Positions 1-64,000 of a stretch of 64,000 nucleotides of DNA are shown here, one piece after another (the stretch's first letter is position 1; each line of letters opens with the position of its first letter). The notes under the pieces were generated by a model. The model did no database searches. It saw nothing but the letters and a program-made list of their open reading frames with translations, and had not been told where the DNA came from. The stretch spans positions 26,288,001 to 26,352,000 of the forward strand of contig OX597816.1 in the NCBI GenBank assembly GCA_951406725.2. Reading direction: 5' to 3'. The DNA comes from Octopus vulgaris. Its lineage: Eukaryota. Both the position numbers and the translations under genes were made by a program.

Positions 1-520
1 CACCCTCCCTGTCCCTTTACTACACTCTGTTGCGCCCCCTCTCTTCCTCTTCCCCCTTTTTCCTTCCTACCTTTCCTCTCCCTGTTCCCTCTAAGGCTCA
101 CCACCCCCCTGTCTCTTTTTTCCTCTCTCTGTCTCCTTCCTCCACACCACCCTCTCTGTCCCTTTACTTCACTCCCTGGTACCTCTATCCTGCCCTCTCT
201 CTCTCTCTCCCTCTCCATTTCATCTCTCTCTTCCTCTCCATTTTATCTCTCCGCCTTTCTTCTCCCTGCCCCCCTAGGGTCCACCCTCTTGTCTCACTTT
301 TCCACCCTGTCCCTTTCTACTACACCTCTATCCCGCTCACTCTCCCCCTGCTGACCTGCCATTCTCTCACCTTTCTCTTTTTCCCTCTTATTTTCTCTCT
401 TTCTCTCTTCTCTCAGGAAAATCCCCTCGTCTCTCTCTCTATCCCCCCTGGCTTTTCTCCTTTCTCTTCTCCCTCTCCATATCTCTCCTTCTCTATCTCT
501 CTCTCTGTTCCTATATTTCA
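1..520 (+). repeat. CT-rich LINE leader with degenerate ~150 bp tandem units
   Basis: Motif caccct(c/t)..gtcccttt(ct)actacac recurs at ~1, ~148 and ~303. Confidence 0.55.
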
Positions 521-530
521 CTAGAAGAAA

Positions 531-1427
531 ATGGCAAGAAACTGGTCTGCGAGAGAGGTGCAATTGTTCGTCCGCGCTTGGAAGATCGCTGAGGACGACT
601 CGCCGAACGAAATTATTGCTGCGGCGCTGAAAAGCAACAATTTTTCGAGAACCACCGCCCAGATAGAGCGAAAGAAGAGAGAAGTTATCCGTTCGTACGC
701 TCTAATCAGGCAACATGTGGACACCCTGGACATCATCCTGGGAGGTGACGGCAGCAGGGAGGGCCAAAAGGATGAGGAAAGCATCCAGAGCCAAATGGAG
801 AAGCCTGGAACACAGGGAAACGATGACACATGTCCAGCTTCCAACACCACAACTGAAGACCAAAGAGGTGCGATGGCCGCAAGAAAGGAAAGGCACCCTG
901 GAATTGATGGGAAGCAGGAGGTAAAGGGTGACAGAATCAAGGCTAAAGGAAGCCCTGTCCAGAGAAAGCAGAGGGACCCCAGCAAAAACTGTAAGGGCAG
1001 GGAAAGAAACACCTGCAAATTCTACCTGAGGGGGGACTGCTGGTACGGCGTTGAAGGTGCAAACTGTCGCTTTGCACATCGGAGGCCCTACCAAAACCGC
1101 ACGGACGCGAGACAGAGGTCCCTCCCTCAGGGAGAACAAAAACAAAAAGTTAAAAGAAGGGAAAAAAGCGCACTGACCACTACTGAAAGACGGTATGCAG
1201 ATGTGGTGCGCGGAAACCCAACAGGTGGCCAGCTTCACCCAGATGTGAGAAGGGCGGCAGCTGAACAGCAGTCTTTTTTGTGCATGGCACAAAAAATTGT
1301 TCAGCAGCTGACCTGGCTACAAGCACAAAGCTGGAACTACCACCACATAAGGCCACCTCCAACAGATGCAGGATGGCCACCACAGACACCAACACCAACA
1401 CACACACCACAAAAATATTTCTACTGA
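531..1427 (+). CDS. LINE ORF1 protein (Myb/SANT-like N-terminus + CCCH zinc finger)
   Basis: 298 aa ORF in good ATG context (aaaATGG). RNWSAREVQLFVRAW...IAAALKSNNFSRTTAQIERKKREVIRSY resembles the trihelix Myb/SANT pattern; CKFYLRGDCWYGVEGANCRFAH is C-x7-C-x8-C-x3-H. Confidence 0.8.
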   Translation: MARNWSAREVQLFVRAWKIAEDDSPNEIIAAALKSNNFSRTTAQIERKKREVIRSYALIRQHVDTLDIILGGDGSREGQKDEESIQSQMEKPGTQGNDDTCPASNTTTEDQRGAMAARKERHPGIDGKQEVKGDRIKAKGSPVQRKQRDPSKNCKGRERNTCKFYLRGDCWYGVEGANCRFAHRRPYQNRTDARQRSLPQGEQKQKVKRREKSALTTTERRYADVVRGNPTGGQLHPDVRRAAAEQQSFLCMAQKIVQQLTWLQAQSWNYHHIRPPPTDAGWPPQTPTPTHTPQKYFY

Positions 1428-4383
1428 ATGTAGGAGGGCTGCTGCGCGGAAACTGTAAAAAGAAAATTTCATTCCTGAGAGACCTTGTGACATGCAATCA
1501 AGCTATATGCATGGCACTCACAGAAACGCATCTTGAACCCGATATAGGTGATGCAGAAATACACATGCCGCAATATGCAGTCATACGCACAGATAGAAAA
1601 GGGAGGAGCCATGGTGGAGTTGCAATGTACATCCGAGATGACCTCACGCCCCAGGTCCTGCTGTCATATTCAAACTCAGTATGTGAAACTCAAATTGTAC
1701 ACATAAGACAACTGAATATCGTCATATGCACTACATATCGCCCACCAGACGCCCCAAAACACTCAGGCATGTTTGAAGACTGCCTAACAAAAATAGGAGA
1801 AGTCCTCACCAACCTTGAACAGCACAACAGTGTATTCTTCATGGGTGACTTTAACCTCCCCAATGTGGAATGGCCTGGGGGGCAGATGCTCCCAGGGATG
1901 ACACACCATCAGCAGGCACAGGTGGAGTCCCTGCTCCATCTCACAAATACCTCTTTCATGGAGCAAATAGTTCTGCAACCAACAAGGGCAGATAATATAC
2001 TGGATCTCTGCTTTACAAACAATATGGATATTATCCATAATGTTAATGTGATGCCGACAATGATCTCGGATCACAACATAATAGAGCTGTCTACGTATGG
2101 AACAAAAGCCCCCGCAGACACACAGCCTATACGAAGCACCCACCATCTCTCCAACTTAAACTTTCATAAAGCCAACTGGAAGTCGATTGAGAAAGAGATC
2201 CTCAAACAGGATTGGCCTGAATGTCTCTCCACACCGGACATAAACATGAAACACAAACACTTCATGTCCATAATACAAGCCATATGTGACAAATATGTCC
2301 CAATGTGCAGGGCCAGCACACACAAGAATAAAAACAGGATCCCTAGAGAAAGGAGGATTCTTATGAGACGACGGACAAGGATTGCAAACCGCCTGAGCAA
2401 GCACACCAAAAGTGGTGAGAAGTCTCGGCTCGAAAGAATGCTAATGGAAACTGAGAAAAGTCTACATCAGTCCCATGAAAAGGAGAGAGCAGATAAAGAA
2501 GCTTGGGTAATAGAAAATATAAAATCAAACCCTAAAGCTTTCTTTAAGTTTGCCAAAGAGACAGCCACAGTGCACCAGAGAATAGGACCTCTCTTCCAAA
2601 AAGATGGCTCTCTCACAGGAAATCCCACGAGGATAAGTGAAATACTGAACGAACAGTTCCAAAGTGTATTCACTACACCTCTAGGACACAGGCAAGTAAA
2701 CAACCCAGAAGAATTCTTTGCCACTTTACCAGCGGCCAAAGAGACAAAAATTGAGTACATCAACATCGAAGAAGATGATATCACACTAGCCATTGATGAG
2801 ATTGACACAAACTCAGCTGCTGGACCTGATGGATTCCCAGCGATCCTTCTCAAATCGTGCAAACGAGCCCTTGCAAAACCGCTACAGCTTCTTTTTCAGA
2901 GCTTTCTTGCAAGTGGTAAGCTCCCAGTCAAACTGAAAGAGGGGGTAATATGCCCTATCCATAAGGGAGGTAGCAGAGCAGATGCTAAAAATTATAGGCC
3001 TATCTCTCTGACCTCACACATCAGCAAAGTCATGGAACGAATAGTCCGTAAGAAACTAATCATGTTCCTTGAAGAAAATGACTTACTGTCTGACACCCAG
3101 CATGGATTTCGACCAGGTAGAGGCTGCCTAACACAGCTCCTGCAACACTATGACTGGGTGTTGAAACAGCTACTAAATGGCTCAAATGTGGATGTAATAT
3201 ATCTTGACTTTGCAAAAGCCTTTGATAAAGTCGACCATGGTATGATCTGTCACAAACTGCGTGGTCTCGGCATAGGCGGGAAACTTGGAGAGTGGCTGCA
3301 CAACTTCCTAAAAGACAGAAAACAGGCAGTTGTGAGCAATGGAGCCACCTCCAGGGAAACGCAAATAACAAGCGGTGTCCCACAGGGCACTGTCTTGGGG
3401 CCACTGATGTTCATAGTGGCCCTTTCAGACATGCCTTCAGTTGCTACGATGACCACCCTTGCTAGCTATGCAGATGACACAAAGGTCTCCCACGCAATAC
3501 AGAACCCTGAAAATATTGCGCATCTGCAACATGAGCTGGACACAATATACAGGTGGGCTGAGGACAACAACATGCAGTTTAATGCAGGTAAGTTCCAGGC
3601 CCTGCGCTACTGGCACACAAAGGTAAATGACGTGAAGACTGGATACACTGGCCCAGGAAGAATTGCAATCCCTGAGTCAAAATCAGTGCGTGACCTGGGC
3701 ATTGACATGAGCAATGATGCATCTTTCCAAATGCATATTGCTAATCTGGTGATAAAATGCAGACGGCTAGCTGGATGGATTCTCCGAACTTTCAGAACAA
3801 GAGAGAAGGAGACACTGATGGTCCTATGGAAAACATTTGTCCTCAGCCGCTTGGACTACTGCTCCCAACTTTGGTCACCACACAATATAAAACAAACAGC
3901 AGAACTCGAAGCAACTCAGAGAAGCTACACAAAGAAAATCGTCTCAATGCAAAATGTCAGCTACTGGGAAAGACTGAAGGTATTAAACCTCTTCTCCCTG
4001 GAGCGGAGGCGGGAGAGATATGCAGCAATATACATCTGGAAAATCCTGGAGGGTCTTGTCCCAAACTTTGGCATTCAAAGTTACTCCAACCGCAGAACGG
4101 GCGCCGCTGCGTGGTGCCAAGGATTCCAACATCACCATCAAAATACAGGTCCAGATACTGCAACAGCTTGGGTTTCAGAGGACCACAGCTTTTCAACATC
4201 CTCCCTAAATGCCTGAGAGACTTACATGGTGTGGATGTGGGTTTCTTTAAAACTAAACTGGATCTCTTCTTGTTGGGAGTCCCAGATGAACCTACCTCAC
4301 GACAGGAGACGCGGATGCGGGCAGCAGCATCGAACTCCCTTGTTGATCAAGTGCCACGTATCAGAGGTGGATTCACAAACTAG
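1373..4383 (+). CDS. LINE ORF2: AP endonuclease + reverse transcriptase, one -1 frameshift at ~4099-4101
   Basis: APE motifs LNVGGL, LTETHL, YRPP, MGDFN, LDLCF, SDH; RT motifs NYRPISL, QHGFR, DFAKAFD, GVPQG, YADD, LGI. The C-terminus (GPQLFNILP...KLDLFL...VPDEP) continues in the 3757..4383 frame. Likely start is the ATG at 1373. Confidence 0.93.
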
Positions 4384-4456
4384 TGTGGCTCATTCAGCGG
4401 TGGTGCCCCAGCATGGCCGCGGCCTTCGGGCTAAAACATTTTTAAGGATTTAAGGA

Positions 4457-4590
4457 TGTATGTATGTATGTATGTATGTTTATATGTATGTATGTATGTA
4501 TGTATGTTTGTATGTATGTATGTATGTAAGTATGTATGTATGTATGTATGTATGTTTATATGTATGTATGTATGTATGTATGTTTGTATG

Positions 4591-4621
<31 letters not shown>

Positions 4622-5200
4622 GTATGTATGTATGTATGTTTATATGTATGTATGTATGTAAGTATGTATGTATGTATGTATGTATGTATGTATGTATGTA
4701 TGTATGTATGTATGTATGTATGTATGTATGTATGTATGTTTGTATGTATGTATGTATGTATGTATGTATGTATGATTATATGTATGTATGTATGTAAGTA
4801 TGTATGTTTGTATGTATGTATGTATGTATGTAAGTATGTATGTTTGTATGTATGGATGTATGTAGAGAGGGAGGGAGGAGGGAGGGAGAGAGGAGGAAGG
4901 GGAAAGGGGGGAGGGGGAGAGAGGATATATATGTATGTACGTATGTATGTATTTGCGTAGTTAGGAAGGTATGTATGTATGTATGTATGTATGTGTGTAT
5001 GTATGCATGATGTGTGTGCGTATTTATGTATGTATGTATGTATGTGCGTATTATGTATTTACATAAGAATGTATGCATACGCCTATGTATGTCTACATGT
5101 GTGTGTGTGTGTATGCATGCATGTTTGTATGTATGTATTGTATGTATGCATGCATGTATATGCGTGTATATGTAGGCTTGTATTTATGTATGTAATAGAC
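4457..5200. repeat. (TATG)n microsatellite field
   Basis: Long degenerate TATG array immediately 3' of the LINE. Confidence 0.95.
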
Positions 5201-5276
5201 GCACGACTATAAATTCTAACATTCCAACAGAATGCTTACTCTTACACTTACTCTTACACACACACAAACACACACA

Positions 5277-5332
<56 letters not shown>

Positions 5333-5494
5333 AAAAACATACACGCATACATCAAATATGTGTGTGTGAGTAACTGTGTGTGTGCGCGCGATAGAAACAG
5401 GTTTTTACAACTCTTAAACACTGACACACTCACACACACACTCGCTAGTTACATGTATACACCTTAATACATAGGCAGACAAACACACACTAAA

Positions 5495-5547
<53 letters not shown>

Positions 5548-5850
5548 TACATACATACATACATACATACATACATACATACATACATACATACACACAT
5601 ACATATACATACACATATATGCATATGTATTCTCACACACAAACACAGACTGTACAGGCGCAAAATGACACTAACAGCACATACATACACTCGCGCCTGT
5701 GCTCGCATATATACACACATATAAACATACATGATATGTGTAAACTAATAAGAATAAGAGGAAATTTAGCGTAGCGAATAAAAATAAACATCGATAAGAA
5801 AAAAGAAAGAAAGAAAGAGAGAAAGAAAGAAAAAGAAAGGAAGAAAGAAA

Positions 5851-5885
<35 letters not shown>

Positions 5886-6342
5886 GAGTGAGAGAGAAAG
5901 AAAGAAAAAGGAAGGAAGGAAAGAAAGAAGGAAGATGGATCCAAATAAACGGTACCAAGAAGCGTAACCGCAACGACCACATGAACAATAATGAACACAA
6001 GGACGGCATCTTAGACACGAAGTCGAACGCGAGAGTAAATTTGGAACACAAACACGTGAGGTGTGTGTGGGGGGGGGGGAGAAGAAGGAGAATGGTGTAG
6101 GTTTGAGGTGGGAGGAGGAGGAGAGAAACGATGAACGAAAAGAACGAAGAATGTAAAGAAAAACAATAAAGGAGAGGAGAGGAGAGGAAAATAAATAGAG
6201 AGAGAAAGAGAGAGAAAGAGTGAAAGAAAGAGAGAGAGAGAGAAAGGAAGGACGAAAAAGGAAAGAAAGGAGACGCGAAAGGAAGGAAGAAAGGAAGGAA
6301 GACTAGGAGGAAAAGAGGAAGGAAAGAAAGAAAGAAACAGTT

Positions 6343-6511
6343 ATGTTTGGATGTACGGCATTGAAGAACGGCCCGGCGCCAGTTGTGGAGTGTACCATGT
6401 CACCGCTTACAGAAAACTTACTGACAAAACACAACAACAGCAACAACAATAATAATAACAACAACAATAACAACAACAACAACAACAACAATAATAATAA
6501 TAATAATAATA

Positions 6512-6556
<45 letters not shown>

Positions 6557-7440
6557 GCAATCATCGATTGAAACGTCCACCCCAACAACAACTACACCCT
6601 CAACTGCAACCGAAGCTGCAATTACAAATACAACCACGGCGAAAACTACATCCCCAACAACAACAATCCCAACTGCGGTCCCAAATGCATCCGCAACAAC
6701 CTCAGCGACTACAACAACACCAACACCTACCACAGTTGCATCAACCACAGCTACTGCTACTACTACAAGGGCAATCGCATCTACAGCCGAAACTGTCGCA
6801 CAAACAACAACAACAACAACAACAACAGCAACAACAACAACAACAACAGTCTCAGCCGGGGTCCGAGCTACTACTACTACCACAACAATCACAATCACAA
6901 TCACAATCACAATCACAACAACCTCAAGTACAGCTACAGCTGCCGCCAAAACTGCAATTTCAAATATATCGCCAAAAACACCAACACGTACAACAAGGAC
7001 AAAAACAGCAACAACAACAACAACAACATCAACAGCAGCAGCAGCAGTGGCCGCAGCAGCAGCAATATCCCCATAAAAACAGCAGCAACAACAACAATAG
7101 CAACAACAGTAATAAAATCTTCAATCACCAAAGCGGATCCAGTATAAACAACACTCGCACTAACATCAGCAATAGTAGCGGCGGTAGTGGTAGTGGTAGT
7201 GTTAGTGGTAGAGGCAGTGACAGTAGTGGTGGTAGTGCTGCTGACGGCAACAGCAGCAGCAGTAGTAGTCACTGCATGAACAAGAGTAGCATTAATAAAA
7301 ATAATAATAATAATAGTAGTAGTAGTAGTAGTAGTAGTAATAATAATAATAATAATTATTATCTGTATACAAATGTAAACGATTGTAACAACACTCGTAG
7401 CAACATCGCCAACACCGCCAGCAGTAGTAGTAGCAGCAGC

Positions 7441-7535
<95 letters not shown>

Positions 7536-7536
7536 G

Positions 7537-7597
<61 letters not shown>

Positions 7598-8429
7598 AGG
7601 CGGCGGCAGCAGCAGCCACAGAAGTAGAGGTCGTGGTGGCGGCGGAGTCGTCAGCGTGATCGTCAGTGTGAACGGCAGAGGTAGCGGTGGCGGCGGCGAC
7701 GTTGACTACGGAGACGGCGGCGGCGGCGGCGTTGCCAATTGCGGCAGTTGTGTTATTAACAACATGAAAATGCACATGAGCGGGTCCGCGGCAATGGCTT
7801 TGGACAACGTGTTGATTACGACGAATCCGTGTAACGAATTTAGACAAATGGCCGACATTAATAGCACGCGATGTCGAGCGCACCTTGCTACATACAACAC
7901 CACCACCATCACCACCACCAACAACACAAACACCACCAACACCAACACCTTAACTACCACTACAAACACGACCACAAACAACAACACCAACACCAACAAC
8001 ATCAATTATTACAGTCCAAATAATATCCACAGTGGTGGCCATATTACCGGCAAAAACAACAACAATAATAGTAATAATAATAATAGTAATAATAATAATA
8101 ACAAAAGCATTGTTGCTACCACGGTCACCACAACCAACAACAACACCAACAACAGCAACAGCATCACCACTAGCACCACTACAGCCACCACCACCATCCC
8201 CACTACAACTAACAACAACAACAACAACAACAACAAAGCAATCACTGCTGCATCTGTTGATGCTGGTGCTGCTGCGACCGTTGCACGCCCGGAGTTCATC
8301 CCGGCGCTGCCAACAACAACAACAACACTAACAACAAGCTACAACAATACTATAGCGACCAGCTATACAGTCACCCCCAATAACAACAACACCAACACCA
8401 CCACAACCAACAACAACAACATCCTCATC

Positions 8430-8461
<32 letters not shown>

Positions 8462-8743
8462 AAATAATAATACAAATAATAATAATAATAATAAATTTAA
8501 TACTAATATTATTGCTGCTATTACTACTACTACTAATACTACTACAACATCAACAATCAAGAGTGGAGTACAATCATCAATGGATCATGTAGGAGCGAGT
8601 TGTGGCAATTATCCTGCAACTGCGATTAGTCCTGGACCTTGTACAACCGGTCACATAACTGGACAAACTATGAAAAGGAATACCACGTCCATTACCAGCC
8701 GGACATCTAACAATACACGGAATTTAAGGGCCAGATCTTTAAG
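6343..8743 (+). CDS. Probable large first coding exon of a host gene; N/Q/S/G/T low-complexity protein of unknown identity
   Basis: ORFs 6343..7659 and 7599/7656..8810 join with a 1-nt shift at ~7597-7598. Only trinucleotide repeats occur here, whereas flanks are di/tetranucleotide. Mixed codons in the Q tracts, unique islands (MFGCTALKNGPAPVVECTMSP; ARPEFIPALP), and a candidate AG|GTATGG donor at 8743/8744. Confidence 0.6.
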
Positions 8744-8825
8744 GTATGGTAGTAAAAACCCCTTAGTTTTGTTTGTTGGTTTGGCGGTTGTCGTTTTTTT
8801 GTTTTGGTAATTTTTTTATTTTTGC

Positions 8826-8866
<41 letters not shown>

Positions 8867-9264
8867 TTCGTATTTTCTGTTTCAGCTTCGGTCATTGGGA
8901 TATATACATATATGCGCACACACACACACACATACACGCGCAGACACACACACACACGCGCACACACGCGCACACACACACGCACATATTATATATATAT
9001 ATGCAATTATGTATGCACACTTGCATGTAAGTACGTGAGCATGCATGCATGCATGTAAGTATGTATACATACATGTATGTATGCATTTATGTATATATGC
9101 ATTATGTGTGTATGCACATTTATATATGCTTGTATGTACGATTCTGTCTAGCAACACACACATATGCCAGTATATGCAAACGCATGTTATATATATGTAC
9201 TTATATATACATATTGTTCGTGTGTGTATTTGAGTGTGTATGCATGTATGTGTGTATATATATA

Positions 9265-9323
9265 TCCTTAGATCCTTAAAAGTGTTTTAGCCCGAAGGCC
9301 GCGGCCATGCTGGGGCACCACCG
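9265..9323 (-). mobile_element. 5'-truncated copy (3' terminus only) of the LINE at 1-4456
   Basis: Reverse complement cggtggtgccccagcatggccgcggccttcgggctaaaacacttttaaggatctaagga nearly identical to 4398-4456. Confidence 0.9.
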
Positions 9324-10230
9324 TGCATATATATATACACACGTAGTGGATCTTGCAGGCATGGCGTGGATTCGATCCTAGATAGCCTTTCATATTACAA
9401 GGTGACGACTCCGACGTTCCAAATTAATGTTTACAAATTAATCTCAACCGTTACAAAATAAAACTTCTACCATGCACAAATCCGTCCACCGTATTCTGGG
9501 CCCTACAGAGTACTTACCGTTACATATATACATACATACAAATATATATATGCATATGTTCACTCACGCACACACAAACACACGGACACATACACGCGCA
9601 CACATAGACACACATACATGCACAATATTCTTCTGAAAGAAATCTCTTTTCATGTAATTTGTTCTTTCTATCATAACAAAACTTTTTTTAGAGAAAAAAT
9701 TATTGAAGCAAAACTAACAACTCAACTGGTCAGTGCAAAAGTTACTTGTAACATAAATATCGTATCATATATATATATATATATACATAAATATATTCTT
9801 ACACACACGCACATACATGCACACACGCTCACAAGCACGCACGGATTGCCGTATGTATTTATATCGATGCATCTATCTATATGTGTGCTGTTGTTCTTGT
9901 TCTTGTGGTATGTGTGTGTATATAAGTGTGTGGGACCAATGTACAAGTGTGCTTCTCTTTGTGTGTGTGTGATTTTACATTGGTGTTCTTAAGCCACCGA
10001 GCCGGTCGTCTGCTAAGAAACAAGGCCTCAGTAATGAAAACTTGCACAAAAAAGAACAAAAAAACTACTGTCTATCGCCACATAATGTAGTTTTTTTGCG
10101 TGTAGGTCAACGGTCCTGTTTTTGATTTGTCTTCGTACATACACACATGCACACACAAACACACACACACACATACACATAAACATATGTATAAATATAT
10201 ATGTAAGATATGTACGTGTGTGTGAGGTTG

Positions 10231-10390
10231 TGAGTTCAAATTCCGCCGAGGTCGACTTTGCCTTTCATCCTTTCGGGGTCGATAAATTAAGTACCAGTTA
10301 CGCACTGGAGTCGATGTAATCGACTTAATACCTATGTCTGTCCTTGTTTGTCCCCTCTATGTTTAGCCCCTTGTGGGTAATAAAGAAATA
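10231..10390 (+). mobile_element. SINE family B (Meta-domain-like), 5' truncated
   Basis: gagttcaaattcc B box, gtcgactttgcctttcatcctttcggggtcgataaattaagtacc core, ...gccccttgtggg..aaagaaata tail. Confidence 0.85.
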
Positions 10391-10565
10391 GGTATGTTTC
10401 TACATGTATGGACGGAGACATGGATATATGTAAATCCATATATTATGTAACTGTATGCGGTTCTGTGATATCGAATTATCTGTAAGTGATTATATATGTG
10501 TGTTTTGTGTGCGTGTGTTTGTGTGTGTGCATGTTTGGACAAGCGTTACTACATATAACATGCAT

Positions 10566-10629
<64 letters not shown>

Positions 10630-10840
10630 GGATAAGATCGATATTTAAATACCTATCTTATTCATGGCCAACATGGGAATAAAAACCTTTCAAAGGTAAT
10701 AATTTTTTTTTTGCTAGTTTTATTTTGTCTCTTTGTCTTCTCTCCCGGTGCTGTGTGAACATTTAATGTGGTTTTAGAGTCAAGTTTTGACTGCTATTTC
10801 CAGCGTGTTGGTATCTCTTAGATACCCTAAATTATAATTT

Positions 10841-10906
<66 letters not shown>

Positions 10907-11013
10907 TAAACATAAACATGTACAAACGAAAATACAAAGAAAAATATGCATGAATAAAAATGCAAATGCATGTTCGCACGCACCTTGCACGCACAAATCT
11001 ATGCATGTAATAT

Positions 11014-11178
11014 GCGCAGGGATAGCTGTGTGGTCAGAAGATTGCTTACGAACCACATGGTTCCATGTTCAGTCCCACTGCGTGGCACCTTGGGCAAGTG
11101 TCTTCTACGTTAACCTCAGGCCGACAAAAGCCTTGTGAGTGGACTTGGTAGTCGGAAACTGATATATGTATGTATATA

Positions 11179-11269
<91 letters not shown>

Positions 11270-11424
11270 CAGTGTTTGTCCCTCCAACATCGCAAGACAA
11301 CCGATGTTGGTGTGTTTACGTCCCCGCAAAAGACCGATAGAATATCTACCAGGATTACAAAGAATAAGTCGTGGGGTTAATTTGTTCGCGTAAGGCGCAG
11401 CCAAATGACTGAAATACGTAAAAG
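11014..11424 (+). mobile_element. SINE family A (tRNA head, CORE-like ccttgggcaag segment, internal microsatellite)
   Basis: Homologous to copies at 13749, 31044, 49636, 61773. Confidence 0.85.
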
Positions 11425-11806
11425 CATATATATATACAGTCATGTGTATATATTCAATTACGTATGTGCGTATATATGTATATTTATGTTTGCCTTTATA
11501 GATGCGTGTATGTATTTGTGTATATATGCATATACAAATGGATCAACGTATTGTCGTCTTCTTGACTGGAGTTTCATAACGCTTGTTCTTTACCGGTCAC
11601 TTCTAGTTGGCAAGTTTTGAATATATTATGCGAGTGTGTGTGTGTGTGTGTTTTTTTTTTGCGTGTGTGTATGGGTGTGTGTGTGCGTGAGTGTTTGTGT
11701 ACGTATATATTTATGTATATGCAGAAAAACGGAGGCATATATGCACAAACACGCTCACACACACACACATACACACACACACATATATATATATTTATAG
11801 ACAGAG

Positions 11807-11847
<41 letters not shown>

Positions 11848-11924
11848 CATACATACATACATACATACATACATACATACATACATACAGCATATACATA
11901 ATATATAGATAGATAGGCGGCGAT

Positions 11925-12023
11925 CATCGGACAGTTTTTTGCTAGAATAAAGTATATTGCTCTACCACTGGTATTTGAGTACTCTTTTTTCCACCTTGTT
12001 TCACATTTATGTGTTTACTCCGG
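11925..12023 (+). mobile_element. Fragment of the Penelope-like terminal-repeat family at 33581-33815
   Basis: aataaagtatattgctctaccactggtatttgagtactc...ccaccttgtttcacatttatgtg...ccgg matches the reverse complement of 33581-33660. Confidence 0.7.
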
Positions 12024-13003
12024 TATATATATAGATAGATAGATAGATAGATACATACATACATACATACATACATACATACGTACGTACGTACGTACAT
12101 ACATACATACATACATACATACATACATACATACATACATACATACATACATACATACATACATACATACATACATACATACAGCATATACATAATATAT
12201 ATAGATAGATACGTATATATAGCATATACATAATATATATGAACGTAAACAAACAAACGAAGTTTACTTTAGAAGCGTTGAGGGGTCTCAGAAAGTTAAA
12301 AAATTGATTTTGAATTCTCAAACCCAGGATAATGCTAATAATATAGCCTGAACAGGATAAGCTACCTCTATTTTGCAGAAAAAAAGTGTATATATATATA
12401 TATATATATATGTGCATATATGTACACACATGTATGTACATACACACACACACACACGCATACATACATGCACACACACACATATATCGCCTTCGAAACC
12501 ATTCTAACTTAAGAGGGTCCTGAACATTTTACGTATCTCAGATATTATAATCAGCGTTGAACATGCAAATTATGGAGCTGCATTCCGGCTTACGTATTTT
12601 TGGAAGGTGGGATGAGTTGGCGGGTTTCAGGCCGACTTCGTACGTAACGCTGATGTTCTAATAACATATATCCTTGTATATGTGTGTGTGCATTCATGTA
12701 TAAATATATGCTTTGTGTATAAACATCAGTGTCCGTTTGTATTTGTGCTAAGTGTTGTGCTTGTGATTGTGTGTGTTGAGCGTGTATATGTCTTTGTGTA
12801 TGTTTGTATTAGTTTTCTCGTTACGTATACTATATATAATCTGGCTAACTATTACGAGCTTATTGAAGCCTCCAGCCGCTGTCTTTGTTACGTGTGTGTA
12901 TTTGGCGAACATGTTCGCCTGTGTATGTATATGTATATATGTGTGCGTATGTGTGTGAGTGTGTGTCTCTGTGTATGTGTAAATAAGCGTGTATATGGGT
13001 ATA

Positions 13004-13050
<47 letters not shown>

Positions 13051-13069
13051 CACACACACATACTCATAC

Positions 13070-13100
<31 letters not shown>

Positions 13101-13748
13101 CATATATGTATATATATATGTGTGTATATATATATATATATATACCTATGTGTGTATATATATGTATCACACATACATATAAGCACACACACACATACAT
13201 TCACAAATACATGCACAAATACATGCACACACATGCATACATACATACACATACATACATACATACATACATACGTACATGCACAAACACACACACATAC
13301 ATATATACATACATGCATACATGCACACACACACATACATACATACATACATACATACATACATGCACACACACATACATACATGCACACACACACATAC
13401 ATACATACATACATACATACATACGTACATACATACATACGTACATACATACATACATACATACATACGTACATGCACACATACATACACGCACACACAC
13501 ACATACATACTTACGTACATGTACCCATATTTTCCTGTTTGTTTGGTTGCATTTTGCACATATTACAATTAGCGGTGTGTATACACCCAAAATATTCTCC
13601 TGTTATGTTTTCAAAACCATGTGGTATTTATGTACACATCTATATACACTTTCGCAAACCAACATATGCATAAGCACAAAAATAGATTTATTTAATGAGT
13701 ATGTTCGAGTTATTATGCATCACAAATCTTGGATCTTAATCATGTAAT

Positions 13749-14156
13749 GTGGCTGTGTGGTAAGTAGCTTGCTTACCAACCACATGGTTCCGGGTTCAGT
13801 CCTACTGCGTGGCACCTCGGGAAAGTGTCTTCTACTATAGCCTCGGGCCGACCAAAGCGTTGTGAGTGGATTTGGTAGACGGAAACTGAAAGAAGCCCGT
13901 CGTATATGCATATATGCATATATGCATATATGCATATATGCATATGTTTGTGTGTCTTTGTTTGTCCCCTCCCCCCCACCATCGCTTCACAATCGATGTT
14001 GGTGTGCTTACGTCCCCGTAACTTAGTAGTTCGGCAAAAGAGAATAATAGACTCAGTACTAGGCTTACTGAGAATACGTTCTGGGGTCGATCTGTTCCAC
14101 TAAAGGCGGTGCTGCAGCATGACCGCCGTCAAATGACTAAATCAAATAAAAGAATA
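13749..14156 (+). mobile_element. SINE family A
   Basis: A box gtggctgtgtggtaag, B-box-like gggttcagtcc, tail ggcggtgctgcagcatgaccgccgtcaaatgactaa. Confidence 0.9.
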
Positions 14157-14443
14157 TTTGTGTGTATGCATATATACATATTGTATGTATATATATATAT
14201 ATATATGTATACATAGGCATGTATGTATTTATGTAGGTGTATGTATGTATGTGTGTATATGTGTGCGCGCATGTTTAAGTGTGTCTACACGCAAAATGCA
14301 CACACACAAACTCACACACACAACCACAAACACACGCACACACACACACATATATATATATGCACACACATATATATGTGTATATATATATATAGTTAGA
14401 AAAAAAGTTGCAAAAGTTGAGAATATTGAACAAAATGCTTTAT

Positions 14444-14488
<45 letters not shown>

Positions 14489-15143
14489 CTCTCTATCTAT
14501 CTATCTCTATCTCTATCTATCTCATTCACTCTCTCCTTTTTCCTTTGCAATTTGTTCGATGCTCCAGCATGGTCAAGGTCGTAACCTTAACTCTAAACCC
14601 TAACCATAACCTTAACCCTAATCCTAAACACCGGGAGTACGTATGTACTTTCGCCATATATATATATACATATGGAAGTACGCGTGTATATTCACGTGTT
14701 CTCTTCAACGTAAAACCCGACACAGTTTGGAAAGTCAGTACTTTTCTGTCATTTCCTAACCTTTATGTACTATACACATAAACAAGACCGAAAACAGCAT
14801 GGGGCCCCCTATTCCTCAAGGATTGGTTTCGTTGTGCTTCCCCGCCTCTCTCTCCCTCTCTCTCTCTCTTTCTCCCTCTCTATCTCTCTTTCTCCCCCTT
14901 ATCTCTGTCTCTCTGTCTCTCTCTCTCTCTCTCATTCTTTCTTTCTCTCTCTCGCTCTCTCTGTCTTTCGTTCACCCTGTACTTTTAACATAATTAAAGT
15001 ATAGCTAGTCTTGAAGATCTGATAAACATCGATAAAGGCTGTCTGTTTTAGTAATTTATGGAAACACTCACACATAAAACACACACGCACATACATATAT
15101 GAGTATACATACGTACGCATACATGTATTAATACATACATACA

Positions 15144-15174
<31 letters not shown>

Positions 15175-15502
15175 CAGTGTGTGCGTATGTTAATATCAAG
15201 TTATATATATATATATATATATATAACAGCAATTTCTAGTACATGCTAATAGTGCAATTTCTACCACATGTTTTTAGAAGAAGGGGGTTGATAGTGATTT
15301 CGAAGTGAAGATAAGTTTATACGTTTGTTGAAAATCATGATTCGACTCATCGGTAAATAACTGCTACATGTTTCGACAATAAATCCATTTGTCTTTACTA
15401 ATGTATCCTCCGAACTACAAACTAGCAGATGGTGTTCTAACCATTGGCTCTATGTTGTACTACGTATGTAAGTTCACAGTACATACACACACATATATGC
15501 AT

Positions 15503-15928
<426 letters not shown>

Positions 15929-15950
15929 AGATTTTTACGTTCTCACATAT

Positions 15951-16037
<87 letters not shown>

Positions 16038-16038
16038 A

Positions 16039-16250
16039 TCTTTTACTTGTTTCTGTTTTGGACTGCGGCCATGCTGCAGCCATACAACACCGCTTTGTAA
16101 GGGTTTAATTGAACTTATTGGTCTCAATACTTCTATATTTTGAAGTTTGATACTTATTCTATCGCTGTCTTTTTGCCGAACCGCTACTTTACAAAACATA
16201 AGCAAACCAGCTCCGGTTGTCAAGCGATGATGTTGGGGGACAAACACAAA
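16039..16250 (-). mobile_element. SINE family A, 3' half
   Basis: ttttacttgtttc...gactgcggccatgctg...ttttgccgaaccgct...ggttgtcaagcgat. Confidence 0.8.
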
Positions 16251-16589
16251 GGCTCACACACATAGAAACATACATACATGCGCACACACATAGAAACATA
16301 CATACATGCGCACACACACACACATACGAACTCACACAAGTATACATAGATGCGAGCGTATGTGTGTATAGCATAGTGCTTTCCTGGTATTTACTTTGAA
16401 TACCTGTTACATGAGAAACAATCATTGGCTGAAGACTGACAGCATTCTGTTCCTAAATTATATAGTATGACACACGCACACAGACACACACACACACAGC
16501 TAGATGGATAGTTAGCCAGAACGATCCTTATATAAATATATATATATACATACATACATACATACATACATACATACATACATACATGT

Positions 16590-16808
16590 CTTTCAAAATG
16601 TGACCTCGTGTGTACCGTTGGCGCTTTTTTTTTCCTCTGTCTTCCCTTCTCTGGATCTTTCCTTCTCCTATGTTTCCGACGAAGAGCTCCGCTCGAAATG
16701 GTAAACCCTCCTTCTTTCCTTCTTTCCTGAGCGTCCAATAATACTATATTTGTTCCACGTCCTCGCGTTGTTGTGTTTTTTTTTTGTGCTTTCTTGTTTG
16801 GATTAACT
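16590..16808 (+). mobile_element. Penelope-like terminal-repeat fragment (family P1)
   Basis: Homologous to 44298-44512 and 49170-49450(-); carries a hammerhead-like motif. Confidence 0.65.
16672..16706 (+). ncRNA. Minimal type I hammerhead-like motif (decayed)
   Basis: gttt CCGACGA a gagc tcc gctc GAAA tggt aaac; cleavage-site region mutated. Confidence 0.55.
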
Positions 16809-17120
16809 ATATATATATATATATATATATATAATAACAATTTAATTAATAAATCATATGCATACATACATATATGTACATACTTACGTCTATATGTAAT
16901 ATATACATGCATATATGAGTACAGGACACCACAAATAAACGTAGAACACAACGAGAAACGTAAACATAAAATCAAACAAGGAAACGGACTTTTTTTAACA
17001 ACGAAAAAACAGAGTACAAGACAAACAATACAGGGAATATTCCCCTTCATCAGCTGCCCCTGTTTCGACTCGATGCGTGTTATATATATATACACATACA
17101 TACATACATACATACATACA

Positions 17121-17150
<30 letters not shown>

Positions 17151-17154
<4 letters not shown>

Positions 17155-17240
17155 AATAACTTATAAAACAAGGGCAAAAGAAAAAATTCTAATGCCAATT
17201 CTAATTTTTTCTTTTGCCCTTGTTTTACAAGTTATTTATA
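17151..17240. repeat. Inverted repeat/hairpin with 38 bp arms
   Basis: tataaataacttataaaacaagggcaaaagaaaaaatt and its reverse complement, 1 mismatch. Confidence 0.9.
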
Positions 17241-18044
17241 AATTTAACCTTTAAAGGTATTTTTTAATATGCTGGCCATTGACAAAATTGTTTTCGAAAA
17301 ATTTTATCCTATATTAGATGTACATATATATATGTATATGAACTTGTAAATTTTATAACGTACAGTATTATGTGATAACATGATGCCATTACATGATAGC
17401 GTATGATGGATATAACCAAGATTTCGAAAGAGGTCTTTTAGAATCATTAAAATAGATTCGGCATAGTCGTTTAATTTACGAACATGTGTATATATGTGAT
17501 TTTTCATGTATGTGAATGTGCGTGCGTATGTGTGTGTGTGATCGCGCGCGCGCGTGTTTTATATGTAAATGAGGATCACGTGATTGCTTGGACCTGTCGA
17601 ACAGCCGCGCCTCAGGCTACGTTGTGTGTAGTGCAATGACCTATTAAAGTCGCTTAGCATGCTGGAAATAGCAATCAAAAAAATATCCCTCCAAATTAAG
17701 AAATAGGAATGTTTTATAAATTAGACAATGTAGCCCCTACAAACCCTTGAAACATGGCTAGATTAATTTGGGTCATTCACAGGCCCTTTCGATCAATTTT
17801 GACCTGGGACTAATTAACAAAACATGTTTAAACAAAATGACTACTTTTCGCTCCCTCCGCCTCTCACGTTGCCTTTCACTCTTTTTCCCTCTCTCTATTT
17901 TTTCTCACCCTACCACTCTCCCACGCTCTTACCTTATCTCTCTCTGTCCCTGTCTCTCCCTCCCACTATCCTTCTCACCCTCTCTCATTCTCTCTCCCCC
18001 TCTCAGTGTATGTATGTGCCTTTGCGTGTATGAAGTTTAATGTA

Positions 18045-18460
18045 TATTTCTTTATTGCCCACAAGGGGCAAAACACAGAGGGGACAAACAAGGACAGACA
18101 AACGGATTAAGTCGATTATATCGACCCCAATGCGTAACTGCTACTTAATTTATCGACCCCGAAAGGATGACAGGCAAAGTGGACCTCGGCGGAATTTGAA
18201 CTCTGAACGTAACAGCAGACGAAATACCTATTTCTTTACTACCCACAAGGGGCTAAACACAGAGAGGACAAACAAGGACAGACATAGGTATTAAGTCGAT
18301 TACATCGACCCCAATGCGTAACTAGTACTTAATTTATCGACCCCGAAAGGATGAAAGGCAAAGTCGACCACGGCGGAATTTGAACTCAGAACGTAGCGGC
18401 GGACGTAATACCGCTAAGCATTTCGTCCAGTGTGCTAACGGTTCTGCCAGTTCGCCGCCT
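18045..18460 (-). mobile_element. Dimeric SINE family B with TSD
   Basis: Two tandem monomers; TSD tatgaagtttaatg(t/c)atat at 18029-18047 and 18462-18480. Confidence 0.9.
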
Positions 18461-18777
18461 TTATGAAGTTTAATGCATATAATTTTTAAGACCTTGACAT
18501 GTTACAAGCAGTAGACTATGGCCATACTGAGGCACCACCTCGAAAGATTTCAAGACTTAGTCGTGCACATCGAGCCGCACTACATTTGGCATGGGTTGTG
18601 TGTGTGTGTGCATAAATTTTGGCACTTATTTTAACGACATATGCATATTCACTCTATGTGCAATTTGGTTGCATATGTGTGTGAAACCTTGTATTCAGAT
18701 GCAGTAAGGATGAAGATGATAATGATGATGCCGATGATGATGATGATGACGACAATAGCAGCGGGGGGAGTGGGTGG

Positions 18778-18915
18778 TGTTCGACGACAAAGACTATTTC
18801 TGTTGTTGGATCAACCAACAGAACTACCTACTCGTTAAATTAACTTGTAAAGTGTGGTCGAGTATTCCACAGACACTTGCACTCTTGATATCTTAATGTA
18901 ACTCTCAGCGTGACG
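18778..18915 (-). mobile_element. SINE family C 3' fragment (related copy at 19178-19294)
   Basis: gaactacctactcgtt..aattaa..aaagtgtggtcgagtattccacagacac resembles the reverse complement of 28280-28375. Confidence 0.65.
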
Positions 18916-18984
18916 CTATATGCGTGTGTATATGTGTGTATGTGTGCGAGTGTGCTTGTATATGGGTGTTTGTGTGTATGTAAA

Positions 18985-19034
<50 letters not shown>

Positions 19035-19177
19035 TATGTGTGTGTCATAAAGATAGCCCTTTGGATTATTCGCACAACACAAAATGCATATGATTAGAAA
19101 GGGACAAGGTTGTTGTTACGGTGGCAGTAGTGGTAGTAGTGGTGGTGGTGGTGGTGGTGGTGGTGGTGGTGGTGGTG

Positions 19178-19294
19178 GTTTCGACGACAATAACTATTCC
19201 AGAAAGAACTACCTACTCGTTGAATTAATATGCAAAGTGTGGTCGAGTATTCCACAGACACGTGTACTCTTAACGTAACTCATAGCGTGACGCT
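19178..19294 (-). mobile_element. SINE family C 3' fragment
   Basis: Near-duplicate of 18778-18915. Confidence 0.65.
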
Positions 19295-19299
19295 GTGTG

Positions 19300-19352
<53 letters not shown>

Positions 19353-20222
19353 TCTCTCTCTCACATTTTCCCAGCAGAATATTTATAGACAGCTGCGTGG
19401 AAAACAAGCAGTTTTTCTACTCAAATTATAGATTCATATTTGTACCAGTAATTATAAGTGCTCGTGGCTTTGTTAGTGAATGTTTAAGCGGCCATCACGA
19501 AAATGTACGATCGTTCAGGCAAGAAGAGAGAAACAGCTGACATGCACTTTATATAAATATAATATGTAAACGAGACAATAAAATATGGAATATTTTTCTA
19601 AAGTACACGAGATCACATTTTTTCGTCGCTCTTATCTACATTCCAGAGAGGGAGATTTATTTGTCTCCAGAACAATCCCAGTACATAATTAAAAAAATTA
19701 CAAAGGAACATGCACGCTACATACATAGATATAGATGTATAGATAGATAGATAGACAAATACATAAATATGTGTAATTCGTCCCCAGTCGAAAGACGCCT
19801 GTTGTTATGTCCTGTTATTATTATTGTATTTTTTATTGGGTTTTTGTATTTATATTCGTGTAACATCGTCTGTTTTTCCGTCCTTGTTTCGTATACATTC
19901 GATGCTTTTTTTCCAAGGAATCTAATGCTCTTAGCTTAGTTTTCCTTGGGGATGGCCAGATTGGAGCAATCTCAAGATTGATCTGCCGAAATTGCGAGGA
20001 TGATCCGGTTCTTGACTGAAGATAAAAGGCTTCGAATGACCCGTCCGTGTATTTTTTGTATCGGTCTATCTGGATGTTTTGTTATCCCCTTTTTGTATCA
20101 CCTAGTTGTCCGGATTTTTGCGTTCTTGTCCCATTTTGTATTTTATTTTATATATATATGTGTGTGTTTGTGTGTGTGTATGTGTATGTGTGTGTATGTG
20201 TGTGTGTGTGTTCGATGGATGG

Positions 20223-20260
<38 letters not shown>

Positions 20261-21054
20261 TATAAATACATTTATACATAATTGTCTAGATACAAATAAA
20301 TATATATACAAGTATATAGATATAACGCAGACACCGGCTTCTCAAAACAATTTTCGGAAGTCATGTTGGTGATATCTCAATGTGGAGTCCTACCATCTAA
20401 AATATACTACTGTTGTATGCATGTATGTATATATGTATGTATGTACGTATTATATGTTTGCATGCATGTATGCATTAATGCATGTATGTATGTATGTATA
20501 TTGGTCTCAAGATTGCAAAGGAAGCACCTTGTTTCTCTTATCACCCTTTAAATCTTAAGAAGCTTTTGCAGTTATTTATCGTCCCAGATACTTTGATATT
20601 TGTAGCAAATGAATTAGCGAGTTGCATTCTTTCTTTAAGAATTCAAATTCATTCCTGCTCAACTTGGAATCTTATATATGAATGTATGCATGTATGTATA
20701 TATGTATGTATGTATGTATATATGTATGTATGCATGCATGCATGCATGCATGCATGTATGTATGTAAGTATGTGTGTATGTATGTATGTATGTATGCATG
20801 TATGTATATATGTATGTATGCATGCATGTATGTATGTATCTATGCATACATGCATATATTTATGTATGTACGTACGTATGTATGTATGTAAGCGGAATAA
20901 AAGAGTGTTTGTGTGTGTTTGTAAGCGAGTGTATGTCCGTGTAATGTATGTATATATGGATGGATGAATAGATGGATGGATGGATGGATGGGTGGATGGA
21001 TGGATGGATGGATGGATGGATGGATGGATGGATGGATGTGAGTATGAGTTTATG

Positions 21055-21860
21055 TATGTCTCCCATTTTTCTTTTTTATATTTATCCCCAATGGAAAGAA
21101 AAGTATTTCCTAACCTAGAAACCAGACTCTTTCATTGGAATTCAATTATCACTGATATGTATGTACGTAGACATACGTATCTATATGTATGTATACATGC
21201 ATGTATGTGTGCGTCTTTACATGTACGTATGTATACAAGTATACGCATAAATATCTAAACATACGCCTATGTAAGAGCACACACATACAATGACACAAGC
21301 AAAGATGACATTGCATACACGGATCTATATACACGTGTATATGCACTTATCGCATGCGAAATTTCTCGAAAGTTCTACATAGTCTAACAATCTAAATCAT
21401 GGGTTCTGGCCGTAATCTCCAAATTGAGCGTGTTAATTCTAGTTTAGTGAAATCCAATATCTTCAGACTCGCAGTTAATCGTTTAGACTCACACCCAAGT
21501 GCCCCAGTTATTACTGGTAGAAACCTAAACCACAAGCCGGGTAGATTAATTACAGATTTCTCATCAGTCTGGCGCAGATGTTTATGTATCTTTCTTCTTT
21601 CGGTAATCTTTATCATCATGTTGAAATCTGCAAGGAGACTGATTTCAACAACTACGCAGAAATTCCTTTTCCAGTCCAAGATCACTATGTCTGGCCTGTA
21701 ATGCTTGCATCTTATTGAAGTCTTGATAGGAAAATTTCAGCAGCATTCTTTCAGATTATGAGTTATTATAGCTTCCACTTCAAAGTGGAATTTTATATTT
21801 GTATCCACAGAATCATCTTGCCTACAGAACACGTTCTTTCGTGTTATAGACGACCAGTGA
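21055..21860 (-). mobile_element. Decayed 3' portion of an RLE-clade (R4/Dong-like) LINE
   Basis: Minus translation CKHYRPDIVILDWKRNFCVVVEIS...FRFLPVITGALG (restriction-like endonuclease); 3' UTR homologous to 39660-39765. Confidence 0.75.
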
Positions 21861-21948
21861 TGACTGAAAACATGGATTTTTTAATGCATATACGTATATA
21901 AGTATGCATGACAAAAATGTGTGCATATAAATGTAGATATATATGCAT

Positions 21949-21980
<32 letters not shown>

Positions 21981-21995
21981 TTATTTATTTATATG

Positions 21996-22042
<47 letters not shown>

Positions 22043-22089
22043 CAAAAGTCAGGATAGAAAATGCTAAAATAATTTTATAAAGAATATTT

Positions 22090-22125
22090 CAGTACCGGTT
22101 TCAGTCATTGAGACCTTTTCAACTG
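22090..22125 (-). ncRNA. Minimal hammerhead variant with U3-A8 core
   Basis: Minus strand cag TTGAAAA ggtc tcaat gact GAAA ccggta ctg; palindromic ACCGGT stem III. Confidence 0.55.
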
Positions 22126-22249
22126 TTACAATTAAATAATTAAATTTAGAAAAATTAAAAGAAAAGTTTTTTTAAAAGAATATTTGTATAGTGTTCAAAT
22201 ATAAGTGGCATTTTCCTTGTTTCTGCCTTTCTCTGTCTCTCTTGTTTAG

Positions 22250-22289
<40 letters not shown>

Positions 22290-22469
22290 AGGGTAGGAAT
22301 TGATGTTAATCAATTAAAACCAGTGGCTTAGCATATTTAAAAATCCGAAGTTTGAAAATTGTGATACATACAAAATTAAGAGGAATGACCACTAAAGTGG
22401 ATAGCCCATATAATAAACATAGACGTCAAAAAGTGTGATTCTTTAATTATGTATACACACATATATATT

Positions 22470-22530
<61 letters not shown>

Positions 22531-23167
22531 ATAACTACAAGTTAGATATATATAGACACAATATAGACAGATGATTAACATATTTTAATATGCCAAAAAC
22601 ATATTGACCTTTCCATATAAAGGTAAATATACATATATTTAGAAGCCTTTATGTATGTATATATATGTATAAATATGTATGTATATATGTGTAGGTGTAT
22701 GTATATACATACATATGTGTATGTATATATACGTGTGTGCATATGTATGTATGCACACATGTATATATTAGAAACGAGTAAAGATTAGATGTATAATGAT
22801 ATGCATGCAAAAGGTAAATATACGCGCGCACATACACACACAATATACACCCACACTCACAAATGTACGTACCCATATAACATGCGTATGTGTCTGGATG
22901 TGTTTTGTATATAAATATACATACATATATATATATATATGTATGTATATATAAATATACATACATATATATATATATGTGTAATTCTACGTATTATGTA
23001 GCATATGTAATGAATGTATAATATGCATGTATAAATATATAGGTGTGTGTATGTTTGTGTGTGTCTGTGTGTATGCATGTTTATATATAAATATGAATAC
23101 AAATCCTAATTATATAAAAATACATAGACGAATATATATAGTTATATATATGGCAAATATACATATA

Positions 23168-23228
<61 letters not shown>

Positions 23229-23449
23229 GCAAACACATACATACATGTATATATATATATACATATATACAGAGAGAGAGAAATATATATGTATATATGT
23301 GCATATATGTATATAATAAACATATATACGTATGTATATATATATATATATATGAATACATATATGTATATACGTATATATATATACATTAATTTATATA
23401 AATATATATGTGTATATATATAAATATACATGTAATATATGTAATATAT

Positions 23450-23620
23450 ACTCTTTTACTCTTTTACTTGTGTCAGTCATTTGACTGCGGCCATGCTGGA
23501 GTACCGCCTTTAATCTAGCAACTCGACCCCGGGACTTATTCTTTTATAAGCCCAGTACTTATTCTATCGGTCCCTTTTTGCCGAACCGCTAGGTAACGGG
23601 GACATAAACACACCAGCATT
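23450..23620 (-). mobile_element. SINE family A, 3' half
   Basis: (ctctttta)2 tail plus gtcatttgactgcggccatgctggag. Confidence 0.85.
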
Positions 23621-23994
23621 GAATATTTATATGTGTTAACAAAAACTGCAAATTGCTAATTGTAGTTAAATATATAAATTCCAAAATGGAAGCAAATTTT
23701 ATTTTTGGACAAGATACGTAACAATTTTCGAATGTCCTCGTCTCACCTAATTTACATAATCTCCGAAAAAAGTATGATTCTTTGATTATATATCAGCAAT
23801 CCATTTCCCGCGCATATGTGTGTATATGGATATGTTTGAGGGTATGTCTGTATATTGAATATAAACATATACATTTATATGTGTATATATATATATATGT
23901 GTAAGTATTATATATACATATACATAAATAAATATATGAAGGGTGCATGAGACTTTGTATGTATGTGTGATGTATGTAGTATGTATGATTGCAT

Positions 23995-24038
<44 letters not shown>

Positions 24039-24128
24039 ATATAATATATAAACAATTTTATCTAAAATTTTGTAAAGTAATACATGTAAATGTATTGTAT
24101 CTGTGTGTATATGTATGTATATATATAT

Positions 24129-24172
<44 letters not shown>

Positions 24173-24217
24173 CACACATACACACACATATATATGTACA
24201 CACTGGGATATAGAATA

Positions 24218-24298
<81 letters not shown>

Positions 24299-24514
24299 AA
24301 GATAGACATAAAGTTTAGGTTATATAGATATATTAATATGATTATGTCTATATACATATATGTATATAATTATGTGTATATAGATGTATATAGATAGATA
24401 TATGTGCATAATTTATAGATAGATATAGATATATATGTATGTATACATGGATATGTATATATATACATCTATGTATGTATGCATATATACACAAATGTAT
24501 ATATATATATATAA

Positions 24515-24552
<38 letters not shown>

Positions 24553-24634
24553 TTACATACAAATTTTCCTGTGTTTCTTATATATAATCATACAAACCTA
24601 CATACATGTATACATTCAGTTATATATTGTTGTA

Positions 24635-24700
<66 letters not shown>

Positions 24701-24830
24701 TGTGTGTGTGTGTGTGTATGTGTGTGTGAGTGAGAGTGAGAGTATATATAGAGATAGATAGATATAAATGTACTCACACACACACAAATGTATTTATGTA
24801 TATGTATCTACATAAATATATACATATTCA

Positions 24831-24919
24831 TAAAATGAAGCTGGATCTCTTCCTGTCAGGTGTCCCAGATGAACCAACTTCACGGCAGGAGGGGCAGATG
24901 AGGGCAGCTGCATCGAACT
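24831..24919 (+). mobile_element. Fragment of the LINE ORF2 C-terminus
   Basis: Encodes KLDLFLSGVPDEPTSRQEGQMRAAASN versus KLDLFLLGVPDEPTSRQETRMRAAASN at ~4255-4335. Confidence 0.9.
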
Positions 24920-25178
24920 ATATATACCAAATATATTATAGATACCTACCATATATAAATACCATATTAGCAGATAACTGCGGAACGGCTCAAAGTGTTT
25001 TATTCTTTAGCACTTACTGCACGAAAATCGCTGCCATTGGGTAATCCTAGTGCTTATAAAATATATATATAATAATATATACATATATATATCGAAGTTT
25101 CACGTCCTAGGCACCCTTCTTTGCGTCGCCTTACCTATGCAGATATTTATGTGTGTGTCTGTTTATGTATGTATATGT

Positions 25179-25213
<35 letters not shown>

Positions 25214-25256
25214 GATATATATATATATATATGTGAATAATGTTGTATGTGCATGC

Positions 25257-25308
<52 letters not shown>

Positions 25309-25484
25309 TTGTGTGTATGTATATGGTTTATATGCATACATAGTAAGTATGGCCAGCATGGCCACGGCTCGTGAGCTGAAATGGATAAAATAAATATATA
25401 TATATATACAAAATAAATATGTATATATATATTAAATTTTTTAAAATGTATATATATATATATATATAGCTTCCGTGGTCTTCG

Positions 25485-25530
<46 letters not shown>

Positions 25531-25639
25531 TATATACTTATATCTGTATGTACATACCTACATATATATGTATACATACATATATGGGTACAGTACGTCA
25601 AATAAACGTGAACAAAATGAAAATCGAGAACATATATGC

Positions 25640-25738
25640 CAGTTGAATAAATTTAGAAAATGGCCTGGTTTTCACGATTTTTAAAATACCTTAATAAAAT
25701 ACGTGAAAACCAGACCATGATCTAACTTTATTCAACTG
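25640..25738. repeat. Imperfect inverted repeat (~45 bp arms)
   Basis: cagttgaataaatttag...ggttttcacg versus cgtgaaaaccag...ctaactttattcaactg. Confidence 0.8.
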
Positions 25739-25872
25739 ATTATTCTATACACATTCACACAAACTCGGAAAAAATATATATACTTATATGTTGTGTATGC
25801 ATATATAGATATATGTATGCATCCATATATATATACATATATATATACACATACATATTTATACATGCATAC

Positions 25873-25961
<89 letters not shown>

Positions 25962-26214
25962 TGCATACATACATGTGTAAGTGATGAACTTTCAGGCATA
26001 ATGAGATTTGCTTACGTACATATATAGAATTGTGTGCCTATACATAAAGATGTATATAAATTTATGTGGTGTATGGTTATAATTGTACATATATATATGC
26101 TTCTGCCTGTGTGTGCATGTGTGTGTGTATTCATTTTTCGTGCTCTTTTTCGTCCATGTGTTCACAAATTTCAAATTATTGCTTTAAAACCTTTCTAAAT
26201 ATATATGTAAGGAT

Positions 26215-26253
<39 letters not shown>

Positions 26254-26375
26254 CAAGGTGGCACTCCAGCATGACCACAGTCCAGTGACTAAAACTAGTA
26301 AAGGAATAAAAGTGTAAAAGGGATTGTGTGCACATACACAATTTCAATAGTTGTTTAGGTGCGTGAGTATACCTG

Positions 26376-26425
<50 letters not shown>

Positions 26426-26447
26426 TATATGTACATATATGTATATA

Positions 26448-26557
<110 letters not shown>

Positions 26558-26698
26558 TGTGTATATATATGTATATATATATATGTATATATATATATGT
26601 ATATATATATATGTATATATATATATGTATATAAATATATGTGTGTGTGTGTGTGTCGTGTCTCTATGATATATAGATGATATATGTTTTTATGTACG

Positions 26699-26760
<62 letters not shown>

Positions 26761-26994
26761 TGCATAGTCATTTATATAAGTGTCTTTGTGTTTTATATAC
26801 TTCTAAGTATTTAAGTTAGTAAGTCATAAAAAATAACCTGGTTGTATTTGCAAGTGCACATATTTACATAGACGAAAATACATATACATGACAATAAAAT
26901 ACATGTACATTTCTTAAGGTAAAAAATGCCTGTATATTCATATATACATACTGATCAACGCCTCTAAGTTATATATATGTATGTATGTACATAA

Positions 26995-27043
<49 letters not shown>

Positions 27044-27436
27044 GAGAGAGAGAGATAATATATATATATTTACATTTATATATATGTATATATAGAATAC
27101 TATATATAATATATAATATATATATATTATATATATAATATACATAATATATATATAATATTTATAATATATTGATACATATATAATATTATATATAATA
27201 TATATGTATATGTATATATGTTTGTCTATATTAGTGTGTGTGTATATATGTTTTTATGCATCTATAATAGATTCTTTATATATGAATATATCGAAGTGTG
27301 TATGCGTGTGTGTGTATGTTCGTAGGTATATATGGATGTATGATTGAATGTATATCTATATATACTTTTAGTATATATTCGCTTATTTTTTATATACTTG
27401 TGAATATGTACATATAAAACCTCAGCATATACAAAT

Positions 27437-27485
<49 letters not shown>

Positions 27486-27494
27486 GAGAGAGAG

Positions 27495-27530
<36 letters not shown>

Positions 27531-27632
27531 TATGCGTTAGTCTGTATATGAGTGTATATATATATGTGTATATATATATACATATATATACACATATATA
27601 TATATATATATATATATACTTATATCTATCTA

Positions 27633-27730
<98 letters not shown>

Positions 27731-27825
27731 TGTATGTATGTATATACGTTAAGACGCACCGATAAGCTCCCGGATATTCAAATGAGAAAGCGAAATATGT
27801 AGGCATGTCAATTAAATGTATGCAC

Positions 27826-27881
<56 letters not shown>

Positions 27882-28024
27882 ACTAACACACAAATATGTT
27901 TTCTGACACACATAAACTTACACATTGACATACAGAGATATTCACGTGTTTCACGTTCACTACATGTCGGCCATATATATATATACGTGTGTGAGATTGT
28001 GTATATATGTATATCTATGTTCGT

Positions 28025-28392
28025 GGAGGTGCAATGGCCCAGTGGTTAGGGCAGCGAACTAGGGGCCATAGGATTGCGGTTTCGATCCCAAGACCGGGAA
28101 TTGTGAGTGTTTATTGAGCGAAAGCACCTAAAGCTCCACGAAGCTCCAGCAGGGGTTGGTGGCGAACCCTGCTATACTCTTTCACCACAACCTTCTCTCG
28201 CTCTTTCTTCCTGTTTCTGTTGTACCTGTATTTCAAAGGGCCAGCCCCTTGTCACACACTGTATCACGCTGAATCTCCCCGAGAACTATGTTAAGGGCGG
28301 AGTGCTCAGTGACTTGCACGTTAATTTCACGAGCAGGCAGTTCCGTTGACTGGATCACTAGAACCCTCGTCGTCGCAACCGACGGAGTGCCA
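28025..28392 (+). mobile_element. SINE family C (tRNA-derived head)
   Basis: A box tggcccagtggttagg, B box ggtttcgatccc; homologues at 32463, 35010, 36625. Confidence 0.85.
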
Positions 28393-28475
28393 CTATATCT
28401 ATGTATACACGCACATATATAAAAACATATACAGCTATATATACACACATACACACACACACGCACTCACACACA

Positions 28476-28546
<71 letters not shown>

Positions 28547-29092
28547 GACTGAATCTGGTTAGTGTTTACCGGTTTCTTGTAAAGTGAACGTATGAAGGTT
28601 GTCAAACTAGTTCTTATGTACGCAATATCTTACCTAATTATAAACCAATAAACTGGAATCTTTAAATCTGTCGTCAGAATTCAGGACAAACTTTTGGAAT
28701 CGCACTTAATTTGAAACCGGTCTTTTACTAATGCCTTGGCCATTTTGTAAAGAACGGTAGTCTTAGCAACTCAGTATTTATCCTATGGACTAAATATTTA
28801 TATCTGGGTGTGTAGATTTGTCTGTTTGTGTGTATGAATGTATATGTTTGTAGTTGTCTGTACATAAATATATTTATGTGGGTGTGTATGAGTTTGCAAG
28901 TGCGTGTAAAATGCATATATATATATATATATATACAATATATGCATATATACTATACACAGATAATTATGTAAGCTTAGTTCATTATGATATGTGCTTT
29001 TCTCCTGAAGAATATATTTGAAACTACATGTATTTAATCTCTCACCAGATGGAGTACTTTTTTTAGTTGAATCTTCAATCACGGAAGAGTTC

Positions 29093-29148
<56 letters not shown>

Positions 29149-29268
29149 TGTATGTATGTATGTATGTATGTATGTATGTATGTATGCATGTATGTATGTA
29201 TATGTACGCATGTATGTATGTATGTATGTATGTATGTATGTATGTATATATGTACGTATGTATGTATG

Positions 29269-29326
<58 letters not shown>

Positions 29327-29849
29327 TGCATGTATATATATACATACATATATACATACATATATATATATCTTTTATTTCTGTGTGTGAGTGTATGTGT
29401 GTGCGTATTAATATGCGTGTGTGTAGATATACATATATATTATAAATAGATATTTAAGTGAGTGTGTGTATGTGTAATTTAAAAATATAGACATACTTGT
29501 GTCCCTCGGCTGTATTTCCTACGTTTTGATGCTGTTTTGGGCTATCTTTAACTCATGTAGGCTTGGATTTTAATCTATATAAAAGACCTACTCATATTTT
29601 TAATTATATTCATCCTGTCCTCGCTTCAGAAAGTCTGTTTGATACGTTTGTAGTTACTAGACGATAGGATACCCTTTGTATAAAGACATGCAGTGTGGTT
29701 GTGTTTTTTGATAACAGGCCGATATTTAAGTGTCTGGAATTGCTTCAAGCCATTACTTAATTAGAATAGGCATACATACATATGTGCGTGTGTGTATGTA
29801 TGTAAATATGTATATAAATGTGTGTATACATATATATATATATACATAC

Positions 29850-29882
<33 letters not shown>

Positions 29883-29975
29883 TGTATGTATGTATGTATA
29901 GATAGATAGATAGATAGATAGATGTATGTAAATATGTATATAAATGTGTGTATACATATATATATATATACATAC

Positions 29976-30008
<33 letters not shown>

Positions 30009-30142
30009 TGTATGTATGTATGTATAGATAGATAGATAGATAGATAGATATATGGATGGATGGATGGAGGGAGGGAGGGAGGGACGGAGGGTGGAGGGTG
30101 GGAGGGACGGAGGGACGGAGGGACGGAGGGAGGGATGGATAT

Positions 30143-30208
<66 letters not shown>

Positions 30209-30269
30209 GGATAGATGGATAGAGGGGTGGATAGACGGATGGATAGAGGGATGGATGGATGGATGGATG

Positions 30270-30352
<83 letters not shown>

Positions 30353-31043
30353 TATTTAGGAATATGTATCTCTAAGACTACTGAAACGTATCTTTTCACA
30401 AGAACCATCCTATTGCAAAAATATTTTAGTAAATTGGCGGTGGCTGTGGTGATCGTGGGGTAGAGTTGGTTTTTCTTTAGACATCAAACCGAAGAAACAT
30501 ACAGCGTTATCTTCCTTTTAGTTGACATTTCTTGCGTCTGTAGATTAAATTTATGTTGGTTTGGGTTTTTTGTTGGTTTTTTTGTTGTTTTTAATTTACT
30601 TACTGAACCTGCGAACATTAGAAGCAGAACGAGCAAGAAGCATGCGGTTTGTTCAGTGGACAGCTAATAAGAGGGCGTAGATAACTGGCGAACTATTTAA
30701 AGACAAGAGTTATACGACCGAGCTCGAGATCTGGTTTATTTATCAGTTTGCAGTGAAGAATGGGAATTTGTGCCGGAAATATAGCTTCGCATTCTAAGTG
30801 TTGCTAAATCTGGATAACTTGTTAACTTACATTCTGACATCAATGTCGTTTGTTCCAACAGCCCAGCCTCCCTAATCCAACCACTTTGTCACAGTTGTAT
30901 ATCTACACTTAAGGCAAGAGAAAAGGGAAACTATAAGAGAACACTTTGTTCCAACTTTGTAATGTGACGAAATTACTTGGCAAGTTCTAGCAGTAAACCT
31001 GTCATTTGTGAATATTACAAATCTTTACCCGGTGAAGAATTTA

Positions 31044-31465
31044 TTTTACTCTTTTACTCTTTTACTCTTTTACTTGTTTCAGTCATTTGACTGCAGCCAT
31101 GCTGGAGCACCGCCTTTTAATCGAGCAACTCGATCCCGGCACTTATTCTTTTGTAAGCCCAGTACTTATTCTATCGGTCTCTTTTGCCGAACCGCTAAGT
31201 AACAGGGACGTAAACACACCAGCATCGGTTGTCAAGCAATGCTAGGGGGACAAATACAGACACACAAACACACACACACAAACATATATATATACATATA
31301 TACGGCGGGCTTCTTTCAGTTTCCATCTACCAAATCCACTCACAAGGCTTTGGTCGGCCCGAGGCTATAGTAGAAGACACTTGCCCAAGGTGCCACGCAG
31401 TGGGACTGAACACGGAACCATGTGGTTGGTAAACAAGCTACTTACCACACAGCCACTCCTGCGCC
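31044..31465 (-). mobile_element. SINE family A, full length
   Basis: ggcgcaggagtggctgtgtggtaag start, internal (TA/TG) tract, (AGTAAAAG)n tail. Confidence 0.92.
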
Positions 31466-32002
31466 TATATTAGTTTCTTGATTGTGGAAGACGTCAAGTC
31501 ATCTATGATGAAGATATCGGGTTTTTTCTTACTTAGGTTTATTTTTCATGTTTTCTTAATTATTACGTCAGTCGGTACACATTGAGATAAAAAGCAGCTA
31601 GATATGGTTTTTTAATGATCTAAACACTGAAACGAGTTATTGAACTAATATTATTGTTGTTTAAACCCAACCTTGTTTGAGTGTAGCTATGATGAAAGGC
31701 AACCAGTCCACGACCATCATTTCTTCACATTGTGTGTTTCCCAGAAATAGTATACACTGGACTAACTCAAAATGTCTATCTTTAAAACGATGGGATATGT
31801 GCTTTGGTGGAGAATTTGTGGCTATTTCTAGCAGGTCAAGTTGCCACTTAGAGACTCCTACATTGGTTTGTTAATTGACCGAATCCATATTCATGCTGAA
31901 GAATTAATTGCTGTGTAAGTCATTACTGTAAAAAAACTGGGTCTTTGATTCCACTTGTAAATCATTGCATTGCTATTAATTTCTATGCAAGGACATTATG
32001 TG

Positions 32003-32143
32003 CAGGGCCGTCTTAGCAGCGCTATAGGCCTTGGATAAATCAATACACTGATCCCTACGGTAATCTCCACCATACATAGATCAGAATTGGGTCCCAGGAC
32101 CCGTGAGACCCCAAATAACTGCCCATATCTTAAGATGGTATTG
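32003..32143. mobile_element. Possible degenerate hAT-type MITE
   Basis: cagggccgtctta ... taagatggtattg partial terminal inverted repeats. Confidence 0.35.
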
Positions 32144-32462
32144 ATTTTGTGTGAAGAGTGATATTAACTTCCTTAACCTAAAAGAACATTCTCAGCGAAA
32201 TAGCCCCGCCGGAAATCGAAACTACGAGAATGCCTAGTATATAATCTAGGTATCGCAAGCACAGACATGTGCAAACACAGCTTATCCAGAAATTTACCAC
32301 TACCCTGTATCGCAGGTTTAACAATACAATGACTTTAGAAATAGTCGTGAAAACACAGGAATAGATTAATTTCGAAAGTCAAAGACAAAGATGTTGAAGA
32401 AGTATACGAAGTAAGAAAAATAGATATAAATATTCATAAGAATATACAATATGATATATATA

Positions 32463-32757
32463 TCACGTGATCACCGTGACCGACCAGGCTATCAGATGTT
32501 GCTACACATCGCTGGTCACAATGCGCTTCGCATTGTTTTAGCCTTGAAATGACGCCACCCCGCCGGCTATGCGAGCAGCAGGGCAACAGAAGAAAGAGTG
32601 AGAGAAAGTTGTGGCGAAAGAGTACAGCAGGGATTGCCACCAACCCCTGCCGGAGCCTCGTGGAGCTTTAGGTGTGACACTCACAACGCCCGGTCTGGGA
32701 ATCGAAACCGCGATCCTACGACCGCTAATCAGCTGCCCTAACTACTGGGCCATTGCG

Positions 32758-32760
<3 letters not shown>
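32463..32760 (-). mobile_element. SINE family C head with an alternative 3' tail
   Basis: Same head and body as 28025 up to caactttctctcactctttctt, then unrelated tail ending ...ggtcggtcacggtgatcacgtga. Confidence 0.8.
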
Positions 32761-32797
<37 letters not shown>

Positions 32798-33035
32798 TAA
32801 ATGAAATAAAACATATGCATATATATAAACATATATGTACGTACCTACCTCTACATGTACATATACACGCATATATATATTTGCATATTTGCGATATATA
32901 TGAGAAAAGGTTGAGTTCTATTTTATCCTTTACTTTAGAGGGTTCCAAAGGTCGATTTCTAACAAACATTCTTCATATTACATTGTTAGCTTACTGTTTT
33001 AAGATTTTTTCGAATATGAAAATGCTACAAGTATA

Positions 33036-33215
33036 AGGTGTGTTATGAGCATTTATAGACCACATATCCTATAGAAGCTCAACAATCACTTAAAGATGGA
33101 GAAAGAAAGGTGTTAAAAGTTTTAGAAGAATCTAATAACACGTTTTCTTCTCCATCTTTAATTGTTTGTTTAGCTTCTATAGGATAAGTGTACTATAAAA
33201 GCTCATACAGCACCT
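33036..33215. repeat. Long imperfect inverted repeat (~80 bp arms)
   Basis: aggtgtgttatgagc...atcctatagaagct...taaagatggaga pairs with tctccatcttta...agcttctataggat...gctcatacagcacct. Confidence 0.8.
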
Positions 33216-33220
33216 AATAT

Positions 33221-33260
<40 letters not shown>

Positions 33261-33379
33261 CCTGCGTGTGTGTGTGTGTGCGCGCGTGTTTGTGTGTGCG
33301 TGTGTGTGTGTGTGATAACAAAAGTTCCAAATGGTGAATTGTGAAATATATAAATTGGAAAATGCAAAAATTAAATATA

Positions 33380-33426
<47 letters not shown>

Positions 33427-33543
33427 TATATATGATAAGTAATATTAGGGTAATATTATTATAATAATACATGATAAGTAATATTAGGGTAATAAGAATT
33501 ATAGAAATTTTTATTACCAGTGGCCTAGCGCAAGAAAATTAGT

Positions 33544-33580
<37 letters not shown>

Positions 33581-33582
<2 letters not shown>

Positions 33583-33811
33583 GGATTAAGCACATAAATG
33601 TGAAACAAGGTGGAAGAAAGAGTACTCAAATACCAGGGGTAGAGTAATATGCTTTATTTAAAAGCAGCAGAAATATAACAAAAACTGTTACTCTGAGTTT
33701 CACGTTCCCGTTCGTTGGGCTGGGTTTTTTTTTTAACAAAACTGTCCGACGAACGGGAACGTGAAACTCTGAATAACAGCTTTTGTTATATTTCTGTTGC
33801 TTTTACATAAA

Positions 33812-33815
<4 letters not shown>
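33581..33815. mobile_element. Penelope-like inverted terminal-repeat remnant carrying two opposed hammerhead motifs
   Basis: Arms ~33649-33727 and ~33737-33815 are reverse complements; each contains cc(g/a)acga acgggaacgt gaaa ctc...ta acag. Confidence 0.75.
33742..33779 (+). ncRNA. Minimal type I hammerhead-like motif
   Basis: ctgt CCGACGA acg ggaa cgt GAAA ctctgaata acag; mirror copy at 33685-33722(-) has ctcagaGTA. Confidence 0.6.
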
Positions 33816-33846
<31 letters not shown>

Positions 33847-34519
33847 TTCTGAGATAAAGGGTTATCGTTATAACACGCTGACATATTGGAACTGATGTCT
33901 ACATCTTAGTCACAATGTTTCTCTCGTTCTATCACCTAACAGTGTTCTTCAATGCTCATTGTATTTGGTCACATTTATTAAATATCCCCATTCGCATGTG
34001 TTCTTTATCATATGTTCCAAATAAGCAGTGCTGAGGTTCAAGGACATAGGGTTGTTTTTCTGATGTCAGAAAAGTCTCTTGTGCTTGTGCTTGGGACACT
34101 CAGAAAACGATTTCTCTGCAATGAATTCCATTCGGAAGTGATACAAACTAATTTTTGCTTGCGAAAATAAAGAGCTATATTTTGGAATTGATTAATTTAT
34201 GCAGTGATGTGTGCACATGTATACAAGCACGTACGCACTCGCAGACACACACACACACACACACACACACACAACATACACACACTCACTCACATATATT
34301 AAATTATATTATATTATATTATATTATATTATATTATATTATATTATATTAGATGTATATATATATGAAAACTATGGGATTTAGATCAGGTAAGATTTAA
34401 CCAAATTTACGATTGCTTTTATTTGTTCGATTCAAAGAACTAAGTGAACTAGGATTAAGATAAGTAAAGATATATGGTTTAAAATTATACTAAATATAAC
34501 ACTAATAGGGAAAGAAGTT

Positions 34520-34985
34520 TGGTATCAGTTGACATGAACAACTTATTTCATAATTCTGATGATGCGAGCTTCCACACTGAGATATCTTTCTCAACGCTAT
34601 GTGTCACGTTTAAAAAAAAATTTCCAGCTGTTGTTTAATAAACGCCTGAGATAAGTTCTGATAATATCACTCAAATATTTTGATGTAACGTCGTTATGGC
34701 ATTCATGTCTCAGATGGGTGTGTCAGGGATGTTATGGCGCAAGTATCAGAGATGTTCAGCTTGGAGTCCAGTTTCAAGTCACTGTCTGACCAGATTCGTT
34801 TCTCCAATATTCGAAACATTATTGAATCCTTCTCAATACTCAAGTTGATTTTGGAATCTATGGGTTCGTCCCTTGTGACATACATAGCTAGTGAGTTACA
34901 CAAAAATAATTTATTATATCAGGTTCCGTCTTTTTGACCAAGTGTATTTGGTTCTACTTACGTCTCTCCTTGAGCCGATGTAAAC
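34520..34985 (-). pseudogene. Decayed RTE-clade LINE ORF2 fragment (post-RT region)
   Basis: DSKINLSIEKDSIMFRILEKRIWSDSDLKLDSKLNISDTCAITSLTHPSET resembles the RTE pattern DxEIxxRIxKASxAFGRLxKRVW...TKLxxY..CVxxxLLYxSETW; stops downstream. Confidence 0.7.
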
Positions 34986-35009
34986 ATAAGTTTAGATTTA
35001 TTCGGGAGA

Positions 35010-35375
35010 AGAGAGGGTGGTAGTGAACCCTCTTGAACTCTTTCACCACAACTTTCTCTCACTCTTTCTGTTTCTGTTGTACCTGTATTTCAAAGAGCCA
35101 GCCTTGTCACACTCTGCGTCATGCTGAATCACCCCGAGAACTACGTTAGGGGTACACGTATCTATGGAGTGCTCAGCCACTTGCACGTTAATAAATGAGC
35201 TTCGATGTCACAGGTGCTAAGCTCTATCGGCATTTGCCTCGGATACCATCGGTGGCGTGGAGAGTGGAGGCTGATATGCGTGATCTTCTATAAACAACCT
35301 TGACCAGACTTGTGCCTCGGAGGGTAACTTTCTATGTGCAATCCCATGGTCATTCATGACCGAAAGGGGTCCCAA
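35010..35375 (+). mobile_element. SINE family C body with a third tail type
   Basis: ctctttcaccacaactttctctc...cacttgcacgttaat then ...ccatggtcattcatgaccgaaagggg. Confidence 0.75.
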
Positions 35376-35876
35376 CAACAATATATAGATTTATACAAAT
35401 GTATTAATGTATAAAAGGAATTATGTGTATTCCAAATTGTAGGCCATTTTCTGTGTAGGTATCTCGAAATTTGCATACAGGCACGTTTATACGTAGAGAA
35501 AGCCATAAGCTATGTAACTTTTCTCTGATACTTTCTCAAACCAAAAACATAATAAATTGCTCGCATGCAGCAATTATAAGTGACTCAACATTCCTGGAAC
35601 AACAGAAAACTGTCAGCATCGTTTTTAAAGCAATTCCTTCAAAATACACAGTGAATGCATGCAACTGTATTTATATAATATATTAATAAAACACCCACAC
35701 AAAGCCGAATACTTGCTAGTACCTACATATATATATATATATGTGTGTATATATATACGTATATATATACGTATATATATAGAGAGAGAGAGAGACAGAT
35801 AGATCTATATATACATATACATATATACATATATATACATATATATATGCATATATATATATACATATATATAATG

Positions 35877-35931
<55 letters not shown>

Positions 35932-35944
35932 CATATATATACAA

Positions 35945-35991
<47 letters not shown>

Positions 35992-36624
35992 CATACATAC
36001 ATACATACATACATACATACATACATACATACACACATACACCATAAATAGCTATCTACAGACTTGTTTGAATATATTTTGCAAGCTGGTTAGTTGTTAT
36101 CTGCTTGGCGGGAAATTTCGAGAATAATTATTACGTAAGTAAGTAGTTAACTGTGTTCTAATTATTGTATTTCTCATTTCCTGGCAATTATAGTTTAATT
36201 ATCTAACAGCTTGCTTGTTGTAGAAAGCGTTGTTTCATTTTGTTTACGTAACTGTGAAGAGTTGCTCTTTCAATTCAGAAACGAAATCCTAGACGTATTG
36301 TTATTTATACAGATAACAATGGTTTTTTCGATGTGTATTCACATAGAGTTAAAACTATAATAGCGTTGTCTACCCGTGTGTGTAATCAGATACCTAGCTA
36401 TACAAACCTATGTACAAACATCTATATAGACACTCTAGTAAAAAGAACATACTTGAGCAGTAATAATTCGTCATCGAAAATGGAACTCAACGAACAAGGA
36501 ATATCCTGCAGCGCTCAGAGATGGCCTGGGGCTAAACAGCAATAGGAACAACAACAACGAAGAGGACAGCAGCAACAACAGAAGAAGCAACGATAACAAT
36601 GATTGTAGTAACAACAACAGCAGT

Positions 36625-36755
36625 GGAGGTGCAATGGCCCAGTGGTTAGGGTAGCGGACTCGCGGTCGTAAGAACGCGGTTTCGATTCCCAGGCCGGGAA
36701 TTGTGAGTGCTTATTGAGCAAAAACACCCAAGCTCCACGAAGTTGCTGGGGGTAG
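36625..36755 (+). mobile_element. SINE family C head
   Basis: ggaggtgcaatggcccagtggttaggg...ggtttcgattccc. Confidence 0.8.
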
Positions 36756-37124
36756 GGTAAAGTTGGGCTAAACTGAAATTACTAGCTAGCTTATCTTTAC
36801 TGATTGTAGGCTCACCGGTCCTCGATAGCGAATTGCGGTTAAGGTGGAATGAACGGGCGATTAGACTCGGCCATCTGAACCGTGGTTGAATTTGAACTCA
36901 GAACATAAATATCCAGAAGAACTACTTGCTGAACTGTTAGCTCATCGGAAGTATGACCTTACAATTCAGCTAATACATAGGCCTGAACTAGGATGTTTGT
37001 ATAACAATGCAATATTAAACTAGCATTATGATCACAATAAATGACATTTCAATTAGAGCGCCAAAAGGAAAATTCCAATTAAACATCCGTTATAGTAATC
37101 TAATGTTTTCATTGCACTCATTTC

Positions 37125-37315
37125 AATTTTTGGCACAAGGCCAGTAATGTCGGGAGAGGCGACAAGTTGATTAAATAGACCCCAGTGTTCAACTGGTACT
37201 TATTTTATCGATCACTGAAAAGATAAAAGGCAAAATGGACCATGGTGGAATTTGAGCTCAGAACATAAAGACGGACGAAATGCCGCTAAACATCTTGTCC
37301 GGCGTGCAAACGATT
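37125..37315 (-). mobile_element. SINE family B variant (ggcacaaggcc tail)
   Basis: Homologous to 63262-63477 and 60405-60480. Confidence 0.7.
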
Positions 37316-37477
37316 ATTTTCTACTTTCATTTATTCGTTAAGTCACGTGGGTACATATTTCTATACTAAGCAGAGAAGAAAAATAAACAAGAAACAAATT
37401 CTTTTGTAACCATATTATATTATATTATAGAATATACTTGATAAGTAATAGGTATGTGTGTGTATGTCTATATATAT

Positions 37478-37537
<60 letters not shown>

Positions 37538-37569
37538 CACACACACAAATATATATATATATATAATAT

Positions 37570-37619
<50 letters not shown>

Positions 37620-37621
<2 letters not shown>

Positions 37622-37968
37622 TTCAGATATTTCATTGCGGCCATGCTTGAGTACCGTCTTAGTCGAAGAAATCGATCCTATGACTTATTCTTTATAAGTT
37701 TAGTACTTATTCCATCGGTCTATTTTCCCGAACCGCTAACTAACGGAAACGTAAACACACCAACATCGGTTGTCAAGCAATGGTTGTGAAGGAGGTGGCT
37801 AACACAGACACACACGGTCTTCTTTCAGTTTCCATCTGCCAAATCCACTCACAAGGCCTCTGTCGGCCCGAATCTTTTGTAGAAGACACCTGACCAAGGT
37901 GCCACGCAGTGGGACTGAACCCGAAACTATGTGGCTGACAAACAAGCTTCTTACCACACAGCCATGCC

Positions 37969-37969
<1 letters not shown>
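37620..37969 (-). mobile_element. SINE family A
   Basis: Head and tail halves both present. Confidence 0.85.
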
Positions 37970-38019
<50 letters not shown>

Positions 38020-38021
38020 AC

Positions 38022-38066
<45 letters not shown>

Positions 38067-38292
38067 CGTGTAGGTATGTAAGATTTTAAATTTAGGAAAG
38101 CTTTCTATAATCTTGTTTGATTTATGCCGTGATAAGGGATGACTTACGTAAAAACGATACATTGCAATGTAGTCAAGAAGTGACATAGCTAAAAGTAGCA
38201 TTATAGGACAGCGTGATGAAGAAATGAATTGTTAAGAGAAACGGGCAATAAAATAAAGGTCACTAACCAGTATACATATATATATATATACA

Positions 38293-38516
<224 letters not shown>

Positions 38517-38592
38517 TATATATATATACTGAAAGCCTTCTTTCTTCTGCCTTAATCATTGCACGGTGATTGCCATAATCTTTATATATATG

Positions 38593-38656
<64 letters not shown>

Positions 38657-39139
38657 TGTATGTATACGTATTGCTTTATTTTGTGTGGAGCTAAATAATC
38701 ACAGAAAGGCCCAGAAATTGGGCACAACTCATATATACACATGGCAGCTGTCAACTCGTTGTGGAGTCTGACCATCGCTCACAAATTATCTTATCCTAGT
38801 TGTTAAAGACAATGGCTGTTAGCAATGCCCGAGCTGAAGTTTAGAGCCAATGATAGCTCGCACAACACCGCTAAGCCTCACCTATAAAGCCAATTAGACC
38901 AGAAACAAGTACCAGCAAAATCTCCATCTTCGTAGCGAAGCGGATTTTGTATCGAAATTTCAATCATCTAGATAAATGTCTAAACAACAGCTAGTGGTCT
39001 TTGACCACTCTGTTGGCTGGTATTTACCCTACTGCATCCATCCTACCTTGGGCAGGTTTTGTTTCCATCCTGCAGTGTGTCCAACGAAAACCATACTCCT
39101 TACCAAACACGTTTGGTAGGGTTGGCGGCTTAGTCACCT

Positions 39140-39768
39140 ACAGCTACCCATGCGACAAATTGTACTGTGTTACCAGTAGCCTCCTGAGGACAAAGAAATA
39201 AGAACGCACAGTGTAGTAGAAGCCATAGCCACTCATAATAAAAAGTACTGGTAAAATATCCCAGTGAAAACCTCAAAAAAATGTAAACACAACAGACCTG
39301 ATATAATGATGTGGGATACAGAACAGAAACTGTATACCGCTCCAGAAATCAGCTGCCGTTACTCTATCATCTGCAATTTCTCTATCTAGATTACAATTTC
39401 AGGTTTATCCCTGTAATTATTGGGGCATTGCCTAAATACCAATCTTGAGAAATTATGCTTCTCAAAATCAGAAAGGAGAAAGCAGATTCCAAGTCTACAG
39501 ATCGAAGCCATCACTGGAACTGTAAACACCTGTAAAACTTACCAGAGATTTATTATTTAAGCATATATGAGCATGTCTAGATATGCAAGTATATGCATGA
39601 AAAGACATACATAAAACAAAACATGCAAATCTGCACATATACACACATACAAAAATATTCTGCTGATGTTGTTGAAATTCCAGTGAAAGAATCATGGATC
39701 TAGGTTAGAAACCGGCTCATTCTCTATTGGCAAGAAATTTTTTAATGAAACTGAATAACGACGTACAT
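39140..39768 (+). mobile_element. Decayed 3' portion of an RLE-clade LINE (same family as 21055-21860)
   Basis: LPMR...CKHNRPDIMMWDTEQKLYTAPEISC...FRFIPVIIGAL; 3' UTR gaaattccagtgaaaga...tctaggttag. Confidence 0.75.
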
Positions 39769-39782
39769 GTATACATATAATA

Positions 39783-39993
39783 TTCTTTTAATAGTTTCAA
39801 TCATTTGAATGTAGCCGTGCTGAAGTACCAGCTTAAAGGATTTTAAGCGAAGAAATGGACCCCCAGGACTTCTTTGTAAGCCTAGTACTTATTCTATGTC
39901 ACTTTTGCCTATCCTTTAAGTTACGAGGACATAAACACACCATCGTTGGTTGTCAAGCGATGGTGGAGGGACAAACACACACATAAATAAATA

Positions 39994-40044
<51 letters not shown>

Positions 40045-40063
40045 CATATACACACACACATAC

Positions 40064-40109
<46 letters not shown>

Positions 40110-40400
40110 TCGGGGTGAGTACTTGATAATTATAAGCACCTGTGTATACCGTTTGGTGGTGTAGGTGGTGGAGTAAATTGATCAAAATCCTTGGCATCAT
40201 GTTTTTATTTTGATCAATTTATATATATATATATATATATATACATACGACGGGCTTCTTTCAGTTTCCGTCAAACGAATCCTCTCACAAGGCTTTGGTC
40301 GGCCCGATGCTATAGTAGAAGACACTTGCCCAAGGTGTCACGCAGTGGAACTGAACCTGGAACCATGTGGTTGAGAAGCAAGCGTCTTACCACACAGCCA
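39783..40400 (-). mobile_element. SINE family A with ~115 bp foreign insert in its internal microsatellite
   Basis: 3' half 39783-39985, 5' half 40246-40400, unrelated sequence at ~40105-40220 between TA runs. Confidence 0.8.
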
Positions 40401-40934
40401 AGTTTAGGTTTTTCGAAAAAAGAGCAAAAGAAACCGGCGAAGGTTTTCCAAACCCAATCTATTAGTGACACACTGAAGATTTATAAGGCATTCCAATGTT
40501 TCCTCATCTGAGATTCTACAGATGAATAGACGCACACTCTTGGTAAAGGACATCGACAGATCAACCAACACACCGACTCAATCACACACTTGCAAACACC
40601 GGGAATTCTCTTGCTCAAAAAAATCTTGTCGCTTTTTTAAGCGACCGGCTTCAATTCAAAGAAAAAAGTATACATACATAGACACATATACATGCATACA
40701 TACATACATACATACATACATACATACATACATACATACATACATACACACACACATATATATACACTCTCATACATAGATACATACATGTATATGTAGC
40801 CCAACGTATACTTACCCAAGCCAGAAAAATGTATCGAGAAACGCAAAAGGCATTATTCCAGCATGGTCGTATTCCTGAAATTTGGGTGAAACCCATGAAA
40901 GAATATGTTATTAGACGAATTTCGATATAGCTAT

Positions 40935-41331
40935 CTTTATTCAGTCATTTGACTGCAGCCATGCTGGAGCACCGCTTTTAGTTGAGCAAATCGCCCCCAA
41001 GACCTATTCTTTGTAAACCTAGTACTTATTCTATCGGTCTCTTTTGCCGAACCGCTAAGTTACTGGGACGTAAACATACCAGCATCGCTTATCAAGCGAT
41101 GTTGAAGGGACAAACACAGACACAAGCATATATACACACACACATACATATACAGATATATACGACGGGCTTCTTTCAGTTTCCGTCTACCAAATCCACT
41201 CACAAGGCTTTGGTCGGCCCGAGGCTATATAGCAGAAGAGACTTGCCCTAGTTGCCACGCAGTGGGACTGAACCCGAAACCATGTGGTCGGTGAAGCAAG
41301 CTACATACCACACAGCCACTTACCACACGCC
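40935..41331 (-). mobile_element. SINE family A
   Basis: Full head and tail. Confidence 0.9.
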
Positions 41332-41845
41332 TTTTATATTTCTATTATTCAGAATGCCATATGAACGTGACAGATGAATAACAAAATAAATCAATAAATA
41401 AATTTATTAATAAATAAATAGATATATAAAATGTAATATACACTGGAATTCAAAAGAACAGCAGCCTAGTTTCCGGTAGCATGAAACAAAATATACTTGA
41501 TGCATATGCATTTAGACATATTTGCTAACACTTCTCCGTATTCGGCCATTTTATTAATGAAAGATCTTCTCGATAAAGACAATCTACCGCTGATTTCAAT
41601 TATGTTAAAAGCATGAGACTAAACTGATGCTGGTGCCCCGTTAAAAAGGAATGTCTCATATTTCGAAGCAGGGTTCTCCATTTCTATGAATACATACATA
41701 CACATGTATGTATGTATGTATGTATGTATGTATGTATGTATGTATGTATGTATGTATGTATGTATGTATGTATGTATGTATGTATGTATGTATTTATGTA
41801 TGTATGAATATCGGAGTAAATGCGGTAAGCAGTGTTTTGTGATAT

Positions 41846-41893
<48 letters not shown>

Positions 41894-42065
41894 TAACTTA
41901 TCAATGACTAGTTTTCTATTGATATAAATATGATCTTGTTTCTATTGGACTTTTTCTCTCTTTCGCTCTCATTTATCTCTCTCTCTCTCTATCTATCTAT
42001 CTCTCTCCTCTCTCTTCTCTCTCTCCTCTCCCTCCCTCTCTCCCTCTCTCTCTCTCTTTCACTTC

Positions 42066-42156
<91 letters not shown>

Positions 42157-42232
42157 TCTCCGCATATGTATTTTTGCATCAATATTTAAAACTGCCTATC
42201 AGTTCCCATCTGAATATCTCCTTATATATTGA

Positions 42233-42268
<36 letters not shown>

Positions 42269-42539
42269 TGTATGTATGTATGTATGTATGTATGTATGCG
42301 TGTGTTGCTTGTGTGTGTGTGTATGTGACCGATGTATTTTTCTTCATATGGTGGCCCAAAAAATCCTAGAAACTAGTGAGAGAGATTCTGCTATTACTGT
42401 CCACAGTGAGATAAGAAACATTTCATCTCACCACCTTTTCTTTTCACAGCGAGGCAAGAAAGTTTTGTGTTTATCAAAATAACTTCTACAGTGCTTTTCA
42501 TGATACACACACACACACATATCTCACTCACGCACACAT

Positions 42540-42794
42540 ATCTTTTATCTTTTACATGTTGCAGTCATTAGACTGCGGTCATGCTGGGGCACCGCCTTGA
42601 ATATTCAGTCGAATAAATCGATCCCAGTACTTTTATTTTTATACCTGGTACATATTCTATCGATCTTTTATGCCGAATTGCTGTGTTGCGGGGACTTAAA
42701 CACACCAACACCAGTTGTCAAGCGGTGATGGAGGACAGACACAGACACAAAGACATACACATACACACACACACAGACACACACACACACATAC

Positions 42795-42857
<63 letters not shown>

Positions 42858-43010
42858 CGCCGGACTTCTTTCAGTTTCCATCTACCAAATCCACACACAA
42901 TGCTTTGGTCGTCCCGAGGCTATAGTAGGTGTGCCCAAGGTGCCACGCTGTGAGACTGAACCCGGAGCCGTGTGATTGGGAAGCAAGCTCCTTACAGCAC
43001 AGCCATATCT
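42540..43010 (-). mobile_element. SINE family A
   Basis: Full head and tail with expanded internal CA/TA/TG tract. Confidence 0.85.
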
Positions 43011-43019
43011 GAATGCATG

Positions 43020-43066
<47 letters not shown>

Positions 43067-43178
43067 GTATGTATATAAAACGGAGCTCCTTTATATATAA
43101 ATAAAAGTATATAAATGTAGATATATATATATATATATATAAAACGGAGCCCCTTTATATATAAATAGAACTTTATAA

Positions 43179-43251
<73 letters not shown>

Positions 43252-43725
43252 TATATACGTATGTGAGTGTGTATGTATGTACGTATTTATATGTCAGAAA
43301 AAAAGGAAGTATTTGCCTTACAAAAACATTATTCTTTAATCTAAATATTACTGCTTTTGTAGTAACTCTATAGGCAAGATGGAATTTCAGATGTGCAGCA
43401 GTTACTATTTGCAAAAGAAATTGATACAGATCACAATGCACTATAATCCTACACCGTACCATTTACAGTTGGTACATTATCATGTCAGTCTTTTTACCAC
43501 CGCAGCAACCACCACCATGGTAAAGGCACTACAATGGCAAGACAGGGGCGCCAGTGACAAATTTATATTTAACAGTACCTATTGTCTTATCACAAATACA
43601 TAGATACACAAGGAGTCAGTGAATGAGCCTCTTTTATTCCTGGGGGATAGATCTGCTGAAAATAGTAACCAAATCTCCCTCAAACGATACTTATAGAAAT
43701 ATGCATACCTATCTATATATTTATA

Positions 43726-44115
43726 CTAGCAGTATCGACCGGCGTTGCTCGGGTTTGTTTCGACCCTTTAGAATTGGAATTTTTGAAACGTAGAAATTTT
43801 GCATTAGGTAGCTTGTTATTCTCTTTAAGTGAACATTTTTCTGGTTGAAATACACTGAAAATTGGTGATATAGCAGTCAAAAAATCGTAACAAAAAAGAG
43901 ATTTTCATAGAAAAAAAAGCACCTTTTTGATGTAAATAATTTTTGGTGTTAACATGCTCCGATTTGAATTTTTTCTTCTACAGAAGGAAGAGCAAGCCTC
44001 TATCATACTCTCAATTTTGATCAACTTGCGCCGCAGGGTCTCGGAGGAGATAGTGTTAGTTGAAGGCTACCAAACCTGCCATATACAGACAACTTCAGCT
44101 TTATATATAGAGAGA
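43726..44115 (-). mobile_element. Non-autonomous Helitron
   Basis: Minus strand starts TC(tctatatataaagctg), ends with hairpin cccgagcaacgccgg then CTAG; inserted between A and T with no TSD. Confidence 0.8.
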
Positions 44116-44297
44116 TTTGTGTGTATGTTCATGTATATATTTATGGATATATGTATGCATGGATATATGTATGGATATATTTATGGATATATGTATGCAT
44201 GGATATATGTATGGATATATTTATGGATATATGTATGAATGGATATTTATGGATATATGTATGAATATATATACACACACACGGACACACACACATA

Positions 44298-44512
44298 TTG
44301 TAACCACATGTGGACTGTTGGCGATTTTTCCCTCCATCTTCCTGCACTCTCGGACTTTCCTCTGTCTCCTGTTTCTGAAGAGGAACTTTGCTCGAAACAT
44401 AAAACTCCCTTTCTTTCCTTGTTTGAGCGCCTTATCAATATTTTGCATGTACCACATCCTTGCGTTGTTGCTTTTTCTTGTTGTCCTTCTTTTCTCGTTT
44501 TTTTTTATTAAC
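44298..44512 (+). mobile_element. Penelope-like terminal-repeat fragment (family P1)
   Basis: Homologous to 16590 and 49170 copies. Confidence 0.65.
44371..44405 (+). ncRNA. Minimal hammerhead-like motif
   Basis: gttt CTGAAGA ggaactttgctc GAAA cata aaac (ancestral cgta, CpG decay). Confidence 0.6.
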
Positions 44513-44530
44513 CATATATATATATATATA

Positions 44531-44946
44531 CAGGTCGTCGTCGACTTACGACCGCAACTGGTTCCGACTGACTGGTCGTAAGTCGGCCCATAGCTTTGTT
44601 TTATATTTTGGCAGTCTTAAGGTACATTCTCAGATAGAAGTCACACACAACATTCTGTATTATACTATTATACTGGCGTTAGTCAAAACTTTCGGAATCT
44701 CAAGCAGTCGTCTTATAAACAAACACGAGGTTGCCTCGATGTCTCCGTGACAGGATAGTCATCCAACACAGTGGTGATTGATAACCAGACCTAGGGGAAG
44801 CGTTTGTTAGCTGACATCATCCGTACACCAGTTACTTTCTAAGAAATTAAACCCATTAGATTTCAACTGGACTATTAATTATTGCGGCCAGGAGCTGGCG
44901 CGCCAATCGTCGTAAAGTCGATCGGTCGTAAGTCGACAATGACCTG
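44531..44946. mobile_element. Tc1/mariner-pogo type MITE
   Basis: 24 bp TIRs caggtcgtcgtcgacttacgaccg / cggtcgtaagtcgacaatgacctg (2 mismatches), TA on both sides. Confidence 0.85.
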
Positions 44947-45029
44947 TATATATACATATATATGTGTGTGTGTGTGTGTATAAATATATATATATATGAG
45001 GTATTGGAATTTTACATTTATACCATTTT

Positions 45030-45255
45030 ACCTAAAAATTGGATCTACAAATTCAATACCCATACATATCTTGCATCTATTTTCTTTCCTCCACCTCACT
45101 CTCTATTTTGTATCACATCTAAACTAACTATGACTTAACTATCCTCTCACACCGTCTCCGATGAAGGGATATAGTAAATATCCTGGAAAAAGCTGTAACA
45201 CCTTCTGTCTATAAATGTACTAAAATCTACTCAGCCTTGGTTTTTTATCTCATTA
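45030..45255 (+). mobile_element. Penelope-like terminal-repeat fragment (family P2) with decayed hammerhead at 45154-45201
   Basis: Homologous to 53500-53728; gtct CCGATGA agggatat agtaa atatcct gGAAA aagctgta acac. Confidence 0.65.
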
Positions 45256-45730
45256 CGAAAAAAAATTTCTATATAGTAGAAGATAGTTGCTCAAAATACT
45301 ACGCAGAGGAACTGAACGTAGAACCAGGTGGTTCGTAAACCAACGTCTTACCACACAGCCACGCCTGGGCCTAACATAACAGTATTGTTTAAATATGAAT
45401 ATCATTATGCCATGTTATTATGATTCGGCGAATAGAGAAACTGATATAGTGGTTCGGCGAGTAGAAAAACTCTGTGAAATAAGTGCATGGGTGGATATAA
45501 TCGACAAAGCTTCAAAGTCGTGTTCCACCATGTCCACGGGCAAATAGGGAAATAACTGAATAACATAAGAATCTAATTACTTACATTTGTGATTGTGTGC
45601 ATATATATGTACATATATATATATATATGCACACGGCGCTTATTTACACACATGTACGAACACGTACACCAGACACTTACATGTATGTATATACATGCAT
45701 ACATACATACATGCATAATACATACATATA

Positions 45731-46348
45731 CAGTGTGGCCCAAAAGTAGGTTTACAATTATTCAACTATTTCTTATTTCTTTATTGCCCACAAGGGGCTT
45801 AACATAGAGGGGACAAACAAGGACAGACAAAGGGATTAAGTCGATTACATCGACCCCAGTGCGTAACTGGTACTTAATTTATTGATCCAGAAAAGATGAA
45901 AGGCAAAGTCGACCTCGGCGGAATTTGAACTCAGAACGTAAAGGCAGACAAAATACCTATTTCTTATTTCTTTACAACCAACAAGGGGCTAAACACAGAG
46001 AGGACAAACAAGGACAGACAAACGGATTAAGTCGAAATATATCGACCCCAGTGCGCAACTGGTACTTATTTAATCGACCCCGAATGAAATAAAGGCAAAG
46101 TCGACCTCGTCGGAATTCGAACTCAGAACGTAAACGCAGACGAAATACAACTAAGCATTTCTACTAGCTCACCGTCTTTATTCAACTATTTATTTCGCAT
46201 TCATATATTATCATCTTAAATCTTAATCAAGATCTTAATTATAAAAAAAAATATGAGCCCACTATGCTAATTTAGTTAATTGTAAGATATTTTTAAAGAA
46301 ATTTAAAGTGCCTACGTGATAACAGTAAACCTACTTTGGGCCACTTTG
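45731..46348. mobile_element. Tc1/mariner-type MITE containing a nested SINE B dimer
   Basis: TIRs cagtgtggcccaaaagtaggtttac / gtaaacctactttgggccactttg with TA flanks. Confidence 0.8.
45772..46177 (-). mobile_element. Dimeric SINE family B with TSD
   Basis: TSD ttattcaactattt at 45758-45771 and 46178-46191. Confidence 0.88.
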
Positions 46349-46477
46349 TATATATATAACGTTTTATTTTTTCAATTCTTTCACTGGATATAATGAATGG
46401 TCACCGCCACATGCGTATTTTAGCCTGAGTACCTCTTTCGTTCTTCTTCTCAATTTTTCTGCTTAGTTTCCATTTAC

Positions 46478-46519
46478 TTGTATTCTGAAGAAAGGCTAAT
46501 ATTCGAAACGTCATAACAA
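46478..46519 (+). ncRNA. Minimal hammerhead-like motif
   Basis: ttgtatt CTGAAGA aaggctaatattc GAAA cGTC ataacaa; stem II degraded. Confidence 0.5.
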
Positions 46520-47177
46520 TAAATTAATTCCATTTCTCAATATATCAAACAAATAATTTTTATCGTAAAACATATCTTGTCTTGTTGATTTATCATTTAT
46601 ATATATATACACCTATATTTCTATATAAATGTAAGTATATATACGTGTGTGTATACATGTATACACACACGTATGAATATATATATATATACACATATAT
46701 ATACATATATATATATATATATGTATATATATGTGTGTATGTGTGTGTATCCACGTATGTATATTTGTGTATATATATATCTATATATGTATATATGTAC
46801 GTCTATGTGTGTATATGTATATATGCGTGTATGTGCGTATTCATATGTGTGTGCGTGAATGTATGCGTGAATGCACAGTGTGTGTGTTTGTGTGTAATTT
46901 CGGCATGTGAGATGTAATTACTAACACATGTTTCCTTTAATCTGTATGCAAAAGAGAAAAAAGTAACAGAAAATGTTTTTTTTTTCTCTTTTCACTTAGT
47001 GTTGTTGTTTTGTTTTTCATAAATCTCCTATTGAAAAGATTTAAGAAAATTACGTTGGGGGATGCCAAAGCATTTAGCTATTAACATTAATCACTAGTTT
47101 ATACAGCATCTACAAGCTGTGTTGTTTTAAAACTTCGGATGATTACATGGCCTACATTACTTAAATAGTTCCACACG

Positions 47178-47663
47178 CAAGCATGGCTGTATGGTTAAAA
47201 CGCTCGTTTTTCAACCATATTCAGTCCCATTGGGCGGCACCTTGGGAAAGTGTCCTGTACTGAAACTCCGGCCCTGTACTAAAACTCCGGCCCGGACGAC
47301 CAATGCCTTGAATACTTTGTGAGTGAATTTGATAGAAGAAAACTGCATGGAAGCCCGTCTTATATACCTATATATGTATTTATATAAATATATATATGTA
47401 TATATATATATATAAACTCGATCTCTATGAAAGATTCCAGACGAGCCTACTTCACAGATGAGGGCTGCAGCATCAAACTCCCTGAATGACCAAATGCCGT
47501 ATATAAGAGGTTTTAAATAATGGTGTAGCACAGTCAACGGTGGTGCCCACGCATGACCGCAGCTTTAAAGCTGAAACATTTTAAAGAAATTTGAAGAAAT
47601 TTTTTAAATATTATATATAGAGAGAGAGGGGGAATAGATAGTGAAAAATAAATATATATATAC

Positions 47664-47715
<52 letters not shown>

Positions 47716-48015
47716 TATATTATATTAAATTAGAGACAAAACCACTATTAGGCAAATCATACAATGAAAAAATTAAGCCGATACATTATTAAAAAAATAT
47801 AATTAATATATCACTACGATCGTTTACCCCCATCAACTCTTGACAACTGGTGTTCGCTTGTTTATCTGCCCGTAACTTAGCTGTTTGGAAAAAGAACCCG
47901 ATAGAATAAGCAGCATTAAAATTAAGCACTAAGATCGATCTGATCGACCAGGCCCTTTAAGGGGATGCACCAAACATTAATCACAGTAGAATGACTGGAA
48001 CTTAGTAGTACAAAG
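47178..48015 (+). mobile_element. SINE family A split by nested insertions
   Basis: 5' half 47178-47360, 3' half ~47835-48015; LINE tail and other DNA between them. Confidence 0.7.
47413..47600 (+). mobile_element. Diverged 3' end of the LINE family at 1-4456
   Basis: aaactcgatctct..ccagacgagcctac..gcagcatcaaactccct..cggtggtgccc..gcatgaccgc..aaacattttaaaga. Confidence 0.85.
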
Positions 48016-48376
48016 TTTAAGACTTTTTGTTTTTTTTTTTGCTGTGTTTACGAAGTTGAGCGCATCGAGTCTTAGCAGACTAAAACGAACCTGAAGTCGC
48101 TAAAGAGTCACATTTGCGGTGAAATTTTCCATTAAATAATTGTTGTTTGTAATTTGTGGCATTTTATGTTGAAAAGAAATTGTGCATTAGGTATGAGTCA
48201 GATGGGATTAGCTAGAAAAATATGGTTATATGAGGATCGATGACGAGAAATATCAGTTTTCTTGCTCTTGTATGCATGAGAAAATGTATGCAAATGTATA
48301 TGTTTATGAATGTATATATATTTGTGTATGTATGCATGTGTGTGTGTGAGAGAGAGTGCCTGTGTGTGCGTATATG

Positions 48377-48410
<34 letters not shown>

Positions 48411-48575
48411 TGTATGTATGTATATATGTACATATAGCTTGAGACCCAGACAGAAGCTGTGGGATAAAGTGTGCTGGTGTTCATGATAGTGGTGGTTGTT
48501 GTACTAATGATGTTGATACATAAAATCATATGCATATATATATATATATATATACACACACATATATATTTATAT

Positions 48576-48618
<43 letters not shown>

Positions 48619-48691
48619 TATTTATATACGTATATGTATATATAAATAAATACATATATATATATATATTATTTGATATTATATCATATTA

Positions 48692-48795
48692 TATTAAAGG
48701 ACAAATCAAAACCAGGGCAGAACAAGTATCTCAAGTCAGTTTAGAATAATTAAGATACTCGTACTGTCTTTGTTTTGATTTTGTTACCCTTAATA
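48692..48795. repeat. Imperfect inverted repeat (~40 bp arms)
   Basis: tattaaaggacaaatcaaaaccagggcagaacaagtatct versus agatactcgtactgtctttgttttgattttgttacccttaata. Confidence 0.7.
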
Positions 48796-48942
48796 GTATT
48801 ATATATATCAACACCCAAGCATTATCCTTTAGTCTTGCTTCAAATAGACATGACTTCAAGAACAATAACACATTACAAAAATGAGTAAAAACACCATACC
48901 TATGTAATTCTAACGTCCTTTCAGCTTTTTTCTAATTTTCGA

Positions 48943-49016
48943 CTACTGACGAGTACTTTTGACCACTCAGATTCTGAAATAAATTTATTGTCTTTCTGCT
49001 TGAAACGATTGTATAG
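48943..49016 (+). ncRNA. Hammerhead-like motif with long stem II region
   Basis: cta CTGACGA g...t GAAA cgattGTA tag. Confidence 0.4.
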
Positions 49017-49169
49017 CTATATGAATAAAAGAAATTGTCGTCCATATTAACATCTAATCTCCTCCATTTACGGAAAATCTGATTGAATTGATTGAAGTTT
49101 GCCTAATAGGTTAAATCATATACATAATATATACACATGCACACACGCACAATTACGAGAATATATATC

Positions 49170-49450
49170 CATCAGTCCAGAATGAGATTGGAGAAAAAGA
49201 CAGTAAGAAAATACAACAACATGGCGACATAGCACATGCCAAATATTCATAAATTCCTCAGAGAAAGGAAAGAGTGGTTGTTTTACGTTTCGAGCATAGC
49301 TCTTCTTCGGAAATAGGAAGCATACGAAAGTTCAAAAGAAAAGGAAGGAAGAGGAAAAAATCCCCAACAGTCCAAGTCTAGTTAAATTTTTGGAATGACC
49401 GGAAGTAGAAGAACAAAGAGAAAGTACTTTCTGGGACAGGGGATTGTGAA
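49170..49450 (-). mobile_element. Penelope-like terminal-repeat fragment (family P1) with hammerhead at 49280-49314
   Basis: Minus strand attt CCGAAGA a gagc tat gctc GAAA cGTA aaac. Confidence 0.68.
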
Positions 49451-49635
49451 GAATGGTTGGTATCTGTGTGTACGTGTGTGTAGTGGCATGTGTGTGTATG
49501 ATAGAATGTATGTGTGTTTAGTAGCGTGCGCGTGTGTGTGAGAAGCTACTGAGTGTGTGCGTGCGTGGTAGCGCGTGTGTGTGTGGTGGTAACTGTGTAT
49601 AGGGAATATATATATATATATATTCTTTCTTTCGT

Positions 49636-50157
<522 letters not shown>

Positions 50158-50747
50158 CATGTGTATGGAAAGATGATGACACCTGCGCAGTCATAGCTGG
50201 GTGCAGTGATGGATGCATATATGAATATGCAGACACTTGCACGGTTCATATTTCTTTATTCAATAACTTCCAGTTCTAATCTTCACTGATCACATTTCAC
50301 CTACATTAAGTGCACCGCTATTCAACATATATTATTTCCCTTTTGTTTAAGGAAAGAGAAAGAATTCTAACTTCGCTACCACTAGCACCACCTCCGCTGC
50401 CATCACCACTGGAATAACAACCACCACCACTATCACCATTACTTCTACCATGTTACTACTATTACCACCACAACCTCCACCACCACCACTTTTTGTCTTT
50501 GTCTTTTTATCTCTCTCTACTTTGGTCTGGTACTCAAGTTACATATAAGTATATGGTATATATACATGTACATACATAACTGTTTATCTATTTATTTATA
50601 TATCTATGCACGTGTGTATATATGTGTGTGTATGTGTATTATGTATGTATGTATGTATGTATGTATGTATGTATACAGTAAGAAAGAGAGGGAGGGCGAT
50701 CCTTCACTAGAAGGTGGTAGGGGTTCGCTCCCCTGCTCACAATTTAT

Positions 50748-50791
<44 letters not shown>

Positions 50792-50905
50792 AAATACACA
50801 TATACATACCTACACACGCACACCCATTCACACATGCACACCTGGAATTTATATTACAAGAATCGTCCTAATGCATTTGGAATGTGGTATATACATACAT
50901 ATATG

Positions 50906-50953
<48 letters not shown>

Positions 50954-51069
50954 TGTCCTACATTTGTATGTAATGTGGGCTTCTCTTTCTTTCTTTCTTT
51001 CTTTCTCACCCTCTCTCTTCCTCTTTCGCTTTCTCTCACTCTCTCTCTTTCTCTTTATATACATGCATT

Positions 51070-51113
<44 letters not shown>

Positions 51114-51244
51114 ATACCAAAACAGCAGAGAAAATATTACGCATTTTTTTATTGTTTGTTTTAACATTTCGTACCATTGTTGTATTTATTCATTTATTTC
51201 TTTGTTGTACTTCCTTCATCGCTCTCCATCACGTTACAGAACGA

Positions 51245-51365
51245 CCACCACCACCACCACCACACCCACACCCCTACCACCACCACCACACCCACACCCC
51301 TACCACCACCACCACACCCACACCCCTACCACCACCACCACACCCACACCCCTACCACCACCAAT
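51245..51365. repeat. ~27 bp C/A-rich minisatellite, about 4 copies
   Basis: ccaccaccacacccacacccctacca units. Confidence 0.85.
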
Positions 51366-51857
51366 ACCTCCACCACCGATCCATCTCCACCGCCACCTTC
51401 ATCATCAGTTTAAATTCAGCCCAACCATAATTAGGTCACATAAGTAACTGGCCTGTTCTGCTTGCTAACTATGTGATTCATCAAACGAAGACAAAGATCT
51501 TTATTTTCAGATGGATTAAGAGCTTTGTCCGTTATGTCGGTGTGCTTGAGTGTACTCTTGGTCTAAAGGCACTCAGAACTTACTCCTTGAAATAACTACT
51601 AAACACACTTGTTTGTTCGGTGTTTGTCAGCGGAACTATTGCCACTGGCAACGGATTATTGCACACATCATTCTCTACCCCCATCTCTCTCCCCCTCTCC
51701 CCCTCTCTCTCTATCTATCTATAACTATCTGTCTCTAACAATCTGTATATCTGTCTTCCCTTATTTTATCCTGGTCCTTTTTTTTTTATTTTTTACTTTC
51801 CAGGGGTTAAAATTTTTTTGGTTGGCTTTTCTCGCGTATTTTATTGCACGTAGATAT

Positions 51858-52090
51858 ACCTATTTCTATTCCTTTACTACCCACAAGGGGCTAAACACAG
51901 AGGATAAACAAGGACAAATCGGATTAAGTCGATTATATCGACCCCAGTGCGTAACTAGGACTTATTTAATCGACCCCGAATGGTTGAAAGGCAAAGTCGA
52001 CCTCGGCGGAATTTGAACTCAGAACGTAACGGCAGACGAAATACTGCTACGCATTTCTCCCGGCGTGCTAACGCTTCTGCCAACTCACCG
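51858..52090 (-). mobile_element. SINE family B; a second partial copy in opposite orientation at ~52096-52200
   Basis: Meta-like core and tail; head-to-head partner gagctagcagaaccgttagcacgccg...tgagttcaag. Confidence 0.85.
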
Positions 52091-53076
52091 CTGACAGAAT
52101 CGCGAGCTAGCAGAACCGTTAGCACGCCGAGCAACGTGCTTAGCAAAAATTATTCCGGCTTTACGTTCTGAGTTCAAGTGTCACCGATGTTGACTTTTCC
52201 CTCAATAAGTGTCTTTCATATTTTTACCGTTCCAATCCCAGCTTGTCCAAATTGACACTTAGACATATATTGACATAACCAAGTGCACAAATGATTATTT
52301 GTATGATTGGGAATTTATATACGCATAAATGTATGTAGTATGTATGTATAAAATTTTTAAAAGGCCGAATGGAAATATGTTGCTTTCACAAACACACTGA
52401 TCCCCTTATGTACAGGTGAGTGTATGCAAGAAAAAATATGGGTGGTTAGGGAACAGGAAGTCCTTTCTCAATGTTTGCAATAGAATTATTTCTTCTAAAG
52501 TTATCCAAGGAACAGACAGCAGCTTTTAAACAGAACGGAATCTCGGACCGACCAAATAAATCACTCTTATCGCCTAACATAAGTTAACTACCCAAAAATG
52601 CCAGTTATTCATTTACAACTGAGTGACCAGGCGCAACGTCAAATGAAGCGTTTTCCCCCGGTACGGGAATCGAAACCAAAATCTTGTGATCGACAGTGCA
52701 ACGCCATAACCACTAGGCCACGCGTCTTCAGCTGTCGATCATTAGAGTACGATAAATATATTATCAGTCTAAAACCGGATCGATGTCCCTCTACCATTTC
52801 CTTAAACCGCTAAATTTCTAGCCTAGGGCCTATTTTAGAAATTAGTATTCTTTATATACATCTAACTATGCATAGTTAGATGTATACAAGCGTATATAGC
52901 TTGAGGCATACATATTACTCATACGCGTATGTTTTAACCTAAATAGCACACATACGCGCGCGTACGCACACAAAACATGCACTCACACACATACATGTAT
53001 ACGTTTATACTAGTTTCATCTGAGTGTACACACACACATATACACACACACATATAAACAAATATATATATATATA

Positions 53077-53300
53077 TATTTCTTTACTACCCACAAGGGG
53101 CTAAACATAGAGGGGACAAACAAGGACAGACAAAGGGATTAAGTCGATTACATCGACCTCAGTGCGTAACTGGTACTTAATTTATCGACCCCGAAAGGAT
53201 GAAAGGCAAAGTCGACCTCGGCGGAATTTGAACCCAGAACACTTAACGGCAGACGAAATACGGCTACGCATTTCGTCCGGCGTGCTAACGTTTCTGCCAG
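53077..53300 (-). mobile_element. SINE family B
   Basis: Near-full monomer. Confidence 0.9.
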
Positions 53301-53622
53301 TTTTTATTTGTTTCAGTCATTTGATTGTGGTCATGCTAGAGCACCTATATATATTTATATATATAGTTATACACACATATTTATATATGTATGTATGTAT
53401 ATTTACATATATATGTGTGTGTGTGTGTATGTATGTGTGTATGTATGTATGCGTGTATACATACAAGGTACAAAAAACTTATATATCTACACTATTCTAC
53501 TTAAATAATGGAACTGCAGATACAATATCCTTACGTATCTCACATCTGTTTTCATTCCTCCACTTCACCCTGTATTTCATATCTTTTCTATAATAACTAT
53601 TACATAAACATTTTCTCGCACC

Positions 53623-53671
53623 GTCTCTGATGAAGGAATATATAAAAAAATCCCGGAAACAGCTGTAAGAC
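53623..53671 (+). ncRNA. Minimal type I hammerhead ribozyme, best-preserved copy (Penelope-like family P2, 53500-53728)
   Basis: Stem I gtct/agac, CTGATGA, stem II ggaat/atccc, GAAA, palindromic ACAGCTGT, GUA cleavage triplet. Confidence 0.72.
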
Positions 53672-53732
53672 CCTCTGTTTATAAATGCTCTGAAAACTAT
53701 TCACAGCCTTGAATTTTTTATCTCATTCTGTT

Positions 53733-53843
<111 letters not shown>

Positions 53844-54246
53844 CACACAAAGCGAAAAGTATATTCGCATATATATATATGTAAACTATAAATGCAACTT
53901 TTGCCCGCTGTTGATTTTTAAGACCCGGTGTTTATCATCAGATAACAGATGCTGTATAAATCTCCTTTTCCTAACTATTACTCGATATGATGCCTATCTG
54001 ATTTTCTCAGATGGGGTGATACATTCGCTTGACAGATATATATAAACTAAGGCAGGCATAGAATAAAGTCAATAGTGTTCTAAGCAGATAAGTACAGCGT
54101 AACACTTTCCTGTAAATTCCACGCATGACCCATTTATTAATTAGCATGTAATTATTAATTAGGAATGTACTAATCTTCGGATTTTAATATCTTAAAAGTT
54201 CATTACAATGTATAGCTCGCGTCCTAAATGTAAATATATATCTATG

Positions 54247-54380
54247 AGCGGCTGTGAGGTAAGTAGCTTGCTTACCAACCACATGCTTTGGGTTTCAGTC
54301 ACACTGCGTAGCATCTTGGGCAAGGGTCTTCTAAATATAGCCTCGGGCCGACCAAAGCCTTGTGAGTGAATATATATATA

Positions 54381-54450
<70 letters not shown>

Positions 54451-54668
54451 CATATATGTGTGTGTGTGTGTGTTGTATGTATCTATGTTTGTCTGTTTCT
54501 CCCCTCCCCAACATCGCTAGACAACAACATAGTGGTTCGGTAAAATAGTCCGATAGGATAAGAACTAGGCTTATGACGAATAAGTCCTAGGGTCGATTTG
54601 CTCGACAAAAGGTGATGCTCCAGAATGGCTGCAGTCAAATGACTGAAATAAGTAAAAGAATAAAAGAA
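54247..54668 (+). mobile_element. SINE family A
   Basis: Head, internal microsatellite, gcagtcaaatgactgaaa..aagtaaaagaataaaag tail. Confidence 0.85.
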
Positions 54669-54832
54669 TGCTTTAATTTTACAGTGGACTGAAAAAGTGG
54701 GATTAACTTGACCATGAGAACGACAACGCACATAAACATATATATACATACATACATACATACATATGTACATACATACATACATACATACATACATACA
54801 TACATACATACATACATACATACATACATACA

Positions 54833-54863
<31 letters not shown>

Positions 54864-55320
54864 TTGTGTCCCTGTGTGTGTGCGCGTATGTATGTATGTA
54901 TGTATGTATGTGCGTATCGCATATATGTTTATAAAAAAATGTTCGATAGTGACTTCGAAGTTTCGGCATCCGTCTTCTGGTAAATGGAACGATTGAAATC
55001 GCTGTCAACATTTTCTTTGCAAAAATAAATAAAAACGTTCTCGACTAAAAAGTATAAAGAAAATGAGATGAGAAAGGGAAAAACGGCTATATTATGAACT
55101 TCATTGGCTTACAGTGGTTTCTGCTACAAACTACAGTGGACTCATTGTTGAGTGCATGAATAACACTTAATAGCTTCATTAGAGCCTTAGATATAAAGTG
55201 CAGTTCATTTGAGGAAAGGAATTACATTTGCGGATATCTATAGAGACAGGCATTACGAGTGAGAAAGTCAATACAAGTGTGTGTGTGTGTGTGTGTGTTT
55301 GTATGTGTGTGAGTGTGTAT

Positions 55321-55415
<95 letters not shown>

Positions 55416-55761
55416 TTTGTGAAATATATTCTGAAAACTTCGTTCAGAATTTGTCATACAGACATTGTCGCTGCTCTGGAAACGTGTTCAGACGTGTTAA
55501 ATGATGCTATATCATACAAGTATTTCCCTGTGTATCACTTTCTTTTTCGGAGCGTTTGTTTACCGTCTCTTAAAGCAAGAATAATTTAAATAATTTTATC
55601 TTCTAACGTATTTCATATACAACTGTAACACCGTTTATCACCTAATAACTTACTGAATCAAGTATTATTCTAATGAAAAAAAGAGAAAGTTATTATTGAT
55701 AAAACATTAGTGACAGGAGACCCACTGTAACAATTTAAAGCAGGTTTAAGATATATTTTCT

Positions 55762-55992
55762 AGGTGGCAAGCTGGCAGAAACGTTAGCACGCCGGGCGAA
55801 ATGCTTACCAGTATTTCGTCTACCGTTACGTTCTGAGTTCAAATTCCGCCGAGGTCGACTTTGCCTTTCATCCTTTTCTGGTCGATTAAATAAGTACCAG
55901 TTACGCACTGGGGTCGATATGATCGACTTAATCCGTGTGTTTGTCTTTGTTTGTCTTCTCTGTGTTTAACCCCTTGTGGGTAGTAAAGAAAT
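55762..55992 (+). mobile_element. SINE family B monomer with 19 bp TSD
   Basis: TSD aggtttaagatatattttc at 55742-55760 and 55993-56011. Confidence 0.92.
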
Positions 55993-56089
55993 AGGTTTAA
56001 GATATATTTTCATAATTACTAAGTGAGAAGATTTAGTCAATCGATGGTTGCTGGTCCGATTTCTTTACTGAAGAAATTCAATGAAAAAC

Positions 56090-56214
56090 AATCACAAAAA
56101 TAAAAAAATCAAAGATTATCGAATAAATCAAATATTGATTGCATAATAGGAAATAATCACAAAAATCATCAAATATTATCGAATAAATTAAATATTGATC
56201 GCATAATAGGAAAT
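56090..56214. repeat. ~60 bp tandem duplication
   Basis: aatcacaaaaa...attatcgaataaat.aaatattgat.gcataataggaaat twice. Confidence 0.8.
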
Positions 56215-57179
56215 GTGTTAAGAGTATGATTATCACTGTTCTTGCTACTTTGGTGTTTAAACATCCAAGTTATTAACCCTGTTCAGGTAAATACACTAAA
56301 AGCATTCTGACTATAAACATCCTATCCGCAATTCAGATATAATATTTATTTCATACTGTATTAAACTACGTACTCATAAATGCTTAAGACAGAGTAGTTT
56401 GATTTGTTGGACATTTTGCTAATATTTCTGGAAGAACCTTTCCGTAATCAAGGACTACTATTTAAATGCCTTTTCCCATGCATCCTAAGTACTTTCTTTC
56501 AGGAACTCAAGCAGTCCAAGAGACTCAGGTTAAGAAGCGCTCACGTAAAGACTACATTGCTGGCTCGTTTTTCTTTGCCTGAAGAAGTTGACAGCTCTTC
56601 ATTATAAACTCGTAAACTGTGTTTTAATATACTCACTTTTAGGAAAACTGAACAAAAAAGAAAGGAAAAATCTAATTTTTTTTTCTTTTTGTTAGAAACG
56701 TGGTGATAATAGAGTGAAAGGAATTGTCTGATAAAGAATTAACAACTTTACTGCAAGTTTTTCTCTATAGAATTAATACATTGATGTACATTTTGCTGCC
56801 AAATGAATCTTTCCTTCATAACTGTGCTGTTGCTAATTATTCTTTCAAATTTAGGCTCAAACCCAGCAAATGTGTAGAGAGCGGAAAATTGATTATATCG
56901 ATCTCAATGCTCCACTGGTACTTATTTTATCGAGTTCGAAAGGATGTTTCGAGTACAGCCGGAAACCTCTATAATTAGAACGTTGGACAGAATGCCCCAC
57001 GGTTTTTATTCTGAGTCTCTGTGTTCTGAGTTAAAGTACTGCCGAGGTCAACTTTACTTCTCATCATTTCAAAATCAATAAAAAAGGACGAACTCAAAGA
57101 AGGCGGTGGACTAGAGGACCAGTTAGAAGGTGGTGTGGTCCAAACTGGTGGTTTTTCTTTGGTTAGAAATCGGTGACAA

Positions 57180-57583
57180 GCTGGCAGAAACGTTAGCACG
57201 CCCGGCGAAATGCTTAGCAGTAGTTCGTCTGCCGTTACGTTCTGAGTTCAAATTCTGCCGAGGTCGACTTTGCCTTTCATATTTTCGGGGTCGATAAATT
57301 AAGTACCAGTTACGCACTGGGGTCCATGTAATAGACTTAATCCGTTTGTCTGTCCTTGTTTGTCCTCTGCTTAGCCCCTTGTGGGTAGTAAAGAAATGGG
57401 TAGTTCGTCTGCCGTTACATTTTGAGTTCAAATTCCGCCGAGGTTGACTTTGCCTTTCATCCTTTCGAGGGTGATAAATTAAGTACCAGTTACGTACTGG
57501 GGGTCGATGTAATCAACTTAATCGCTTTGTTTGTCCTTGTTTGTCCCCTCTATGTTTAGCCCCTTGTGTGCAATAAAGAAATA
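57180..57583 (+). mobile_element. Dimeric SINE family B with TSD
   Basis: TSD agaaatcggtgacaa at 57165-57179 and 57584-57598. Confidence 0.88.
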
Positions 57584-58292
57584 AGAAATCGGTGACAATG
57601 ATGAGGAAAGCTTGCGTGCATGAACAACTGCTGTTCACCTTCAAAGCTTTTCGCTCAGCTCTGTACCTTCACGATCTAAACTGAAAAATGTCCTATAGGA
57701 AACAGAATAAAGTCACATTCCTCCTCATTCATTACTGGATAACCTCCTTTGGAAAAGAAACACATTCTTTACTGACAAACTGCCTGTTTGTTGTTATTTT
57801 TCCCAACAGCTTATATCTAATAGTTCGCCTTGTCTAGCAACACTAGCGAAAGAATGATTATTGTGTTGTTGTGATTCTTTCTGTTTGTGTCATGTGAATT
57901 AATTATTTCACTTCTTAAAAATTAAATATTTTCCTCATTTAACAAAAAGTAAGTTTTCTCTTCAACTGTGTTTATTTTTTGCTGTTGATATTTTTTTTTT
58001 TCTGTTTTTACTCTGTGTTGTTAAGTTCAAAGTTAGTTTTCTTGGGGCGTTCCCCGCTGTTTTAGCACAAGAAATCTCATTGAAATGAAATGTAAACACA
58101 CGAAAATAAAATTATAATATATCTGAAAACAGACGCTCTTTGTTCAACCCAAATATTTGGGCAAACGTTCACACTGTTCGTGGGGTGACGTGTTTGAAGA
58201 TATTCGAAAACAGAAAGCTTTACGTTCAGTAAATATAGCTAAAATCCAGTTTTATCTGAACGACCGAAAAATAAGTGCGTTCTGAGTAAACG

Positions 58293-58361
<69 letters not shown>

Positions 58362-58365
<4 letters not shown>

Positions 58366-58953
58366 TATGTAAACACTACAAAACCAACACTCCTGCTTAC
58401 TGGTGTGAACATCATCCTGAGCCAGTCGTTGAAGGTAAAAATGTCACTATCCTCTGAGATTTTTCTGTCAACACTGATGGAACCATCAAGGCTAATCGTG
58501 CAGACAATTATTAAAGACAAGGAAGAAAATACTTGTAGACTAATAGATGTAAGTGTTCCCACTGATAAAAATATATCTGTAAAGGAATTTGACATACTAA
58601 GTAAATATAAGGATCTAGAAATTGAAAGATGTGGCATCTTAAAGCAAGGATTGTTCCTATTATTGTAGGTGCCCTAGGTATGATAAAGAAAGGGATGTCT
58701 GACAACGTCCCAGGAGAACCATGTCTCCGAGAAATCCAAAAGGTTGTGCTGACAAGTACTATCCACATCCTTAGAGAAACCCTATCAATTTAAATGTATG
58801 TGTTGTATTACATGGAGATATTTCGTTACACCCCCCTGTCACTTCCCCTCCTCAAGCTTTCAGTCATACTGTAACATCTCTTATCCATAACTCGCCCTAG
58901 GACGCTGGGTGTGTCTCGGCGAGTGATTGTAACAAACATGCAAATTAAAAGTT
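58362..58953 (+). mobile_element. 5'-truncated Dong/R4-clade LINE inserted in a (TAA)n array
   Basis: ICKHY..WCEHHPEPVVEGKNVTIL*DF..ANRAD..IKDKEENTCRLIDVSVPTDKN..SKYKDLEIE..VPIIVGALG..IQKVVLTSTIHILR; 3' hairpin actcgcc...ggcgagt; (TAA)n on both sides. Confidence 0.88.
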
Positions 58954-58966
58954 AATAATAATAATG

Positions 58967-59043
<77 letters not shown>

Positions 59044-59044
<1 letters not shown>

Positions 59045-59583
59045 TACCAGGCGGTGGCTCTCGTTGCTTCTGATCTTAACTGATTGGAAGTGTTATCATG
59101 TATATTGTTTTGTCTTGGTATAAAAGATGGGCTACAGCAGATATTCTGCTCAATACCACAGATTTGCTTGTCAGTTGTTTGACCGTAACCAGTTGATCAT
59201 GTCCCTTAGTGGCTGACGATATGTGCATCTCTGATCACGAGCAGAAGTGGGGGAGCATCATAGCCATTTGTTGAGAGGGATTCTTTGGAGTTTGAATAAT
59301 TCACCTCTGGAAACATGAGTGGTTAGTTCAACATCCTTAAACAATCCTTATTCAGGGACCTTTTGAACAGGATGGGTTACTCGACCAGAAGAAAATTCTA
59401 ACTGGGCCCTACCTGCAAGGTCACGGTCTGTTTATCTTGATATGAGATCACCATGTAGCGCACATATGGTTGTGATGCATGTGCCTGGTGTACTCTTATC
59501 AGACGGGTAGTCATGATGAGTATACTGGGCTTCGTATATTTTACCCCTGTTTTACTTTGATGGCATGCACTGCTCTCTCACCC
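59044..59583. mobile_element. Unclassified 540 bp non-coding insert bounded by (TAA)n
   Basis: Complex sequence with sharp boundaries inside a TAA array; no recognisable ORF. Confidence 0.55.
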
Positions 59584-59650
<67 letters not shown>

Positions 59651-60353
59651 TTAATAAAGGGGCACTAAAGCAGCTTTGACAAATAATGACATTATAGTAT
59701 TTACTTTATCATCAAAGCAATTCCAAACGATTATAATCTTGTGACGGGCGCGGGGAGCACTGAAAATCGAGAAATAACTACACCGACCTAGCTATTGAAC
59801 TACCAACATTATAGGAACGTATCTATCATTCTATTTATGTATTGATACAGATATAGTGAGATTCAACCATTTCTGTGAAGATATCAACAATTTCTCAAAT
59901 TCTTTATAAGACATCGAGACGTTCTTAAAACAAATTAGCAAGGCTAGGATTTGTAAGATTATTAGGGTATTCCCACTGAGTATTTAATCATATTTGATAA
60001 GCTTTAATATATCTTCTTAACCCTGTACATCCTCATTCTCCTTGAAAATCCTATGTAACCTAGAATACTTCTAAGATGTTTCTCATTGTATATACTCGTT
60101 AACCTTGAATATTTTTTTTAACCTTCAGCACTTGGCTCTCCTATCAAGGATGTTATTCACCACCTTCAACACTTCTAAGCATGTTTTTTCAAGATGTACA
60201 TAGTTCTTATTTCAAAAAACAAAAACATCAGGAGTATTTTTCGAATAACTAACAACAACAACAATAATGATGATGATAATTCTTGGGGAGGCTTCTGGTG
60301 ACCAAACTTCGGGATAATACTTTTCATAATTAAATTAGCATGCAATAGTATTT

Positions 60354-60404
<51 letters not shown>

Positions 60405-60663
60405 TTTGGCACAAGGCCAGCAACTCAAAGAAAGTGGACAGGTCGATTAAATCGAGCCCAGTCTTCAACTGGTACTTATTTCACAGTTCTATACTTAAAA
60501 GATGAGGAATTATGTACATTATTAACATTATTTACATTTGACGGGCATGTGGGATAGTGGTTAAGAGTGTGCGCTACTAGCCCCAAGATTCCGAGTTCGA
60601 TTCCAAGCAACAACAACACTAATAACATCATCAATAGCAACGACGACGATGACGATGATGTAC

Positions 60664-60694
<31 letters not shown>

Positions 60695-61772
60695 GGTGGT
60701 GGTGGTGGTGGTAGTAGTAGTATTAGTAGTAAAGACGGCTCTTTAATTTAAGTACAAGCCATATACCAGGACCAAATAAATCTACTTCCCTCCCCTCTCC
60801 CCCACACACACTTAAGTATATGTATGACCTTGTGATGTTACTAGGAGGACATTCTTGACGTAATTTAGGAGCGAGGATTTGGTAGAATCCTTAGACTAAA
60901 CGCACTACAAGCACAGTAATTTAGTAATAGAGTATTTTGATTTATCCATCTAAGTCTGTGCTTAAATTTCCGCCATTACCTACTTTATTTTTTTAATTCT
61001 CCCTTCCAGTCTTAGTAAACTATAATTTAGTTATATATTGCATTGTGATCGATTCGTTCGACCACACCCTTCTCGTTAAATGCTCTGTGTGGCCTTGTGC
61101 CATATCATATAATATGAAGTTTTGTATATATTAAAAAACACGTTTCAATATCCGTTTCCTTCAGAGATTCCATTTTGAGGCTAGCAACGCAGCCAAAGAA
61201 TAGACTGTCCGCGTCAAAAAGGTAAAATAAACAATTATATAACAGTATCATATTATCTGATAAGCAGTAATCATCAGAGCCTCGAAAACGAAAAAAAAAA
61301 AAAGTAATAATAACGTTATCTCCTTTATCAGCAATGGCTAAATGTGTGATATATTTTCTATTACATATCAGCGCCATTGCACGCATGCATAAAACTATCT
61401 GAAAACTCGGCTAAGAAAAAAAATGTTTAAAAAGATTTTTTTTTTTAAATGATTGTTCATTACTTGGAATAGTAGTGTATTATCGTCTTTGGATGATGTT
61501 GATAGTTGATGTTGTAGAAGTAAGTTTAGAAGTCAATGATTGTAGGTTCAATCTCAGATAACAATACCCTGTTTTATTTTTATTTTATTTTTTTGTTGTT
61601 GTTGTTGTTGTTGCTGTTTATTAGTTCACGAATTAATGAGATCCCCACCCCCATCATCTTTCATGCCTTTTTCAATCAAGTTCTAAGCCATAATGACATG
61701 GGTGAGGGAAAATACTTGGACGAGCGTTCTTAGATAATAATACAAATACGATAGCGTTTCACATACGTAATA

Positions 61773-62180
61773 TACTCTTTACTTGTTTCAGTCATTTGAC
61801 TGCGGCCATGCTGGAGCACCGCCTTTAGTCGAGCAAATCGATCCCGGGACTTATTCTTTGAAAGCCTAGGACTTATTCTATCGGTCTCTTAGGCCGAACC
61901 GCTAAGTTACGGGGACGTAAACACACCAGCATCCGTTGTCAAGCGATGTTTGGAGGGAAAACACAGACACACAACCATATACACATACATACATATATAG
62001 ATATACATATATACGATGAGCTTCTTTCAGTTTCCGTCTACCAAATCCACTCACAAGGCTTTGGTCAGTCCCAGGCTGGCTATAGTAGAAGACACTTGCC
62101 CAAGGTGCCACGCAGTGGGACTGAACCCGGAGTCATGTGGCTAGTAAGCAAGCTACTTACCACACAGCCACTCATGCGCC
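61773..62180 (-). mobile_element. SINE family A, full length
   Basis: Complete head and tail. Confidence 0.92.
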
Positions 62181-62775
62181 TATATGTTAGTTGAAACACG
62201 GCGATTAAATTACCTTATCTTTGTATTTAGTAGACAAATTCTCCCTTTGTGTATGTTTAAAACCCACATTCAACAAACATGGTCGGTAGTAAAGACATTT
62301 GATAGTGTGTTGTAGGTGACACGAAGTTGAGGGCAAGAAAGAGAGGTCCGCATAACTCACTGTAACAGACTATGGATCGCCGTGTGCTTATAATATATTT
62401 AAATAATTACTTAAGTATAAGAAGCCAATGAGTGTGAAATCAGATCTAACGAGAAAACAACCTCTACCTGGTTACTTCTTGATCTGCTGAGCATAGTAGC
62501 CAAATATCCGTCAGATCATCGCTCTGGTGTCTTTAAACGAAGATAGACGTTGGATGATGTTGTTCAGAAAATATAATTACATACTGGAGAGAGGGAATAA
62601 TGAAGGAGGAACGGTCACAAACAAGAGAAGGTGATAACGGTTCGTAGATATGCTCGATCAGGGCGGACATGGGATGAGGGCTAGAGAAGTAGTTGTCGTA
62701 CTAGAAGAAGGAGGATCAGGGGGAGGGGGATGAAGTTGAAGCTGATGAGGAGGAAGAAAGAGGAGGGAAGAAGAT

Positions 62776-62811
62776 GAAGAAGAAGAAGAAGAAGAAGAAG
62801 AAGAAGAAGAA

Positions 62812-62858
<47 letters not shown>

Positions 62859-62977
62859 AGAAGAAGAAGAAGAAGAAGAAGAAGAAGAAGAAGAAGAAGA
62901 AGAAGAAGAAGAAGAAGAAGAAGAAGAAGAAGAAGAAGAAGAAGAAGAAGAAGAAGAAGAAGAAGAAGAAGAAGAAA
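62776..62977. repeat. (GAA)n tract, ~200 bp
   Basis: Nearly pure GAA array with one GAG interruption. Confidence 0.97.
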
Positions 62978-63261
62978 ATTATGAACACTGTGCGGTGATT
63001 TGTAACACTCGAAACTGATATAAGGTTACGTGCTCTTTCGGAAACCTTGAATTCACGCATGTGTGGGTATGTGGATGGGGCCTATTAAAAGGATGGGAGC
63101 GGGACTTATTAAAAGATGATTGTGCATATGTCACTTCTCGGAGTTTCTTGTTCGCGACCTTCAGGAGAATATTTCCTGAATGTGGAGAAGATATTTCAAG
63201 TAATTACACGCGGAGAATTGACTTCAAATTAGCAACAAGAATAATAATTATTATTATTATT

Positions 63262-63477
63262 CTCCTTTCTGCTATAGGCACAAGGCCTGAAATTTGTGGG
63301 GAGAGGACTAGTCGATTACATCGATCCAAGTGTTCCACTGGTACTTAATTTATCGAGCCCGAAACGATGAAAAGCAAAGTTGACTTCAGCAGAATTTGAA
63401 CTCACAACGTAGCGACGAGCGAAATACTACTAAACATTTCGTCCAACGCGCTAGCGATTCTGCCAGCTCACCGCCTT
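63262..63477 (-). mobile_element. SINE family B variant with alternative tail ending in (AAT)n
   Basis: B head/core plus ...aaatttcaggccttgtgcctatagcagaaagga(gaataataat). Confidence 0.8.
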
Positions 63478-63484
63478 AAATATT

Positions 63485-63554
<70 letters not shown>

Positions 63555-63925
63555 TTAATAATAATAAACTACTGAAATATTTACCTATGGGAGTGTGTAG
63601 TTTGGTGGTATGAGCAGGATAACTGGAACTCAAAAACATGTTTTTTAAACATTGTTTTTATTTTTATTTTTAATCGGCAGAAGTTATATATTTATTTATT
63701 GAATTGGTTAACGAGCAGACTATTTGAGCAAAAAAAAGGAAAAAGATTATTCAAATTTTAGTTTTTTTTCTCAAACAACCCAGAGATAATTATAAGTCAA
63801 CATAATATAATATTTATTATACATAAATTCTCATATTTGAAGCCAGTTTCATAGGTATATATGAGTACATGAGTATGTATGTATGTATGTATGTATGTAT
63901 GTATGTATGTATGTATGTATGTATG

Positions 63926-63961
<36 letters not shown>

Positions 63962-64000
63962 AGTGCAATACATGCACGCGCACACACATGTCTTTGGCAC

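What the first reader, a model, noticed from the sequence alone, without database searches (positions are those of the whole stretch)
531..1427. LINE ORF1 with apparent Myb/SANT-like domain plus CCCH zinc finger
Seen: residues ~3-56 (RNWSAREVQLFVRAW...IAAALKSNNFSRTTAQIERKKREVIRSY) follow the trihelix Myb/SANT pattern W-S-x-x-E-V...W...IA-x-x-L...R-T-x-x-Q-x-x-x-K...Y, and a C-x7-C-x8-C-x3-H finger lies mid-protein. Established: CR1/L2/Jockey ORF1s usually carry PHD, RRM, CCHC knuckle or esterase modules, while this Myb type is typical of PIF/Harbinger accessory proteins. Inference: an unusual ORF1 architecture with a captured DNA-binding module and an RNA-binding finger. It could tether the RNP to DNA targets; all copies of this family here sit in TA/TATG microsatellites.
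Basis: partly seen in the sequence, partly recalled or inferred. Interest (0 to 1): 0.75.

Follow-up and report, generated by a model that had tools for sequence, protein, structure and literature searches.

The report
Myb-guided octopus LINE targets TA repeats
A young octopus jumping gene carries a Myb-type domain and a CCCH zinc finger in its first protein and sits in TA microsatellites. A conserved slippery site likely fuses that protein to its cut-and-copy enzyme, which would let the Myb domain steer where new copies land.

Summary
ORF1 (531-1427) of a young CR1-group LINE has an N-terminal Myb/SANT-like three-helix domain and a C-x7-C-x8-C-x3-H finger. Both are weak in Pfam for this copy, but relatives pass the Pfam cut-offs, the predicted fold matches mostly Myb/SANT structures, and both modules are conserved at 30-44% overall identity. 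Six Myb families occur in the genome. The three scored sit in TA repeats (3' junction 30/30, 28/30, 26/30). A PHD-ORF1 relative (5/30) and an RTE (1/29) mostly do not; background is 7%. The Myb families are not one clade on the RT tree (AU p=4e-5), so TA targeting follows the Myb module rather than ORF2 ancestry, but on a single PHD control. New here: 11 of 11 elements of the clade carry a -1 slippery heptamer (window 1274-1280), in 10 of them within 3 codons of where the ORF2 frame opens; 5 of 11 have no ATG before the endonuclease. A Myb-CCCH-EN-RT fusion of about 1,285 aa is predicted, R2-like in layout. Frameshifting and Myb DNA binding are inferred, not shown. Endonuclease-only targeting remains a strong rival.

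The parts
1..530 (+). 3' part of the pyrimidine-rich 5' UTR. This copy begins about 696 nt before the window, next to a TATG run, and is 5'-truncated; full-length copies have a 5' UTR of about 1.7 kb.
531..1427 (+). ORF1, 298 aa
   Evidence: 28 of the top 30 genome copies are full-length without a stop
531..746 (+). Myb/SANT-like (trihelix-type) domain, aa 1-72, with a basic third helix
   Evidence: dN/dS about 0.2 in A-D and B-B2, helix-3 net charge +5
1014..1079 (+). CCCH finger C-x7-C-x8-C-x3-H, aa 162-183; closest solved relatives are muscleblind-type fingers
   Evidence: family profile against 2e5s E=2.7e-4, MBNL1 E=7e-4
1194..1343 (+). YADVV motif and C-terminal helix (aa 222-271), conserved between families
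1274..1280 (+). Predicted -1 ribosomal slippery heptamer T TTT TTG, three codons after the ORF2 frame opens
   Evidence: present in 11 of 11 clade elements; background 0.0032 per codon
1265..4383 (+). ORF2 frame: APE endonuclease (about 1454-2074), RT (about 2957-3676), C-terminal region; own ATG at 1373. The apparent frameshift in a G run at 4096-4098 is probably a read error.
   Evidence: the 3 of 4 runs that cover the site show a fourth G
4384..4457 (+). 3' UTR with a UUCG hairpin (read by eye) and a (TTTAAGGA)n tail
4456..5194 (.). (TATG)n microsatellite, the 3' side of the target site
9261..9323 (-). 63-bp 3' fragment of the same family, TA runs on both sides

Best explanation
This is a young CR1-group LINE whose ORF1 carries a Myb/SANT-like domain and a CCCH finger and whose copies sit in (TA)n repeats; a conserved slippery site likely makes some ribosomes shift -1 into ORF2, and the predicted Myb-CCCH-endonuclease-RT fusion would use its Myb domain to hold the enzyme on TA tracts. 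Shown: domain conservation, TA flanks on both sides, the contrast with PHD and RTE families, the heptamer and the open -1 frame. Inferred: frameshifting (about 0.8), RNA binding by the finger (about 0.7), a real contribution of Myb to target choice (about 0.5). The endonuclease probably still picks the nick within the tract, helped by 2-nt pairing of the tail with TA.
For: 3' junctions in TA/TATG runs: family A 30/30, F 26/30, C 28/30. Controls: PHD family E 5/30 (F vs E p=7e-8, both sets 98-100% identical to their query), RTE 1/29, random 7.1%. 5' junctions agree (A 10/11, C 10/12, F 13/22, E 4/23, RTE 0/27), so this is target choice and not a tail. On the RT tree E groups with A-D (97/94) inside a 14-row clade (100/98) that excludes F. 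One clade of Myb families is rejected on RT (p-AU 3.7e-5) and marginally on EN (0.0375). A profile of A-D-type Myb domains scores F at 41-47 bits against at most 7.5 for 300 shuffles and 24-30 for Pfam's model, which suggests a shared mobile module. Heptamer in 11 of 11 elements, in 10 within 1-3 codons of the ORF2 frame opening; family C uses a different valid heptamer (A AAT TTT); 5 of 11 have no ATG before EN; the chance of these codons given S-F-L is about 0.019 per lineage. Precedent: in R2 a Myb domain on the same chain as RT and nuclease binds target DNA, and deleting ZnF+Myb abolishes nicking (PMC10499050, passages).
Against: Only one PHD control family exists in this genome sample, so there are one or two independent contrasts; E itself is mildly TA-biased (17% vs 7%, p=0.058). 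In SART1/TRAS1, swapping EN swaps the target (PMC7265360, passages). The EN tree is poorly resolved. No 3' stimulator was found: folding z about 0 to -1.5 except family C (-2.9), and no compensatory pairs. Families A, B and B2 end the heptamer in G, recalled as a weaker shift site, and A, B, B2, D, F and L247 have an ATG before EN. A SINE with the family C tail is only 9/29 at TA, although its youngest copies are mostly TA-associated by eye, so it does not discriminate. Structural Z is below 8. No binding or translation data.
Confidence: 0.45

Rival explanations
1. The endonuclease alone selects TA tracts (by sequence or by hairpin/cruciform structure); TA specificity arose twice in EN and the Myb domain does something else, such as general nucleic-acid or chromatin binding. 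Frameshifting may still occur.
For: EN is the primary determinant in SART1/TRAS1. E shows a weak TA bias and the SINE a partial one. The correlation rests on one PHD family. EN monophyly of the Myb families is only marginally rejected.
Against: Needs the same target to evolve in ENs only 36% identical (A vs F) while E, equally distant (37%), lacks it, in step with Myb presence.
Confidence: 0.33
2. The Myb domain targets from a free ORF1p in the RNP or by binding a host factor on TA-rich chromatin; ORF2 is made by reinitiation at its own AUG and no fusion is needed.
For: 6 of 11 elements have an ATG before EN. SANT-type domains bind proteins, and SANT rows tie at the top of the fold search. ORF1-mediated targeting through a host factor is recalled for Dictyostelium TRE5-A (not checked here).
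Against: Does not explain the heptamer at a fixed place in 11 of 11 elements, nor ORF2s without an ATG in 5 of 11. Helix 3 is basic (+2 to +5 in 11 of 12 sequences), as recalled for DNA-binding Mybs.
Confidence: 0.15
3. The TA association comes from survival or assembly bias, or from TA runs created at insertion; the domains are real but unrelated to targeting.
For: The genome is microsatellite-rich and the assembly has homopolymer errors.
Against: Family E (age-matched to F) and an RTE in the same assembly are near background; TA lies on both sides of truncated copies.
Confidence: 0.07

Closest known systems
CR1/L2-lineage LINEs, ORF1 types I-V (Khazina and Weichenrieder; Metcalfe and Casane 2014, PMC4120745)
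   Same: APE plus RT ORF2, short tandem-repeat tail, modular ORF1 with a swappable N-terminal reader; relatives here carry PHD in that slot.
   Different: No Myb or CCCH module is listed in their Table 1; their sheet has no octopus entry. No RRM, CCHC, esterase or Tnp22 hit in this ORF1.
R2 retrotransposons (PMC10499050)
   Same: N-terminal Myb plus zinc finger on one chain with RT and nuclease, used to find the target; the predicted fusion has this layout.
   Different: R2 has a single ORF, a restriction-like nuclease, C2H2 fingers and a 28S rDNA target. Here the nuclease is APE, the finger CCCH, the target (TA)n, and the fusion would depend on recoding.
Repeat-specific APE LINEs SART1/TRAS1 (PMC7265360)
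   Same: Two-ORF APE LINEs that insert into a simple repeat.
   Different: Telomeric target, specificity mapped to EN, ORF2 made through an overlapping UAAUG stop-start (PMC3894237); Gag-like ORF1 (recalled).
Retroviral/LTR gag-pol -1 frameshifting (U_UUU_UUA is the HIV site; PMC5009743)
   Same: Same heptamer, same logic: abundant ORF1 product plus a minor fusion with the enzymes.
   Different: Non-LTR element; no downstream stimulator found; untested.
Myb_DNA-bind_4 / trihelix proteins (GT-1, Zeste; Harbinger Myb partners, recalled)
   Same: Pfam family match in relatives and fold match to GT-1 and Zeste DNA-binding domains.
   Different: Sits in a retrotransposon ORF1; no donor was identified.

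Membership tests
Non-LTR retrotransposon, APE type | ORF2 with APE endonuclease and RT | tested here: met
   Exo_endo_phos_2 E=1e-10, RVT_1 E=9.5e-30
Non-LTR retrotransposon, APE type | 5'-truncated copies sharing a fixed 3' end with a simple tail | tested here: met
   common 3' end and tail in 30 of 30; 11 with a scorable 5' truncation
CR1 group | RT groups with reference CR1/L2 elements | tested here: inconclusive
   No named references on hand. The clade (100/100) is sister to unnamed metagenome elements whose PHD-plus-L1-like ORF1 I labelled by eye. RT and C-terminal motifs look CR1-like from recall.
ORF1 types I-IV | RRM+CCHC, Tnp22, PHD(+RRM) or esterase | tested here: not met
   Pfam finds none at E<=10; the model has no beta-sheet domain
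Myb/SANT-like (PF13837) | Score above the Pfam cut-off | tested here: inconclusive
   This copy 16.1 of 27 bits; homologues F (29.9) and P0043 (29.3) pass
Myb/SANT-like (PF13837) | Three-helix fold with long third helix | tested here: met
   (predicted; Z 7.3, rmsd 2.6, 58 aligned; TEAD tied)
Myb/SANT-like (PF13837) | Sequence-specific DNA binding | not testable with these tools
   needs EMSA or SELEX
CCCH zinc finger | Conserved C-C-C-H ligands with aromatic residues | tested here: met
   ligands kept in families A-D, F, P0008, P0010, P0016; B2 passes the Pfam cut-off
-1 programmed ribosomal frameshift signal | X XXY YYZ heptamer in the ORF1 frame with an open -1 frame into ORF2 | tested here: met
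   11 of 11
-1 programmed ribosomal frameshift signal | 3' stimulatory stem-loop or pseudoknot | tested here: inconclusive
   none by single-strand or alignment folding except family C; pseudoknots not modelled
-1 programmed ribosomal frameshift signal | Trans-frame product detected | not testable with these tools
   needs reporter, mass spectrometry or ribosome profiling
R2 clade | Single ORF with restriction-like endonuclease and rDNA target | tested here: not met
   APE nuclease, two frames, TA target
PIF/Harbinger Myb protein as donor | Domain nests among Harbinger Myb proteins | not tested
   no labelled Harbinger sequences were recovered

The most novel reading that the evidence does not exclude
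A lineage of CR1-group LINEs makes its enzyme as a gag-pol-like ORF1-ORF2 fusion by -1 ribosomal frameshifting. The N-terminal ORF1 module therefore acts as a swappable targeting head on the endonuclease-RT: PHD gives loose targeting, Myb gives (TA)n targeting. The Myb head entered two octopus lineages, converging on the R2 layout. Similar heptamers in 7 of 12 outgroup elements suggest that frameshifting is a general, overlooked way in which CR1-group ORF2 is translated.
Probability: 0.35. Interest if true: 0.9.

Novelty: new variant of a known kind. Interest (0 to 1): 0.78.

Why it matters
How non-LTR ORF2 is translated, and what besides the endonuclease directs insertion, are both open questions. 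This clade offers a precise, cheap test of each: a 7-nt site and a 72-residue domain, with natural Myb and PHD variants that differ in target in one genome. If the head module sets the target, it is a natural example of a retargetable APE LINE, and it explains how several active families spread in a microsatellite-rich octopus genome while avoiding genes. It also adds two ORF1 modules (Myb, CCCH) not listed in the surveys read here.

Tried and rejected
ESM Atlas gave no result. A search for longer, fused Myb proteins of 511-2000 aa found none, which is weak evidence. A Myb-ORF1 profile found only 2 proteins among 5,849 candidates. No Myb hit in the three plus-strand frames of 79 metagenome LINE loci, but most lack ORF1; only 4 clade members had upstream sequence. 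Sequence search of PDB found no Myb match, only CCCH fingers. An 8-row RT tree rooted on RTE did not resolve E against F. The Myb-domain tree was unresolved. One search used wrong coordinates and was discarded. A first flank count with tail patterns gave lower numbers (A 26-28/30, E 4-5/29, F 14-18/25) and was replaced by one rule for all families; the direction is the same. An intron in the pyrimidine-rich 5' UTR was considered; no canonical joint appeared in 4 laid runs. Expression is not established: the runs are only guessed to be RNA. The SINE test was ambiguous because of age. Earlier scan findings: none. Literature: 10 searches; the listings showed no paper on a Myb or CCCH ORF1 in a CR1-type LINE, and 'CR1+ORF1+Myb-like+retrotransposon' gave 0. 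Repbase, Dfam, subscription papers and the Zenodo library of PMC13282606 could not be seen and may already hold these families.

Full report
The element. Window 1-4457 is a two-frame LINE: ORF1 at 531-1427 (298 aa) and an ORF2 frame from 1265 with APE endonuclease and RT, ending in a (TTTAAGGA)n tail that runs into a (TATG)n array. All 4 homologues from the word-indexed search are labelled Octopus vulgaris. The family is young: 28 of the 30 best genome matches span residues 1 to 294-298 without a stop at 93-100% identity (132 of 3,917 candidates scored). Three of four fetched copies share one 5' start about 1.7 kb upstream of the ATG, each next to a TA run; the window copy is truncated 1,226 nt upstream. 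The break near 4098 is a run of three G in 15 and four G in 12 of the 27 copies that could be read (of 30); the 3 of 4 laid runs that cover it show four G, so it is probably a read error.

The domains are real. Pfam hits for this copy are below cut-off. A search of 1.84 billion representatives gave 40 hits, several with the whole layout at 32-38% identity. Using these as queries revealed four more young families in the genome (B, B2, C, D) with ORF1 35-44% and ORF2 64-73% identical and different tails, and a distant family F with Myb plus four CCCH fingers and ORF2 39% identical. Against A, identity in B, B2, C and D is 46-57% in the Myb domain, 56-70% in the finger and 5-17% in the linker; Myb dN/dS is about 0.2 where dS could be estimated (2 of 3 pairs). 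F and P0043 pass the Myb_DNA-bind_4 cut-off and B2 the zf-CCCH cut-off. The predicted three-helix domain matches mostly Myb/SANT structures, at Z up to 7.7 only and with TEAD tied. The finger is closest to muscleblind-type RNA-binding fingers.

The Myb domain fills a swappable slot. Family E in the same genome has a helical region, a PHD-like finger (Pfam E=0.033), three CCCH fingers, the first with the same spacing, and the same C-terminal motif. Metagenome relatives L252 and L254 also have PHD-like plus CCCH ORF1s (L254 by eye). These CCCH elements form one RT clade (100/100); E groups with A-D and F falls outside (19 of the 79 metagenome loci used, chosen for length or visible ORF1). One clade of Myb families is rejected on RT (p-AU 3.7e-5) and marginally on EN (0.0375). 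PHD is the simplest ancestral state, with Myb gained twice or passed between lineages (inference). A profile of A-D-type domains scores F well above Pfam's model, which favours a shared mobile origin.

Target sites. One rule was applied to the 30 best 3'-end matches per family (of 40 listed): a TA or TATG-type run starting within 40 nt of the end. A 30/30, F 26/30, E 5/30, random positions in 200 kb 7.1%; C 28/30; an RTE family 1/29, the query copy left out. At 5' junctions: A 10/11, C 10/12, F 13/22 (some are probably internal deletions), E 4/23, RTE 0/27, random 5%. B, B2 and D flanks were read by eye and are mostly TA. TA targeting thus follows the Myb module and not ORF2 kinship. Limits: E is the only PHD control and is itself slightly enriched (p=0.058). 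A SINE with the family C tail gave 9/29 and 9/22, with the youngest copies more often at TA, so it cannot separate ORF1 from ORF2 effects.

A probable frameshift. The invariant F-L near the end of ORF1 is always encoded as T TTT TTA or T TTT TTG, and family C has A AAT TTT instead. In 11 of 11 clade elements with a visible junction there is exactly one such heptamer in the register that leads into ORF2; in 10 it lies 1-3 codons after the ORF2 frame opens, and the frame stays open for 45-143 codons before the endonuclease. Five have no ATG there. Heptamers occur at 0.0032 per codon elsewhere and stops at 0.055 per codon upstream in that frame. About 8 of the 11 are independent lineages; in L250 the ORF1 frame is open for only 44 codons upstream. 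U_UUU_UUA is the HIV shift site (PMC5009743). The predicted fusion is 1,286 aa in an intact family B copy. Against: no 3' stimulator was found, A, B and B2 end in G, and six elements have a usable ATG. Seven of 12 outgroup elements also show a heptamer with ORF1 open for over 100 codons upstream, at varied positions and without a matched control.

Mechanism. Most ribosomes would make free ORF1p, which likely packages the RNA through the finger and basic linker. A minority would shift -1 and make Myb-CCCH-EN-RT, in which the Myb domain holds the enzyme on a TA tract while EN nicks and the tail end pairs by about 2 nt (seen at junctions). This parallels R2, where Myb and a zinc finger on the RT chain find the target (PMC10499050). 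The main rival is EN-only specificity, as shown by EN swaps in SART1/TRAS1 (PMC7265360).

What was read. PMC4120745: parts 1-3 of 6, and supplement 1 part 2 with two term searches; its Table 1 lists no Myb or CCCH module. PMC13282606: parts 1-2 of 3; reports 13 recently active CR1 families in O. vulgaris, with no ORF1 or target analysis in those parts. Passages only: PMC13343379 (no myb or ccch), PMC5203782 (no myb or ccch; an HTH_1 ORF1 in an alga), PMC9115989, PMC10294476 (mentions an unclassified octopus clade in the I superfamily that I could not compare), PMC7265360, PMC10499050, PMC2868851, PMC3894237 (no 'frameshift'), PMC3520747, and PMC5009743 (first 300,000 of 449,034 characters; among non-LTR elements it names frameshifting only for HeT-A gag). 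From recall, unchecked: frameshifting has been proposed from ORF overlaps in some LINEs, TRAS ORF2 has a Myb-like region, and TRE5-A ORF1p targets through TFIIIB. Repbase and Dfam could not be searched.

Verdict. A real, apparently uncatalogued ORF1 architecture with a controlled link to TA targeting and a strong sequence signature of -1 recoding. New variant of a known kind; interest 0.78.

Noticed in passing
L260, L262, L265, L266, L267, L278, L280, L288 (ORF1/ORF2 overlap): Outgroup CR1-like elements with other ORF1 types also have slippery heptamers (A AAA AAC, T TTA AAC, T TTT TTA, A AAA AAT) in a -1 overlap; 7 of 12 with ORF1 open upstream (L260 has heptamers but not an open ORF1 frame). 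-1 frameshifting may be general in the CR1 group.
   Followed up: partly
L029 SINE; L124:6330-6420: An abundant SINE (tRNA-derived by recall) shares its 3' hairpin and GTAAAAGA tail with family C, its likely partner LINE.
   Followed up: partly
L165-L177 (family E), P0031, L252, L254: A PHD plus triple-CCCH ORF1 with an N-terminal helical region, itself absent from the Metcalfe and Casane table, appears widespread in unnamed invertebrate-like contigs.
   Followed up: partly
L414, L415, L417, about 1.7 kb upstream of ORF1: Full-length copies start with AAGATGGCG, which resembles a YY1 site (recalled), a candidate internal promoter.
   Followed up: no
window 4459-4505 and L418 upstream junction: The 5' and 3' TATG flanks of the window copy are nearly identical over about 48 nt including an interruption, a possible long target-site duplication.
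   Followed up: no
window 1274-1296: The heptamer is one arm of a 10-bp inverted repeat conserved in A, B and B2, without compensatory changes.
   Followed up: partly
window 1-530: Long C/T-rich 5' UTR ending in an AG just before the ATG, like a splice acceptor; no canonical spliced joint seen in 4 runs; the assembly drops single bases in its homopolymers.
   Followed up: partly
window 24831-24919 and 47457-47586: 3' fragments of related LINE families, both in TA-rich flanks.
   Followed up: partly
L117:6641-7996, L132:6812-7900: A further F-like family with a TA 3' flank; its ORF1 was not seen.
   Followed up: no
L117, L119, L120, L125, L130: Different families are stacked in the same TA tract, so tracts act as insertion sinks.
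   Followed up: no
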